Source of the DNA: Pseudomonadota bacterium
GTDB lineage: Bacteria; Bdellovibrionota_G; JALEGL01; DATDPG01
Reading direction: 5' to 3'
Length of the DNA: 64,000 nucleotides
Assembly (NCBI GenBank): GCA_043809315.1
Contig: JAZDDX010000016.1
Span: 1-64,000 of the forward strand
Positions 1-64,000 of this stretch are shown here, piece by piece (position 1 is the stretch's first letter; each line of letters starts with the position of its first letter). The position numbers and the translations under genes were made by a program. A model generated the notes under the pieces. That model searched no databases and had not been told where the DNA came from. It saw only the letters and a list, made by a program, of their open reading frames with translations.

Positions 1-35
1 GGCGGGGCGGTTGCCTGCCACGGCCACCCCGGCAT

Positions 36-80
36 GCAAAGCCCGTGAAAGCCGCCGCAGGCGGATGGCGCGGGCTTTGC
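36..80. terminator. Hairpin immediately after the stop of the minus-strand alternative recombinase tail (possible terminator/3' structure)
   Basis: GCAAAGCCCG (36-45) is the perfect reverse complement of CGGGCTTTGC (71-80), with an inner CCGCC-GCA-GGCGG stem (52-64); no clear U-tract. Confidence 0.45.
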
Positions 81-143
81 TCACTCATCCCCGTACTTTC
101 TCTTGAAAAACCTTCGAATTTCGGCCCAAACTGCACGCCAATT
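81..143 (-). other. Orphan coding segment: alternative C-terminus of the serine recombinase (NWRAVWAEIRRFFKRKYGDE*)
   Basis: Minus strand 143->81 translates NWR-AVWAEIRRFFKRKYGDE-TGA, in frame with the inverted copy of the recombinase 3' end (..AENRDPANWR). Confidence 0.6.
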
Positions 144-224
144 TGCCGGGTCGCGATTTTCGGCGACGGCCGACCACGGCAACCCATAGAAAAATTCAGC
201 GTTTTGCCCGCTCGGCGAAAGTTC
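135..224. repeat. Inverted repeat, left arm (partner 1694-1784)
   Basis: 135-194 is a perfect 60-bp reverse complement of 1725-1784; it extends to 224/1694 with a 1-nt indel in an A-run and 3 mismatches. Confidence 0.95.
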
Positions 225-278
225 CAAATCGCACGGGAGAAACCGCCCTCCCTTCGCGATTTTGTATGCTTTCGCCTA

Positions 279-310
279 CGAACCGTAGTTTCGGAGCAAT
301 TCCTTTTGTG
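279..310. repeat. Second, more diverged block of the inverted repeat (partner 1663-1694)
   Basis: 28/32 identity to the reverse complement of 1663-1694; separated from the first block by a 54-nt insertion (225-278). Confidence 0.85.
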
Positions 311-341
311 CTCTGCCCGAAGGCGATCTAACGTTGCGCGG

Positions 342-1925
342 ATGCCTCTTCGTTACTTTCTCTACGCTCGCAAATCATCCGATTCGGAAGAGCGACAGAT
401 CCTCTCGATCGAGGCTCAGCTCACTGAGACCCGAATCTTCGCCGAGCGAGAGCACCTGCAAATCGTGCGCGAATTCACCGAGGCAATGTCGGCGAAGGAC
501 CCCGGCCGCCCCGTTTTCAACGAAATGATTTCGCGAGTCGAGAAAGGGGAAGCCCAGGGAATCATCGCTTGGCACCCGGATCGCCTCGCGCGCAACTCGC
601 TCGACGGCGGCCGGATTATCTACCTCTTGGATCGCGGGCTCCTTCAAGCCCTAAAGTTTCCCACATTTTGGTTCGAGGCGACCCCGCAGGGGAAATTCAT
701 GCTCAACATCGCCTTCGGGCAGTCGAAATATTTCAGCGACAACCTTTCGGTCAACGTCAAGCGCGGCCTCCGCCAGAAACTTCGGAGAGGTGAATGGCCC
801 GCGGTAGCACCCTTGGGGTACGTCCACGACACAAAACTCCGAAAGGTTGTCTTCGATCCCCAGAAGAGCGCTTTGGTGCGCCGCCTTTTCGACGTGTACG
901 CCGCCGGCCGCGACTCTCTGGAGAGTTTAAGGCTCGAGGCCGAGCGGTGGGGGTTACAAACCCGGCGCAACCGCCCGCTCGTCAAAACTGAGGTCCAGAG
1001 GATCCTCTCCAACCCATTTTATTTCGGCCTCATGCGATTCGGCGGGGAGGTACACGAGGGAAACCACCCACCGCTCGTCAGCAAAGCCCTTTTCGAAAGG
1101 GTTCAGACACAAATGGCCAACCGCGGCCGGCCGCATACCCGTCGTCGCACCTACTTCCCTCTCCTTGGCCTCGCAACGTGCGACAGTTGCGGCTGCGCCA
1201 TCACGGCAGAGCAGCAGAAGGGGCACAACTACTACCGCTGCACCAAAAAACGCGGACCCTGTCCTGAGCCATACCTTCGAGAAGAATCATTTGCCGAACA
1301 GGTCCGCGCAGCTATTTCTCGCGTCGCTCTGCCAGAGCCGACCTACGCCGCCATGCTGGCACAACTGGCCAAGGAAGAAGACGAAGCAAGCCACCCCGTT
1401 GCAAGAAAGAGGGAAGAGGCTCGCGCGAAAATCCAAGCCATTCAATCCAAGCTCGATCAACTTCTCGACGCCCATTTAGCCAAGGCGGTCGATCGATCCG
1501 AATACCTGGCCAAGAAGGAATCGCTTCTCAATGAAAAGCTCCAAACGGAAGAGGCGCTCGCCCAACTGGAGCTGGGGGCAACGGGTTGGCTCGAACCGTG
1601 TCGCAACTTCCTCACGGCGGCGCACCGGGCCAACGAGCTCGTTCGGGACGGCGACATGGCGACCCAAAAGGAATTCCTCCGAAACTGCGGCTCGAACTTT
1701 CGCTTGGCGGGCAAAACGCTGAATTTTTTCTATGGGTTGCCGTGGTCGGCCGTCGCCGAAAATCGCGACCCGGCAAATTGGCGTCCCCGACGGGATTCGA
1801 ACCCGTGTTACCGCCGTGAAAGGGCGATGTCCTGGACCGGGCTAGACGACAGGGACGCGCTTGGTGAGCCGGGATGGGATCGAACCATCGACCCACAGAT
1901 TAAAAGTCTGTTGCTCTACCACTGA
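342..1925 (+). CDS. Large serine recombinase/integrase (resolvase + recombinase + zinc ribbon + coiled coil), 527 aa
   Basis: YARKSSD catalytic motif, DRLARN, LxNPFYxG, CDSC..YYRC..C zinc ribbon; ATG at 342 precedes the catalytic domain; the last 46 aa are antisense tRNA sequence. Confidence 0.93.
   Translation: MPLRYFLYARKSSDSEERQILSIEAQLTETRIFAEREHLQIVREFTEAMSAKDPGRPVFNEMISRVEKGEAQGIIAWHPDRLARNSLDGGRIIYLLDRGLLQALKFPTFWFEATPQGKFMLNIAFGQSKYFSDNLSVNVKRGLRQKLRRGEWPAVAPLGYVHDTKLRKVVFDPQKSALVRRLFDVYAAGRDSLESLRLEAERWGLQTRRNRPLVKTEVQRILSNPFYFGLMRFGGEVHEGNHPPLVSKALFERVQTQMANRGRPHTRRRTYFPLLGLATCDSCGCAITAEQQKGHNYYRCTKKRGPCPEPYLREESFAEQVRAAISRVALPEPTYAAMLAQLAKEEDEASHPVARKREEARAKIQAIQSKLDQLLDAHLAKAVDRSEYLAKKESLLNEKLQTEEALAQLELGATGWLEPCRNFLTAAHRANELVRDGDMATQKEFLRNCGSNFRLAGKTLNFFYGLPWSAVAENRDPANWRPRRDSNPCYRRERAMSWTGLDDRDALGEPGWDRTIDPQIKSLLLYH
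1694..1784. repeat. Inverted repeat, right arm; overlaps the recombinase 3' end and the last 6 nt of tRNA-Glu (att-like junction)
   Basis: Partner of 135-224; identity ends exactly at ACGCCA, the tRNA 3' terminus. Confidence 0.95.
1779..1856 (-). tRNA. tRNA-Glu(TTC)
   Basis: Minus strand GTCCCTG...CGGGGAC-G-CCA acceptor, anticodon loop CTTTCAC, T-loop GGTTCGAATCC. Confidence 0.96.
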
Positions 1926-1936
1926 GCTACCGGCCC
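1862..1936 (-). tRNA. tRNA-Lys(TTT)
   Basis: Minus strand GGGCCGGTAGCTCAGTGGTAGAGC, anticodon loop CTTTTAA, GGTTCGATCC, CCA end. Confidence 0.96.
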
Positions 1937-1949
1937 GGTAAGGCGGACG

Positions 1950-1977
1950 GTTATACCCAAACTGAAGGATTCGGCAA
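1950..1977 (-). promoter_or_regulatory. Putative sigma70 promoter of the tRNA-Lys/Glu operon
   Basis: TTGCCG-N16-TATAAC on the minus strand just upstream of tRNA-Lys. Confidence 0.5.
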
Positions 1978-1982
1978 GCGTC

Positions 1983-2675
1983 CTATCGCTCCAGCGTCTT
2001 GGCTACGGCAGCCAGGGCATGGATGCGTGTCGTATCGAAGAGGGGAAGGACACTATGCTCCTGCTGGATCAACGGGGGCAGATCGGTGCAACCCAACACC
2101 ACCCCCTCCGCCCCTTGAGCCTTGAATCCCTGGATCATCTCCTGAAACCTCCGCCGGGAGGCATCTTCCAGCCTCCCGCGCGCGATCTCCTCGAAAATCA
2201 CCCGATGAACCTCCTCCCGGGAAGACTTGTCAGGGACGATCATTTCAATCCCCTTCCTTTTGAAAAACTGCGCGAAAAAGCCGTCCTCCATCGTCACGCG
2301 CGTCCCCAGAAGCCCCACCTTCCGGCACCCGTGAACTGCCAGTTCCAGAGCCACGACATCCAGGATCGATAGGAGCGGAATGGACACATTCTTCGCCACC
2401 TCCTCCGCGACTTTGTGAAGCGTGTTGGCGCAGATCAAAAAGAAATCGGCGCCACCGTCCGCGAGATGATTCCCCTCCCGCACGAGCATCTCTTTGATTC
2501 CGGCCCAGTTCTCCGCATGCACAAAATCCCACAGTTCCTGAAAGTCGATGCTGGCGAGAAGGATTTTGGCCGTATGCCGGTCCCCTGCCCTCTTCGACAC
2601 TTCTTCATTCAGGATCCGGTAATAGTCCGCAGTCGATTGCCACGTCGTGCCACCGATCAGGCCTATGGTCTTCAT
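1983..2675 (-). CDS. Aspartate/glutamate racemase family protein (YgeA/RacX-like)
   Basis: MKTIGLIGG start; two-cysteine motifs ICANTLH and LGCTDL. Confidence 0.9.
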   Translation of the reverse strand: MKTIGLIGGTTWQSTADYYRILNEEVSKRAGDRHTAKILLASIDFQELWDFVHAENWAGIKEMLVREGNHLADGGADFFLICANTLHKVAEEVAKNVSIPLLSILDVVALELAVHGCRKVGLLGTRVTMEDGFFAQFFKRKGIEMIVPDKSSREEVHRVIFEEIARGRLEDASRRRFQEMIQGFKAQGAEGVVLGCTDLPPLIQQEHSVLPLFDTTRIHALAAVAKTLER

Positions 2676-2760
2676 GCGGAGGATCATACACCAAACGCCG
2701 GAAGTTGCAGATTCCGCGAAGTTCACTAAACTCCGCGCGCAAACTAGAGGAAGGCGAGCT

Positions 2761-3978
2761 ATGAACCTAAGCCAAATCGCGCGGACCATCGGGGAATCGG
2801 TCACCCTCAAACTGAACGAAACGGCAGCCCTTTTGCGAGACAAAGGGGAGCCGGTCATCCATCTGGGAGGGGGGGAGCCGAAAACCAAACCGCCGCTCGA
2901 GGCGCTGATGAACGCCTCGGCCCTGCTCGACTCCGGGGAGATCCGCTACACCCCGGCCGACGGGATCCCGTCTCTCAAGAAGGCGATCATCCGCTACATG
3001 GACGAGTTCTATCATCATAGTATCGGTCCGGAGCATGTCATGGCCTCGGGGGGTGCCAAGCAGGCGATCATGGTCGCCTTGCAGGCGATCTTGAACCCGC
3101 AGGAGGAAGTGATCTTCCCGGCTCCGTACTGGGTCAGCTACCCAGAAATGGTGAAACTCTGCGGCGCCGTTCCGGTCCCGGTGCTCGGAGAGGACGGGAG
3201 CTTCTACCCCCGCCTCGCCGACATCGAGCGGAAGGTCTCGTCGTACACGCGGGCGGTCATCATCAACTCCCCGAACAACCCGACCGGCGCGGTTTATTCG
3301 AAAGAGTTCATCTCCGACATCGTCGAGTTCTGCGAGAAGCGGAAGCTCTTCCTGATCATGGACGACATCTATCACCGCCTCCTCTTCGATGCGCACCGAC
3401 CGATCAATTGCTACGACTTCGCCAAGGAGAAGGGGGAGAACTCGCAGCTGATCGTCATCAACGGTGTTTCGAAGCAGTACGCCATGACCGGTTTCCGGAT
3501 CGGTTGGGCGGTGGCGAACAAAAAGTTGATCGAAACGATGACGAACATCCAGAGCCATCAGACCTCCGGCCCGTCGGCCCTCCTTCAGCACGCGGCGGTC
3601 GGCGCTCTGCACGGTCCGCAGTCGAGCGTCGAAAGCCTGCGCGTGACGCTGGAGAACAACCGGAACGTACTCTTGAAAAAGCTGGCCGCCTTCAGCGGCG
3701 TCAAGGCGTTCAAGCCGGACGGGACCTTCTACTGTTTCGTCGACTTTTCGACTTACAACAAGAACTCCACGAAGCTTTCGAAGTTCCTTCTCGAAAAGGT
3801 GCTGGTCGTGACAGTTCCCGGCGTCGAATTCGGGATGGAGGGGTGGCTGCGCCTTTCGACCTGCGGCACCGTCAAGGACATCACGGAGGGGGTGGAGCGG
3901 ATGAAATGGGCGCTCGACCCGAACTCCCCGAACGAACTGTATCTCGGCAACCGCAAACTGATCAGGGATTGGACATGA
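2761..3978 (+). CDS. PLP-dependent class I/II aminotransferase (aspartate aminotransferase-like)
   Basis: GEP, GAKQA, PYWVSY, NSPNNPTG, DDIY, SKQYAMTGFRIG motifs. Confidence 0.92.
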   Translation: MNLSQIARTIGESVTLKLNETAALLRDKGEPVIHLGGGEPKTKPPLEALMNASALLDSGEIRYTPADGIPSLKKAIIRYMDEFYHHSIGPEHVMASGGAKQAIMVALQAILNPQEEVIFPAPYWVSYPEMVKLCGAVPVPVLGEDGSFYPRLADIERKVSSYTRAVIINSPNNPTGAVYSKEFISDIVEFCEKRKLFLIMDDIYHRLLFDAHRPINCYDFAKEKGENSQLIVINGVSKQYAMTGFRIGWAVANKKLIETMTNIQSHQTSGPSALLQHAAVGALHGPQSSVESLRVTLENNRNVLLKKLAAFSGVKAFKPDGTFYCFVDFSTYNKNSTKLSKFLLEKVLVVTVPGVEFGMEGWLRLSTCGTVKDITEGVERMKWALDPNSPNELYLGNRKLIRDWT

Positions 3979-5627
3979 CGAAATATCTCGAATTCGCCAC
4001 ACCGGCCATGAAACATGCCGCGGACCTCGCGGCGATCTTCGGCCCCGACAACCACGGATTGAAGGGGTTGGACCGGGTCTTCTGGAACCTTCCGACACCC
4101 GCCCTCTATGAAGAAGCGGTCTTCCGCGGAGAGGGGCATGTCGTCGCCGGCGGACCGCTCATCGTCCACACCGGCAAGCACACCGCCCGCGCGGCGGCCG
4201 ACAAATTCGTCCTGAAGGAGAGCTCCACCGAGGAAAAGATCTGGTGGGGGGAGTACAACCGTCCGTTCACGCACGAAAAGTTCAGCGGTCTCTTCAACCG
4301 GATCCAGGCTTATCTGCAGGGAGAGGAGCTGTTCGTCCAGGATTGCTATGTCGGAGGGGATCCCGAGTACCGGATGCCGATCCGGATCATCACCGAGTCC
4401 GCCTGGCAGAGCCTTTTCGCCCGGAACATGTTCATCAAGATCCGGGACCGGGACGAGCTGAAACGGCACATTCCGAAGTTCACGATGATCGCGGTCCCCT
4501 CGTTCAAAGCGAGCCCCACGATCGACGGAACCCGCACTGAGACGGCGATCATTCTGAACTTCGCGCAACGGCTCGGCCTGATCTGCGGAACAAGCTACGG
4601 CGGCGAGATCAAAAAGAGCATCTTCACCGTCTTGAACTTCCTTTTGCCCCAGCAGGACGTCCTAAGCATGCACTGCTCGGCGAACGTCGGAAAAGGGGGG
4701 GATGTCGCTCTCTTCTTCGGATTGAGCGGCACCGGCAAAACGACCCTTTCGGCCGATCCCGCCCGCGCCCTGATCGGGGATGACGAACACGGCTGGAGCG
4801 ACGGCGGGGTTTTCAACTTCGAGGGGGGCTGTTACGCGAAAGTGATTCGCCTTTCGGCGGAGAACGAACCGCAGATCCACTCCTGCACGCAACGGTTCGG
4901 GACGATCCTCGAGAACGTGGTGTACGACCCGGCCTCGCGGCGGATCAACCTGGACGACGACATGCTGACGGAGAACACGCGCGCGTCGTATCCGCTCGAG
5001 TTCATCCCGGGGGTGGTGCCGGACCGGATGGCCCGCTCGCATCCGAAGAACGTGATCTTCCTGACGTGCGACGCCTCCGGCGTCCTTCCGCCGATCTCAA
5101 GGCTGAGCCAAACACAGGCGATGTACCATTTCATCAGTGGCTACACGTCGAAGATCGCCGGGACCGAAATCGGGCTGGGGATTGAACCGCAGATCACCTT
5201 CAGCGCCTGTTTCGGAGCTCCGTTCATGGTGCACCACCCGTTCGTCTACGCCGATCTCCTGCGAAAGAAGATGGCGAAACATGGCGCGCAGTGCTGGCTG
5301 GTGAACACCGGCTGGACCGGCGGCTCGTTCGGCGTCGGGAAGCGAATCAGCATCCGTCACACGCGCAATCTTCTGAACGCGGCTCTCGACGGAAGCCTCC
5401 AGAAGGCCGAGTACCGGACCGACAAGCTGTTCGGCTTCGAGGTCCCGACCTCCTGCCCGAATGTTCCGAACGACGTCCTCGACCCGGCCAACACCTGGGG
5501 GAACAAGGACGAGTACTGGAAACGGTATGACGGCCTGGCGGCTCGTTACATCGAGAACTTCAAGCAGTTCGCCGAGGGATGCTCCGCGGAAGTGATCGCG
5601 GCCGGTCCGAAACGGAACCGAACCTGA
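3975..5627 (+). CDS. pckA: Phosphoenolpyruvate carboxykinase (ATP)
   Basis: YGGEIKK, MHCSAN, GLSGTGKTTLS, LIGDDEHGW, FNFEGGCYAK; ATGA overlap with the aminotransferase. Confidence 0.97.
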   Translation: MTKYLEFATPAMKHAADLAAIFGPDNHGLKGLDRVFWNLPTPALYEEAVFRGEGHVVAGGPLIVHTGKHTARAAADKFVLKESSTEEKIWWGEYNRPFTHEKFSGLFNRIQAYLQGEELFVQDCYVGGDPEYRMPIRIITESAWQSLFARNMFIKIRDRDELKRHIPKFTMIAVPSFKASPTIDGTRTETAIILNFAQRLGLICGTSYGGEIKKSIFTVLNFLLPQQDVLSMHCSANVGKGGDVALFFGLSGTGKTTLSADPARALIGDDEHGWSDGGVFNFEGGCYAKVIRLSAENEPQIHSCTQRFGTILENVVYDPASRRINLDDDMLTENTRASYPLEFIPGVVPDRMARSHPKNVIFLTCDASGVLPPISRLSQTQAMYHFISGYTSKIAGTEIGLGIEPQITFSACFGAPFMVHHPFVYADLLRKKMAKHGAQCWLVNTGWTGGSFGVGKRISIRHTRNLLNAALDGSLQKAEYRTDKLFGFEVPTSCPNVPNDVLDPANTWGNKDEYWKRYDGLAARYIENFKQFAEGCSAEVIAAGPKRNRT

Positions 5628-6917
5628 CTAGAAAACGTCGCGCACGACGATCTGCGCGCTTCGCTCGGCTCCGGTCGAGACGAGCGAGACCCGTGTCTTC
5701 GTGAGCGCCTCGATCCGTTTCAGGAATCGACGAGCGGGAACCGGCAAGTCGGAAAGCTTCTTCGCCTTTTTGGGCAACGTCTTCCACCCCGGTAGCTCTT
5801 CATAGATCGGCTTCGACTCGGCCAACAAGCGCCCTTCGGGGATCAGGACGTCGGAAACCTCCCCCTGTCGCTCGTACGCCGTCGCGATCTTGATCGTCTT
5901 GAACCCGTTCAGGATATCGAGCTTCGTCACCGCGAGATCGGTGATCCCGTTCACGCGAACCGCGTGACGGAGCAGGACCGCATCGAGCCACCCACACCTT
6001 CGTGGCCGCCCCGTTGTCGCGCCGAACTCCTGTCCGCGCGCCCGCAACTCGTCCCCTTCCGCCCCTTGGAGCTCCGTCGGGAACGGCCCCTCTCCGACCC
6101 GGGTTGTGTACGCCTTCGTCACGCCGATCACGCGGTCGATCGCCGTCGGACCGATCCCGGCCCCGATGCACGCCGCCGCCGCCACCGTGTTCGACGAAGT
6201 CACATACGGATACGTCCCATGATCGACATCGAGCGACGTCCCCTGCGCCCCCTCGAACAGGACGTTCTTCTTCTTGCGATACGCTTGATCCACGATCACC
6301 GAGCTGTTCGCGACGTGCGCGGCGAACCATTTCGCGTGCCCGGCGTACTCGTCGACGATCTCTTTCGCATCCAATTCCTTTTCCCCGTACAGCTTCGAGA
6401 GGTGCCGGTTTTTCTCTTCCAGAACTTGCTTCAGCTTCACCTCGAACCACTTCATCGACAGAAGCTCGCCGGCCCGGATCCCTTCGCGCGATGCTTTATC
6501 GACATACGTCGGACCGATCCCCCGACCCGTGGTCCCGACCCTGCGCGCTCCCAGTCGTTCTTCCGACAGCCGGTCCAGAAGCATGTGGTACGGGAGAATC
6601 AGGTGCGCGTTCCCGCTGATCCTGAGATTCTTCGGAGTGACCGGATACCCCTCCTTCTTCAGGAGCTCGATCTCCTTCGCCAGCTCCGGAACGTTCAGGA
6701 CGACACCGTTCCCGATCACGCAAACGCAGCTCCGGCGGAGGATTCCGGAGGGGATCTGGTGAAGAACGATCTTTCTCCCCCCGACGATGACGGTGTGTCC
6801 GGCGTTGTTCCCGCCCTGAAAACGGACCACCATGTCCGCCTCGCGCGAGAGAAAATCAACGATCTTCCCCTTCCCCTCATCCCCCCATTGCGCACCGATT
6901 AGAATGATGGTCGACAT
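5628..6917 (-). CDS. purA: Adenylosuccinate synthetase
   Basis: QWGDEGKGK, GGNNAGHT, GTTGRGIGP, TTGRPRRCGW. Confidence 0.98.
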   Translation of the reverse strand: MSTIILIGAQWGDEGKGKIVDFLSREADMVVRFQGGNNAGHTVIVGGRKIVLHQIPSGILRRSCVCVIGNGVVLNVPELAKEIELLKKEGYPVTPKNLRISGNAHLILPYHMLLDRLSEERLGARRVGTTGRGIGPTYVDKASREGIRAGELLSMKWFEVKLKQVLEEKNRHLSKLYGEKELDAKEIVDEYAGHAKWFAAHVANSSVIVDQAYRKKKNVLFEGAQGTSLDVDHGTYPYVTSSNTVAAAACIGAGIGPTAIDRVIGVTKAYTTRVGEGPFPTELQGAEGDELRARGQEFGATTGRPRRCGWLDAVLLRHAVRVNGITDLAVTKLDILNGFKTIKIATAYERQGEVSDVLIPEGRLLAESKPIYEELPGWKTLPKKAKKLSDLPVPARRFLKRIEALTKTRVSLVSTGAERSAQIVVRDVF

Positions 6918-6924
6918 GCGCGCC

Positions 6925-7383
6925 TCAAAGTCTGAGGTTTTCGAGCTGGCCGAGGAACTCCGTGAGCTGATCGACGTCGACCTGGTCGAACGCCGCGAGA
7001 TCGTGGCTGTCGAGGTCGAGGACTCCCAGGATTTTTTTCTTGTATTCGACCGGGATCACAAGCTCCGACTGGCTCTTCGGATCGCAGGCGATATGCCCCG
7101 GGAAATCTTCCACGTTCCTCACGACGATCGGTTTTTTCCGGACCACCGCGGTACCACACACCCCTCGCCCTGCCGGGATCTGGGCGCAGGCGACCTTCCC
7201 CTGATACGGACCGATCCAGAGCGTCTCCTCCACCAGGCGATAGACACCGACCCAGGTGACGTACGAAAGCCCTTCTTTGAGGAGCGCGATCAGGGAGACC
7301 AGAGCCGCCTCCCACGGCGGATTCTCGGCAACGATCTTCAAGAAGTCTTTCTCGATGGCTGCGTATTGGTCTTGTTTGTTCAT
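6925..7383 (-). CDS. GAF-domain protein, free methionine-R-sulfoxide reductase (MsrC)-like
   Basis: WVGVY, GPYQGKVAC, GRGVCG, GHIACD, SELVIP, LDLDS. Confidence 0.85.
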   Translation of the reverse strand: MNKQDQYAAIEKDFLKIVAENPPWEAALVSLIALLKEGLSYVTWVGVYRLVEETLWIGPYQGKVACAQIPAGRGVCGTAVVRKKPIVVRNVEDFPGHIACDPKSQSELVIPVEYKKKILGVLDLDSHDLAAFDQVDVDQLTEFLGQLENLRL

Positions 7384-7391
7384 GGATTCCT

Positions 7392-8342
7392 TTACGTCGG
7401 AACGTTGACGGCGTTGATCAGGGTATGGTCGATGAAGTAGGCGCGCAACTGTTCGGCGACCACAAGCGCCACGCGCTGCTGAGCTTCGTGTGTGGAAGCC
7501 CCCAGGTGCGGGGTCACGACCACGTTTTCGAGCCTCAGGAACGGGTGGTTCTTCGGCGGCGGTTCTTTCTCGAAGACGTCCACGGCGGCCGCTGCGACCT
7601 TCCCGCTCTTGAGCGCGGCGGCCAGCGCCTTCTCGTCGAGGAGAGCTCCTCGGGCGACATTCACGATCCGAACCCCGTCCTTCATCCGGGCGATCGTTTT
7701 CGCGTTGATGATCTTGCGGGTTTCTTTGTTAAGCGTCGCGTGGAGCGAGATGTAATCGGACCGTTTCCAGAGATCCGGGAGCGAGACCATCGAAACGCCG
7801 AGATCGCGCGCCACCGAAACCGGCACGTACGGGTCATTCGCGATGACGTCCATCTTGAGCCCCCGCGCGCACTGGGCAACCATCCGCCCGACGGTTCCGA
7901 GACCGATCAGGCCGAGCACCTTGTATCCAAGCTCAACGCCGGTGCACTTCTTCTTGTCCCAGATCCCTCGTTTGAGGGCGCAGTTCGCCTGCGGAATGTG
8001 ACGGGCGACCGAGATCATCATCCCGATCGTCAACTCCGCCACTGACACGGCGTTGGAGGAGGGGGTGTTCATGACGACGATCCCCTTCTTCGTCGCCGCG
8101 TCGACGTCGATGTTGTCGTACCCCATCCCGGCGCGCGCGACGACCTGGAGCTTCTTCCCCGCCTCGATCACCTTCCGGTCGACCTTCGTGGCGCTCCGGA
8201 CGACGAGCGCGTCGTAGTTGGCGACCGCTTTCAGGAGCTTCGGCTTCGCGAGCCCCTCGAAACGGTCGACGGTCGCTCCGGCGATCGCGCGGAGCGCGGT
8301 GAGCCCCTTTTCGGGGAGTGTATCGCAGACGAGAATTTTCAT
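7392..8342 (-). CDS. D-isomer 2-hydroxyacid dehydrogenase, SerA-like (no ACT domain)
   Basis: LVVRSATKV, RAGMGYDNID, GLGTVG, NVARG, DVFEKEPP, TPHLGAST. Confidence 0.88.
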   Translation of the reverse strand: MKILVCDTLPEKGLTALRAIAGATVDRFEGLAKPKLLKAVANYDALVVRSATKVDRKVIEAGKKLQVVARAGMGYDNIDVDAATKKGIVVMNTPSSNAVSVAELTIGMMISVARHIPQANCALKRGIWDKKKCTGVELGYKVLGLIGLGTVGRMVAQCARGLKMDVIANDPYVPVSVARDLGVSMVSLPDLWKRSDYISLHATLNKETRKIINAKTIARMKDGVRIVNVARGALLDEKALAAALKSGKVAAAAVDVFEKEPPPKNHPFLRLENVVVTPHLGASTHEAQQRVALVVAEQLRAYFIDHTLINAVNVPT

Positions 8343-8466
8343 ACCTGCCCATCCGGGCGGTGCGATCTTACGTAAAACGTTCGGATTAGGGAACTGGTCG
8401 CAAACCAACGCGGGGCGTTAGCGACGTTCGCTTTACACCCCAATTTCAGCATCTTATAACTCGATC

Positions 8467-9465
8467 GTGAACGTCGCCCAGGGGAAATACGCTGTCATCC
8501 GGGAGATGCTCAAGGCGAGCAAGGTCGCGGGAGGGTTCGACGTTCCCCGCGCCGACGCTTTCTTACGACAGGTCCCGATCACCGACCGGATCCTCTTCGC
8601 CGGCGAGGGGAGCAGCCGGATCTTCCCCGGCAAGCACGCGATCCTCCGCGCCTTGCGTTTAGGCCTTTCGCAACGATTTCACACCTCCACCTGTTACGAA
8701 GCGGCCGAACTCGATCTCAAAGGATGGACCGTCTTCGGCGCCAGCAACTCCGGCAGGACCAAAGAGCTCATATTTTTGTTCGAGAAATTGAAAACCGAAG
8801 GGATCCCGACCGTCGGGATTACCGCGGCGGAGAACACGCCGCTGGAAAAAGTGGCAGACCGAACATTCATCCTTTCCTGCGGCTCGGAAAAAGCGGTCTC
8901 CGCCAGCAAAGTAGTGATCGAGCAGGCGCTCTTCCTCGACCAGGTCGTTCACCGGATCGCCGGACGGACCATCGCCCCTCACCTTCCCCAACTCGGCCGG
9001 GACGCGGAACGGGTGCTCTCTGCCGACATCGCGCCGGAAATCGTCGAAGCGGGGGCAAAGGCGAAGCGGATTTTCATCGCGGGCCGGAACGACGGCGCGG
9101 CGGAAGAACTGACGATCAAGGCGGTCGAGATGACCCGCAAGCTCTCGGTCTTCCTCGAGGGGACGATGGCGCTGCACGGGGTCGAAGAGGTGATGGAGAA
9201 GGAGGATCTTCTCCTCGTTCTCGACCCGTTCGAACGGGAGGAGGAGCGGTTCGACCGCCTGTTGCGACGGAACCTCGGCGTCGAAATCGTCGCGATCAGC
9301 GATCGGAAGACCCTCTTTCCGACCGTCTCAATCCCCCATTCCGAATTCTTCGGAAGCTATCTTCAGTTGATGGCCGCCTGGAACTTTCTGGTCCATATTG
9401 GTCTTGCCTTGGAAAACGATCTCGACAAACCGGCGCGGGCCCGGAAGATCGGAAATGAAGCCTGA
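8467..9465 (+). CDS. SIS-domain sugar isomerase (GlmS C-terminal / NagB-II-like)
   Basis: GEGSS, ASNSGRTKE, two SIS repeats, C-terminal DKPARARK resembling GlmS D-x-PRNLAK. Confidence 0.8.
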   Translation: MNVAQGKYAVIREMLKASKVAGGFDVPRADAFLRQVPITDRILFAGEGSSRIFPGKHAILRALRLGLSQRFHTSTCYEAAELDLKGWTVFGASNSGRTKELIFLFEKLKTEGIPTVGITAAENTPLEKVADRTFILSCGSEKAVSASKVVIEQALFLDQVVHRIAGRTIAPHLPQLGRDAERVLSADIAPEIVEAGAKAKRIFIAGRNDGAAEELTIKAVEMTRKLSVFLEGTMALHGVEEVMEKEDLLLVLDPFEREEERFDRLLRRNLGVEIVAISDRKTLFPTVSIPHSEFFGSYLQLMAAWNFLVHIGLALENDLDKPARARKIGNEA

Positions 9466-10867
9466 GCCGCTCCGCCTCGTACCTCCCAAGCACGTTCCCC
9501 CTCTGGAACCGGGGTTTCGCCCCGCCGTCCTTGCCCACCGCGATTTCTTGAAACGGGTCGAGCAGGAACATTCGGAGGAACAGCTCGTGATCGGGCTGGA
9601 ACGGGCCGGAGGGCAGGTCTCCCGCTTCACGACGAAGCTCCTTCCGCCGACGGCGGAAAACGGGGAGGCGAACTCCTATTTCGCCGACCGCCTGGTCAAG
9701 TTCCTCCTCTGGCAACGGGGGGCTTGGAAGATCTACGTCGGAGGGCCGAAAGGGCTCGGGCAGCAGCTCCAACGGAACTATCGGAAAGGGGGAGACCGCG
9801 AGTTCGATGCTCATCTGATGGGGCGTCTCGTTTACGAAAGACCGTTCATCGTCGTTTCGTGCACCCCCTCCGAAGTCCCGGCGGAGAAGGAGGAACGGCA
9901 GACGATCGGCGGTCATGTGGAGGGTTGCCGTGTCGGGTTTGATCTCGGCGCGTCGGACCGGAAGGTCGCCGCCGTCCAAAACGGGAAGGTCGTTTTCACC
10001 GAAGAGGTCCCCTGGGAACCGCGGAAGCAATCCGATCCCCAATATCACTATCACCAGATCAAGAACGCGATCGAGAAGGCCGCTTCCAAGATGCCGCGGC
10101 TCGACGCGATCGGCGGAAGCACCGCCGGGATCATCGTCGACAACCGTCCGATGGTCGCGAGCCTGTTCCGCGCCGTCCCCCCCAAAAAAATCCATCTCGT
10201 CAAAGGGCTTTTCCGTCGGATCGGAAGGGAACTGGGGGTTCCGATCGTCGTGTTGAACGACGGGGAGGTGACCGCGCTGGCCGGAGCGATGTCGCTCCGG
10301 GCTCACAGCATCCTCGGAATCTCCATGGGATCGAGCCTGGGAACCGGCTATGTCGACGCGCAGGGGGGACTCACGAGCTGGGTGAACGAACTGGCATTCG
10401 CGCCATTGGATTGGAGCCCAAACGCACCGGTCGACGAGTGGTCGAGAGACAAGGGTTGCGGGATGTCCTACCTCTCTCAACAATGCGTCTTCCGCCTTGC
10501 GGCCAAGGTCGGCCTTGAGCCGGACTCCAAACTTTCCGACGCCGGAAAACTCCTCTACATCCAGGAACGGCTGGAGGTGGGGCACGCGGGGGCGGAAAAA
10601 ATCTGGAAGAGCATGGGGATCTGTCTCGGGTACGCGATCGCGCAGTACGCCTTCTTCTACTCCCTCCGAAACGTCTTGATCCTCGGGAGGTGCACGTCGG
10701 GGAAAGGGGGAAATCTCCTCCTCGCCGGGGCCCGTGCGGTGATCGAAGACGAGTTCCCCGACCTCGCGCCGACCGTCCATTTTGTCCTCCCGAACGAGAA
10801 GAAGAGAAGATTGGGTCAGTCGATGGCGGCGGCCAGCCTGCCTGAATTGGAAAGGAAGAAAGGATGA
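9455..10867 (+). CDS. ROK family sugar kinase with N-terminal extension
   Basis: GFDLGASD, NDGEVTALAG, ISMGSSLGTG, ELAF. Confidence 0.82.
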   Translation: MKPEPLRLVPPKHVPPLEPGFRPAVLAHRDFLKRVEQEHSEEQLVIGLERAGGQVSRFTTKLLPPTAENGEANSYFADRLVKFLLWQRGAWKIYVGGPKGLGQQLQRNYRKGGDREFDAHLMGRLVYERPFIVVSCTPSEVPAEKEERQTIGGHVEGCRVGFDLGASDRKVAAVQNGKVVFTEEVPWEPRKQSDPQYHYHQIKNAIEKAASKMPRLDAIGGSTAGIIVDNRPMVASLFRAVPPKKIHLVKGLFRRIGRELGVPIVVLNDGEVTALAGAMSLRAHSILGISMGSSLGTGYVDAQGGLTSWVNELAFAPLDWSPNAPVDEWSRDKGCGMSYLSQQCVFRLAAKVGLEPDSKLSDAGKLLYIQERLEVGHAGAEKIWKSMGICLGYAIAQYAFFYSLRNVLILGRCTSGKGGNLLLAGARAVIEDEFPDLAPTVHFVLPNEKKRRLGQSMAAASLPELERKKG

Positions 10868-11712
10868 AGTTCAAGAACCCGACTGCTGAAATATTCGTTC
10901 CGGACGGGATGTCGACCGAAGCGGCGCTCCGGCGGACCACGATCATGGGGATCTGCGCCCACCAAGACGACCTGGAAATCATCGCTTCCTCCGCCATCCT
11001 CGAGGCGTTCCAGAACGGAAAGGAATGGTTCTGCGGCGTCGTTCTGACCGACGGGCGGCGCTCTGCCCGGTCGGGTCCGTACGAGAAGGTTTCAGACGAT
11101 GAGATGCAGAAACTCCGGAAGAAAGAGCAGAAGAAGGCTGCGGTCATCGGCGAATACGGGAGTCTCGCCCTTCTCGACTACCCGAGCGACGAGGTGAAGA
11201 AGAATCGGAACCAGGCCCTGAGCGGCGAATTGATTCAGATCCTCGAACGGGCCAACCCGAAGGTCGTGTACACGCACAACCTGGCGGACAAACATGAGAC
11301 GCACGTGGCGACGGTGCTCAAGACGATCGAGGCGATCCGTCTTCTGCCGGTCAAGAAACGTCCGAAACGTCTGCTCGGATGCGAGGTCTGGCGCTCTCTC
11401 GACTGGCTCTGCGATCGCGACAAGGTGGTGCTCGATTCCTCGGCACACGAGAACCTCAAGGCTGCGCTCCTGGGGGTTTACGACTCCCAGATCACCGGGG
11501 GAAAACGGTACGACCTGGCGACGATCGGTCGGCAGCGGGCGAACGCCACCTACCACGATCCAACCGGGATCGACCGGTCAACGGCGCTTACCTTCGCGAT
11601 CGACCTGACGCCGCTCATCGAAGACGCGAAGAAAGAACCGTCCGAGTTCGTGAAAGAGAAAATCGATCGTTTTCGCGAGGAGGCGCTGCTCCTCCTCAAG
11701 AGCCTGAGCTGA
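10864..11712 (+). CDS. PIG-L/LmbE family deacetylase
   Basis: AHQDD, TDG, RKKEQKKAA, DKHETH metal motifs. Confidence 0.85.
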   Translation: MKFKNPTAEIFVPDGMSTEAALRRTTIMGICAHQDDLEIIASSAILEAFQNGKEWFCGVVLTDGRRSARSGPYEKVSDDEMQKLRKKEQKKAAVIGEYGSLALLDYPSDEVKKNRNQALSGELIQILERANPKVVYTHNLADKHETHVATVLKTIEAIRLLPVKKRPKRLLGCEVWRSLDWLCDRDKVVLDSSAHENLKAALLGVYDSQITGGKRYDLATIGRQRANATYHDPTGIDRSTALTFAIDLTPLIEDAKKEPSEFVKEKIDRFREEALLLLKSLS

Positions 11713-12793
11713 TCCGCTCGACGAGCCGGTCCAATTCGTCCGCCTGTTCGAGCAGCGACTGGACCAATTGGTACTGCGTCCGGCAACGCTCCAGGTTGTG
11801 TCCCGGCCGATGGATCCTGAAGTACCGGTCCCCGTCGAGGAAGTCGGTCAGGAACCGCGTCCCGATCATCAACGTAATCAGCTTCGCCCCGTGCACGAGA
11901 TGCTTCCGCTCCGTTTCGTTCAGAAACGATCCCGCCCCCGCGAGATACCCGGTCAGGAGCGCCTCGAACTTCGGGAGTTCCAGACGGATTTTCGAAAGAT
12001 CCCGTTCGTCCTCCGCCGCACCCGATCCGCTCGAACGCACGAGATCTCCGAAATCGTAAAGGGAGAAACCGGCCATCACGGTGTCGAGGTCGATCACGCA
12101 GATCCCCTCTCCGCTCTTCTCGTCGATCATGACGTTGTTGATCTTCGTGTCGTTATGCGTGATCCGGACCGGAAGAGCTCCGGCTTCCGCCAACTTCGGG
12201 ACGACGCCGAAGATAGCCGCATTTCGCCGGACGAACTCGATCTCTTTCTTCGCGTCCTTTGCGCGGCTGTGGGGATCGGAAGACACGATCCGCTCGAGGG
12301 CGGCGTATCGCGTCGGACCGTCGTGGAAACGAGGAATGATTTCGTGAAGCGGGGGAGCGGGAAGATCCCCGAGCGCCCGTTGAAACTCCCCGAACGCCTT
12401 CGCCGCCGCACGGGCGTGACCGAGATCCCGCACGAGGTCGTACGTCACGGCCCCGTCGATGAAGAGATAAACGCGCCATCCCTCGTTCTCGCCGTCCCGA
12501 TAAAGCAACGACCCCTCGCGCGTCCGGACCGGCGTCAAGACCCGGCGATCCGTGTCCGGACACTTCTCCGCCTCCAGCTTCCCGCGGATGTGCCTCGTCA
12601 CCCGGTCGATGTTCTCCATGAGGTGGTCGAGATCGCCGAAGATATGGCGATTGATCCGCTGAAGGAGGTACCGTCTCGTTCCGCAATCGACGGCGAACGT
12701 GTCGTGGATATGTCCGCTTCCGTAAGGAGCGCCGCTTCGGTACGGGTCTCGGGTGTCGAACTGCGAGATGACGCGCGAGAGATCCGCCGTCAT
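11696..12793 (-). CDS. APH-family phosphotransferase (N-acetylhexosamine 1-kinase NahK-like)
   Basis: GHIHDT, LQRIN, HNDTKINN, IDLDTV, YDFGD. Confidence 0.85.
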   Translation of the reverse strand: MTADLSRVISQFDTRDPYRSGAPYGSGHIHDTFAVDCGTRRYLLQRINRHIFGDLDHLMENIDRVTRHIRGKLEAEKCPDTDRRVLTPVRTREGSLLYRDGENEGWRVYLFIDGAVTYDLVRDLGHARAAAKAFGEFQRALGDLPAPPLHEIIPRFHDGPTRYAALERIVSSDPHSRAKDAKKEIEFVRRNAAIFGVVPKLAEAGALPVRITHNDTKINNVMIDEKSGEGICVIDLDTVMAGFSLYDFGDLVRSSGSGAAEDERDLSKIRLELPKFEALLTGYLAGAGSFLNETERKHLVHGAKLITLMIGTRFLTDFLDGDRYFRIHRPGHNLERCRTQYQLVQSLLEQADELDRLVERISSGS

Positions 12794-12796
12794 GGT

Positions 12797-13702
12797 TCAC
12801 CAAAGAGGAGTCGGATAGATCCCCCGGGCCGTCAGCTCCGCGATCTTCGTGACGGCCGCCTCCCGATCCTTCCGGTACGTAATCCCGAACCAGCATTCGT
12901 CGGACGAAAGGACCTTGACCCTCCCCTTCCCGGAGCGGATCAGCGAGCCGATCGCGTTCGGGACGTAGAACTCGGCCTTCGGATCGGTCCCTTGGCTCTT
13001 CAGAAACTCACCGAACAGGATCTTCAAGTGCGCGAAGACCCCGGGGTTGAGCCCCCAGAAGTTCATCGAGACCGTCTCGTCCCCGGTGAGAGGCTGTTTT
13101 CTCCCCGCTTCGTCCAAAAACCAGATCCCGTCCGTTCCCCGCTCGACGCGAAGGCGCTCGACGATCGATTCGAGCTCCCCCGCACCACTGACCCGACAGA
13201 TCCCCCGCGCCACCGACCCGTGCTCCGAAAGAGTCCGCTCCAAGCGGAATCCGACCATCGCGTACGTCTCGTCGTTCCGGGCCGCCGCCGAGGAGAGGTG
13301 GTCGGCCAGCAGGCGGAACGATCCGCGCCCGTAGAAATCGTCGGCGTTGATCACCGCGAACGGGGTCTCGACCTCGTCCTTCGCGGAGAGGACGGATTGC
13401 CCGGTCCCCCACGGCTTCTTCCGATCTGCCGGGATCGGGAACCTCCCGGTAAATCCGTTGAGTTCCTGGTAGACGAGGGCGACCGCGAGATGTTTGGCGT
13501 AGCGCGGAACGACCCGCGTCCGGAAGATCGTTTCGAGCTCGCGGCGGATGACGAAGACGACCTTGTCGAACCCGGCGCGGTGAGCGTCGAAGATCGCGTA
13601 GTCCATGATCGTCTCGCCGTTCGGACCGACGCCGTCGACCTGCTTCAAGTCGCCGTACCGACTCCCGACGCCGGCCGCCATCACGACCAACGTCAGGTTC
13701 AC
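12797..13702 (-). CDS. Sugar-phosphate nucleotidyltransferase
   Basis: MAAGVGSRYG, KPWGTG, INADDFYG, WFGITY; GTG start overlaps the upstream stop. Confidence 0.88.
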   Translation of the reverse strand: MNLTLVVMAAGVGSRYGDLKQVDGVGPNGETIMDYAIFDAHRAGFDKVVFVIRRELETIFRTRVVPRYAKHLAVALVYQELNGFTGRFPIPADRKKPWGTGQSVLSAKDEVETPFAVINADDFYGRGSFRLLADHLSSAAARNDETYAMVGFRLERTLSEHGSVARGICRVSGAGELESIVERLRVERGTDGIWFLDEAGRKQPLTGDETVSMNFWGLNPGVFAHLKILFGEFLKSQGTDPKAEFYVPNAIGSLIRSGKGRVKVLSSDECWFGITYRKDREAAVTKIAELTARGIYPTPLW

Positions 13703-14769
13703 GCGAGGCTCTCCCGGATCCGATCGAGAGCCCAGAGGAGATCTTTTTTCGTGATCGCCCCGAAATGCGCGAGGCGGAAGATCTTCCCTTCCAGCTTCCC
13801 CTGCCCTCCGGCGAGCCACAGCCCCTCCTTCGTCCGAAGCCCCTGGATCCACCCCTTCACGTCGAGCCCTTCCTGCGCGTGCGCGACGGTGATCCCGACG
13901 GTCGCCTCCTCGTCACGGTTGAACAGGTGAAGCCCCATCTCGCGGAGCGAGGCGCGGGCGAGGCGTTGAAGCTCGAGATGGCGGGCAAAGAGGGCGGGCT
14001 TCCCCTCCCGTTCGATCCTCGCGAGCGCGGCATCGAGCGCCACGATGTTCGAAATCGCGGGGGTAAAACCGGTCTGGTTCTTTTTCGCCGCCGCCACCTC
14101 GCGGGCCAACGAGAAATAGTAGCTCCCCCCCGGATCGAGCATCCGCTGAAGCGCGCGCCGGCTCAGCGCGACGACCGCCGCCCCCGGAGGGGACATGAAC
14201 GCCTTCTGCGAGGCTCCCACCAGGACGTCGATCCGGTCCCGTTCCATGTCGAGATCGTGAATCCCCAAAGCCGTGATGGCGTCGACCACGAAAAGGAGGT
14301 CGCCGCGCCCCCTAAGAGCGTGACCGATCTCGGCGATCGGATGATAGGCGCCGGTCGAAGTTTCGCATCCCTGGATCAGGATCCCCTTCGTCGACGGGGT
14401 CACGGTCCGAAGAACCGCTTCGACCGCCACCGCTCTTCCCCATTCGACCGCGATCGTCACGCTCTTCAGCCGGTAGTGGTCGGCCAGCTCCTTCCACCGC
14501 TCGCCGAACTTCCCCCCCACGACGACGACCACTTCGTCCCCCGGCGCGAACAGAGAGGCGACCGACGCTTCCATCCCCCCGCTCCCGCTCGAAGACAAAA
14601 GGGCGATCTCACCGTCACATCCGCAAAGCCATCCGACCCGGTCGCGAACTCTCCGGAGGATCTCCCCGAACTCGGACGAGCGATGGTGGATCATCGGACC
14701 GGCGAACGCCTCCCGCACCTCCACGGGAACCTCCGTCGGTCCCGGCGTGAACAGGCGAGGCGTCTTCAT
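13699..14769 (-). CDS. Class V aminotransferase (alanine-glyoxylate/serine-pyruvate type)
   Basis: LFTPGPT, HHRS, GKFGERW, ETSTG, VDAI, SQKAFMSPPG. Confidence 0.9.
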   Translation of the reverse strand: MKTPRLFTPGPTEVPVEVREAFAGPMIHHRSSEFGEILRRVRDRVGWLCGCDGEIALLSSSGSGGMEASVASLFAPGDEVVVVVGGKFGERWKELADHYRLKSVTIAVEWGRAVAVEAVLRTVTPSTKGILIQGCETSTGAYHPIAEIGHALRGRGDLLFVVDAITALGIHDLDMERDRIDVLVGASQKAFMSPPGAAVVALSRRALQRMLDPGGSYYFSLAREVAAAKKNQTGFTPAISNIVALDAALARIEREGKPALFARHLELQRLARASLREMGLHLFNRDEEATVGITVAHAQEGLDVKGWIQGLRTKEGLWLAGGQGKLEGKIFRLAHFGAITKKDLLWALDRIRESLA

Positions 14770-16553
14770 TCGAATCCCGCCAGCGCTTTCTCCAATGAGG
14801 CGATCAGGCGTTCGAGATGGCGGGTGTCCCTCTTCTCGATGAATCCCGCGGCGCCGTCCATCAACTTCTGGATTTGTTTCTTACGACCTTCCTCGAGCCC
14901 CGCCCCGCTCGCCTCAAACGCCTTCTTGAGGCGGTACAACAGAACCTCCGCCTTCTGCACCGACGCCTCGGTCTGCTCCCCCTCTTTGACGAGCAGCTCC
15001 TGACCTTCCGCGTGCTTGCGCATCTCCTCGATCTCGTCGTCGTCCAGGCCGCTCGTCATCGTCACGGTGATCGACTGCTGCTTCCGGGTATCGGTGTCGC
15101 GGGCGGTGACGTTCACGATCCCGTTGGCGTCGATGTGAAACGAGACCTCGATCTCCGCTTCCCCGGCGGGTGCTCTGCGAATCCCCTCCAGAACGAACTC
15201 CCCCAACATCTCGTTGTCGACGCAGACCGGGGCCTTCCCCTGGTACACGCGGATCCGGACGGTCGGCTGGTTATCGGAAACGGTCGTGAAGACCTTCTTC
15301 GCCGAGACCGGAACGGTCGTGTTGGCGTCGATCAGCTTCGTGAACGAGCCTCCGGCAGACTGGATCCCGAGCGGGAGGGGGGTGACGTCCAAGAGGAGCA
15401 TCTCCACGTCGGCCCCGGGGACGAGCGCCCTCCCCTGGATCGCCGCGCCGACCGCGACCGCTTCGTCCGGGTTGATCTGCCGGGAGGCGGAGCGGCCGAA
15501 GAAGTTCGAAACGGTGTCGGTCACCTTCGGCATGCGGGTCTGCCCGCCAACGAGGAGGACGTCGTCTAGATCGTCCTTGTCGATCCCCGCCTCTTTCATG
15601 CACTGTTTCGTGATCTCCAGCGTCCGTTCCACGAGTCCGGACGTCAGCCTCTCGAGCGTTTCCCGGTCGATTTTCATGGCGAGGTGAACCGGACCTTTTT
15701 CGGTCGTCGCGATGAACGGAAGGTTGATCTCCGCTTCCAGGAAATTCGAGAGATCGCACTTCGCTTTCTCACAGCCGTCCCGGAGACGCTGGAGCACCTG
15801 CCGGTCGTTCCGGATGTCGATCCGGTCGGATTCGAGGAATCGGTTCGCCACATGATCGATCAGGAGGTTGTCGAAGTCGTCCCCTCCGAGGAACGTGTCC
15901 CCCGAGGTTCCGAGAACTTTGAAAACCCCCTCGTTGATCTCGAGGAGAGAGATGTCGAACGTTCCCCCGCCGAGATCGTAGACGGCGACCTTCTTGTTGT
16001 TCTTCCGGTTGAATCCGTACGCGATGGCGGCGGCGGTCGGTTCATTGATGATCCGCAGGACGTTCAGCCCGGCGATTTTTCCGGCGACTTTCGTCGCCTG
16101 CCTCTGGCCGTCGTTGAAATAGGCCGGGACCGTGATCACGGCGTCGTTCACCTTTTCCTTGAGATGATGTTCCGCGACACGCTTCATCTCGGCCAACACG
16201 TACGACGAGATCTCCGGAAGCGAGATCGCCTTGTTCTGGCAGTGGAGACGGAGATCACCCTTGGGACCTTCGGAGATCTCGTAATGGTACAGCGATCGGG
16301 CGCGCGCCACCTCCGGCGCGTCGATCCTCCGTCCAATCAGGCGCTTGGCGCTCATGATCGTGTTCGCCGGGTTCGTGATCGCCTGCCGTTTGGCGATCTG
16401 GCCGACCAGCGTCTTCCCGTCCTCGAGAAGAGCGACCACCGACGGGGTCGTCCGATACCCCCCTTTGTTCGGGATCACGGTCGTCTGCCGCCCTTCCGTG
16501 ACCGCTACGCAGCAGTTCGTCGTTCCAAGATCGATGCCGATCACCCGACTCAC
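14766..16553 (-). CDS. dnaK: Hsp70/DnaK paralogue with shortened C-terminus
   Basis: [48 protein letters not shown]. Confidence 0.9.
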
Positions 16554-17710
16554 TTGTTCGATCCCTCCAGCTCCTTCAAGACCTTGCCGAGCGACTCCAT
16601 CGTTTCGTCGAGCCGTAAGGCCAGACGAAGTTCCCGGATCGCCCCCTTCTTATTCCCCATCTCCTTATATATGAGCCCCATCGCCCCGTGCACGCGCGGA
16701 TCGTTCGGGAAGAACTCGAGGGCGTGGACCCCCTTCTCCTTCGCCCGCTCGATCTTCCCTCTCTTTAGGTATAGCATTGTAAGCTCTCGATAACACTCTC
16801 TTTTCCTCGGATTCAACTCGTGAGCCTCTTCGAAGAGCGCAAGGGCCGCCGTTTCATCTCCGCGGAAAAGCCGATCCTCCGCCTCCGCGAAAAGTTCGTC
16901 GGCTTTCCTTCGATGGATATGGGGCCGGGTTCGCTCCCAGGCTTCGCGAAGTTCTTTGACGGTCGGATCGTAGTAGACCGCCATCTGGAAAAAGTTCGCC
17001 GCTTTGAGGAAGTTCCCCGCCTTCTCCTCGGTCTTCCCCATCTCGAAGTGTCTCTTCGCCGCCGCCATCCGGGAGAGCAGATCCCGAGGAGGCCCCTGAA
17101 CCTTCCCCGACGGCTTCGGCTTGGGTCCTTTCTCGAACGATTCGTCGTAGGCGCGTCGACGGTCCGGATCGGAAAGCTCGTCGTACGCCGAGGTGATCCG
17201 CTCGAACAGCGCCTCCAGTTTCTCTTTGTAATGACCGAGTTCCTGGCCGAAAAACCGATCGGGATGAAACTCTTTGACCAGCTCCAGGTACTTCTTCTTG
17301 ATCCATTCGAACGAAGAGGAACGCGGAACCCCCAGAACTTCGTAGTGCGTCTGGGTGACCATGTTCGTGTGACGGAGGCGGATGTCGTTCCTCTGGCTCC
17401 GTGGGATCTTGGAAAGTTCCGGACTACGCTCTTCCTCGTCCAGTTGATCGAGAATGCTTGACCCCTTGGCCCGTTTGGGGGCAACGGGGCGTCTTCCCTC
17501 CCCGACGCCGACGATTCCCGCTTCCGCGGCGCGATCGAGAAGATTCCAAACCCGGGCGGTATCGTACCCGAGCATCTGCCCGATCTCGGTCAACGTGTTT
17601 GTACCGTTCACACGGGAGAGGACGAACGCCTCCTCCGGTTCAAGCGCAGCCTTCTCCAGCCCCTCCAGGGTGAGGATCTGGGGAATCGCGTCGTCCGGAG
17701 GTCGGTTCAC
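16550..17710 (-). CDS. J-domain + TPR protein (DnaK co-chaperone)
   Basis: HYEVLGV..FHPD..AYDELSD J domain, then TPR-like helices. Confidence 0.85.
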   Translation of the reverse strand: MNRPPDDAIPQILTLEGLEKAALEPEEAFVLSRVNGTNTLTEIGQMLGYDTARVWNLLDRAAEAGIVGVGEGRRPVAPKRAKGSSILDQLDEEERSPELSKIPRSQRNDIRLRHTNMVTQTHYEVLGVPRSSSFEWIKKKYLELVKEFHPDRFFGQELGHYKEKLEALFERITSAYDELSDPDRRRAYDESFEKGPKPKPSGKVQGPPRDLLSRMAAAKRHFEMGKTEEKAGNFLKAANFFQMAVYYDPTVKELREAWERTRPHIHRRKADELFAEAEDRLFRGDETAALALFEEAHELNPRKRECYRELTMLYLKRGKIERAKEKGVHALEFFPNDPRVHGAMGLIYKEMGNKKGAIRELRLALRLDETMESLGKVLKELEGSNK

Positions 17711-18627
17711 GGTTTCACCACTCGATCGGCTCTCGGGTGCGAATCATGATACACCTGTTTGAGTTTCTCCAGCGTAACCCGCGTGTACCGTTCGGTGGTC
17801 GCCAGGTTGCTGTGCCCCAGGAGTTCCTGGATTGCACGAAGGTCGGCCCCCCGCTCTAACAAATGCGTCGCGAACGAATGCCGAAGAGCGTGCGGGGAAA
17901 GATGAACCCGCGTGGAAAGCCTCCGAAGATACCCGTCCAGAAGGTAAGTGACCCCCCGGGTCGTCAGGCGTCCCCGGCGGGCGTTCAAGAAGAGAGCGTC
18001 GGGGCCGATCGGGCGCTTGGCCAGATAGACCATCAGAGCCTCGGCCGCGTAGTCGCCGATCGGAACGATCCGCTCCTTGTTCCCCTTCCCCAAGACCCGC
18101 GCCTCCCTCTCGTCGAGATCGACGTCGGGGAGATCGAGCGCCACTAACTCGGCGACGCGCAGGCCGCAGCCATATAACATCTCCAGAATCGCACGGTCCC
18201 GAACTCCGGCGATTTTTTCCGCGTCCGGCAACGAGATCAGTTCGCGGATCAGGCTTTCGTCCGCCACGCGCGGCAGGCGCTTCGGAACCTTCGGGCCGGT
18301 AATGGTGACCGTCGGATCATCCGGACGGACTCCCGATTCCTTCAAAAAATGGAAGAAGGTCCGGAGAACCGCGATCTTCCGGGCGATGCTCGCCGCCTTC
18401 TTCCCCTTGTGAAGCGTCGACAGATACGTTCGGACATGGAAGCGGTCGATCGTCGCCGCATTCCCCGGGTCGATCTCCCGCGGCACGATCTTCCGCCCGG
18501 CCAGGAACCCTTCGAATTGGATCAGGTCGGAAAGATAGTTCCGAACCGTATGGGGGGAAAGACGCCGGACCGTTCGGAGTTGCTCGATGAACTCGAAAAC
18601 CAGCGACTTATGGTTGGACGTTTCCAT
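17707..18627 (-). CDS. xerC: Tyrosine recombinase XerC
   Basis: RDRAILE, GLRVAEL, GKGNKER, HALRHSFATHLL, LLGH..TTERY; topA-trmFO-xerC synteny. Confidence 0.9.
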   Translation of the reverse strand: METSNHKSLVFEFIEQLRTVRRLSPHTVRNYLSDLIQFEGFLAGRKIVPREIDPGNAATIDRFHVRTYLSTLHKGKKAASIARKIAVLRTFFHFLKESGVRPDDPTVTITGPKVPKRLPRVADESLIRELISLPDAEKIAGVRDRAILEMLYGCGLRVAELVALDLPDVDLDEREARVLGKGNKERIVPIGDYAAEALMVYLAKRPIGPDALFLNARRGRLTTRGVTYLLDGYLRRLSTRVHLSPHALRHSFATHLLERGADLRAIQELLGHSNLATTERYTRVTLEKLKQVYHDSHPRADRVVKP

Positions 18628-19996
18628 ACGCTCTCGTTACGAGCGCCTCGGAACCGGTTCGAATCGGAGCCGCACGTCCGAGATCCGTTTCGAGGCGTTC
18701 CCGCCACGAAGCTTCGGCGACATGGGCACGTTCGACGATCCGCCTCCGACGCGCTTCTTTCCCGCCCTTAGTATCCGTGACCGGAGGGAAAAGGCCAAAG
18801 TTGACGTTCATCGGGGAAAAGATGCCGTGCAGGGGGATCGTGGTTACGGCACGGAGAAGGGCTCCGATTGCGGTTTCGGGGGGCGGGAGGGGCGGAAGAT
18901 CGAGGCCTTGGAGACGGGCGACCCCGACGAGACCGGCCCAGATCCCCATGGCGGACGACTCGACGTATCCCTCCACGCCGACGATCTGCCCTGTCAGGAT
19001 GATCCGGCGGTCGCTCTTCAGTGCTAAGTCCGGTCCCAACAGGCGGGGAGACTCTAGGTAGGTGTTCCGGTGCATGGATCCCATCCGAGCGAACTCCGCA
19101 TTCTCGAGCCCCGGGATCATCCGGAAGATCCTTTGTTGTTCCCCCCACTTCATCCGGGTCTGGAACCCGACCAGGTTGTAGAGCGTCGTCGGATGGTTCT
19201 CGCGCCGGAGTTGGACGACGGCATGCGGGCGTTTCCCGGTGCGGGGATCCTCCAGACCGACCGGTTTCATCGGACCGAAGGCGAGCGTCGCCTCCCCGCG
19301 CTCCGCGAGCACCTCGATCGGGAGGCACGCCTCGAAGCAGCGCATCGCCTCGAACGCCCGGATCGGGACCTTTTCCGCGTTCCGGATCTCTCCGACGAAC
19401 TTCTCGTACGTCACCCGGTCCATGGGACAGTTGAGATAATCCTCTTTCCCCGGCTCGTACCGGCTTGCAAAATAGGTTTTCCCGTAATCGATCGAGTCGG
19501 CCGTGACGATCGGCGAGAGAGAGTCGTAAAAGTAGAGAAGCTGCGAACCGACCCGCGCGGCGAGATCGACGGACAAGGCATCGGAGGTCAGCGGTCCGGA
19601 CGCCACGATCACGAGATCGGCTTCGGGAATCGTCGTCACCTCCTGCCGGATCACGCGAATCCCGGGGAGGGAGGAAACTGTGGCGGTCACCTCGTCAGAA
19701 AAACGGTCCCGGTCGACGCCGAGAGCTCGTCCGGCGGGGATGCGGGAGCGGTCGGCGGCGTTCAAAACCACGGAGCCGAGCCGGGACATTTCGTACTTCA
19801 GGAGTCCGGGGGCCGTATCCCATTCCTCGGCACCGAGCGAGTTGCTGCAGACCAGTTCTCCAAGCGTCTCTCGCCGGTGGGCCGGAGAGAGTTTCGTCGG
19901 CTTCATCTCGTAGAGATCGACCGCGCAGCCATGCCGCGCAAGGGTGCAGGCGGCTTCGCTCCCTGCGAGGCCACCGCCGATGATCACGACGTTCAT
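18608..19996 (-). CDS. trmFO: Folate-dependent tRNA m5U54 methyltransferase TrmFO
   Basis: GGGLAGSEAA, ELVCSNS, GPMKPVGL, VGFQT, GVEGYVES. Confidence 0.96.
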   Translation of the reverse strand: MNVVIIGGGLAGSEAACTLARHGCAVDLYEMKPTKLSPAHRRETLGELVCSNSLGAEEWDTAPGLLKYEMSRLGSVVLNAADRSRIPAGRALGVDRDRFSDEVTATVSSLPGIRVIRQEVTTIPEADLVIVASGPLTSDALSVDLAARVGSQLLYFYDSLSPIVTADSIDYGKTYFASRYEPGKEDYLNCPMDRVTYEKFVGEIRNAEKVPIRAFEAMRCFEACLPIEVLAERGEATLAFGPMKPVGLEDPRTGKRPHAVVQLRRENHPTTLYNLVGFQTRMKWGEQQRIFRMIPGLENAEFARMGSMHRNTYLESPRLLGPDLALKSDRRIILTGQIVGVEGYVESSAMGIWAGLVGVARLQGLDLPPLPPPETAIGALLRAVTTIPLHGIFSPMNVNFGLFPPVTDTKGGKEARRRRIVERAHVAEASWRERLETDLGRAAPIRTGSEALVTRAYGNVQP

Positions 19997-22284
19997 GGAG
20001 TGGGCGGCTTCCCCTCTTCGATCGGACGGGAATAGCCGCAGCTCTTTTTCACGCACTGGAGAACCGGGCCGGTCTTCTTCGTGAATTTTTCCACCAGGTA
20101 CGGGGCCTGACAGCTCGGACAGACCGAGACGATCGGTTTGTTCCACAGCGCGTGCTTGCATTTCGGGTATTTGGAACATCCGTAGAAGGAACGTCCACGG
20201 CGCGTGCGTCGCTCGAGCAGCTTGCCGCCACACTCCGCCTCGGGACACGGAACCCCCGTCGAGATCGAGCGGGTCGTTTTGCAGTCCGGATAGCGGCTGC
20301 AGGCCAGGAACTTCCCGAACCTGCCGGTCTTGACCGCCATCGGCGATCCGCACACATCGCAAACCTCGTCGGTCGTTTCCTGTTTCAAAACCTCAATCGC
20401 GCCGTCCTCTTTCTTCCGGAACTCCTTCGTGTTCCTGCATTCCGGGTAAGCGCTACAGGCGAGAAAATGGCCGTGCCTTCCCCACTTGATCACCATCATC
20501 TTGCCGCATTTCTCGCACACGATGTCGGTCGGGGTCTCCTCCCGCTTCACATCTCGCATCATCTTCGTGGCGGATTTGAGGTCTTTCATGAACGGGTCGT
20601 AGAATTTGCGCAGGAGTTCCTGCCAGTCCCCCTCTCCTTCCTCGACCCGATCGAGCTGTTCCTCCATCTGCGCGGTGAACTCAACCTCCATGACGTCCTT
20701 GAAATGCTCCACCAGGAGATCGTTCACGAGAAAACCGAGATCGGTGGGCTCGAGCGATCCTCCGGTGTTCCTCATCGCGTACTTGCGATCCTGCAACGTC
20801 GAGAGAATCGAGGCATAGGTGGAGGGGCGTCCGATCCCGTTCTCCTCCAACTCCTTGATGAGACTCGCCTCCGTGAACCGGAAGGGCGGTTTCGTGAAGT
20901 GCTGTTCGGGCAGGATCGTCGAAACCGTGAGCGGGTCGCCGGGTTTCAGAGCCGGGAACTGTTCCGCCTTCTCTTCGTCGGCATCGGCGTCATCCGTCCC
21001 CTCGATGTACAGCTTCATGTACCCGTCGGAACGGAGGACCGATCCGGTCGCCCGCAAACCATACGGGCCCGCCTTCACATCGATGGTCGTCTGATCATAG
21101 ACCGCCTCGGCCATCTGGCAGGCGAGAAAACGGTTCCAGATCAACTGATACAAAGCGAACTGATCGCGTTTGAGGAACTTCTTCACCTTCTCCGGCGGAT
21201 GGACCAGGAGTGTCGGCCGGATCGCCTCGTGGGCGTCCTGCGCCTTCTTGGCCGTTTTGTAGAACCGAGGGTTCTCGGGAAGGTATTCTTTTCCGAAATT
21301 CTCCTCGATGAATTCCCGCGCGACGTTGATCGCCTCGTTCGAGAGACGTGTCGAATCGGTACGCATGTAGGTGATCAACCCGACCGCCCCCTCCTCGCCG
21401 AGTTCCACCCCCTCGTACAGCTGCTGGGCCAGAAGCATCGTCTTCTTCGGCCCGAACCCGAGCTTGCGGGCGGATTCCTGCTGCAGCTTGCTGGTCGTGA
21501 AGGCGGGGGGGGGAGTCCTCCTCCGCTCCTTCGTCTGGACATCACTAACGGTGAGGATCTGTTTCCGGAGATCGGCTTCGGCGGCCTCGGCCTCCTTTTT
21601 CGCCGGGATCTCGATCTTCTCCCCGTTTTTCGAGATCAGATGGAGGAGGAACGGAGGGGGCTCCGACGCCTCCGCCGTGACGTCGATCGTCCAGTACTCC
21701 GCCGGAATGAACGCGCGGACTTCCCTCTCCCGCTCGCAGACGATCCGCAGAGCGACCGACTGCACGCGACCGGCACTCAAGCCCCGCCGGACCTTGTCCC
21801 AGAGGAGCGGGCTGATTTTGTACCCCACCAAACGATCGAGGATTCGGCGCGCCTGCTGCGACTCGTACTTCGCCCGGTCGAGTTCACCCGGGGCCGCCAT
21901 CGCCCGTTGGACCCCTTGCTTCGTGATTTCGTCGATCAAGATCCGGAAGATCTTCGGTGCGGCCGCTTTGGTCTTCTTGGTTTTTCCCTGAATCGCCTCC
22001 GCTAGATGCCAGGCGATCGCCTCCCCTTCCCGGTCCGGATCGGGAGCGAGATAGACCGTCGCCACCTCCTTGGCCGCTTTCTTGATCTCGTCGACCACCT
22101 TCTGCTTCCCCTTGATCACCTCGTATTGAGGGACGAAGGAGTCGCCCACTTCGATCCCGAGCTTGCTCTTCGGCAGGTCCCAGACATGCCCCACCGACGC
22201 TTTCACGATGAATTCGCGTCCCAGATATTTTCCGATCGTTTTGACCTTCGTCGGAGATTCGACAATGATTAGAGACTTGCTCAC
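19993..22284 (-). CDS. topA: DNA topoisomerase I with C-terminal zinc ribbons
   Basis: IVESP, DPDREGE, SAGRVQS, ITYMRTDS, GIGRPSTY, three C4 ribbons. Confidence 0.98.
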   Translation of the reverse strand: MSKSLIIVESPTKVKTIGKYLGREFIVKASVGHVWDLPKSKLGIEVGDSFVPQYEVIKGKQKVVDEIKKAAKEVATVYLAPDPDREGEAIAWHLAEAIQGKTKKTKAAAPKIFRILIDEITKQGVQRAMAAPGELDRAKYESQQARRILDRLVGYKISPLLWDKVRRGLSAGRVQSVALRIVCEREREVRAFIPAEYWTIDVTAEASEPPPFLLHLISKNGEKIEIPAKKEAEAAEADLRKQILTVSDVQTKERRRTPPPAFTTSKLQQESARKLGFGPKKTMLLAQQLYEGVELGEEGAVGLITYMRTDSTRLSNEAINVAREFIEENFGKEYLPENPRFYKTAKKAQDAHEAIRPTLLVHPPEKVKKFLKRDQFALYQLIWNRFLACQMAEAVYDQTTIDVKAGPYGLRATGSVLRSDGYMKLYIEGTDDADADEEKAEQFPALKPGDPLTVSTILPEQHFTKPPFRFTEASLIKELEENGIGRPSTYASILSTLQDRKYAMRNTGGSLEPTDLGFLVNDLLVEHFKDVMEVEFTAQMEEQLDRVEEGEGDWQELLRKFYDPFMKDLKSATKMMRDVKREETPTDIVCEKCGKMMVIKWGRHGHFLACSAYPECRNTKEFRKKEDGAIEVLKQETTDEVCDVCGSPMAVKTGRFGKFLACSRYPDCKTTRSISTGVPCPEAECGGKLLERRTRRGRSFYGCSKYPKCKHALWNKPIVSVCPSCQAPYLVEKFTKKTGPVLQCVKKSCGYSRPIEEGKPPTP

Positions 22285-23381
22285 ATTTCCCCCACAATCC
22301 GCACGTATCGCGCATCCGCTTGTTTCACGATCAACCCCTTCAGTTCCAACTCCGCCAACGCACGAAGCACTTCGGCCGCTGAAACCCCGACATTCTTCAC
22401 CAGATCGTCCGCCGTCACCGGTCGATCCCGTTCCCAACCGGTCAAAAGACGCCGCTCCCCATCCGAAAGCTCCGGCGCGTCCGCCGTCGTCGACGCGGCC
22501 CTCTCCTCCGCCTTGTACCCCGGAAACAGTTCCTCCAGGATATCCGAACTGGTGGCGGTCAACTTCGCCCCCTCCGCGATCAGCCGATTCGGAATGATCG
22601 AGAGAGGGGAATCGATCGGCCCCGGGACGGCGAACACTTCTCGGGATTGCTCCGTCGCATGCCGTGCGGTAATCCGGGCACCGCTCCGCTCCCCCGCCTC
22701 GATGATGAGGACGCCGCGTGAAAGACCCGAGATGATCCGATTCCGCTGCGGGAAGTGCTCCGATCGGGGTGGATCCCCGATCCCGAATTCCGTCACCACG
22801 GCACCGTTCTTCTCGATCTTACTCCGCAGGAGCGCGTGCTCCGGCGGATAAGTCCGATCGAGACCGCACGCCACCACCGCCACCGTCGGCACTCCTGCAC
22901 GAACCGCCGATTCGTGCGCGATCGCATCGATCCCGCGCGCCAGGCCGCTCACCAGAACGACCCCTTCCCGCGCGAGATCGGTCGCCAGCCACTTCGCGAC
23001 CCTCGCGCCGTACGTCGAAGGTCTCCGGGGACCTACGAACCCCAAAAACTTTTTCGAATCCTGTGGCAACGCGCCGCAACCGAACAGGACCAACGGAGGA
23101 TCGGAAATCTCTGCCAGTGCGGCGGGATACCCCGCCGATCCATAACTCAAAACCCACCCGCCGAGTCTGCGGAGTTTCCGGATCTCCTCTTCCGCTCCCG
23201 GGAGATCGACGGAGGTTCGGAGGATTTCAAAGGCGTTTTGTTCGTCTGGCGTTGAGCCTTGTTGTTCCCGCGCCGCCGCCAGAAGCGGTTCGGCACCGTC
23301 CCATTTCTCCCAGAGGGTTTTCCGGAGAGCGTACGGGATCCGGGTTTGACGGGCGACCGCGATCGCTGCGACATCGGACAC
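22281..23381 (-). CDS. dprA: DNA-protecting protein DprA (start uncertain; the ORF extends to 23417)
   Basis: SGLARGID, FPQRNRIISG, SGARITA, REVFAVPG. Confidence 0.93.
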   Translation of the reverse strand: MSDVAAIAVARQTRIPYALRKTLWEKWDGAEPLLAAAREQQGSTPDEQNAFEILRTSVDLPGAEEEIRKLRRLGGWVLSYGSAGYPAALAEISDPPLVLFGCGALPQDSKKFLGFVGPRRPSTYGARVAKWLATDLAREGVVLVSGLARGIDAIAHESAVRAGVPTVAVVACGLDRTYPPEHALLRSKIEKNGAVVTEFGIGDPPRSEHFPQRNRIISGLSRGVLIIEAGERSGARITARHATEQSREVFAVPGPIDSPLSIIPNRLIAEGAKLTATSSDILEELFPGYKAEERAASTTADAPELSDGERRLLTGWERDRPVTADDLVKNVGVSAAEVLRALAELELKGLIVKQADARYVRIVGEM

Positions 23382-23439
23382 GCGTCTTATGTACGGTGCC
23401 GCGGAAAGCGCCGTCAAGCAAAAGTTTGCGAAGGGTGTT

Positions 23440-24759
23440 TCAGTCCGCTTCGTTTCGGACGCGATCCCCTACGGCGAGGCCGTCCCGCTCGGATAACACG
23501 TACGCGGTCGAGGTCTGCTCGTTCGCTTCCACCACCACGAGGTGCGCGTACGGGACATCGGGCAGTTTGCTGTCGTCCCCCTGAAAGATCCCGTCTCCGC
23601 GACGCACGACAACCAACCGCAGACCGGGGTCGACACCATGCTTTCGGCCGACATCGAGAAAGACAAAATCGTTGTTGCTGATCAGAACCTTCTGATCCTC
23701 CGAATCGATGATCTTCCCAGCGATCTGCTTTTTCGTGCTGTGGACCGCGAGTTCCCGGACCGGCGAAACATACGGAACGATCTTGTCCCCCCGGGTCACA
23801 CCATCTTCGCAATCGACGATTACGGCATCGACGGTGTTCTTTTTTACCGCGATGACGCGGAGGACCGCCTTCCTCCGGATCATCTCCCCGTATTCCCCGA
23901 ACAGCGCATCCGGATCGGAGACGTTCTTGACTTTTTCCACGACATGGAAACGGTCTCCCACGCTCACCCTCCACCTCTTGTTGAACGAGAGATAAAGGCG
24001 GTCCCCCTGGTAGAGCTGCATTTTCGTTTCCCCGGAGTGGCTGACCTCGCCGACGATCTGCCGTTCAAACTCCTTCTCGGAGAGGAAACTGAGGGATTTC
24101 AGACGGATCGAAAAGCTCTTCTTTCCGAGCACTGTGATTCCTTCCCGGCCGGCGGGAAGATTGATGGTGGGCGTCGATGCCTCTTCCGTCGAGGCAGCCG
24201 CCGTCTTCTCCTGCGGCGCGGACGGCTCTTTTTCGTCGACCTCTCCGATCTTCGGAGCCTCTCCTGATCTCGACGATTTGCGGGTGTTCTCGTCTACGAT
24301 CTCGAGACGCGGCGGCGCCGTTTCGGAGCCGGAGAAGAACGTGAGTTTGTTCCCTGGGTAGATCAGGTGCGGGTTCGCGATGTAGTCGTTCAGCGCCCAG
24401 AGCTTCGGCCAATACCAGGGGTTGTCGAGAAGCTTCTGGCAGATGTCCCAGAGAGTGTCCCCTTGCTGGATCTGATATTCCGACGGAGGTTCACCCGAAG
24501 GCCTCGATGTCGGTTTTTTCTCCTCCTCTTTGGTCACCGGTTCGGAGGTTCCCTCGGAAGTTCCACCGAACGTTTCGACATTGGAGGTCGGAGGAAGCGG
24601 AGCTGCCTTGATCTCCGGCTCGGTCGGAAGGTTCGGGGCTTCTCCCGAAGGGGGTTCGGCCGGCGCAGGCTCCTCCTGCGCCCAAAGGCAGGGGACTCCG
24701 ACCAAGAGCAAGCTTACGACTACGGGCAACCAGGTGAACCGACGCTCTCTTTCTTTCAT
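23440..24759 (-). CDS. Secreted LysM-domain protein
   Basis: Signal peptide, Pro/Glu linker, YQIQQGDTLWDI..WPKLW..NPHLIYPG; usual neighbour of dprA. Confidence 0.88.
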   Translation of the reverse strand: MKERERRFTWLPVVVSLLLVGVPCLWAQEEPAPAEPPSGEAPNLPTEPEIKAAPLPPTSNVETFGGTSEGTSEPVTKEEEKKPTSRPSGEPPSEYQIQQGDTLWDICQKLLDNPWYWPKLWALNDYIANPHLIYPGNKLTFFSGSETAPPRLEIVDENTRKSSRSGEAPKIGEVDEKEPSAPQEKTAAASTEEASTPTINLPAGREGITVLGKKSFSIRLKSLSFLSEKEFERQIVGEVSHSGETKMQLYQGDRLYLSFNKRWRVSVGDRFHVVEKVKNVSDPDALFGEYGEMIRRKAVLRVIAVKKNTVDAVIVDCEDGVTRGDKIVPYVSPVRELAVHSTKKQIAGKIIDSEDQKVLISNNDFVFLDVGRKHGVDPGLRLVVVRRGDGIFQGDDSKLPDVPYAHLVVVEANEQTSTAYVLSERDGLAVGDRVRNEAD

Positions 24760-24760
24760 G

Positions 24761-25630
24761 TCACATTCTCCTTTGGCCGGTTCCGGCTTCCGACATCTCG
24801 GCGAGGGAAGCGCGCGCTTTCTGCGCCGCCACGCTCTGCGGATAGGTTGCGATGATCCGGTCGAATGTTCTCTGCGCTTCCTTCGGCTTACTGAGTCTCA
24901 GGTAGCAAGAGGCCGCCCGAAGAAGCGCGTCGGGGACCTTGTTTCCCGAAGGGAACTCCGTAGCGACCCGTTCGAACGATTCCGCGGCCTTCACGAAATC
25001 GCGCGTTCGGAAGTAGCTCTCCCCGATCCAGAACGCCGCATTGTCGGCATACACATGCGCGGGGTGCCTGCCGGCGAACTCCCCGAGCATCCGGATCGCC
25101 TCCGGATAACTCGCATCCTCGAACTTCTGGAACGCTTCATTATATTCCCGGGTCACTTCCGGGTTGTCGATGGAGGACTTGTCGTCCTCCTTCACGGGAG
25201 CCGGCGCCGCTTCTTTCGCCATGCTCTTCGGAGGGGTCTTCTCGACCGGTGCCATTCGTTCGAGATCCCGATTCGTCAGTTGGATCGACGGAAGACGCGG
25301 GTTCCCGGCAATTCCGAAACCAAACGCCGTTTCATCCGATTCTTCCCCCTCGACGGGAGGAGGGGGAGGTCGAAGTTTTCCGCGTTTTCCCCGGCCCGAT
25401 CCGGAATAGACCGGCTGCCGTTCCGCCGCCACCTTGAGCGTCTCCAACCGGTCCTGCAACACCATCAAAGAGTTCGAAAGATCCTCGATCTTCCTCTGCA
25501 GCTCGGCCTGCCTCGAACGAAGTGCGACATTGTCCCGTTCCAGCGCTTCCACGGACGTCTGAACGCGTTTCGGTGTCCCGCAGGCGACGAGTCCGAGGAG
25601 AAGGAACGGTATGACGTGGTTTTGATTCAC
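24761..25630 (-). CDS. cpoB: Tol-Pal protein CpoB/YbgF-like lipoprotein
   Basis: Lipobox LVAC, coiled coil, TPR with ADNAAFWIGE..KVPDALL. Confidence 0.8.
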   Translation of the reverse strand: MNQNHVIPFLLLGLVACGTPKRVQTSVEALERDNVALRSRQAELQRKIEDLSNSLMVLQDRLETLKVAAERQPVYSGSGRGKRGKLRPPPPPVEGEESDETAFGFGIAGNPRLPSIQLTNRDLERMAPVEKTPPKSMAKEAAPAPVKEDDKSSIDNPEVTREYNEAFQKFEDASYPEAIRMLGEFAGRHPAHVYADNAAFWIGESYFRTRDFVKAAESFERVATEFPSGNKVPDALLRAASCYLRLSKPKEAQRTFDRIIATYPQSVAAQKARASLAEMSEAGTGQRRM

Positions 25631-25679
25631 AGAGGAGGGACGAACCCATCGAAATTATAAGGGCTTCGCCTTCGGGCGG

Positions 25680-26471
25680 TCAAGAACGCCATCCGATGAA
25701 ACCGATCATCCGTCCGGTGCGTCGTCCCTCTCTCCGATACGAAAAAAAACGTCCCGGGTCGCCGTGCGTGCAGAACCCGCACGACCAGATACGATCGGCC
25801 CGGATTCCCTCTCCCCGCGCCTGCCGTATAAGGATCGCAGCCAGATCGATCTGCGCGGAAACCTCGTCTTTCACGATTTCGCCCTCTTGAGCGTCGAGCT
25901 GCTCCTCGAACATCTCCGCGATCGCCACCGAGACCTCGAACGCGGGAAGCCCGATCCCGGGCCCGACCGCCATCGTGAGATCGGCCGGATCGGTTCCGAA
26001 CTCCGCCGACATCCTGCGCACCGCGTTGGGAATCACCCGGGCCAGCGTTCCCCTCCATCCCGCGTGGACCGCCCCGATCGCCCCGTTCCGTTCGTCGACC
26101 AGAAGTATCGGAAAACAGTCGGCCACCCGGGCGAAAAGCAACACTCCGCGGTGGTCCGTGACGATCGCATCCCCGCTCGGGGCGAAACGGAACGCCTCCA
26201 GAGGATCGGAAGCGGAGGCCTCCGGATCGGCGACCACCACATCCCCCCCGTGCATCTGCCGGAGACCGAGAAACGACTCGACCGTCGTCCCCAATTCGTC
26301 CGCAAGCAATCGGTAGTTTCTCCGGACCGAGTCATCCTCATCCCCGGTCGCCATCCCGAGATTACAGGATGCGTACGGGGAGACGCTCACGCCCCCGATT
26401 CGCGTGGTGAAGCCGTGGATCAGTCCTTTGATGGAAGATAGATTCGGCGCGGTAATCAGCGGGATCGCCAT
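25680..26471 (-). CDS. pgeF: Peptidoglycan editing factor PgeF (laccase-like purine nucleoside phosphorylase family)
   Basis: HGFTTR, QMHG, ADC, HAGWRG, FFSYRR. Confidence 0.92.
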   Translation of the reverse strand: MAIPLITAPNLSSIKGLIHGFTTRIGGVSVSPYASCNLGMATGDEDDSVRRNYRLLADELGTTVESFLGLRQMHGGDVVVADPEASASDPLEAFRFAPSGDAIVTDHRGVLLFARVADCFPILLVDERNGAIGAVHAGWRGTLARVIPNAVRRMSAEFGTDPADLTMAVGPGIGLPAFEVSVAIAEMFEEQLDAQEGEIVKDEVSAQIDLAAILIRQARGEGIRADRIWSCGFCTHGDPGRFFSYRREGRRTGRMIGFIGWRS

Positions 26472-26740
26472 CACCAGATCTTCGACTTGATGTGCCCCTT
26501 GCGCTTCAAAATGACGTCGACGATGGCGAGATCATAATAATTCGTCTTGGACCGAAGTGAGGGATCGATTTTCGCGTTGTAGTGCTCGCGTCCCTCCTCC
26601 AGCTCCTTGGCCATGATCTCGAAGAAGGTGTCGAGCTCGATCCCCTGTTTGATCTTCGGCTCGTTGTAGAGGGAGACGTCCGAGGCGATCGCGCGCGCCA
26701 GGCGCCGCGCGGCTTCGGGATCTGTGATCAACTTGGGCAG
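26471..26740 (-). CDS. Small helical hypothetical protein (ARRLARAIASD..YN)
   Basis: ORF coupled to pgeF; GAGGAG RBS upstream; start is CTG 26740 or TTG 26731. Confidence 0.75.
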   Translation of the reverse strand: MPKLITDPEAARRLARAIASDVSLYNEPKIKQGIELDTFFEIMAKELEEGREHYNAKIDPSLRSKTNYYDLAIVDVILKRKGHIKSKIW

Positions 26741-26755
26741 AGTCCGCTCCTCTTA

Positions 26756-27367
26756 TTATTTCTCCAGCTCGACGTTCCAGTACGAGAAATCAACGACGTT
26801 CAGGAACGGCAGCCATTCCCGATAGAGTGAACTCTTCGTGGAGATATTCAAGCATTCCGTCCAGTGCGGCCGCGCCGCCTTGCGGACCAGGCGCATTCCC
26901 GCCTCGTGCGGTGTCCTCCCCCCCTTCCGGCGGTTGCAGTTGACGCAGCTGCAGACGACGTTCTCCCAGGTGGTCTGCCCGCCGTGCGCGCGCGGAATGA
27001 CATGATCGAGGTTCAGTTCGTTCTTGGTGAAATGCCGGCCGCAATATTGGCAGACGCTCCGATCACGGGCGAAGATGTTGTACCGACTGAAGCGGACCTG
27101 TTTCTTCGGCAACCGGTCGTAGGCTTGTAGAAGAATCACGCGCGGGATCCGGATCAGCCGGTCGACCGTCCCGATCGTATCGTCCCCCGCTTCCACAGCG
27201 AGACGGCTCCAGGTCTGGAAATCGAACGTCTGGTACTCCCGATCGACGACCCGGGCGATCCCCATGTAGATCATGCAAAAAGCCCGCCGAACCGAGGTGA
27301 TCTGGATCGGCATATACGACTTGTTGAGAACGAGGACCCGGGACTGCGCTACTGCCGCCGACATCAT
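26756..27367 (-). CDS. HNH endonuclease (HNH_5/McrA-like)
   Basis: VLVLN, RD..CQYCG, LDHVIPR..GG..WENVV..C..CN..K. Confidence 0.92.
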   Translation of the reverse strand: MMSAAVAQSRVLVLNKSYMPIQITSVRRAFCMIYMGIARVVDREYQTFDFQTWSRLAVEAGDDTIGTVDRLIRIPRVILLQAYDRLPKKQVRFSRYNIFARDRSVCQYCGRHFTKNELNLDHVIPRAHGGQTTWENVVCSCVNCNRRKGGRTPHEAGMRLVRKAARPHWTECLNISTKSSLYREWLPFLNVVDFSYWNVELEK

Positions 27368-27500
27368 GGATCCCGCCTCTCTACGCAATGGAGGGCGTTT
27401 CGACAAGTTCGGAGCGGTTCGGGCGGATCAGTCTCCACCATTCAATTGTAAACCGCTTTCCGTCGGGCTTCCATGGCCGGGGTCCGAAGAGAGGAACAAA

Positions 27501-27636
27501 GAAGGGGCCGCAGCCCAGGGTTCAGTGTGATTGTCCAAGACTCGAACCACCGTTATCCGCACAGCGTCACATCCAACTCAGCGTGAATCCAGCTGTCTTG
27601 GGCGCAGCACACTGAACTCCTGGCTCCGACCCCTTC
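27501..27636 (-). ncRNA. Candidate structured ncRNA (long hairpin), family unassigned
   Basis: ~27-bp outer stem 27501-27529/27608-27636 plus inner CCAAGAC/GTCTTGG stem; a C-A mismatch on plus becomes G-U on minus; U-rich 3' flank. Confidence 0.55.
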
Positions 27637-27650
27637 CAAAATCGTAGTAT

Positions 27651-27678
27651 ACGTTATGGTAGTGCAATATATTGTCAA
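27651..27678 (-). promoter_or_regulatory. Putative sigma70 promoter for the hairpin RNA/HNH unit
   Basis: TTGACA (27678-27673)-N16-TAACGT in an AT-rich patch. Confidence 0.4.
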
Positions 27679-27740
27679 TAAAAACTTTGTTCCCTTTTGG
27701 GGAAATCTTCCCTACATTCCGGGCAGTTTCGAGTCTTGCG

Positions 27741-29894
27741 ATGTTCCAATTGACCCCCCACATCATTCATCGGATTACAGAGACGGTGCGAACCCGGATC
27801 TCCTCTTCGAAGGGTGAAGCCGCGCCGCAGCGTCGACCGTTTTCAGGATCCTCCCCCCTTTTTGATCGTTCGATCGAACCGCGGATCGCCGACTCGATCG
27901 TGAAAGCGGAGGAACATCTCGACACACTCCAACAGCCGGACGGTTATTGGGAAGCACGCGTCTACGACAATGTCACGATGACCGCCGAGTACGTCATGAC
28001 ACTTCGGTTTCTCGGTCTCCTCGACGACGAACTGAAGGTGAAAGCGAGACAAACGATCCTCGATTGTCAGCTCGAAAACGGCGGGTGGAATATCTACGGC
28101 GGAGGCCCCGCCGATCATTCGTCGACGGTCGAGGCGTACTTCGCCCTCAAGCTCTGCGGATTGACGACGCGACATCGCGCTCTGAAAGCGGCCCGCGAGC
28201 GGATCGTCGAAAACGGCGGGATCGCCACCGCACGGGTCTTCACGAAGATCCAGCTGGCGCTCTTCGGAGAATACCCTTGGGATCTGATCCCCGTCATCAA
28301 TCCGGAGTTGATGCTTCTCCCGAAGAAGGCGCCGATCAACATCTACGAGCTGTCGAGCTGGTCGCGCTCCGTGGTGATCCCGCTTCTCATCATCTTCGAC
28401 CGGAAACCGGTCTGCGTTCTCGAGAAGAACGAGACGATCTCTGAGCTGGTCGTTCCAACGACGAAGAAGAGCGCGCAGGAGCGGATCAACCGGATCCTGA
28501 AAGAGCGAAGGGTCAATTTCGGCGAGATCTTTGAAATGGCGCGCAGCACGCGCGACCAGATCCGGCAAATCCTCAGAACCCGGAAGGTCGACCTCGAACA
28601 GATCTTCCAGGTGACCCAACTCGCCCTCTCCACGTACGAGCGGATCCCGATGAAGCCGCTCCGGAGCCGCGCGCTCAAGCTTGCGGAGGATTGGATCCTC
28701 GAGCATCAGGACCCGAAAGGGAATTGGGGCGGGATCTTTCCCGCGATGGCGAACTCCCTGATGGCTCTTAAGCTGCGGGGGTACCCGCTCACGCATCCCG
28801 CGATGCAGAACGGCCTCCAGGCGCTCCGCTCCTTCGCCGAAGAGAACGACGAGGCGTTCCGGATGCAGTCGACGGTGTCTCCGGTCTGGGACACGGCGAT
28901 CATCGCGTACGCGATGACGGAAGCCGCGCGCACGCCGGAAAATCCGATGATCCGCCGCGCGATCGACTATCTCCTCAAGGAGCAGATCCTTCACGTCAAC
29001 GGCGATTGGAAGTTCAAGGCGAAGAAGTGCCGTCCCGGAGGATGGCCGTTCGAGCACGAGAACGACCGGTACCCCGACATCGATGATTCGGCGTACGCGA
29101 TCCTCGCGCTGCTGCCGCACGAGAACGACCCGAAACTTTCCAAGCGGATCGAGCCGGCGATCGATCGCGGGATCGAGTGGCTCCTCGGTATGCAGGGAAG
29201 CGACGGGGGATGGGGGGCGTTCGACCGGGACAACAACCGCCATGTCTTGAACGAGATCCCGTTTGCGGATCTCAAGTCGTTGATCGACCCGAGCACGCCG
29301 GACGTGACCGGACACGTGATCGAGGCGTTGGGGGCGACCGGGATGAAGAGAAGCGCCGCCCCGATCGAGAAGGCGGTTGCATTTCTCCGGAAAACGCAAA
29401 AAGAGGACGGTTCCTGGTTCGGACGTTGGGGGGTCGCATACATCTACGGAACCGGCGCGGTATTGAGCGGTCTCAAGGTCGCCGGCGAAAAGATGGACCA
29501 TCGCTACATCGAACGGGCCGTCCGATGGCTGGAAGAGATCCAGAACGACGACGGCGGTTGGGGGGAATCGTGTGCGGCGTACGACAAGAAGGAGTACGTC
29601 CCTCTCGGAAACTCGACGGCGAGCCAGACCGCTTGGGCGCTTCTGGGGCTTCTTGCCTGCCCGAGCGCGAGCGATGAAGCGATCGAGCGAGCGATTACGT
29701 ACCTCTTGAGGACACAACTTTCGGACGGAAGTTGGGAGGAGCCGGAGTGGACCGGCACCGGTTTCCCGAGACATTTCTACCTCCGGTACGACTACTATCG
29801 CCTCTACTGGCCGCTCCTGGCCCTCGGCCGGTATGCTCGGCGGCTGGGTGAACCACGTCCCGCTGCCGAAATTCGGCCACCCGTTTCCGCCTGA
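27741..29894 (+). CDS. shc: Squalene-hopene cyclase
   Basis: QW repeats (QxxDGxW), SPVWDT, DIDD catalytic motif, GTGFP..FYL.Y..Y. Confidence 0.95.
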   Translation: MFQLTPHIIHRITETVRTRISSSKGEAAPQRRPFSGSSPLFDRSIEPRIADSIVKAEEHLDTLQQPDGYWEARVYDNVTMTAEYVMTLRFLGLLDDELKVKARQTILDCQLENGGWNIYGGGPADHSSTVEAYFALKLCGLTTRHRALKAARERIVENGGIATARVFTKIQLALFGEYPWDLIPVINPELMLLPKKAPINIYELSSWSRSVVIPLLIIFDRKPVCVLEKNETISELVVPTTKKSAQERINRILKERRVNFGEIFEMARSTRDQIRQILRTRKVDLEQIFQVTQLALSTYERIPMKPLRSRALKLAEDWILEHQDPKGNWGGIFPAMANSLMALKLRGYPLTHPAMQNGLQALRSFAEENDEAFRMQSTVSPVWDTAIIAYAMTEAARTPENPMIRRAIDYLLKEQILHVNGDWKFKAKKCRPGGWPFEHENDRYPDIDDSAYAILALLPHENDPKLSKRIEPAIDRGIEWLLGMQGSDGGWGAFDRDNNRHVLNEIPFADLKSLIDPSTPDVTGHVIEALGATGMKRSAAPIEKAVAFLRKTQKEDGSWFGRWGVAYIYGTGAVLSGLKVAGEKMDHRYIERAVRWLEEIQNDDGGWGESCAAYDKKEYVPLGNSTASQTAWALLGLLACPSASDEAIERAITYLLRTQLSDGSWEEPEWTGTGFPRHFYLRYDYYRLYWPLLALGRYARRLGEPRPAAEIRPPVSA

Positions 29895-29940
29895 AGCCTC
29901 GTTTTATCCTTTAATTTAGATTACTTGTCCTGGGCGCCTC

Positions 29941-29955
29941 TGGCATGCCCCTTGC
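29941..29955 (+). promoter_or_regulatory. Sigma54 (-24/-12) promoter
   Basis: TGGCATGCCCCTTGC = GG-N10-GC consensus, upstream of the GGAGG RBS and ATG 29983. Confidence 0.7.
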
Positions 29956-29982
29956 GGATACTACGCTGGACGGAGGTCTTAT

Positions 29983-30645
29983 ATGCGTAGATTCGGCACA
30001 TCGATCCTCGCCTCAACCCTGACGGCGCTCCTCTTTGCGCCCCTCGCATCGGCCGATTCGAGCAATCCGTTCCAGAAGAGCGCCCCGAGAAACAGGCCGC
30101 CCATGAAAAGCCAGATGCAAAGAGACGGTAACGGAAATTCCGGAAGCACCGTAGGATCCGGTATCGGGTACAGCGTTTCGTCTCGAAATCTCGGAGCGGC
30201 GTCGGAAGCGCTCGTCGATGCTGGAGTCGAGTCGTTCACCGTCGTCACGGATGACCGAGGGCCGATCATCTGCCTCCGGGCTGGAAGCAAACAAGATGCG
30301 ATCACTGCCCTTACGGATAACGGCGCTAAGAAGATCTCGACCTCGCTCTGTTCAGGACGAGCCAGACAAGCTGGCCAAACCGTTCAACGGAACAGCCCAA
30401 CGAGCAGATCCACCAACCGAGAGCTGGCCGCCGAAAGAGTGCGAGCACGGAATGCCGCCCGACAGCAAAGGCAAGGCGCCAGCGGAGGAAATCCTATCGA
30501 AAATGGCAGGACCGGCGTCGGAGCGACCATCAATGAAGTGGACGGCTACGTCGAAGCCGCGACCGATCTCGTTGACGATGTCGGCGATCTATTCAGTTCA
30601 GACGAAAAAAAGTCCGACGAAGATAAATCGGATTCAGAGGAATAA
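29983..30645 (+). CDS. Secreted hypothetical protein
   Basis: RBS GGAGG, Sec signal peptide (..PLASA|D), low-complexity termini. Confidence 0.7.
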   Translation: MRRFGTSILASTLTALLFAPLASADSSNPFQKSAPRNRPPMKSQMQRDGNGNSGSTVGSGIGYSVSSRNLGAASEALVDAGVESFTVVTDDRGPIICLRAGSKQDAITALTDNGAKKISTSLCSGRARQAGQTVQRNSPTSRSTNRELAAERVRARNAARQQRQGASGGNPIENGRTGVGATINEVDGYVEAATDLVDDVGDLFSSDEKKSDEDKSDSEE

Positions 30646-31326
30646 GTAAGAATCGATCGATCGGAAGACCGTCATCCCATCCGTATTCCCGAGCAATTCG
30701 TCCGCACACCGTTCCGGGTGCGGCATCAGACCGAATACGTTCCCTTTCGGATTCACGATCCCGGCGATCGCGTTCGTTGAACCGTTCGCATTGAACTCGT
30801 CTGACAACTCCCCGTTCGGGCCGCAGTAGCGCAGAAGAACCCGTCCCTCTTTCTCCAGCGCAGCGATTGTCGCTTCGTCGGCGATGTACCGCCCCTCCGA
30901 GTGAGCGATCGGCATCCGAAGAACCTGTCCCTTCGTCCCTTTCGAGAGGAATGGCGGTTTATCTGATTCCACCTTCACGTGAACGTCGTGGCATTGGAAA
31001 TGGAGCGAGGAGTTCTTGACGAGAGCTCCGGGAAGAAACCCGGCTTCGACCAGAATCTGGAACCCGTTGCAGATCCCCAAGACCAGCCCCCCGCGGTCGA
31101 TGAACTCGCCTAGGCTTTGGACTGCCGGGGAGATCTTCGCCATCGCCCCCGCACGAAGGTAATCGCCGTACGAGAATCCTCCCGGGAGGACCACCATTTT
31201 GTAGTCGTTCCGGATCGGCTCATCGTGCCAGTGGAAGGTAACCGAACGCTTGAGCCGTTCGAAAACGGCATAGGCGTCCCGATCGCAGTTCGAACCGGGG
31301 AAGACCACGACAGCAACATCGGCCAT
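30634..31326 (-). CDS. purQ: Phosphoribosylformylglycinamidine synthase glutaminase subunit
   Basis: FPGSNCD, PGGFSYGDYLR, GICNGFQ, MPHPER. Confidence 0.96.
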   Translation of the reverse strand: MADVAVVVFPGSNCDRDAYAVFERLKRSVTFHWHDEPIRNDYKMVVLPGGFSYGDYLRAGAMAKISPAVQSLGEFIDRGGLVLGICNGFQILVEAGFLPGALVKNSSLHFQCHDVHVKVESDKPPFLSKGTKGQVLRMPIAHSEGRYIADEATIAALEKEGRVLLRYCGPNGELSDEFNANGSTNAIAGIVNPKGNVFGLMPHPERCADELLGNTDGMTVFRSIDSYLFL

Positions 31327-31360
31327 AGGCGGGGGCACTCTAGCGGTGTATGGTTCGCTT

Positions 31361-31933
31361 GTGAAGACCATCGGTTTGACGGGGGGGGTGGCGTGCGGGA
31401 AGAGCACGGTGGCCGAGTGCTTCGCGGAAAAAGGGATTCCGGTCATCGACAGCGATGCAATCGCTCGCGCGCTTTTGGACGGAAGTCCCCTCATCCAGGC
31501 ACAGATCCATACGGCGTTCGGAACGGTCGAGCGGAAGGCTCTTCGTAGGATCATATTCGGCGATATTTCGAAACGAGCTCAACTGGAGAGGATCCTTCAC
31601 CCCCCGATTCTCGGGGAGATCCGCCGTAGGGTCGAAGAGTTCCGGAAGAAGAGTTCGCCACCGAAAGGGGTGATTCTCGTGATTCCTCTTCTCTATGAGA
31701 CGGAAGGAGAGAGTTGGGTCGATGAGGTCATCGCGGTAGTGAGCCGGCGGGAAAACCAAGTCGCTCGTCTTAAATCACGCGACGGCGCGACCGATAAACT
31801 GGCCGCGCAGATGATCGACGCGCAGATGCCGAATGACGAAAAAGCTAGTCGGGCCCATCATGTCATTCAAAACAACGGGACGCTCGACCAGTTACAGAAC
31901 ACCGTCGATACGTTGATTTCGAAACTGTTTTAG
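31361..31933 (+). CDS. coaE: Dephospho-CoA kinase
   Basis: IGLTGGVACGKST, LERILHP, IPLLYE. Confidence 0.93.
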   Translation: MKTIGLTGGVACGKSTVAECFAEKGIPVIDSDAIARALLDGSPLIQAQIHTAFGTVERKALRRIIFGDISKRAQLERILHPPILGEIRRRVEEFRKKSSPPKGVILVIPLLYETEGESWVDEVIAVVSRRENQVARLKSRDGATDKLAAQMIDAQMPNDEKASRAHHVIQNNGTLDQLQNTVDTLISKLF

Positions 31934-32274
31934 TGAAGCGTCCGCTCGACCGGCTCTTCCGGGTTTTCTTCCAGGAGCTGGAAGTAGCCGAAGATCATCG
32001 CCTGCTGAATCTCCTCGGGTAGCGTGGAGATGTAATCTCGCTTCTCTTCGAAGCTCTCGAACGAGAGCGATCGATTGAGTGCCGTGTTGATTTCATCCAG
32101 CTTCTCGCGGAAAAGGCGGAACAGTTCTTCCTGTCCCTTGGTGAACGTCACACGGATCGCCTCCGACTTGAAGAGAAGGTGGTTCCCTTTCCTCCCCTCC
32201 TCGAGAATGAACTTGAACTTCGCGATCTCGTGCATCGTCTTTTCGACCGTCAATTTACCGGCGGGCTGATCCAC
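31930..32274 (-). CDS. Hypothetical protein
   Basis: 114-aa ORF with host-like codon usage filling the gap. Confidence 0.65.
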   Translation of the reverse strand: MDQPAGKLTVEKTMHEIAKFKFILEEGRKGNHLLFKSEAIRVTFTKGQEELFRLFREKLDEINTALNRSLSFESFEEKRDYISTLPEEIQQAMIFGYFQLLEENPEEPVERTLH

Positions 32275-32457
32275 ATCCCAAATATATGTACGGTTCCCTG
32301 GGCGTCAAGGGGACCGAAGATCGAACCCCGGGGGTCCGAAGTTCAGACCCTCGGTTCTCCAAGGCCGTTGTAACCACTCAGAACGGCTCGATTCCTATTC
32401 TGGCATCCGAAATGCTCCAAGGAATGCACATGTTTCACCTCCTTCCCCGGCTACCCC

Positions 32458-32485
32458 TTGATGATTATACCAATTTAGGTATATT
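32458..32485 (+). promoter_or_regulatory. Promoter with operator palindrome for the TA operon (probably leaderless)
   Basis: TTGATG-N16-TATATT; TATACC-N6-GGTATA palindrome 32466-32483; ATG at 32490 with no RBS. Confidence 0.55.
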
Positions 32486-32489
32486 CTAG

Positions 32490-32756
32490 ATGAAGAAGTG
32501 TTGGGTCGTTGTCGTGGACAAACGTGTGGGAAAGCAGCTCAGGAAACTCCCTAAACAGATCGTGGAAATTCTTGCGCAGTTAAGACATGACCTGGAAGAG
32601 GAGGGCCCGATGCCCAAAGGTTGGATCACGAAACATGTCCATGGGAGGCCGGGTCTGTTCTCAGCGAGATTAAAGAGGGAATACCGCGCCCTCTATGAGG
32701 TGGCCGATCCGACCATTGCGCTGATCTCGGTCGCCCATCGGAAGGAGGTCTATTAA
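32490..32756 (+). CDS. RelE/HigB-like type II toxin
   Basis: 88-aa basic protein, KQLRKLP..SARL..EYRALY..VAHRKEVY. Confidence 0.8.
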   Translation: MKKCWVVVVDKRVGKQLRKLPKQIVEILAQLRHDLEEEGPMPKGWITKHVHGRPGLFSARLKREYRALYEVADPTIALISVAHRKEVY

Positions 32757-32758
32757 GA

Positions 32759-33127
32759 ATGTCCGGCAAACAGCTTGTGGGAATGGTCCTGAAAAGGCAC
32801 CCGGAACTGGGCAAATTGCCCGACCGCCAACTCCGCCTCGTGCGAACCGCCCTCGAAGAGATCGCCTCCCTCTCTTCGCAACAGACTCTATCCCCAAAGG
32901 AGACGGCTCGCCTTTTTCGGGGCTTCGTTTCTGATTCCGGGAAACCTTCGGCTGCCCTTCGAGCGTATCGATACCGCCTTGGGCTGACACAGGTCGAGCT
33001 GTCCGCGAAGTGTAGAATCCCTCAGCCACACATCTCAGCCATGGAAGCGGGGCGGAGGACGATCGGCTTGTCCGCCGCAAAGAAACTGGCGCTGGCCTTG
33101 GGCGTCGATTTTCGAAAAATGATTTGA
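32759..33127 (+). CDS. XRE-family HTH antitoxin (HigA-like)
   Basis: LTQVELS..IPQPHISAMEAGRR..AKKLA HTH; lies downstream of the toxin. Confidence 0.8.
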   Translation: MSGKQLVGMVLKRHPELGKLPDRQLRLVRTALEEIASLSSQQTLSPKETARLFRGFVSDSGKPSAALRAYRYRLGLTQVELSAKCRIPQPHISAMEAGRRTIGLSAAKKLALALGVDFRKMI

Positions 33128-33132
33128 ATAGC

Positions 33133-33996
33133 TCAGCTTGGCGCCCGGAGGGCGTGGCCGAGCTTGGACATGATCTGGTAGAGAATCTCCTTCGCGTCGC
33201 AACGGTGGACGATCCGGTCGAGCATGCCGTGCTCCAGCAGGAACTCCGCGCGCTGGAATCCCTCGGGGAGCTTCTCCTTGATCGTCTGCTCGATGACGCG
33301 GGGGCCTGCGAAACCGATCAACGATTTCGGCTCGGCGATCTGGACATCCCCCAGCATTGCGCAGGAGGCCGCCACCCCCCCCGTCGTCGGGTCGGTCAGG
33401 AAACAAACGAACGGCACTCCGCTTCGCCTCATCCGGGCCAATGCCGCACTCGATTTCGCCATTTGCATCAGCGAAAGAATCCCCTCCTGCATCCGCGCCC
33501 CGCCGCTCGTCGTGATCACCAGACACGGCTTCCGTTCCAAATGCGCCAACTCGAACGTCCGGGTGAGCTTCTCCCCCACCACGGAGCCCATGCTCCCCCC
33601 CATGAACTCGAAAATGAACGTCCCGCAGACGATCTCGAGGTCCTTGATCCGCCCGCGGCCGTAGACGTACGCCTCTTTCTCCTCCCCCGCCTTTTCGTAC
33701 GCCTTGATCCGATCCCGGTATTTCTTGAGATCGCGGAACTCGAGCGGGTCGGCCGCCGTCATGTTCGCGTCCAGTTCTTCGAAGCTCCCCGGTTCGAGGA
33801 TAATGTTCAGCCGCTCCCGCGAATCGATCCGGAAATGGTGCTGGCACTTCGGACAGACCATCAGGTTCTTCTTCAGATCGTCGTGGAACATGATCTCGGA
33901 GCAGGTCGGGCACTTCGTCCAGAGCCCTTCCGGGAAACTCCCCTTCTCCCCGGTCGCATCGATCTTGGGTGCTTTGATTTTCTCGATCCAGGACAT
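33133..33996 (-). CDS. accD: Acetyl-CoA carboxylase carboxyltransferase beta subunit
   Basis: LWTKCPTC..CPKC zinc finger, GGSMG, SGGARMQEG, PTTGGV. Confidence 0.97.
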   Translation of the reverse strand: MSWIEKIKAPKIDATGEKGSFPEGLWTKCPTCSEIMFHDDLKKNLMVCPKCQHHFRIDSRERLNIILEPGSFEELDANMTAADPLEFRDLKKYRDRIKAYEKAGEEKEAYVYGRGRIKDLEIVCGTFIFEFMGGSMGSVVGEKLTRTFELAHLERKPCLVITTSGGARMQEGILSLMQMAKSSAALARMRRSGVPFVCFLTDPTTGGVAASCAMLGDVQIAEPKSLIGFAGPRVIEQTIKEKLPEGFQRAEFLLEHGMLDRIVHRCDAKEILYQIMSKLGHALRAPS

Positions 33997-33998
33997 CG

Positions 33999-34766
33999 TC
34001 AGAACTCCATCGTCATTCCCGGTTCCAGCATCCGGAGCCGCGGGTCGTCGATCTTTCGAAGTTCCGTCAGGATCTCTTGTTCGTACGGAGCTTTCAAGTG
34101 GTAGATGAAGATCGAGACCTCGTTGCCGCTGATCTTTCCGATTTCGCGGGAGAGCGTCTCGGACGTGTGATGCCCACTTTTCCGCGCTACGTCCGCCATC
34201 CGGTTCGGAAGCGAGCACTCGAGAAGGATCGCAACGATCTCGTTCCCGCGCCGGTTCGCTTCCTTCCAGACCGCGTCGGTCGGCCCGGTGTCCCCCGTAT
34301 AGAGAACCGTCCCTTTCGGCCCCTTGAAAAACATAGCCACGCACCCACCCAGATGGTTGACCGGAACCGCATGGACCTCGACCCCGCCCACATGGAACGG
34401 ACGCCCCGGCTCGAACACTTCATACCGGAGAATCGGTTTTGCTTGGGAGGGTAAAGAGGTGAAGTCGGGCCAGATCCTGTTGTTAAAAAGGTGTGCTCGT
34501 ATCGCCTCGATCGTTCCCGCCGTCCCGTGCACCGTGACGGGGTTTTGAAAAACAGCGAAGACGTTCTCGGAGAAGAACGCCAGATCCTTGGAGTGGTCCA
34601 GATGAGGATGGCTCAGGAGAATGTCGGTGATCGCGCCCTGCTCCTGCAAGGTCAGGCGGGAGGCGGCCGATCCCATGTCGACGAGAACCGATGAGTCGAT
34701 GAGAAAGCTGCAGGGATGGAACCGTCCCAGTTCGCTCCCCGAACTCCCCAGTACTTTGAAGATCAT
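33999..34766 (-). CDS. MBL-fold metallohydrolase, class II cAMP phosphodiesterase-like
   Basis: SHPHLDH, FNNRIWPDF, YTGDTG, YHLK. Confidence 0.82.
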   Translation of the reverse strand: MIFKVLGSSGSELGRFHPCSFLIDSSVLVDMGSAASRLTLQEQGAITDILLSHPHLDHSKDLAFFSENVFAVFQNPVTVHGTAGTIEAIRAHLFNNRIWPDFTSLPSQAKPILRYEVFEPGRPFHVGGVEVHAVPVNHLGGCVAMFFKGPKGTVLYTGDTGPTDAVWKEANRRGNEIVAILLECSLPNRMADVARKSGHHTSETLSREIGKISGNEVSIFIYHLKAPYEQEILTELRKIDDPRLRMLEPGMTMEF

Positions 34767-36040
34767 CTTGGTCCTTCCGCGCTTTCCGGAACCCGGATGA
34801 TGTCGGCGCCGACGGCCGACAACTTGGTTTCCATCCTCTCATACCCCCGATCCAAATGGTAGATCCGGAGGACCTCGGTCACTCCCTCGGCCGCCAGTCC
34901 CGCAAGAACCAGAGAAGCGCTGGCCCGCAGGTCGGTCGCCATTACGGGTGCCCCAATCAACTTCGGTACCCCCGTGACCGTCACGACCGATCCTTTCGTC
35001 TTTAAGTCGGCCCCCATCCGGATCAACTCGGAAACGTGCATGAACCGATTCTCGAAGATCGTTTCTTTGACAGTGCTCGTGCCGTTCGCGACACAGAGAA
35101 GGGAAATGAGTTGCGCCTGCATATCGGTGGGGAACGACGGGAAGGGAGCGGTCTCAAAATTCACCGCGCGAATTGGCCTCCGGCCGCGAACTCGAAGCCC
35201 ATGGGGATCTTCGATAATCTCCGTTCCGGTGTCCCGGAGTTTCGCAATGACGGCCGCGAGATGCGACGCATTCCCTTTCCGCAAAAAGAGTTCGCCGCCG
35301 GTGATCGCTCCCGCCACGAGGTAGGTCCCGGTTTCGATCCGATCCGGGATCAATTCGCAATCGAAACCGTCGGGGTCCGTGACCCCCTCCACCTCGATCG
35401 TCGTAGTTCCGATCCCTCCGATCTTGACTCCCATCGAAAGCAACGTCTCGGCGACCGCCGTCACCTCCGGCTCACGGGCGCAATTTTCGAACCGGCTGAC
35501 CCCTTCCGCGCGTGACGCTGCGATGATCGCATTCGCCGTGCCGGTAACGGTCACCGTTTCGAAACGGAACTTTCCGCCACGCAGACGGGCGGCTTTCGCT
35601 TCGACATACCCTTCACTTAAGTGAATTTCGGCCCCCAGCGCTTCGAACGCCTTCAGGTGCTGGTCGATCGGGCGAACCCCGATCGCGCACCCTCCCGGCA
35701 TCGAAACCCGGGCTCTGCCAAAACGGCCGAGGAGCGGTCCCAGAAGAAGGACTGAGGCACGCATCTTCCGAACGAAGTCGTACGGTGCTTCGGTCTGGGT
35801 TAATTCCTTCGATTGGATCTCGATCGTCCGCCCGGACGACCGCACGTCGGCCCCCAGAGCACGAAGAATCCCGACCATCGTCTGGACGTCCTGAAGATTG
35901 GGCAGGTTCGTGATCCGGCATCCCTTCGGCGTCAGAAGCGTCAACGCCAGGAGGGGCAGCGCTGCGTTTTTCGCGCCGCTGATTTCGATCTCTCCGCGGA
36001 GGGTCCGCCCCCCTTGGATTCGCATCCGGTCGAGTGACAT
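34763..36040 (-). CDS. murA: UDP-N-acetylglucosamine 1-carboxyvinyltransferase
   Basis: GAKNA, MRAS, PGGCAIG, FPTDMQ, FENRF, DLRA. Confidence 0.98.
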   Translation of the reverse strand: MSLDRMRIQGGRTLRGEIEISGAKNAALPLLALTLLTPKGCRITNLPNLQDVQTMVGILRALGADVRSSGRTIEIQSKELTQTEAPYDFVRKMRASVLLLGPLLGRFGRARVSMPGGCAIGVRPIDQHLKAFEALGAEIHLSEGYVEAKAARLRGGKFRFETVTVTGTANAIIAASRAEGVSRFENCAREPEVTAVAETLLSMGVKIGGIGTTTIEVEGVTDPDGFDCELIPDRIETGTYLVAGAITGGELFLRKGNASHLAAVIAKLRDTGTEIIEDPHGLRVRGRRPIRAVNFETAPFPSFPTDMQAQLISLLCVANGTSTVKETIFENRFMHVSELIRMGADLKTKGSVVTVTGVPKLIGAPVMATDLRASASLVLAGLAAEGVTEVLRIYHLDRGYERMETKLSAVGADIIRVPESAEGPR

Positions 36041-36047
36041 TCGTCTT

Positions 36048-36887
36048 TTACTCCGATCTCCCCACGATCACACGCGGGATCCCCGCGAGATCGCTCTGGG
36101 TCGATTCAATCGTGAACCCGGAGGTTTGCAACAACTTTCTGACTCCGTCCTCCTGGCCTTCGCCGATTTCGAGGAGAATCGATCCTCCCGGAATCAAACG
36201 AGTCCGCGCCTGCGGAATCAACCGTCGGAACAGATCGAGGCCGTCGGGCCCTCCATCTAATGCGAGACGGGGTTCAAAATTGCTGACCCCGGGGTCGCAT
36301 GTGATGATTTTACCTGTGGGAATATACGGAAGATTTGCCGTGACGACGGTGATTGCTTCATGGAAGTCAGCGAGCAGATCGCCCTGGAGCCAGCGGATGG
36401 AAACGGAGTTCCGCTCGGCGTTCCGACGTGCAACTGCGAGAGCCGCTTCGCTTACGTCGATCCCGGTCATGTCGAGCGTGGGGAGTTGCTTCTTGAGCGC
36501 GATGGCGATCGTGCCGGGGCCGGTTCCGACATCGACGACGCGTGCGGAGGGGGTCTCGGAGAGTTTCTCGAGCGCGATCTCGACCAGCCGTTCGGTCTCC
36601 GGACGGGGGATCAGGACCGAGCGGTCGACGAAAAACGGAAGGGAGAAGAACTCCCGTTCGCCGGTCAGATAGGCGACCGGCTCACCGCTCCTCCGACGTT
36701 CCACGAAACGCTCAAACTCGATCCGCTCCTCGTCGGGAAGAAGGTGATCGCGGTCGCGGAAGAGAGCGGTCCGGTCGATCTTGAGAACGAAAGAGAGAAG
36801 GAGTTCCGCCGAGAGCCGGGCATCCGGCCCACCGAACTCGCGAAGGGTATCTTGGGCCCGGGCCAGAGACTCGGACCGGGTGGTCAA
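36048..36887 (-). CDS. prmC: Release factor glutamine methyltransferase
   Basis: [22 protein letters not shown]. Confidence 0.95.
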
Positions 36888-37954
36888 TTCGCCCCTTCCC
36901 CTTTGAGCGCTTCGGTCTGGTAGTAGGTCCGGAGTGCCATGACGATCTCGGCGAGATCCCCCTCCATCACCTGATCCAAGCGGTGGAGCGTGAGCCCGAT
37001 CCGGTGGTCGGTGATCCGATTCTGCGGGAAGTTGTAGGTCCGGATCCGTTGGCTCCGGTCCCCCGATCCGACCATCAGTTTCCGGGCGGAGGAGATCTCC
37101 GCGTCCTGTTTCGCCTGTTCTGCTTCGAGCAGACGGGCACGAAGAACCCGAAGCGCCTTTGCCTTGTTCTTGTGCTGCGACTTCTCATCCTGGCATATGA
37201 CAATGAGACCGGTCGGGATGTGAGTGATCCGGACCGCCGAGTCGGTGGTGTTGACGCTCTGGCCCCCCGGGCCACCGGCGCGCATGACGTCGATGCGGAG
37301 ATCCTTCTCTTCGATTTTGATCTCGACCTCTTCCGCTTCCGGAAGAACCGCGACAGTAACCGCGGAGGTGTGGATCCGGCCACTTCCTTCCGTGGCTGGG
37401 ACCCGCTGGACCCGGTGAACCCCTCCCTCGTATTTCAAATGGCTGTACGCCCCGTGCGCTTCCACGAAAACGACCGCATCTTTGATTCCGCCAAGGCCGG
37501 TTTCGCTCTTCGTCATCACCTCGACGCGCCAGCTGTTCCGTTCGGCGTACCGAAGGTAGAGACGAAGCAGTTCCGCTGCAAAGAGCGCCGCCTCCTCCCC
37601 GCCGGTTCCAGCACGGATTTCGAGGAAGACGCTCTTTTCGTCATTCGGATCCTTCGGAAGCAAGAGAAGCTGGAGAGCCTTCTCGAGTTTCTCTTTTTGT
37701 GCGTCGAGCGAGGTGAGCTCCTGCCGGGCGAGATCCGCCATCTCCGGATCGGCCCCATTGCTCAGCTCGTGCGCCTGCTCAACTTCTGCCGAAACCCTCC
37801 GGTACTCGCGATAGGTCTCGACGACCTGACGGAGGTCGGAGAACTCTTTGGAGAGTTTCTGGAATTCGTCCTGACGGGCGATGACGTTCGGATCCGAGAG
37901 TCGAACGGAGAGTTCTTCGTACCGCAGCTCGACGGCTTCCAAGCGGGAAAACAA
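36884..37954 (-). CDS. prfA: Peptide chain release factor 1
   Basis: GGQ motif, PAT peptide anticodon (VPATE), RTYNFPQ. Confidence 0.97.
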
Positions 37955-37963
37955 TGGATGCTT

Positions 37964-38179
37964 CTAGTTGGAAGTCTTCGGCGAGGCGCCGTACTTCTTC
38001 CGGAAACGGTCGATCCGTCCGGCGGTGTCCATCAACTTCTGCGTGCCTGTGAACAACGGGTGGCATTTCGAGCAGATTTCCACCCGAATGTTCTTCTTGG
38101 TCGAGCGGGTGTTGATCACGCTTCCGCAGGCGCAGGTGATCGTCGTGGCGACATATTCGGGGTGAATTTTCTCTCGCAT
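37964..38179 (-). CDS. rpmE: 50S ribosomal protein L31 (Zn-binding type)
   Basis: [19 protein letters not shown]. Confidence 0.97.
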
Positions 38180-38308
38180 ACGTGGTTTCTCCCTAACCCT
38201 TCAAAAAGGCTGCGCTTTGTAGCATACGTCCCCGGGCGGAGCAACTGGAGAAAGAGACGAAAAGTTGGATTCCTTCCGGGCCAAAAATGGTAAAAGAAAC
38301 GACCGGTT

Positions 38309-40045
38309 GTGAGAGAAAAGAACCTCGCCACTCTTTTCCAGAATCGCGTCTACCGCTTCGGGGGACGCCCGGCACTCATCTACAAACGGGGCGGGGCTTG
38401 GACGGAGCTGACGTTCGAACAGGTAGCCATCGCCGTGGAGGAAACGGGGCGCGGACTCTTGGCGCTCGGCGTGGGGAGTGGTGAACGAGTTGGCATTTTC
38501 GCTGATAACCGCCCGGAATGGCTCTATCTCGATCTCGCGATTCAATCGATCGGAGCGGTGTCGGTCCCGATCTATGCGGGGAGCTCGGAGGGGCAGTCGG
38601 AGTTCATCCTTCGCCATTCGGGAGCCAAGATCGTGGCGGTCGGAGGTGAGGAGCCGGAGAAACATCTTCTCTCGATTCATGCGAGAACGCCGTTTCGTAA
38701 GATCATCTTTCTCGACGAGACGGTCCACGAGGATGATTCGTCACTCGCGTCGTTCGCTTCCCTTCGTGAGCAAGGGCGAAGTGGAAAGGCGACCGCTTTC
38801 TACGATCGCCTCGAGAAAGTGGGCGCCGACGACCTCTCCACCCTTCTCTACACCTCGGGAAACGAGGGGGATCCGAAAGGGGTTGTACTGACCCACGGGA
38901 ATATCCTCGCGAACGCGCTTGGCGCTGCCTCGGTCTTCCCGATCGGGGAGGAGGACCGCTCACTCTCGTTCCTGCCGCTCAGTCATGCCTTCGCGCGAAC
39001 CGCCGGGGTCTTCGCCCCTTGGTCTCTCGGCTGCGCGATCGCACTCACGGAAAGCGTTTCGAAGCTGCCGGAAGACCTTCTTGAGGTGAAGCCGACGGTT
39101 CTCTTGACCGTCCCGGGGGTCCTGGAAAGATTCTATCGAAAGGTAAGGGAGGAGATCGCACACCGCAACCGCCTCGTCCGCTGGCTCTTCAAGATCGCCA
39201 TCCAACGTCGCGCGCGAGGGTTGGCCGGGGCTTTGTTCGAATCGCTCTTCTACCGCGCGATCCGGGAACGTTTCGGCGGGAAACTCCGACACCTCGTCTC
39301 CGGCGGAGCCGCGCTGAACCCGAGAGTGGCCGACTTCTTCGACACCATCGGGATCGGGATCCTCGAAGGGTACGGCTTGACCGAGGTTTCGCCGATCGTC
39401 TCCGTGAACCTTCCCGGCAACCGGCGAAAAGGAACCGTCGGACGTCCGATTCCGTCGGTCGAGATCCGGATCGCGGAGGACCGAGAGGTTCTCGTCAAGG
39501 GTCCGGGCGTGATGAAGGAGTACTTCGGCGATCCGGAAGCGACCCGCGCGATGATCGGATCTGACGGTTACCTGCGCACCGGCGACATCGGGACTCTCGA
39601 CAGTCATGGGTTTCTGACCTTGATCGACCGCAAAAAGGAGATCCTCGTGACGTCGAGAGGGAAAAACATCCCTCCGCAGGTCGTGGAGAACCAGCTCCGG
39701 AGTCATTCGTTGATCGAGCAGGCCTGCGCGATCGGAGACGGACGGGAATATCTGGCGGCGCTGATCGTCCCAAACTTCGTCCTACTCGCCGAATTGGCGA
39801 AGCGGCACCGGATCAGAACCGGTGACCGAGAGGCTCTCGTCCGCGATCCGACGATCCGCGGTTGGTTCTCCTCGATCGTCGAGCGGGTGAACAGCGGGCT
39901 GGCGCGCGACGAAACGGTCCAACGGTTCGAGCTTCTGACCGATCCGTTTACGATCGAAAACGGCGAGCTGACGCTCACTTTGAAACTTCGGCGAAACGTG
40001 ATCTTGAAGCGCTACGCGGCGATCGTCGGCCGAATCTATCTTTAA
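38309..40045 (+). CDS. Long-chain fatty acid--CoA ligase (AMP-binding)
   Basis: YTSG..PKG, EGYGLTE, TGDIG, DRKK, ELTLTLK. Confidence 0.88.
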   Translation: MREKNLATLFQNRVYRFGGRPALIYKRGGAWTELTFEQVAIAVEETGRGLLALGVGSGERVGIFADNRPEWLYLDLAIQSIGAVSVPIYAGSSEGQSEFILRHSGAKIVAVGGEEPEKHLLSIHARTPFRKIIFLDETVHEDDSSLASFASLREQGRSGKATAFYDRLEKVGADDLSTLLYTSGNEGDPKGVVLTHGNILANALGAASVFPIGEEDRSLSFLPLSHAFARTAGVFAPWSLGCAIALTESVSKLPEDLLEVKPTVLLTVPGVLERFYRKVREEIAHRNRLVRWLFKIAIQRRARGLAGALFESLFYRAIRERFGGKLRHLVSGGAALNPRVADFFDTIGIGILEGYGLTEVSPIVSVNLPGNRRKGTVGRPIPSVEIRIAEDREVLVKGPGVMKEYFGDPEATRAMIGSDGYLRTGDIGTLDSHGFLTLIDRKKEILVTSRGKNIPPQVVENQLRSHSLIEQACAIGDGREYLAALIVPNFVLLAELAKRHRIRTGDREALVRDPTIRGWFSSIVERVNSGLARDETVQRFELLTDPFTIENGELTLTLKLRRNVILKRYAAIVGRIYL

Positions 40046-40124
40046 TTATAATATTTTCAGTATCTTGGAATAATTTACACGGGGGTACTCGCGTGGTATA
40101 GCCTCGCTCAATCGAAGGCGGAAG

Positions 40125-41993
40125 ATGACCGTACAACCCGATACTCTTTCGACCGTCGACGGAATCGATCCGGACCACCTGTTTCATCCGACGGTCGATC
40201 AACGCCCCGCGGAGATCGCTGAGGTCTCGGGCGCGGGGATCTGGCTCCTCGACCGGGAGATGAAGGTCCTCTTCATGAACCGGGTCATGGAGGAGATCTA
40301 CGGGTCGATCACCGGAAAGCCGGCGCCGTACTGTTATCAGCTCTTTCGCGGTCGAACCGAAAAATGTGCCGACTGTCTTCCCGAGCGCGCGTTCGCCACG
40401 GGGCAGATCATCCTCGGGTACCTCTCGCGTCTCACCCCGGACGGCGTTCATCGCTACTATCAGGTGATCGAGGCTCCGCTCCTGGACGAGAACAACCGGA
40501 TCACACGGGTTCTCGAGATCCTTCTCGACATCACCGAAAAAGGGCGTCTCGAACAGACCCTGAGAACCTCTGAAGCGGAATATCGGGCGCTTTTCGAACA
40601 TGCCGGCACGGCAGTGGCGGTAGTCGGGGAGGATGGCGTGATCCTCCGCGTCAACCAGCGCTTCGAGGAACTCTCCGGGTATTCGAGGAGTGAGATCGAA
40701 GGACACAGCCGATACGACCAATTCGTCCATCCGAAGGACCGACAGCGTCTTCTGACTCCGACGACAAAACCGAACGGAACGCCGGAACCGTACCAGTTTT
40801 CGTTTCTGAACCGCTGGGGGAACGAGCGATACGTTCACGCAACGATCACTCGCCTCCCCTCTCTCCATCACCAGGTCTTTTCGATGATCGATTTGACCGG
40901 CATGCGGAAACTCGAGCGCGAGATCTGGAGCAAAGACCAGTTCCTCGCGAACATCCTCCACCACTCCGTCGATGCGATCGCGGCACTGGATCCGCAAGAG
41001 TTGATCCGCTCTTGGAACCGGGGGGCGGAGCTGATGTTCGGGTACAGCTCGGACGAAATCGTGGGAAAACCTTTTTCCACGCTACTCCCCCCCGAATTCA
41101 TCCAATCGGACGAATTCGAACGGATCTCGATCCGGTTCCGGAAAGACGGCTTTGCCCGGAACGCCCTTCTCCCAGCGGTCGCAAAAGACGGACGGACGCT
41201 CACGATCAACATGACCCGCACGGCGATCACGGATTCCGAAGGGGGGGATCTCGGAAGCTCCGTCATGATCCGGGACGAGACGGAACAGCGGAAGCTCGAG
41301 CAACGGATGATCCAACAGGAGAAGACGCTGGCGCTCGGAGAGCTGGCCGCGGGACTGGCGCACGAGATCAAGAACCCTCTCAATTCGCTCGTGATCCATA
41401 CCGAAGTATTACGGGGTCATCTATCCGACCTGGCCGGCCCCCACCGGGCTGCGTTCGATCGTTACGAGGAGATCGTTCTGAAGGAGGTCCAGCGGCTCGA
41501 CAAGGTCGTTGAACGGGTTCTCAATTTTTCCAAGCCGATGGAGGGGGTTTTCGAGAGGATCGATCTGCGCGAAATCGTCACTCACGTGACTCAGCTCCTC
41601 TCGGCTCAAGCGAGCCGCGAGCATGTCGATCTCCGTACCAAGGTACCGGACAACCTGCCGCCGATCGAAGGGGTCCGCGACCATCTGATCCAGATCTTCA
41701 TCAACCTCCTGCTGAACGCCTTCCAGGCGATGCCGAAAGGGGGGGTGGCGACGATCGATGTCCGGAAGGGACAGAAGCAGAGCGTGATCGTCTCGATCTC
41801 CGACACCGGCGTCGGGATCCCGAAACCGAATTATGCCCGCGTGTTCGATCCGTATTTCTCCACGAAGGAGAAAGGGCGCGGGCTGGGGCTGCCGCTCGTC
41901 AAACGTCTCGTCACAACTCAAGGAGGCACGATCTCGTTCAAGAGTCGCGTGAACCATGGCACGACATTCATCCTCACATTCTCCTTCGCCTGA
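40125..41993 (+). CDS. Multi-PAS sensor histidine kinase
   Basis: Three PAS-like domains, AHEIKNP H-box, NAFQA, DTGVG, GLGL. Confidence 0.93.
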   Translation: MTVQPDTLSTVDGIDPDHLFHPTVDQRPAEIAEVSGAGIWLLDREMKVLFMNRVMEEIYGSITGKPAPYCYQLFRGRTEKCADCLPERAFATGQIILGYLSRLTPDGVHRYYQVIEAPLLDENNRITRVLEILLDITEKGRLEQTLRTSEAEYRALFEHAGTAVAVVGEDGVILRVNQRFEELSGYSRSEIEGHSRYDQFVHPKDRQRLLTPTTKPNGTPEPYQFSFLNRWGNERYVHATITRLPSLHHQVFSMIDLTGMRKLEREIWSKDQFLANILHHSVDAIAALDPQELIRSWNRGAELMFGYSSDEIVGKPFSTLLPPEFIQSDEFERISIRFRKDGFARNALLPAVAKDGRTLTINMTRTAITDSEGGDLGSSVMIRDETEQRKLEQRMIQQEKTLALGELAAGLAHEIKNPLNSLVIHTEVLRGHLSDLAGPHRAAFDRYEEIVLKEVQRLDKVVERVLNFSKPMEGVFERIDLREIVTHVTQLLSAQASREHVDLRTKVPDNLPPIEGVRDHLIQIFINLLLNAFQAMPKGGVATIDVRKGQKQSVIVSISDTGVGIPKPNYARVFDPYFSTKEKGRGLGLPLVKRLVTTQGGTISFKSRVNHGTTFILTFSFA

Positions 41994-42030
41994 GTCGATC
42001 CCGGATCCCCGTCCCCCGTCGAAAGGGGGG

Positions 42031-43386
42031 GTGCCGGAACGGAAACGGATTCTCGTCGTCGACGACGAGGAGTCGGCCCGTTCGGGTCTCCAGGAACTGA
42101 TCGAGAGCTGGGGGTTCGAAACGGAAGCGGCCGAAGACGGCCGGACGGCGCTCGACAAGATCAAGTCGTTCCGCCCGCACCTGATCCTGACCGACCTCGT
42201 CATGCCCCGGATGGACGCGATCGCGCTCTTAAAGAAAGTCGATCTCCGGGAGGTCCAGGTGATCCTCCTGACCGCGCAGGGGAGCATCGACTCCGCCGTC
42301 GAGGCGATCAAGCTCGGAGCGTACGACTACCTCACCAAACCGGTCGACATCGTCCGGCTCAAGCGCCTTCTCGAACACCTGGCCGAGAAGCTCGACACAG
42401 ACGAGGAAGTGAAGCGGTTGCGGTATCAGCTCCGGCAGCTCGGTTCGTTCGGCCGTCTCCACGGGACCTCGCCGGCCATGCAGGAGCTTTTCCGGCAGAT
42501 CGAAGTGGCGGCTCCCAGCAGTGCGTCGGTGTTGATCGCGGGCTCCAGCGGCACCGGCAAGGAACTGGTCGCGCGGACCATCCACGACTTGAGTCCCCGC
42601 CGGAACGCCCCGTTCATCGCGATCAACTGTTCCGCGATCCCGGCGACGCTCCTCGAAAGCGAGTTGTTCGGGCACGAGCGCGGCGCGTTCACGGGAGCGG
42701 TCAAGACCAAGGAGGGGTGTTTCGAGCTTGCGGACGGCGGGACGTTGTTCCTCGACGAGATCGCGACGATGGCGCTCGAGCTGCAAACGAAACTCCTTCG
42801 CGTCCTTGAGAACGGCCGGTTCCGGCGTGTCGGCGGACGGGATGAGCTGCACGCCAATGTCCGCCTGATCGCGGCATCCAACATCCGCTTCGACGACGCG
42901 ATCCGGGACGCGGTCTTCCGGGAGGACCTGTACTATCGGCTCAATGTGTTCCAGCTCTCGCTTCCCACTCTCCGTGAACGGGTCGCCGACATCCCGCTCC
43001 TGGCACAACATTTCGTCGACGAAATGTCCGAGAGGAATCATAAGGAGATCCGCTCGATCCATCCGGACGCGATGAACTGCCTCAAACACTTTGCGTGGCC
43101 GGGGAACGTCCGGGAATTGAAAAACACGATCGAACGGGCGGTGATCGTCGCGCGAGAGAAAACCATCCTGCTGCAGGATCTTCCCGAAGCGATCCGCCAG
43201 CATCCGGCTCAAGGGCCGGTCCTGTCGTTCCCGGTGGGAACCCCGATGGATGAAATCGAAAAGACGGCGATTCTCCGAACGCTCGACTTGACCGGCGGGA
43301 ACAAGACCGAGGCGGCAAAACTGTTAGGGCTCAGTCTCAAAACACTTCACAACAAGGTGAACCAGTACCGGGCGAGACCGGGGTAA
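42031..43386 (+). CDS. Sigma54-dependent response regulator (NtrC family; start approximate)
   Basis: REC domain (VVDD), GSSGTGKE, GAFTGA, FLDEI, WPGNVREL, Fis-type HTH. Confidence 0.95.
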   Translation: MPERKRILVVDDEESARSGLQELIESWGFETEAAEDGRTALDKIKSFRPHLILTDLVMPRMDAIALLKKVDLREVQVILLTAQGSIDSAVEAIKLGAYDYLTKPVDIVRLKRLLEHLAEKLDTDEEVKRLRYQLRQLGSFGRLHGTSPAMQELFRQIEVAAPSSASVLIAGSSGTGKELVARTIHDLSPRRNAPFIAINCSAIPATLLESELFGHERGAFTGAVKTKEGCFELADGGTLFLDEIATMALELQTKLLRVLENGRFRRVGGRDELHANVRLIAASNIRFDDAIRDAVFREDLYYRLNVFQLSLPTLRERVADIPLLAQHFVDEMSERNHKEIRSIHPDAMNCLKHFAWPGNVRELKNTIERAVIVAREKTILLQDLPEAIRQHPAQGPVLSFPVGTPMDEIEKTAILRTLDLTGGNKTEAAKLLGLSLKTLHNKVNQYRARPG

Positions 43387-43397
43387 AGCACGGGTCG

Positions 43398-43410
43398 CGT
43401 AAATTTTACG
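43398..43410. promoter_or_regulatory. Palindrome, candidate enhancer (UAS) for the NtrC-type activator
   Basis: CGTAAA-T-TTTACG, ~200 bp upstream of a sigma54 promoter; degenerate copy GGTAATTTTTTCG at 43471-43483. Confidence 0.45.
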
Positions 43411-43586
43411 TAAGAACTATTTAAGCTCACGGTTTAAGAGCCCAGGGTGGAGCGTGACGAACCTACGTTTGGTAATTTTTTCGTGAAGTGGTTGCTAGAT
43501 TTGACCCACAGTGCACCTGTCTAAGGTTTTTACAAAAAAGTGCTGCGAATTCGGTTGGATATCGTTGTCGCAGAAAAACGACTCCT

Positions 43587-43602
43587 TGGTATGAGGATTG
43601 CA
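43587..43602 (+). promoter_or_regulatory. Sigma54 (-24/-12) promoter
   Basis: TGGTATGAGGATTGCA = GG-N10-GC. Confidence 0.7.
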
Positions 43603-43612
43603 GTTCTCAGTT

Positions 43613-43799
43613 CCGCCTGAGAACTGTGTAGGCTAAGGGAATTCAGTTGAGAGGGGTGGTAGCCACTACCTCATTTCCCCCTACAACAAATGGTACCAAG
43701 TTCTCTCAGCTTCGGTCTGCTGGTTCCAGGCATAGTTAGGCGGCTAAGGGTGTCGTTCTTCCCCTCCTTCGAATGAACCCTTAGCCGTCCTTGTTTTTT
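43613..43799 (+). ncRNA. Candidate sigma54-dependent sRNA (Pxr-like arrangement)
   Basis: Lies between a sigma54 promoter and an intrinsic terminator; several stems; no ORF with an RBS. Confidence 0.6.
43741..43799 (+). terminator. Rho-independent terminator with C-rich loop
   Basis: CGGCTAAGGGT (43741-43751)/ACCCTTAGCCG (43777-43787) stem followed by TTGTTTTTT. Confidence 0.8.
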
Positions 43800-43803
43800 C
43801 TGC

Positions 43804-46239
43804 TTACCCGACGCGAACTAGATTCAGTTTGTCCTGCCAGACCTGTTCGAGAAACCAGGTCAGGTGCGCATGCCCAGGACGGCGAAGGTCACGATCTTCT
43901 TCGAGAAGCGTGAAAGCCTCCCGGCGAGCCGACTCGAGAAGACTGAGATCCCGGGGGAAAACGGCTACGGCAAAGCTCGGAAAACCAGATTGCTCGACGC
44001 CGAAGAAATCGCCCGGCCCCCGCACCCGGAGGTCTTCTTCCGCCAGAAGGAAGCCATCGTGAACCCGCGCGAAAACCCGCAGGCGGTTACGCGCCGTAAC
44101 CGAAACTCCGCTCGGGACGATCAGGAGACAGCTCGACTTCTCGCTTCCCCGCCCCACCCTGCCGCGCAATTGATGGAGCTGCGAAAGCCCGAACCGCTCG
44201 GGATGTTCGATGACCATCACGGTGGCGTTCGGAACGTCGATCCCGACCTCGATCACCGTCGTCGAGACGAGAACGTCGATCTCCCCGCGCACGAACTTGC
44301 CCATCACCTCTTCCTTCTGGAGACCGGGCATCTGTCCGTGGATCAGCGCGACCCGGAAGTCTCGGAATGGTCCCTCCTTGAGCTCCTCGGCCATGCTGGT
44401 GGCGTCTTTCGCCTGGAGTTGCTCCGACGGCTCGACGAGCGGGTAGACGACGTACGCCTGCTGCCCTTCCGAGACCGCCTTTCGAACCTCGGCATAGACC
44501 CGCTCCCGATCTTTCTCGGAGTAGAGGTTCGTTTCGATCGGCTTCCGCCCGGCCGGAAGTTCGTTCAGGATCGACACGTCGAGGTCGCCGTAGAGGGTGA
44601 GAGCGAGCGTGCGCGGGATTGGCGTGGCCGACATGACGAGAACGTCGGGTGCGAGGGCTTTCGAACGAATCGTCGCTCGCTGGCGGACACCGAACCGGTG
44701 CTGCTCGTCGACGACGACGAACCCGAGTGATTTGAAACGGACGTCTTTTTCGAGAAGCGCGTGCGTGCCGACGAGGATGTCGATCTTCCCCTCTTCGACA
44801 TCGCGCAATACCTCTTTCCGTTCCGACGTGGAGAGACAGCCGAGAAGACAACCGATGCGGATCCCCACCTGTTTTCCCCACGACGTGAGCGTGCGCAGAT
44901 GTTGTTCCGCCAGAATCTCCGTCGGTGCCATGAACCCCGCTTGGTATCCGTGATCGACTGCGACCAGCGCCGCAAGCATGGCAACGATCGTTTTGCCGCT
45001 TCCCACGTCCCCCTGCAGGAGACGATTCATCGGTCGCGCGGCCGCCATGTCGGACCGGATCGACTCCAGGACCTTTTTCTGCGCGTCGGTCAGCCGGAAC
45101 GGGAGCACGTCGATCAGTTTCCCGTACCGCGGGCTCTCCCGGTCAAACGCAATTCCGGGCTGTCCCGATACGATCCGTTTCCGGAGAGCGAGCGAGAGGC
45201 AGTAGAAAAAGAGTTCCTCGAACGCCAACGAACGCTCCAAAATCTCTCGGCGATCCTGCTTCGGTTCGCCAGCCGGCGCGTGGAGCTCGGCGATCGCCTT
45301 CCACGGGGGAAGCAAATCGAGCCGCTCGCAAATCTCCGGGGGAATCACGCACCTACGCTCCCCGGCATACGTCGCGACGGCGTAGTTCAGGACTTTCCGG
45401 AGCGTCTTCTGGTAGAGGCCGCCGACCTCCCGATAGACCGGGACGATCCGGCCGAACGAAACAGAGTCGAGTTGCCCGGTGTGAACCTCGAAATCGGGGT
45501 GATACATCTCGACCTTCGAACGGTAGACCTTGGTCTTGCCGCAAACGATGAGGCGCTGCCCCCGTTTGACCCTCTGCTCCAGGCTCCCGAGGATGAAGTG
45601 AAACCATTTGAGTTTCATGCTCCCGGTCTCGTCTTCGATCGTGACCTCGAAAACCCGCCGCCGGAGCCCCCGATAGAAGGCGACGCCGCTGAATGTGACC
45701 GTCCCGATGACCGTGGCCGCGACACCGTCCTTGAGTTCCCGGATCGGCGTAATCGCCCGGCGGTCTTCGTACCGGAGCGGAAAGAACATCAGAAGGTCCC
45801 CCACGTTCCGGATTCCGACCCGGTCGAACTTCGAGGCGATCGACGGGCCGACCCCTTTGACGAATTGAACGTTCCCGCCGAGACGTTGATACGAAAGCTT
45901 GAGTGCCGAGGTATCGGGGACGGGATGTTCCTGCAGGAGGAAGCTCCGCATGCGCGGCTGTCGGGCCGGCTTCCCGGAGATCAGGGAGCGGGCCTCGGAG
46001 ATCCGGCGTCTCTTCTCCTCGTCGCCGAGATCGTCGTACCCCGAGAACAGTTCCTGCAGGGCCCGGAACATCCGCATCTCCCTCTCTGCAAGATTCGAAG
46101 CAAGTGCCTCCCGGCTGACGTCGAGAACGTGTTGCGAGAGATTCTTGACCGTTTGAATCCGACGGGGGTCCCCTTCATCGACATACTTGAGAGGTCGTTC
46201 GATCGCCTCGAGGTAGTCTCGCGGCCCCTCTTCCGTCAT
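43804..46239 (-). CDS. recG: ATP-dependent DNA helicase RecG
   Basis: GDVGSGKT, DEQHRFG, MSATPIPR, QLRGRVGRG, RGPGD. Confidence 0.97.
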   Translation of the reverse strand: MTEEGPRDYLEAIERPLKYVDEGDPRRIQTVKNLSQHVLDVSREALASNLAEREMRMFRALQELFSGYDDLGDEEKRRRISEARSLISGKPARQPRMRSFLLQEHPVPDTSALKLSYQRLGGNVQFVKGVGPSIASKFDRVGIRNVGDLLMFFPLRYEDRRAITPIRELKDGVAATVIGTVTFSGVAFYRGLRRRVFEVTIEDETGSMKLKWFHFILGSLEQRVKRGQRLIVCGKTKVYRSKVEMYHPDFEVHTGQLDSVSFGRIVPVYREVGGLYQKTLRKVLNYAVATYAGERRCVIPPEICERLDLLPPWKAIAELHAPAGEPKQDRREILERSLAFEELFFYCLSLALRKRIVSGQPGIAFDRESPRYGKLIDVLPFRLTDAQKKVLESIRSDMAAARPMNRLLQGDVGSGKTIVAMLAALVAVDHGYQAGFMAPTEILAEQHLRTLTSWGKQVGIRIGCLLGCLSTSERKEVLRDVEEGKIDILVGTHALLEKDVRFKSLGFVVVDEQHRFGVRQRATIRSKALAPDVLVMSATPIPRTLALTLYGDLDVSILNELPAGRKPIETNLYSEKDRERVYAEVRKAVSEGQQAYVVYPLVEPSEQLQAKDATSMAEELKEGPFRDFRVALIHGQMPGLQKEEVMGKFVRGEIDVLVSTTVIEVGIDVPNATVMVIEHPERFGLSQLHQLRGRVGRGSEKSSCLLIVPSGVSVTARNRLRVFARVHDGFLLAEEDLRVRGPGDFFGVEQSGFPSFAVAVFPRDLSLLESARREAFTLLEEDRDLRRPGHAHLTWFLEQVWQDKLNLVRVG

Positions 46240-46240
46240 G

Positions 46241-49200
46241 TTACGACCGGTTCCCCCGGAGGGACTGAAGCGTTCGGATCGAGACCGATCCCCCGAGAGC
46301 CGCCGCGATCGCCTTCGCCGCGGCCCATGATCCGGGAAGCGTCGTGAAGTACGGGATGTTCCTCTCGAGAGCACACCGGCGGATCGACCGCGAATCTTTG
46401 ACCGACGGTTTTCCCATCGTCGTGTTCATCACCAGGTCGACCTTGCGATTCAGGATCATGTCGACGACGTGGGGTCGTCCCTCGGCCACCTTATTCACCT
46501 GTTCGACCGGGATCCCACGCTCGAGAAGAAAGCGGGCGGTTCCGCGAGTCGAGACGATCCGGAAACCGTTTTCCCGCATCTGCCGGGCGATCTCGACCGC
46601 TCCCTCTTTGTCTTGATTGTTGACGCTCAAGAACACAACCCCCGAGCGCGGGAGAACGTTACCCGCCGCGTTCTGGGCTTTCCCGAACGCCAGCTCCCAA
46701 CGATCGTCCACCCCCATCACCTCGCCGGTTGATTTCATCTCCGGCCCCAACACCGGATCGACGTTCGAGAACCGGACAAACGGAAAAACCGGGGATTTGA
46801 CGGCGTAGTGTCCCGTCAACCTCCGTCGCTCCAGCTCCTCCGGTTTGAGCGTCCCTCCCAACATGATTCGGACCGCCTCCGCAACGAGCGGAATCCCGAT
46901 CGCTTTCGAAACGAAGGGAACGGTCCGTGAGGCGCGGGGGTTCACCTCCAGCACATAGAGCGTCTCCCCCTGCAGGGCGTACTGGATGTTCAGGAACCCT
47001 TTCACACGGAGCGCGACCGCGATCCGCTCGGTCTGATCTTGAATCTGTCGCAGGATCTTATCAGAGAGAGAGAAGGGGGGAAGGACACAGGAGGAGTCGC
47101 CCGAGTGAACCCCCGCCTGTTCCACATGCTGCATGATTCCCGCGACGAACGTTGCATGCCCATCGCTCAATCCATCGACGTCGATTTCGATCGAATTCTC
47201 GATGTACCGGTCGATCAGGACCGGATGCTCCGAGGAGGCCCGGACCGCTTGGGTGAGATAATCACCGAGTTCTTTCTCGTCGTAGACCACCTCCATCGAG
47301 CGCCCACCCAGGACATACGAGGGGCGAACCATGAGGGGATATCCGATCTTCGCGGCGACCGCTTGCGCCTCTTCCACCGATCGTGCCACTCCGGCCTCGG
47401 GCTGACGGATCCGGAGCTCTTCGAGGAGCCCCCGGAACCTCTCGCGATCCTCCGCCATATCGATCGCGTCGGGAGAGGTCCCTAGAATCGGAACCCCTGA
47501 TTCCGAGAGAAACTTCGCCAGTTTGAGCGGAGTCTGCCCGCCGAACTGGAGGATCACCCCTTTCGGTTTTTCGCGATCGAGGATTCCGATCACATCCTCG
47601 GCGGTCAACGGCTCGAAATAAAGGCGGTCGGAGGTATCGAAGTCGGTCGAGACGGTTTCCGGGTTGCAATTCACCATCAGGCTCTCGAGGTTCGATTCGC
47701 GGAGCGCCAGGCTGGCGTGCACGCAACAGTAATCGAACTCGATCCCCTGCCCGATCCGGTTCGGCCCGCTCCCCAAGATCACCACCTTGTCACGCGGTGT
47801 GGGGGGGGCCTCGTCCTCGGCGGCAAACGTGGAGTAGAGGTAGTTCGTGCGCGACTCGAACTCCGCCGCACAGGTGTCGACGGCGTGATAGACCGGACGA
47901 ACGCTGATCGCTTCCCGTCGGCTTCGGACCTCTTTTTCGTTCGACCCGAGGAGTTCGCCGAGCCTGCGATCGGAGAAGCCTAAGCCTTTGAGACGCATCC
48001 ACTCGTCCCGATCCAGCGTGTCGATCGGTACCGACTTCAAGCTCTCCTCTTCCCGGACGATTTCCTGGATCTGCGACAAGAACCACGGATCGATCCCCGT
48101 TGCCTCCGCCGCCGCCTCGACCGAAACGTTCCTCCGGAGAAGCTCGGCCAGAACCATGATCCGCTCCGGGACCGCCGTGCACATCATCCCGAGCAGTTCC
48201 TCGTCCGAGAGATTCTCCTTCCCCAGAGGCTTGAGCGATCCCCAGAAACCGTATTGCCCGATCTCGAGGGAACGGATCGCTTTCTGGAGCGATTCGCAGA
48301 ACGTCCCTCCGATCGCCATCACCTCCCCGACCGATTTCATCTGCGGGGTGAGCGACCGGTCCGACCCTTTGAACTTACCGAAATCGAACCGGGGGATCTT
48401 CGTCACGACGTAATCGATCGTCGGCTCGAACGAGGCTTTGGTGACCCGGGTGATATCGTTCGGGAGTTCATCGAGCGTGTAGCCGACCGCCAACTTCGCG
48501 GCCAACTTCGCGATCGGGTAGCCGGTCGCCTTCGAAGCGAGCGCCGAGCTGCGCGAGACGCGCGGGTTCATCTCGATCACGTAGACCTGGCCCGTCCCCG
48601 GATGAACCGCGAACTGGATGTTCGACCCGCCGGAATCGACGCCGATCTCCCGCATGATCGCGATCGAGTAGTCCCGGAGCCGCTGGTACTCGACGTCGGT
48701 CAGCGTCTGCGCCGGAGCGACGGTGATGCTGTCCCCCGTGTGAATCCCCACGGGGTCGAGGTTCTCGATCGAGCAGATCACGACGACGTTGTCGTTGCGG
48801 TCGCGCATCATCTCGAGCTCGAACTCTTTCCATCCGAGGATCGACTCCTCGACCAGCACCTCCCCGATCGGGCTCGACTCGAGCCCCCACCGGATCAGCT
48901 TTTCGTACTCCTCCGCGTTGTAGGCGACGGAAGCCCCCGCTCCGCCCAGCGTGTAGGAGGGGCGGATGATCGCCGGAAGGCGCACCGTTTCGAGCGCCTC
49001 GGCCGCTTCGTTGCGGTTCCGAATGTAAGCGCTGCGCGGGACCGGGACCCCGATCCGATCCATCGCCTCCTTGAACCGCTCACGGTTTTCCGCCTTTTCG
49101 ATCGACTCGACTCGCGCCCCGATCAGTTCGACGCGGCAGGCCTCCAGCACCCCCTGCCGATGGAGCGCCATCGCGAGGTTGAGCGCCGTCTGTCCTCCCA

Positions 49201-49468
49201 TCGTCGGAAGGATTGCGTCCGGTCGCTCACGCTCGACGATCTTGGTCAACGTCTCGACCGTCAGGGGCTCGACGTACGTGGCGTCGGCGTAAACCGGATC
49301 GGTCATGATCGTCGCCGGGTTGGAGTTCACGAGAATGAGACGATACCCCTCCTCTTTGAGGGCTTTGAGCGCTTGCGTTCCGCTGTAATCGAATTCGCAC
49401 GCCTGGCCGATCACGATCGGTCCCGATCCGATCAGGAGGATCGAGCGGATGTCGGTCCTCTTCGGCAT
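46241..49468 (-). CDS. carB: Carbamoyl-phosphate synthase large subunit
   Basis: [38 protein letters not shown] domain. Confidence 0.98.
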
Positions 49469-50154
49469 CACCCTCCCCCGGCCGCATCGACGGTGCGACG
49501 TTCGGTCTCGAACCGGTCCCGCTCGAACATCCCCCAGTCGTACACCTGGTCGGTCGGAACATGGGAAAACCTCTCCCGCTTGAGCTTCATGTAGGCAAGC
49601 CCCATGAGGATCGTTTCCCAGGTCTCCAATCCTTTCTCCCGGCTCTTCCGGGCCTCCTCCGTGATGAACGGGGCCGCGTCGGAAGGATGGATCCAGAGCG
49701 CGTCGGTGAAGAAACGGTCGTCCCCCAGCTCGAGGATTCTCGCATCGAGAAGATCGCCGCGGTGAACCCCGGCGAGCGGGTGCTGTGCCGATACCTCGTG
49801 ACTCTCGAGGGTACGGAGATCCTCCACCACGTACCGGCTCTCCCCCTGCCCGGTGACGCGGAAAAGGGAGTGGATGCTCTTTTCGAGACCCACGAGGATC
49901 TCGTTCTCGCGTTCTTCCAGCGTCTCGCGATATTTCAAGCGGTAGAGACGGATCGGAGGGATCCCGGTATCCCAAAGAAGACGGTCCAGAAGATACCATT
50001 CGAGGCAGGCCGTCATCCGGATCTCGAACATCGGCTCGTCCTGGAACACCTTCCCCGTACGACGGAAGTAATCCTCTCGGGCGATCGAAAATTCCCCGAG
50101 ATACGGCTCGGCGCTGAAGATCTGAGCTACGCGATCGAGCGTTGCCTTGTACAT
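49468..50154 (-). CDS. Hypothetical protein between carA and carB
   Basis: ORF translationally coupled on both sides; LEWYLLDR motif. Confidence 0.75.
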
Positions 50155-51254
50155 TCCAGGAACTCCCCAAAGAGATAGGTTGCGTCGTGCGGACCCGGTC
50201 CGGCCTCCGGATGATACTGGATCGCCCGAACGGATTGAGTGGGGCAATCGAACCCTTCGATCGTCCCGTCGGAGAGGTGAACATGCGTGACCTCGACCTT
50301 CCCGAAACGCGCCTCTCCGACCCGCTCCAGGCTCTCCCCATCGACTGCGAAACCGTGATTCTGCGACGTGATCTCGATCCGACCGGTCCTTTCGTTTCGG
50401 ACCGGATGATTGGCGCCGTGATGCCCGAACTTGAGTTTATAGGTACGAGCCCCGATCGCCAGTGCCAGCAGCTGATGCCCCAGACAGATCCCGAAGATCG
50501 GGACCGACCCGATCAGCTGCCGGAGAGTTTCCGGAAGACCGGGGACCGCGTCCGGATCACCAGGGCCGTTCGAAACCAGAACCCCGTCGGGACGGAGATT
50601 CTTGATCTCGGTCGCGGGGGTCGAGGGGGGAACGACCGTCACGCGGGCCCCCTCATCCGCGAGACGCCGAAGGATGCTGTGCTTGGCGCCGCAGTCGATG
50701 AGAACGATGTGGTGGCGGGCGTTTCGGATCTCCTTCCCGGCGGAGTCCGTCAACCATTCGTACCTCTCCCGGCAGGCGACGGCCGAAGCGAGATCGAGCC
50801 CCTGCATCGGGGGGATCTCGCGAAGCTTCTTCCGAAGGGCCTCGAGGCCGACGCTCTCGGTTCCGATGACCGCGCGAAGCGCTCCACCCGAGCGGATTTT
50901 GCGCGTCAGGGCCCGGGTGTCGATCCCCTCCAGCGCGACGATCTTCTGGTTCTTCAGGAAATGGGCCAGGGTTCCCTTCGCCCGGTAGTTGCTCGGATAG
51001 TCCACATACCTGCGGACCACGAATCCGGAGCAGTAAACCTTCCCCGATTCGAAATCGTCGGGGTTGACCCCGTAGTTCCCGATCATCGGATAGGTCATGA
51101 CGATGATCTGGCCGTAGTACGACGGGTCGGTCAGGATCTCCTGGTACCCGGTCATCGCCGTGTTGAACACCACTTCGCCGCCGCTCCCCCCTTCGTACCC
51201 GAAGGAGCGACCGGCCATCACGGTGCCGTCTTCCAGCAGCAGATACCCTTTCAT
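50127..51254 (-). CDS. carA: Carbamoyl-phosphate synthase small subunit
   Basis: GEVVFNT, TDPSY, GICLGHQ, QYHPEA. Confidence 0.97.
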
Positions 51255-52459
51255 CTCTCTTCCCCGAACACCTGACGTCCCCCGACGAACGTATACAACA
51301 TTCTCCCCCGACCTTTGAAGCCCGCGAACGGGGTATTTCTCGATTTCGAACGGTACGGCCCTCCGTGGAGCTCCCGTTCCCCGTCCGCCTCGAAGATGGC
51401 GAGATCGGCCGGCATTCCCGGAGCCAGCGAACCGGCCCGGAGGCCCGCGATCCTCGCCGGCGTTGTCGAGAGCGCTTCCACCATCCGGACGAGCGTCAGC
51501 TCCCCCCGATGAACCAGACTCAAAAGGACCGGAAGAGCCGTCTCGAGACCGATCACGCCGTTGGGCGCCTCCGGGAACGGCCGGCCCTTCTCTTGCGGAG
51601 TGTGAGGGGCATGGTCGGTCGCGACCGCGTCGATCATACCGGCGGCCAAAGCCGTTCGGAGGACGGCGCAATCCTCCTCGGTCCGAAGCGGGGGGTTCAT
51701 CTTGGCGTTCGTCCCGTGCGTATCGATCGCAAGGGAGGTAAGGACCAGGTGATGCGGTGTCACTTCCGAGGTCAACGTCGGGAGGTGTTTTCGGAATCGG
51801 GAGATCAGGTCGACCGACTCGCGGCACGACACGTGGGCGATGTGGAGGCGCCCCCCCGTCTCCGCCGCGATCGTCAGCGCGCGCGAAAGTCCCGCCACTT
51901 CGTTCGGGTCGTCGCAATGTTCGATGATGAGGAGACCGGACCGTTTCGATTCTGCCAGCGCCCGCCGGAGAAGATGGGTGTTGTGGCAGGGGCGACCGTC
52001 ATCGGAGAACGCGACACACCCGGCTTGACGAAGTTCCGCGAGAGGGGCCGATTCCTTCCCTTCGAGCCCGCAAGTCACCGCTCCGACCGGATAGACCCGG
52101 CAGAGATCGACCTGACGGGCCCGATCCAGGATCCGACTCGTGATCTCCGGAGAGTCGTTGACAGGGGTCGTGTTCGCCATGCAGAGGACCGACGTGAAGC
52201 CGCCGGCGACTGCGGATAAGCTCCCCGACTCGATATCCTCTTTATCGGTCTGTCCTGGCTCCCGGAAATGAACGTGAAGGTCGACAAACCCGGGGGTTAT
52301 GACCGCACCGGTCGCGTCGATCTCCCGATCGACCCGTCCGAGACATTCTCCAGGGCGAAGGATCGCGCGGACCGAGCCGTCGGAGATCCAGAGATCGAAC
52401 GCTCCGTCACGCCCCTCGGCGGGGTCGATCAGACGTCCGTTCCGGATCCACAGCTCCAT
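51251..52459 (-). CDS. pyrC: Dihydroorotase (type I)
   Basis: DLHVHFREPG, FSDDG, EVTPHH, KMNPPLR, ATDHAPH. Confidence 0.92.
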   Translation of the reverse strand: MELWIRNGRLIDPAEGRDGAFDLWISDGSVRAILRPGECLGRVDREIDATGAVITPGFVDLHVHFREPGQTDKEDIESGSLSAVAGGFTSVLCMANTTPVNDSPEITSRILDRARQVDLCRVYPVGAVTCGLEGKESAPLAELRQAGCVAFSDDGRPCHNTHLLRRALAESKRSGLLIIEHCDDPNEVAGLSRALTIAAETGGRLHIAHVSCRESVDLISRFRKHLPTLTSEVTPHHLVLTSLAIDTHGTNAKMNPPLRTEEDCAVLRTALAAGMIDAVATDHAPHTPQEKGRPFPEAPNGVIGLETALPVLLSLVHRGELTLVRMVEALSTTPARIAGLRAGSLAPGMPADLAIFEADGERELHGGPYRSKSRNTPFAGFKGRGRMLYTFVGGRQVFGEER

Positions 52460-52473
52460 ATCGACGGTTCTCC

Positions 52474-52833
52474 TTAATAAAAGGTGGTGGTTACAACCAC
52501 ATTCCAGGCGTGTTGGAGCGACCAGACCCCCAAGAAACGGACCGTGGGGCGCCAGGTGACACGGATCCGGATCCGCTCGGAGAAACGAGTGATCTCGATA
52601 TCCCCCTCTTGAAGGTCAATCTCCATGTCATTATGGGCGGTCTCGATCAACGTCTTCCGGAGTTGGTCGTCCTCCGAACGTGCCGCGCTATACGATATCT
52701 CTTTGACGGCATCCTCGAGCTTCTGCTTGTTCCAGACGACCGGAACGTACTTGTAGCAAAGATAAAATCCCGCGATCGAGAGCACGACGAGAAAAAAACC
52801 TACGAAGTTGAAGCTGTTCGGTCCCTTCCCCAT
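52474..52833 (-). CDS. Membrane-anchored protein, DUF4845-like
   Basis: N-terminal TM helix, 119 aa, downstream of lepA. Confidence 0.6.
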   Translation of the reverse strand: MGKGPNSFNFVGFFLVVLSIAGFYLCYKYVPVVWNKQKLEDAVKEISYSAARSEDDQLRKTLIETAHNDMEIDLQEGDIEITRFSERIRIRVTWRPTVRFLGVWSLQHAWNVVVTTTFY

Positions 52834-52886
52834 CGGTTCCTCCCCTTAATGACGGCGGGTCTCTAAAGCAAGGTTTTCCTTCGCGA

Positions 52887-54683
52887 TCACGAGTCCACCT
52901 TGAGGATTGCGAGAAACGCCTCTTGCGGAACATCGACGTTCCCCAGCCGCTTCATCCGTTTCTTCCCTTCCTTTTGTTTTTCCAGAAGCTTCCGCTTCCG
53001 CGTGATGTCGCCGCCGTAGCATTTGGCAGTCACGTTCTTGCGCATCGCCGACATGCTCTCCCGGGCGATGATCTTGTTTCCGATCGCCGCCTGGATCGCC
53101 ACCTCGTACATCTGCTTCGGGATCGCCTCCTTGAGCTTCCGGGCCAGCTCTCGGCCTCGGTAGTAGGCGTTCTCCCGGTGGATGATGATCGAGAGGGCGT
53201 CGATTTTCTTGCCGTTGATCAGGAGGTCGAGCTTGACGACGTTCGCGGGGACGAACCCCTGGAGCTCGTAGTCGAGCGAGGCGTACCCTTTCGAGCTCGA
53301 TTTCAGCTTGTCGTAGAAATCGAGAACAATCTCTGCAAGCGGCAGATCGTACCGGAGGACGATGTGATTCGGGCTTGGGTACTCCATTCCGACCTGTGTC
53401 CCCCGTTTCCCTTCGCAGAGAGCCAGGATCGCCCCGACGAACTCCTGCGGCGTGTGGATCGTGGCCCGGATGATCGGTTCCGCGATCTCGTCGACCTCCT
53501 GCTCGGGAGGGAGGTGATCCGGGTTGTCGATTTCGATCGTCTTTCCGTTCAAAAGCTTCACCTCGTATGCGACCGTCGGTGCCGTCGTGATCAGGTCGAC
53601 GTTGAACTCCCGCTCCAGCCGCTCCTGGATGATCTCCATGTGGAGAAGGCCCAGAAAGCCGCAGCGGAAGCCGAATCCGAGCGCCGAGGAGGTCTCCGGC
53701 TCGAACGTGAACGACGTGTCGTTGAGCCGAAGCTTCTCCAGCGCATCCCGCAGCTCCGAGTAGTTCTGCTCGGCGGTAGGGAAGATCCCGCAGAAGACGG
53801 TCGGCTTCACGATCTTGAACCCCGGAAGAGCTTCCTTTGTCGGCCGGTTCGGCTCGGTGATCGTCTCCCCGATCCGCGTCTCGGAGACCTGTTTCAAGCC
53901 CGCAGCCAGGAACCCGACTTCCCCGGCGGCGAGCTCGTCGATCGCGGTCGGTTTCGGCGTCAAGACCCCGACACGTTCCACCTCGCAATCGCGCCCGGTC
54001 GCCATGAAACGGATCTTCATTCCTTTTTTGATCGTCCCGTCGATGACGCGAACGAGTGAAATCACCCCCAGGTACGAGTCGTACCAACTGTCGAACAGAA
54101 GCGCCTTGAGCGGTTCCGAAACCGACCCCCGGGGGGGCGGGATCCGGGCCACCACTTCCTCCAACACCGCCTCGACGTTGGTCCCCTCCTTAGCGCTGAT
54201 CGAGATCGTCCGAGACGTGTCGAGGCCGATCACGTCGGTGATCTCCTTCTTCACCCGCTCGACGTCGGAGTTCGGAAGGTCGATCTTGTTCAGGACCAGG
54301 ATGATCTCGAGCCCCTGCTCGATCGCTTGGAAGGTGTGTGCGAGGGTCTGAGCCTGAACCCCCTGTGAGGCATCCACGAGAAGGATCGCACCCTCACAGG
54401 CCGCCAGGCTCCTCGACACCTCGTAGGAGAAGTCGACGTGCCCCGGCGTGTCGATCAGGTTGAACTGGTACTCCTGCCCGTCGGACGCGCGGTACTTGAG
54501 GCGGGCGGTCTGCGCCTTGATCGTGATCCCGCGCTCCCGCTCCAGATCCATCCCGTCGAGGTACTGCGCCTCCATGTCCCGCATCGCAACCGCCCCGGTG
54601 ATCTCCAGAAAGCGGTCGGCCAGCGTCGACTTCCCGTGGTCGATGTGCGCGATAATTGAAAAGTTGCGAATGAACTGCGTCAT
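52887..54683 (-). CDS. lepA: Elongation factor 4 (LepA)
   Basis: [30 protein letters not shown]. Confidence 0.98.
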
Positions 54684-54730
54684 TTGAGCTGGGCCGGGAC
54701 TCTATAGCACAGAGAAGCGAAGGAATCGTG

Positions 54731-55660
54731 TTAGGCGATCCGGAAGTAGTCGATTGTTTTGCGAAGGCCCGCCTCTAGCGACGTCTTCGGCGACCAGCCG
54801 AGGATCTTCTTGGCCCGGGTCAGGTCGGGGCATCGGAGTTTCGGGTCCCCTTCGGGGAACGGTTCGCTGACAAAACCGCTCTTGGAGTTGCAGAGGCGGA
54901 CGATCGTTTCGGCGATCTCCCGAATCGAGGTCTCGCGATCGTTTCCGAGGTTGATCGGATCGGAGGGCCGTTTGTCCACGAATCGCACCAATCCGTCTAC
55001 GAGATCATCGACATAACAGAAGGACCGGGTCTGGGAGCCGTCCCCGTAGATCGTGATCGGCTCCCCTTGGAGGGCCTGGGAGATGAAGTTCGGAACCACC
55101 CGGCCGTCATTGGGACGCATTCGCGGACCGTAGGTGTTGAAGATCCGGACGATCGAGACCGGAAGCTTGTGTTTCCGGCGGTACGCCGCCGTTACCGCTT
55201 CGGAAAAGCGTTTTGATTCGTCGTAGACCGACCGGACTCCGGTCGTACTGACGTTCCCGAGATAGGTCTCTTTTTGCGGGTGCTCCTTCGGGTCGCCATA
55301 CACCTCGCTGGTCGATGCCATGAAGAACCACGCCCCGTGTTTATGGGCGTACTCGATTGCATGGAAGGTCCCGAGGGAGCCGACTTTGAGGATCTCGATC
55401 GCGAGCGGCACGAAATCCCACGGGGAGGCCGGCGACGCGAAGTGAAGAACCCCGTCGACCTTTCCGACGTCGGGGATCTTCTCCGCCACGTCTCCACGGA
55501 TGAATTCGAAGCGGGGCTCTTTCTTGAGCGAGTCGAGGTTGGCGAGCGTTCCCGTTGACAGGTTGTCGACGGCAATGACGTTGTTCTTGCCTCCTAAAAG
55601 GCGTTCGCAGAGATGAGATCCGATGAACCCGGCCCCGCCGGTGACGAGAAAACGGGGCAT
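54731..55660 (-). CDS. UDP-glucuronate decarboxylase-like extended SDR
   Basis: TGGAGFIG, ASPASP, STSEVYGDP, YDESK, RIFNTYGPRM. Confidence 0.9.
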   Translation of the reverse strand: MPRFLVTGGAGFIGSHLCERLLGGKNNVIAVDNLSTGTLANLDSLKKEPRFEFIRGDVAEKIPDVGKVDGVLHFASPASPWDFVPLAIEILKVGSLGTFHAIEYAHKHGAWFFMASTSEVYGDPKEHPQKETYLGNVSTTGVRSVYDESKRFSEAVTAAYRRKHKLPVSIVRIFNTYGPRMRPNDGRVVPNFISQALQGEPITIYGDGSQTRSFCYVDDLVDGLVRFVDKRPSDPINLGNDRETSIREIAETIVRLCNSKSGFVSEPFPEGDPKLRCPDLTRAKKILGWSPKTSLEAGLRKTIDYFRIA

Positions 55661-55830
55661 CAGAACGACATCTGGCCGGGGATCTGATTCCTGTACCGCT
55701 CGAGAATCATGTCGATTCCCTGCCGGATAAACTCGGCGACCGGCACCTTCGTCTTCTTATTGAGCAGCTTCAGCTTCTCATTCTGGTCTTCGGTGATGTA
55801 CACCGTGGTAGATATCTTCTTCCGCGACAT
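55660..55830 (-). CDS. cdbA: Ribbon-helix-helix DNA-binding protein, CdbA-like (56 aa, absent from the ORF track)
   Basis: MSRKKISTTVYITEDQNEKLKLLNKKTKVPVAEFIRQGIDMILERYRNQIPGQMSF*; TGATG coupling to the SDR gene; resembles M. xanthus CdbA from memory. Confidence 0.8.
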   Translation of the reverse strand: MSRKKISTTVYITEDQNEKLKLLNKKTKVPVAEFIRQGIDMILERYRNQIPGQMSF

Positions 55831-55845
55831 GATCAGGGTCTCAGC

Positions 55846-56316
55846 GTGACACTACGTGCCCATATATATGTTGTCAATTCTCTTATTCTAGCGTCGTTCG
55901 TGCTCCTCGCCTGCACAAAGCCGGCTCCGAAACCGAACCAAGGAAGCTTTTCGATCGACCCCCCCCCCGACTCGGCCTTCGCGAAGATGTCGAAAGTCCT
56001 TCAGCAGCAAGGGTTTTCGATGGATACGTTCGATTCCGCAACTCGGAGCCTGAAGACCACCTCGAAGGCGGTCGACATGGACCGACTCGCTGTAGTCTCA
56101 CGTCTGAAGGACCATCGGGAACGGTACGAGCAGGAGAGGTATTCCTACCTAGTACGGGTGACCGAGGAGGGGAACGGGAGTCGTCTCGAAATTTCAGTCG
56201 AGATCAACGCCGACTACGCTAATCGACAGGATCTGCCAGACAGTTCCGGACTCGGCTCCAAACGGACACTTGCATCGACCGGCGTACTCGAACGCGAACT
56301 TTTCGGAATGTTGTAA
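55846..56316 (+). CDS. Putative lipoprotein (start uncertain)
   Basis: Hydrophobic stretch with lipobox LLAC. Confidence 0.6.
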   Translation: MTLRAHIYVVNSLILASFVLLACTKPAPKPNQGSFSIDPPPDSAFAKMSKVLQQQGFSMDTFDSATRSLKTTSKAVDMDRLAVVSRLKDHRERYEQERYSYLVRVTEEGNGSRLEISVEINADYANRQDLPDSSGLGSKRTLASTGVLERELFGML

Positions 56317-56399
56317 GTATATTCATATAATTGTTTATATATTATAGTTAGTTACGTATATTACTGACAAATATATTACTTTTGTTATGATTAGTTTCG

Positions 56400-57050
56400 T
56401 TGCTCTTCTCTAAAACCGCCTTCGTCGGACTTCTGCTCTTTCCGGTCGTGTTCCTGAGTTCATCGAACGCTTCGGCCGGAGCGGTCTATTCGTACGAAGA
56501 TTCGACAGGAACCGTTCGTTTCAGCGACGAACCTCCCTCCGTCGACAACTACATCGTCCGGTTGGAGAGCGAGATCGTCGCGTTCCGAACCGCGATCCGA
56601 AAATACTCCAAGGCGGAGCTTCGAGACCTGATCGCAAAGCTTTCCCAAGAACTGAACGTCGAGGCACCGCTGGTCGAGGCGGTTGTTAAGGCGGAATCGG
56701 AGTACGACGCGAGTGCCATTTCCAAGAAGGGGGCCCGCGGCCTGATGCAGTTGATGCCGGAGACCGCGCGTTCGTTCGGCGTCGTCGATCCGACCGATCC
56801 GACGGCGAACTTGACGGCGGGCATCGCGCACTTGAAGAAACTCCTGAAACGATTCGACGGAAATATCGACTTCGCGGTGGCAGCCTACAACGCAGGTGAG
56901 GGAGCGATCCGAAAACACCGCGGGGTCCCTCCCTACCCTGAAACCGTTGACTACCTCAGCAAGGTACGGAAGTATCACGCACACTTTGCCGAACTCGCCT
57001 CACGCTCCGCTTCCATTGACCCCGCTCGACCGCGAGTCGTCGCCGAATAG
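56400..57050 (+). CDS. Lytic transglycosylase (SLT domain) with DUF4124-like N-terminus
   Basis: AES, GARGLMQLMP, AYNAG, PPYPET. Confidence 0.9.
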   Translation: MLFSKTAFVGLLLFPVVFLSSSNASAGAVYSYEDSTGTVRFSDEPPSVDNYIVRLESEIVAFRTAIRKYSKAELRDLIAKLSQELNVEAPLVEAVVKAESEYDASAISKKGARGLMQLMPETARSFGVVDPTDPTANLTAGIAHLKKLLKRFDGNIDFAVAAYNAGEGAIRKHRGVPPYPETVDYLSKVRKYHAHFAELASRSASIDPARPRVVAE

Positions 57051-57621
57051 TCGCTCGATCTGGAACATCCCCAACGCGTTGACCGCGCTTCGGATCCTTT
57101 CGATCCCATTTTTGATCTACCTCCTCTACGAAACACCGACCACCGGAGATCGTTTTTTGGCCGCCGTTCTCTTCGGCGTCGCCTTCTGGACCGACTTTTT
57201 CGACGGAATGTTGGCCCGGCGGATGAAAAAGATCACGCGCCTGGGAAAAGTCATGGATCCGATGGCGGACAAGCTGATGGTGATCACGGCGCTGATCCTT
57301 TTGACCCATCTGAACGCCGTGAACGTCCTCGTGGTGATCCTGCTCGTCGGGCGCGAGGTGGTGGTGAACGCGCTGCGAGCCTTGGCCAGCGCCGAGGGGA
57401 TCGCGATCGCTCCGTCATTTTCGGGTCGCGCCAAGGTCTTTGCGGAGGGTTTTGGCGTCGCCATCTTGCTGGCAGGTCCGGAGTATCACTGGCTCGGCCT
57501 CCCCTGGACGGCACTGGGAAAGATCCTGATCTATCTCGCCGTCGGGCTCGCCCTCTGGTCGGCCGTCGTCTACTTCCGAAACTACTCTCGCGAGACCCCG
57601 TCGGAATCGTCCGCTTCTTGA
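57016..57621 (+). CDS. pgsA: CDP-diacylglycerol--glycerol-3-phosphate 3-phosphatidyltransferase (start approximate)
   Basis: NIPNALT..R, TDFFDGMLAR..GKVMDPMADK, GRE. Confidence 0.9.
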   Translation: MTPLDRESSPNSRSIWNIPNALTALRILSIPFLIYLLYETPTTGDRFLAAVLFGVAFWTDFFDGMLARRMKKITRLGKVMDPMADKLMVITALILLTHLNAVNVLVVILLVGREVVVNALRALASAEGIAIAPSFSGRAKVFAEGFGVAILLAGPEYHWLGLPWTALGKILIYLAVGLALWSAVVYFRNYSRETPSESSAS

Positions 57622-57687
57622 TCCCCCCCGAAGCGCCTGCTAACGTCTCTGCCTGTGACGCCCGGGGAAACAGGTTCGAATCCGAGG

Positions 57688-57996
57688 ATGGAACGAGTCC
57701 GGGACCGACTGCTCGAGTTCATGGAGTGGCTGCGGTACGAGCTGACAAAGCTCTTCCAGATCGGACGACTCAAATACGACGCCACTTCGCTCCAGCGGGA
57801 GCGGACGGCCCTCTTCCAGGAGCTTGGGATGAAGGCGGCCGAGTTGGTCAAAAGGGGGGAAGTGACGTCGGAGGAGTTGAAGCTGATCGTCGAGCGGGTC
57901 GACACGCTGACCGCGCGGATCGAGGAACGGCGGACGGAGATGGAAAAGCTCGTCCGCACGCGGACCGACGACGAGCCCCCGGTCGCCCAGAAATGA
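57688..57996 (+). CDS. Coiled-coil hypothetical protein
   Basis: Helical ORF between pgsA and tRNA-Ala; start could be 57655. Confidence 0.65.
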   Translation: MERVRDRLLEFMEWLRYELTKLFQIGRLKYDATSLQRERTALFQELGMKAAELVKRGEVTSEELKLIVERVDTLTARIEERRTEMEKLVRTRTDDEPPVAQK

Positions 57997-58044
57997 CTGG
58001 TATTTTCCCGCGGTCACGGTAGAAAGCGTCGCTTTTCAGCCGGT

Positions 58045-58120
<76 letters not shown>

Positions 58121-58159
58121 ATTCTCAAATCAATTCGGGTCCAGTCGTGTGTCCCGATT

Positions 58160-59809
58160 TTAGGCGTGGCCGGTGGTCGGGGAGGTCGGCTTCCCGCGCG
58201 TCTTCCCGAGGTACTCCGCCATCGGGATCTGGTGCCCCGCCTCGACCTTCTCGCGGAAATAAGGACCGGCGTTGTAAGTGCAGAACGGGTAGATCTTCCC
58301 GTCCTGCGTCGAGTAGTGGACCACGCACCGCTTCGCCCGCTCGACGTCGTAGTTGTAATGATCCATGAAATGCATCCCGGCGACGAAGACGGTCGGAAAG
58401 AGCGTCCCCTGCCAGTTTTTCGCACGCGCCACTTCCTTGCTGCGGTATCCGTCGAGGCTCTTCAGGAACCGGTCCCACGTCAGCCCCTTCGGCGCCTTTT
58501 TCGGGTTGAAATGCTTCTTGAGCGCCTGGTACGCCCGGATCTTCGTGTAGGTCTGGAACGACGTCGGTTTCGTCTTCTCCGCCAGTTTGTTCAAGTCGGT
58601 GACAAGCGCCTTGTAGTTCAGGAACTCCGTCATCGCCGTCGCTTTCTGATCTTTGTCGACGAAGAGGAACCCGCCGATCGAGCAGTGCGGATGGCTCGAG
58701 ACCGTCGTCGCGTGCTTCCCGGTGAGCGCGCTCTGGAGCTTCGAAAACGGCGTGATCGAGGAGAGCGCCACCCAATCCCGGTCGACCTTCATGAGACCGT
58801 TCGTCTGGTCCTCTACGTCGTGCGCCAAGTCTCCCAGCGTGTATCTCTGGCGATCCAGCTCTTCTTTCGAGATGCGGCCGGAAAAACAAACCGGCTGGAA
58901 GCTGATCCCGGTCACCACGTCGACGTTCTCCACCGCGAACCGGACGATATCGCCGACCTGGTGGTCGTTCAGTCCCTTGAGGATCGTCGGCACCAAGACC
59001 ACGCGCGCACCGTTCGCCCGCATGTTCTCGATCGCCTTCATCTTCAGTTCCATCAGCGGCGCGCCGCGGGTCTCGCGGTAGATCTCGTCGTCGAACCCGT
59101 CGAACTGCAGATAAAGCGTGTGAAGCCCCGCTTCGACCGTCTTCCGCGTGAACTCGGCGTCGGCGAAGCGGATCCCGTTCGTGGGGCACTGGATGTGCGT
59201 GAACCCCATCTCCTTCGTCTTCTTGATGATGTCGAGGACCCGCGGGTGAATCGTCGGCTCGCCGCCGGCGAACTGGACGAACTGGCACGGCACGGGGCGG
59301 AGGTCACGAAGCTTCTGGAGCATCGTCACCACTTCGTCGTAGCTTGGCTCGAGAACCATCCCGGAGACGTTCGCGTTGGCGTAGCAGACCGGGCACTTCA
59401 AATTGCAGCGATTCGTCAGATCGACCATCCCGATCGCCGTGTGGCTGACGTGCAGGTTGCACATCCCGCAATCGGTCGGACAGGTTTCCGCATTGGTGAC
59501 CGGAGGGTTCGAAAAGCCGCGTTCATCCCCGAACGTCCAGCGTTCGACCTCTTTGAAGAGGTTCGCGTCCCGAAAGACGAAGAAGCTCATCGCACCATGT
59601 TCGGGGCAGACCTTGTCCATCCAGACATCGCCGTTCTTTTCGTTGAGCGTCGCCTCGATGACGCGGGAGCAGGTAGGACAGAGAGAGGTGGTCAGCTTCG
59701 GGAGGCCAGGGGTGATGGCCTTGATCGGCGAGCCGCAGTACGTGCTCAGGGTTGAAGGCTCTTCCTTCCGCCTCGAGGGGAAAAGGGTCCCGAAACTCGG
59801 CAGCTCCAT
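58160..59809 (-). CDS. Radical SAM protein, tetraether lipid synthase (Tes/MJ0619 GDGT-MAS) family
   Basis: SLCPTC..CPEHG, CPTDCGMCNLH, CNLKCPVC, FQP, HPHC, MHFMD..RCVVHY..PFCTYN. Confidence 0.8.
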   Translation of the reverse strand: MELPSFGTLFPSRRKEEPSTLSTYCGSPIKAITPGLPKLTTSLCPTCSRVIEATLNEKNGDVWMDKVCPEHGAMSFFVFRDANLFKEVERWTFGDERGFSNPPVTNAETCPTDCGMCNLHVSHTAIGMVDLTNRCNLKCPVCYANANVSGMVLEPSYDEVVTMLQKLRDLRPVPCQFVQFAGGEPTIHPRVLDIIKKTKEMGFTHIQCPTNGIRFADAEFTRKTVEAGLHTLYLQFDGFDDEIYRETRGAPLMELKMKAIENMRANGARVVLVPTILKGLNDHQVGDIVRFAVENVDVVTGISFQPVCFSGRISKEELDRQRYTLGDLAHDVEDQTNGLMKVDRDWVALSSITPFSKLQSALTGKHATTVSSHPHCSIGGFLFVDKDQKATAMTEFLNYKALVTDLNKLAEKTKPTSFQTYTKIRAYQALKKHFNPKKAPKGLTWDRFLKSLDGYRSKEVARAKNWQGTLFPTVFVAGMHFMDHYNYDVERAKRCVVHYSTQDGKIYPFCTYNAGPYFREKVEAGHQIPMAEYLGKTRGKPTSPTTGHA

Positions 59810-59854
59810 AGGCAGGCCCCTATACAGCAAATCGCGTCAATTGGAAAATCGGCC

Positions 59855-60418
59855 TTACCAGTTGAACGAGAGCGAATTGGTGACCTTGTAGTGGCACCGG
59901 CCGTTCCGGTCGGTCCAACCGACAAGGGCTCGGATCAGCTTCTCGCTCGTCGAAAGAGCAGGATTGAGGTTGTCACAGGCCAGTTCCGGAGGGCGGTACG
60001 TTCCGGTCACGTTCCCCCCGCAATAGGTGGGGCTCCCGCCGACGGTCACGCCGGTCGTCGCAGAGGTACAGATCACGATGCTCCGGAAATAGGAGTATGG
60101 CCCGCTCCCAGCTCCCGACTCTTGTCCGATCTTGTTGAGCGGTCCGATCGTATAAACCGATCCGCCGTTCAGGCCGTTGAGGCTGGGAGCGGAAGCGTCC
60201 GTCCCCAGGGCGTTCCAGGCGACGTTCGCGAAATCCTCGATTGCCGATTGGAGCAGGGTGGCAGCCTCGTCCGACCCTTTCGCGACGCGATTCCCCTGCG
60301 CCTGCATCATCGTCATTCCCGCGAAACCGATCAGACCGACGACAAAGATGACCACGCCGACCATTACCTCGATCAGCGTAAACCCCGGATCGGAACGAGG
60401 GGGAAGGGAACGGATCAT
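59855..60418 (-). CDS. Type IV minor pilin (PilV-like)
   Basis: Prepilin motif G|FTLIEVMV. Confidence 0.85.
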   Translation of the reverse strand: MIRSLPPRSDPGFTLIEVMVGVVIFVVGLIGFAGMTMMQAQGNRVAKGSDEAATLLQSAIEDFANVAWNALGTDASAPSLNGLNGGSVYTIGPLNKIGQESGAGSGPYSYFRSIVICTSATTGVTVGGSPTYCGGNVTGTYRPPELACDNLNPALSTSEKLIRALVGWTDRNGRCHYKVTNSLSFNW

Positions 60419-60936
60419 TCGGCTCCGTCCGGTCGTTTGAGAAGCGCGAGGAGTTCCTCCGCCTTCGGTTTGGCCCCCGTCGAATCGTTCCCCGCGATCA
60501 CCGACCTCGCGAGCTCCTGGGCCTGCGTCACCACATTCTCCTCGGTCTCCAGGAAGTGGTTCAACGGCTCCCGCATCGGAAGGAGGTAATCGTACTTCCG
60601 GAATCGGACACGGGCGCTCCGATCCCCCTCCATCCAAGCACTCAGCACGTTCGACAACCCCTGCATCGGCCCCGCGAGCCGATGAGCCATCAGGACCCCG
60701 ATGATGAAAAGAACGATCATCGCCACGAACATGAGCGGCCATTTGATCAGGATCGTGCGGTTCAACTCATCGAGCAGCCAGGGGGCCGACTCCTCCCCGA
60801 ACCAATCGCTCATCGGGGGGACGAAGAGGAGGAACGCGCAGAGGATGATGAAGCCGATCGCAACGAAGACCACTTCGAGGCCGAACCAGATCTGCTGTCT
60901 GGGGTTCACAAAACTCTTACGTCTGCGCCAAATCAT
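60415..60936 (-). CDS. Membrane protein with HAMP-like segment
   Basis: Two TM helices, then HRLAGP..GD..R.R..D. Confidence 0.7.
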   Translation of the reverse strand: MIWRRRKSFVNPRQQIWFGLEVVFVAIGFIILCAFLLFVPPMSDWFGEESAPWLLDELNRTILIKWPLMFVAMIVLFIIGVLMAHRLAGPMQGLSNVLSAWMEGDRSARVRFRKYDYLLPMREPLNHFLETEENVVTQAQELARSVIAGNDSTGAKPKAEELLALLKRPDGAE

Positions 60937-60945
60937 GCGACCTCC

Positions 60946-61362
60946 CTAATAAAGTTTCGTATCTACCTTCCGAAGAGAAACCAGCCGGATAATTCCAAAC
61001 ATTTCGGTCGGCTGAAGATCCAAAAAAGCCACTTCCACCCCCGACCCCAGCCACGAGTCTTTCAGCAAATGGAACGACATCGGCCGGAGTTCGAGAAGGT
61101 ACCGGGCGGCCCCCGGACTCCCCTCCAGGTCTTTCAGGCGCCGGAGTTCGAGACGATACGGAGGGGCCGTTTCGTCGCGCGCTTCGCTCACCCGGAGAGT
61201 GATCTTCCGAGTCGTAAGCTTCGCACGAATCTCTTCCACTTGCGACCAGGCACTTTCCGCGGGAGGCAAAAGCACGGGGCCGGTCTTGCTGTAGATGAAG
61301 AGGATGATCGCAAAGAGAACGAACCCCCCCAAGATCCAGGCGACGCCGGGGATATCCCTCAT
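60946..61362 (-). CDS. Hypothetical membrane-anchored protein
   Basis: MRDIPGVAW.. N-terminal TM helix; ATGA coupling. Confidence 0.6.
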   Translation of the reverse strand: MRDIPGVAWILGGFVLFAIILFIYSKTGPVLLPPAESAWSQVEEIRAKLTTRKITLRVSEARDETAPPYRLELRRLKDLEGSPGAARYLLELRPMSFHLLKDSWLGSGVEVAFLDLQPTEMFGIIRLVSLRKVDTKLY

Positions 61363-62183
61363 CTCCCCACCTCCTCCGCGATGACGAGCCAGGGCTCGAA
61401 GAACAGCTCCCCCTCCCGGATCCACCATCTCCCCGGGCGAGGCATCGTCCCCATCCCCGAAAGCGGGAATCGGCGCCGCAAGCGGCAGTCTCCCGATTCG
61501 AAATCGAGCGCCGCGAGAACCGTATCGCGTCCCTTTTCCACGGTGCCGGCCAGACGGAACCGTTCGAATCCGGAGCCGAGCGGCTTCCGCTCGTTCACCG
61601 ACCGGCGTTCGTACAGAATCTTCTGCGTTCCGCTCACCTCTTCCGCATCGAAGAAGACCGGACGGACGCCGACGACGAACGAACCCCCCGGAAAGAGCGT
61701 CGTGATCGAGTTCCCTTCGGGAGCGATCTCGACAAAAATCTGAGCTCTCCCGGCGACCACCCGCCGAACCGTGCCCGACCCCACCACGTTGTCCGAACAG
61801 ACGATGACCTGCTGCCCCGCAGCGAACTCCAGCCCCGTCGGAAGCGGAAGCTGGTTCGGGGAAGGCATGGAACGTACCGTGGGAGCGGCCGCTTCGATTT
61901 CGAGAAGCCGGAAGGCCCCGGTTTTCTCGTCGGTCCCGATCGGCGAAAACCCGGCTTTGAGACAGGGGGCGGCCGAGATCTCCCATCTCCGGAGCTTGGT
62001 TTCGATCTCATCCGCCATCCGGATCCAGCTCCACTTCTTCTCGACACAATCCCTCGATGAAAGAGCGATCACTTTCTTCTGTCGGAGCGTGAAGAACGAC
62101 ACCGTCAGCGCAAACAAAAGGAAGGTCGCCAGAACGATCTCGAGGACCGTCAACCCCCTCTGGGTGGATCTTCTCCCCCTCAT
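61359..62183 (-). CDS. Prepilin-like protein
   Basis: QRG|LTVLEIVLA prepilin motif. Confidence 0.7.
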   Translation of the reverse strand: MRGRRSTQRGLTVLEIVLATFLLFALTVSFFTLRQKKVIALSSRDCVEKKWSWIRMADEIETKLRRWEISAAPCLKAGFSPIGTDEKTGAFRLLEIEAAAPTVRSMPSPNQLPLPTGLEFAAGQQVIVCSDNVVGSGTVRRVVAGRAQIFVEIAPEGNSITTLFPGGSFVVGVRPVFFDAEEVSGTQKILYERRSVNERKPLGSGFERFRLAGTVEKGRDTVLAALDFESGDCRLRRRFPLSGMGTMPRPGRWWIREGELFFEPWLVIAEEVGR

Positions 62184-62230
62184 ACGCAGTCGTTCAAAAG
62201 CGTAATGGAGCCGACCGGAGGTGTATAGTA

Positions 62231-63466
62231 TTAGTAACTTTCTTCCCAGGCCGCCGTGATCAACCGTCCCGGCACACCGCCGGTTCCGGTGCCGTTTGCG
62301 TTATTGACCGCCTCAAGGCCGGCGGCCATCCCGGAGCTGCTGAACGCAACGAGTGCATTTCCTTTCACGGAAAGCTCCTTCACCGCGTCCGGCGTCTCGG
62401 AACGGAAGATGATCTTCCCCAGAAGTTGGCAGGTGCCGACCTCCCCGGTGAATGTCATGTCGGAAAAGGCCCCCATCATCAGGACCGGCCCGACCATCGT
62501 CGTCGTTCCGGACATGTCGATGCTCGTGTTGCTGGCGACCACATAAACCCCGCAGGAGTATCCCTTGATATTGATGCTGGTCGACGCCGTGTTGATGATG
62601 AAGATTTTCGGGCTGGTGCAAGGATTGTCCCCGGTGTAATTGCTCCCCGTCAAAACCTCAACCCCCGGGGCAGAGGCGCTGACCGAGGCCCACTGGTTAT
62701 AAAACGTCTGCCACTGGTCACAGCCTGCTGCGGAGCCCGTACTTTGGTCCGCAATTGCGGGAGTGGCACCCCCCGACACACTGACGTTGACCGTGGAACT
62801 CCCGATGATGTCCCAGTTCGCGGTCGTTCCTGCTTCCGGGGTCGTGTTACACCCCGACCCGGTACAGCCGTAAGGGGGATACGGATAGTTCGCCCCGTCG
62901 ATCGTCGCGTTCGTCCCTTTTTGGAGCGTGTCGATCGCCCCGCAGGCGAGGATTGCCGAATCGCAGCCGCCCGGAGGGGTCGGGGAGCAGTCGCTCGGGT
63001 TCGGAGGATAGGTGATCGGATTGGTCCCGTTGATCAGCTGGACATAGGTCGTGATGATGCCTTTTCCCCCCTGGTTGTTCCGGCCGGTCGAGATCACCTT
63101 GATGATCCCGTTCGTGTCGTTCAGGGGGTTGGAATCACCGTCCCGCTCGTCGTCATCCACGGTGACTTCGTACGTCCCGCCGTTGAACGGCGTCGAGGAG
63201 ATCAGGTACGCCCCGTAATACGTGGTCAGGATGCTCGTGAATCCGTTTGCGGCGGATAGGGCCGGCTCCAGACGCGGCCGGGCTCTTGCCAGCCCCGCTT
63301 CGGCAATGTTGAAGATGTCGACCGTCTTCGAGTAGTTGCCGCTCACCTTGACGGCCGAGGTGGTGGTCGCCGCCCCGGTGATCAGGAAGAAGCTCATCGC
63401 CATCAGTGCGATCAGGGCGATGACGACCACAAAACCGCTTTCTCGGTACCGACGTTTCCTTTCCAT
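62231..63466 (-). CDS. PilX-like minor pilin
   Basis: ESG|FVVVIAL, AEAG, beta-rich C-terminus ending in WEE. Confidence 0.8.
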   Translation of the reverse strand: MERKRRYRESGFVVVIALIALMAMSFFLITGAATTTSAVKVSGNYSKTVDIFNIAEAGLARARPRLEPALSAANGFTSILTTYYGAYLISSTPFNGGTYEVTVDDDERDGDSNPLNDTNGIIKVISTGRNNQGGKGIITTYVQLINGTNPITYPPNPSDCSPTPPGGCDSAILACGAIDTLQKGTNATIDGANYPYPPYGCTGSGCNTTPEAGTTANWDIIGSSTVNVSVSGGATPAIADQSTGSAAGCDQWQTFYNQWASVSASAPGVEVLTGSNYTGDNPCTSPKIFIINTASTSINIKGYSCGVYVVASNTSIDMSGTTTMVGPVLMMGAFSDMTFTGEVGTCQLLGKIIFRSETPDAVKELSVKGNALVAFSSSGMAAGLEAVNNANGTGTGGVPGRLITAAWEESY

Positions 63467-63474
63467 ACCCCCTC

Positions 63475-64000
63475 CTACCGGAAGTTCCGGAGTTTGAAGT
63501 CCATCTGGATCTCCTTCGTGTCCTCGGTCCCGGTGTTCGGGTTGACTCTCCCGGTTCCGGCGACCATGTGGAGGCGGACGAGACGGATGAGGCTCGGGTC
63601 GGCTGCGGTCGTGATCCAATCGGTGTGCCCTATAACCTGATAGCTCAGGTCGAACGCCCGTACGTTTTCGATCACGAGGTGGTTTCCCGCCTGGCGGCGG
63701 ATCTCATCCTTGACTCCATCGGGGCTGTCCGGATTGTCGATGTACTGGTACGTGATGTTCTCGTCGCTCACGGGATCGATCGATCCGTTGCCGTTCAGGT
63801 CGGCGTAGATCTGGATCTGGTCGGACGAGGCGATGCCGATCGGGATGACCGCTCCTGCCGAGTACCCCATCGCCCCCGCCGGATTCGACCCGGCCCGGCG
63901 GATGTCCCGCCCGATGATGAAGAACGCGATTTGGGCGATCGACTCGGTGTCGGCCCGAAGCCGCTGGACCGTCGCCGTCTTCCTCGTCTTGGCCACGAAC
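63475..64000 (-). CDS. PilW-like minor pilin (5' end outside the window)
   Basis: RDIRRAG motif, D.NGNG.I, C-terminal KLRN; pilin cluster context. Confidence 0.7.
   Translation of the reverse strand, partial: FVAKTRKTATVQRLRADTESIAQIAFFIIGRDIRRAGSNPAGAMGYSAGAVIPIGIASSDQIQIYADLNGNGSIDPVSDENITYQYIDNPDSPDGVKDEIRRQAGNHLVIENVRAFDLSYQVIGHTDWITTAADPSLIRLVRLHMVAGTGRVNPNTGTEDTKEIQMDFKLRNFR

Follow-up and report, generated by a model that had tools for sequence, protein, structure and literature searches.

The window, a 64,000-nt stretch forming the start of contig C16, opens with a recombinase gene that reads into tRNA genes (Table 1). The 527-aa reading frame described in the earlier note, running from the ATG at 342 to the stop at 1923-1925, was recovered, and the 46 residues that follow ..ANWR (codon ending at 1784) are indeed antisense tRNA sequence. 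The catalytic domain matches PF00239 (E = 1.5e-19, residues 6-152), and PF07508 and PF13408 also match the protein. Columns Y8, R10 and S12 are invariant among 31 aligned sequences, S12 being the catalytic serine. The recombinase profile matches the C-terminal structure of the A118 integrase (4kis, E = 3e-16), and a structure model of the homologue P0020 predicts two long helices (348-395 and 401-451). Judged by its domains, the gene product of 1-1925 is a large serine recombinase (LSR), a class characterized by a unidirectional attP × attB reaction that is reversed by a directionality factor. Its best protein match is 68% identical and its best metagenome relative 57% identical.

The gene lies within an inverted repeat. 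The arms (135-194 and 1725-1784) are 60 nt long and 100% complementary, and their identity stops 6 nt within the 3′ end of tRNA-Glu (ACGCCA, 135-140), both as first described. A perfect 60-nt match within 4 kb is far beyond chance. Past a 1-nt indel the repeat continues to 224/1694 (35 nt, 91%), and a second inward block (279-308/1665-1694; 30 nt, 90%) follows an insertion of ~54 nt in the left copy. The left copy in the window thus decays inward of the 60 nt; its outer 60 nt, the tail reading frame and the stem-loop are intact. The proposal that inversion would leave the tRNA gene and its 3′ trailer unchanged holds for the first 60 nt of the trailer and fails further inward, because there the left copy is out of frame, carries a stop codon and contains the 54-nt hairpin insertion.

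Table 1. Features of the integrase end of the window (positions of the whole stretch)
Feature	Position	Strand	Remarks
Stretch shared with contig C43	1..141	.	Base-for-base equal to the start of C43 (k = 141 graph overlap); fork right after ACGCCAA
Stem-loop right after the tail stop	36..80	-	P′ flank (T), duplicated at the third site
P′ arm	81..134	-	Native-type C-terminal tail AVWAEIRRFFKRKYGDE and stop (81-83)
tRNA T-arm-like motif AATTCGAAGG	111..120	-	CGAAG begins 18 nt outward of the junction, P-type spacing
Left arm	135..194	-	Matches the final 60 nt of the integrase core ORF perfectly in inverse orientation; supplies the P arm of the putative spare attP
Core ACGCCAA	135..141	.	Common to the inverted attP, the C43 junction and the tRNA junction
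Degenerate inward part of left copy	195..308	-	1-nt deletion, stop codon, 54-nt insertion (225-278) folding as a hairpin
Leader before the ATG	309..341	+	Bases 313-327 complement 708-722, within the recombinase gene, without a mismatch
Large serine recombinase core, 481 aa	342..1784	+	Resolvase, Recombinase and Zn_ribbon_recom domains
Right arm	1725..1784	+	P arm of the attR-type junction, within the 3′ end of the recombinase gene
tRNA-Glu(ttc)	1779..1856	-	B′ side of the site; T-loop CGAAC at 1798-1802 (+ strand), 13 nt from the junction, B-type spacing
46 codons and stop	1785..1925	+	Antisense tRNA-Glu and tRNA-Lys; C-terminus probably gained on integration
tRNA-Lys(ttt)	1862..1936	-	Next host gene

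Reading the minus strand through the left arm gives ..FFYGLPWSAVAENRDPANWRAVWAEIRRFFKRKYGDE, with the stop at 81-83; beyond the arm it encodes the tail AVWAEIRRFFKRKYGDE, followed by a hairpin, in agreement with the earlier description. The stem-loop pairs 36-56 with 60-80 (RNA fold -29.3 kcal/mol, z = -3.1). The suggestion that this 17-aa tail is of the native C-terminal type was borne out in the family: ..IRT(F/Y)F tails are conserved in relatives, the motif and its stop usually come after the left copy in family loci, and native-type tails end ~13 of the best 120 homologues. In the native-tail homologue P0020 the tail is predicted, at modest confidence (block pLDDT 62-77), to form a terminal helix (residues 496-513). 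Of 98 tails, 94 use CGA for the arginine of the motif, a codon that makes up 20% of arginine codons in gene bodies. This codon bias suggests that conservation of the tail reflects, at least partly, a constraint on the DNA rather than on the protein.

The motif [CT]GAA[CTG] lies 18 nt from the junction in P′ versus 13 nt in B′, in the window as in the family. Among 110 loci examined, 76 of the 90 having both motifs show this offset of +5, which applies to P′ versus B′ only; the P arm had no occurrence of the motif in any of the 110 loci. By the published rule, DBD2 motifs lie 5 bp nearer the centre in attB than in attP (PMC11722253). Since the T-arm-like motif lies 5 nt further out in the left site, matching this rule, the left site appears to be a true attP, and its description as an intact, inverted attP-type site (P-core-P′) adjoining a P-core-tRNA junction stands. 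Three junction types are found in the genome: T joined to P (81-194), P joined to tRNA (1725-1790) and T joined to other DNA (C43:1-160). All have a 7-nt core in common, ACGCCAA, which must contain the crossover. Three-way cores are ≤9 nt in 51 of 52 relatives, commonly 4-6 nt, and do not fix the crossover dinucleotide. The perfect arms, at 60-170 nt, are far longer than a half-site requires; this, like the inward decay of the left copy, counts against the island model set out below.

The third of these junctions links the window to a second contig. Many contig ends in the assembly overlap by 141 nt, so that the fork between C16 and C43 is a graph junction; it could instead reflect two strains. 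Within the bin, bases 1-141 open C16 and C43 and occur nowhere else, and inverted-repeat ends were found on none of the contigs. By its sequence the start of C43 is a third site, attL-like, at which the tail is joined to other DNA. It would be the direct-orientation partner that had been thought missing and, with relatives bearing cargo between such a site and the inverted attP, it leaves the idea of a cargo-free module unsupported. Among the 93 relatives whose left flank reaches at least 600 nt, 58 repeat the tail flank in inverted form on the far side of the cargo, 0.6-8.9 kb further left. Junctions of the attL and attR types bound cargo beside an intact tRNA gene in relatives, and among this cargo are type I R-M systems and a small HTH_3 regulator. 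None of the 10 ORFs scanned in C43:142-8000 encodes an integrase, and a search for the empty site with C43:142-1641 gave one weak 89-nt match in 30 related genomes (31 including G000).

The architecture is not unique to this contig. An upstream inverted copy was present in 139 of 166 loci examined, drawn from many phyla and from different assemblers (the record titles show contig names of SPAdes, MEGAHIT and other types) and including L020, titled a complete genome. Because the layout recurs so widely, three of the four objections that the earlier note had foreseen do not hold. Counted from the junction, the arms match perfectly over a median of 87 nt across family loci. A gradient of arm identity arising from gene conversion was considered; no clear gradient was seen, most arms being simply perfect. 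In the assemblies, which give the majority orientation only, the gene reads into the tRNA at 90 loci and is flipped at one (L151, where tRNA-Leu abuts the upstream copy), with a further 48 having the repeat but being unclassifiable. The polarity of the cargo is also fixed, as 77 of 80 locus pairs with shared cargo DNA match in direct orientation only. Relatives on viral contigs numbered only 5. In the literature searched, mostly at the level of listings and abstracts, neither a natural inverted second attP nor a tRNA-targeting family of this kind was found described, although the layout is common to well over a hundred related islands.

Considered together, four findings demonstrated above (junctions of three types, a layout common across the family, half-site motifs offset by 5 nt and a tail constrained at the DNA level) favour a model, to which we give a probability of roughly 0.8, in which 1-1925 is the integrase end of an island at the 3′ end of tRNA-Glu that keeps an inverted spare attP and has a third site at C43. 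A tRNA-targeting LSR would have placed the island there. Since the island's attP lies within the integrase gene, at its 3′ end, integration would have replaced the native 17-aa tail by codons of antisense tRNA, and the resulting attR would be the P-B′ junction at 1784/1785. The left arm, tail and hairpin (36-194) would constitute a second complete attP (P′-P), inverted and ~150-200 nt upstream of the gene, and the start of C43 would be attL (B-P′). The cargo would lie between attL and the spare attP, with the tail flank repeated in inverted form on either side; it would have collapsed during assembly at k = 141 and is absent from the bin. The enzyme probably reads the T-arm-like motif in both P′ and the tRNA, its position 5 nt further out in P′ distinguishing a P-type from a B-type half-site.

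Several consequences would follow. Excision by attL × attR would release a circular form bearing a pair of attP sites in inverted orientation, the resting state would be the gene reading into the tRNA, and the spare attP may be a reserve 3′ end and site. Rare inversion with attR, either site-specific or RecA-driven, could restore the full-length gene, and the spare attP may also act as an operator upstream of it. Two equivalent attP sites in the free circle would be expected to give both orientations of the gene, counter to the 90 versus 1 observed. Canonical LSRs do not recombine attP × attR or attP × attP (PMC11722253), and on that account the spare attP has no established job.

The earlier note had favoured a self-flipping switch, in which the integrase inverts 135-1784 between the spare attP and attR and so toggles between tRNA-reading and native forms, setting activity or directionality; we regard this as doubtful. 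Flipping is geometrically possible, though unproven. The core is common to both sites in inverted orientation, so that inversion is chemically allowed, and a crossover between the arms would give, as predicted, an in-frame protein of 498 aa with the conserved tail and stem-loop. The terminal helix modelled at modest confidence in P0020, the native-type tails among the best 120 homologues and the flipped arrangement of L151 are consistent with such a switch, and arms that are perfect in most loci are what continued recombination would produce. Against it stand the 90 unflipped loci versus one flipped, a count of majority orientations in which rare flipping is invisible, and the fixed polarity of the cargo. 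Moreover, a DNA half-site largely accounts for the conservation of the tail, and attP × attR is not among the known LSR reactions (PMC11722253). An inverton has two equivalent full inverted sites; here the sites are not equivalent, since arm identity is confined to the inner side and core, the outer halves being tail (P′) and tRNA (B′). Only tentatively can the spare inverted attP be viewed as a built-in device for flipping the integrase gene, an on/off phase switch for island mobility. On this view the resting gene would read into the tRNA, lack its native tail and terminator and face antisense read-through from the tRNA promoter, and rare inversion with attR would restore a full-length gene downstream of that promoter. 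If true, a switch conserved across hundreds of lineages would commit a minority of the cells to excision and transfer.

That the gene and its two inverted P arms form an autonomous IS-like cassette, inserting between T-arm-like half-sites independently of the cargo, is unlikely. While one subfamily does show varied outer flanks, namely tail/tRNA, tail/second tail (L053, L056, L162) and tRNA/tail (L151), a circular form would require a long perfect palindrome as its site, the duplicated tail flank surrounds the cargo in the 58 of 93 loci noted above, and no free form was seen in plasmid, phage or viral collections. Still less probable, and already disfavoured, is a left copy that is the functionless, decaying remnant of a second inverted element or gene copy: the frameshift, 54-nt insertion and stop of the window copy would suit decay, yet all lie inward of an outer 60 nt that is intact together with the tail ORF and stem-loop, and a copy placed likewise is present in 139 of 166 loci across many phyla and assemblers, L020 included, whereas random remnants would not be expected to hold one position, one orientation and perfect arms. 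Least likely of all is a chimeric inverted join made by the assembler. The feature does open a contig at which the graph forks, but its 60 nt of perfect repeat fall short of k = 141 and were traversed with unique k-mers; the left copy and the gene also part ways inward of those 60 nt, and the layout recurs in independent assemblies.

The family can be set beside several known systems. With the large serine integrases of phages and islands (Listeria A118/LI Int, SPbeta SprA, phiC31, Bxb1) it shares the order of its domains (catalytic, recombinase, then a zinc ribbon with coiled coil), a short crossover core and P-type and B-type half-sites offset by 5 bp. It differs from them in that its attP lies within the 3′ end of its own gene, it targets the 3′ ends of many tRNAs with a P′ that mimics the T-arm, its P arm lacks the motif (0 in 110 loci) and the integrated element here keeps a second intact, inverted attP; identity to any phage or plasmid record is only ~25-30%, with none above ~30%. 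The Hin and Gin switches use small invertases, two full identical sites and an enhancer. As in those switches, inverted sites enclose a serine recombinase gene, and inverting the enclosed DNA would alter the expressed product, but the enzyme here is an LSR, the sites share one arm and the core only, and the two orientations are not seen at comparable frequency. SSV-type archaeal integrases are tyrosine recombinases with attP inside int, whose gene is split in two; here, too, integration would alter the integrase coding sequence, although the exchange is limited to the final ~17 codons and the element retains a spare copy of that end. The res site of Tn3/gamma-delta is a multi-subsite resolution site in direct repeat, which the putative binding site directly upstream of this serine recombinase gene resembles in its position and possible autoregulation. 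In the yeast 2-micron plasmid, the tyrosine recombinase FLP acts at FRT, flipping a replicating plasmid for copy amplification. The predicted free circle would likewise be divided by two inverted sites into two segments, but it has no known replication function, and canonical LSRs do not recombine attP × attP (PMC11722253).

In this family the recombination site has left its mark on the coding sequence that holds it. Serine integrases are prized for genome engineering, and the rules for their sites were worked out on a handful of phage enzymes. Natural attP/attB pairs number in the hundreds in this family, with tRNA 3′ ends as targets that the sequence itself reveals, and these pairs independently support the 5-bp half-site rule. 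Its conserved second, inverted attP is without a role in the current LSR model; if it is a flip switch or an operator, it would represent a new mode of control by a mobile element over its own integrase.

All elements described in the earlier note (the repeat, the tRNA-Glu, the 527-aa ORF, the tail and the hairpin) are present in the window, the first 64 kb of C16, one of 44 contigs of a 2.42-Mb genome. The large serine recombinase (LSR) gene reads antisense into tRNA-Glu, whose position shows that the repeat stops 6 nt within the tRNA 3′ end, and the last 46 residues of the protein are translated antisense tRNA. Read on the minus strand, the left arm encodes a tail, ..ANWRAVWAEIRRFFKRKYGDE*, followed by a stem-loop. 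Pairwise alignment of the left copy with the gene 3′ end revealed a 1-nt deletion and an insertion of ~54 nt in the left copy. The inner part of this spare copy has decayed (frameshift, stop, 54-nt hairpin insertion), while its outer 60 nt remain intact, as do the tail ORF and the stem-loop. Separately, the leader just before the ATG is perfectly complementary over 15 nt to the conserved IAFGQSK motif region of the gene, and the two segments could form a long-range RNA pairing.

Coordinates of the recombinase locus in the window
Feature	Position	Strand	Details
Stem-loop after tail stop	36-80		-29.3 kcal/mol, z -3.1
Tail stop codon	81-83	minus	read from left arm
Inverted repeat, perfect	135-194 / 1725-1784		60 nt; repeat search of window
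Inverted repeat, degenerate	to 224 / 1694		91%
Inverted repeat, degenerate	279-308 / 1665-1694		90%
Complementary segments	313-327 / 708-722		leader / coding
LSR gene	342-1925	plus	ATG 342; 527 aa; Resolvase, Recombinase, Zn_ribbon_recom
tRNA-Glu(ttc)	1779-1856	minus	ARAGORN
tRNA-Lys(ttt)	1862-1936	minus	ARAGORN

Relatives of the LSR protein number in the thousands (7914 of 8000 scored candidates). Most C-termini of the best 120 homologues are antisense-tRNA peptides (e.g. ..NWRRGRDSNPRY), and about 13 are tail-type, like ..WSVADEIRTYFESQVKKI. Loci were compared from species-representative genomes (80; 593 of 596 candidate stretches confirmed), metagenomes (80; 586 of 600) and viral contigs (5), with an inverted copy scored when at least 30 nt of the gene 3′ end lay upstream of the gene. 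Such a copy was found in 139 of 166 loci, the window included, with a perfect run from the junction of median 87 nt (range 4-172); most of the 27 loci with no repeat are without the flank needed to show one. In the gene frame on the minus strand, the left copies continue into a conserved tail, ..L(D/N/E)(K/E)IRT(F/Y/H)F.., then a stop. The recurrence of copy and motif therefore makes architecture and tail family traits, and the earlier note was right to regard the tail as native. The layout occurs across different assemblers and in L020, a record titled complete genome. Most relatives belong to small AT-rich Patescibacteria, the window's host not being among them, and the nearest loci (L005-L007, L087) share 55-57% identity.

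In 90 of the 139 repeat-bearing loci, the 3′ end of an antisense tRNA is no more than 15 nt away from the right junction, the targets including Ala, Pro, Gln, Arg, Asn, Ser, Asp, Leu, Glu, Val, Tyr and Gly tRNAs. A single locus, L151, is flipped: at 191-1870 it has a sense tRNA-Leu next to the upstream inverted copy, and a tail-type flank at the end of the gene. The remaining 48 show neither arrangement, with contigs ending at the repeat or tRNAs uncalled, and at least 6 of them carry a second tail-like flank instead of a tRNA. In L053, L056 and L162 (also L015, L139, L160) this flank differs from the first and bears its motif at the P-type distance, placing the cassette between two attP-type outer halves; these loci could be tandem elements or insertions into another element's attL. 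Five homologues (P0023, P0029, P0037, P0051, P0060; ~40% identity) are nearly twice the usual length, at ~905-916 aa, and may be fused or extended family forms. Many contigs, among them those of L009, L012, L013, L019, L031, L042 and L078, begin within the upstream copy and overlap by 55, 76, 88, 99, 125 or 141 nt, several of which are close to common assembler k-mer sizes; it seems that short-read assemblies of these islands fail systematically at the nested inverted repeats.

A motif resembling the antisense tRNA T-loop, [CT]GAA[CTG], is present in the outer flank of the left site. Across 110 loci with both flanks, the distance of this motif from the junction peaked at 18 nt in the tail flank and at 13 nt in the tRNA flank, as in the window itself, and the motif never occurred in the inner arm (P, the gene 3′ end). 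Of the 90 loci having both motifs, 76 showed an offset of +5, as did 70 of the 78 with a called tRNA. According to PMC11722253, the DBD2 motifs of attB lie 5 bp nearer the centre than those of attP, and this difference is what tells the two sites apart. The +5 offset matches that rule, and this half-site geometry makes the left site a genuine attP, as the earlier note had suggested.

One DNA word, read in different frames, encodes the conserved IRT of the tail and the DSNP of the tRNA read-through, and the motif arginine codon is CGA in 94 of 98 tails versus 20% (589 of 2953) of gene-body arginine codons. Much of the tail conservation is therefore DNA constraint. AlphaFold2 placed the tail of the native-tail homologue P0020 (mean pLDDT 83) in a terminal helix with modest confidence; the tail may also have a protein role.

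A third site emerged at the contig edge. The start of C43, another contig of the genome, is identical to the window over 141 bases, the two splitting immediately past the core ACGCCAA. Exact 141-nt overlaps join many contig ends of this assembly and mark junctions of a de Bruijn graph built with k = 141. The fork therefore indicates that the tail-and-hairpin flank (T, or P′) is joined both to the inverted P arm (C16) and to unrelated DNA (C43), two joins that refer to this genome or population. ACGCCAA is the sole stretch common to the T/P, P/tRNA and T/other junctions. No further copy of T or of the gene was found in the contigs of the genome bin, from which the contig left of position 1 is missing. 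Further along C43, the tRNA-Glu 3′ end recurs as a perfect 22-nt copy (7998-8019, L172; ..GAATCCCGTCGGGGACGCCAA) in direct orientation with the gene and tRNA gene, ~7.9 kb from the attL-type junction; the copy may be the far boundary of an older island, suggested to lie between it and the present element. The intervening genes encode a TPR protein, an FGE-sulfatase domain protein, a weak AbiEii match and a methyltransferase, and a scan of 10 ORFs found no integrase.

Among the 93 loci whose left flank spans 600 nt or more, 58 have an inverted copy of the outer flank (tail plus stem-loop), mostly 100% identical, 0.6-8.9 kb further left (median spacing 1.3 kb). As read from these sequences, the relatives' layout is B/P′ - cargo - P′/P (inverted) - leader - gene - P/B′ (tRNA); for the window, the C16/C43 fork predicts exactly this order. 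The core common to all three sites does not exceed 9 nt in 51 of 52 loci and usually measures 4 or 6 nt, which fits a serine recombinase. The cargo includes type I restriction-modification systems (L011, L036), a DndA/SspA-like desulfurase fused to a methyltransferase (L017) and, in the closest relatives L006 and L007, proteins without Pfam matches; a ~70-aa HTH_3 protein is encoded near the inverted attP in 16 of the 58 loci. Of the earlier interpretation, the attP and native tail stand, but the "cargo-free" module does not, given the third site and the relatives' cargo.

Next to the inverted attP, on the side of its tail flank, L010 (9710-9800) carries a mosaic of 20-28-nt perfect inverted gene pieces, as do L016, L021, L027, L028, L040, L041, L051, L053, L054, L057, L063, L080 and L084 at the same position. 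The pieces, not collinear with the gene, derive from codons ~47-53, from the IGSNF motif just before the repeat (including a T-arm-like TCGAAC) and from ~23 nt over the ribosome-binding region and ATG; they are possibly fold-back RNA controls or accessory binding sites.

The core is common to both sites and inverted between them, so inversion is chemically allowed, and its predicted product is an in-frame 498-aa native-type protein. Ongoing exchange finds some favour in the arms, perfect in most loci and far longer than a half-site, and in L151, where the flipped arrangement is present. However, assemblies hold 90 unflipped loci against 1 flipped, and the cargo keeps a fixed polarity with respect to the gene, 77 of 80 cargo-sharing locus pairs matching in direct orientation only; these comparative data argue against a freely toggling switch. 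Nor would a 90:1 bias be expected of a free circle able to dock via either of two identical attP sites. A possible reason for the bias is that tRNA read-through would be antisense to the integrase in the common orientation, whereas flipping would put the integrase under the tRNA promoter. An attP × attR reaction is not known. PMC11722253 reports that a pair of attP sites can form a synapse, probably without recombining. A flip switch is unproven and, on comparative grounds, disfavoured as a frequent event.

In the literature searched in full text, neither a natural second inverted attP nor this tRNA-targeting family was found described. The feature belongs with the serine-integrase islands, a known class.
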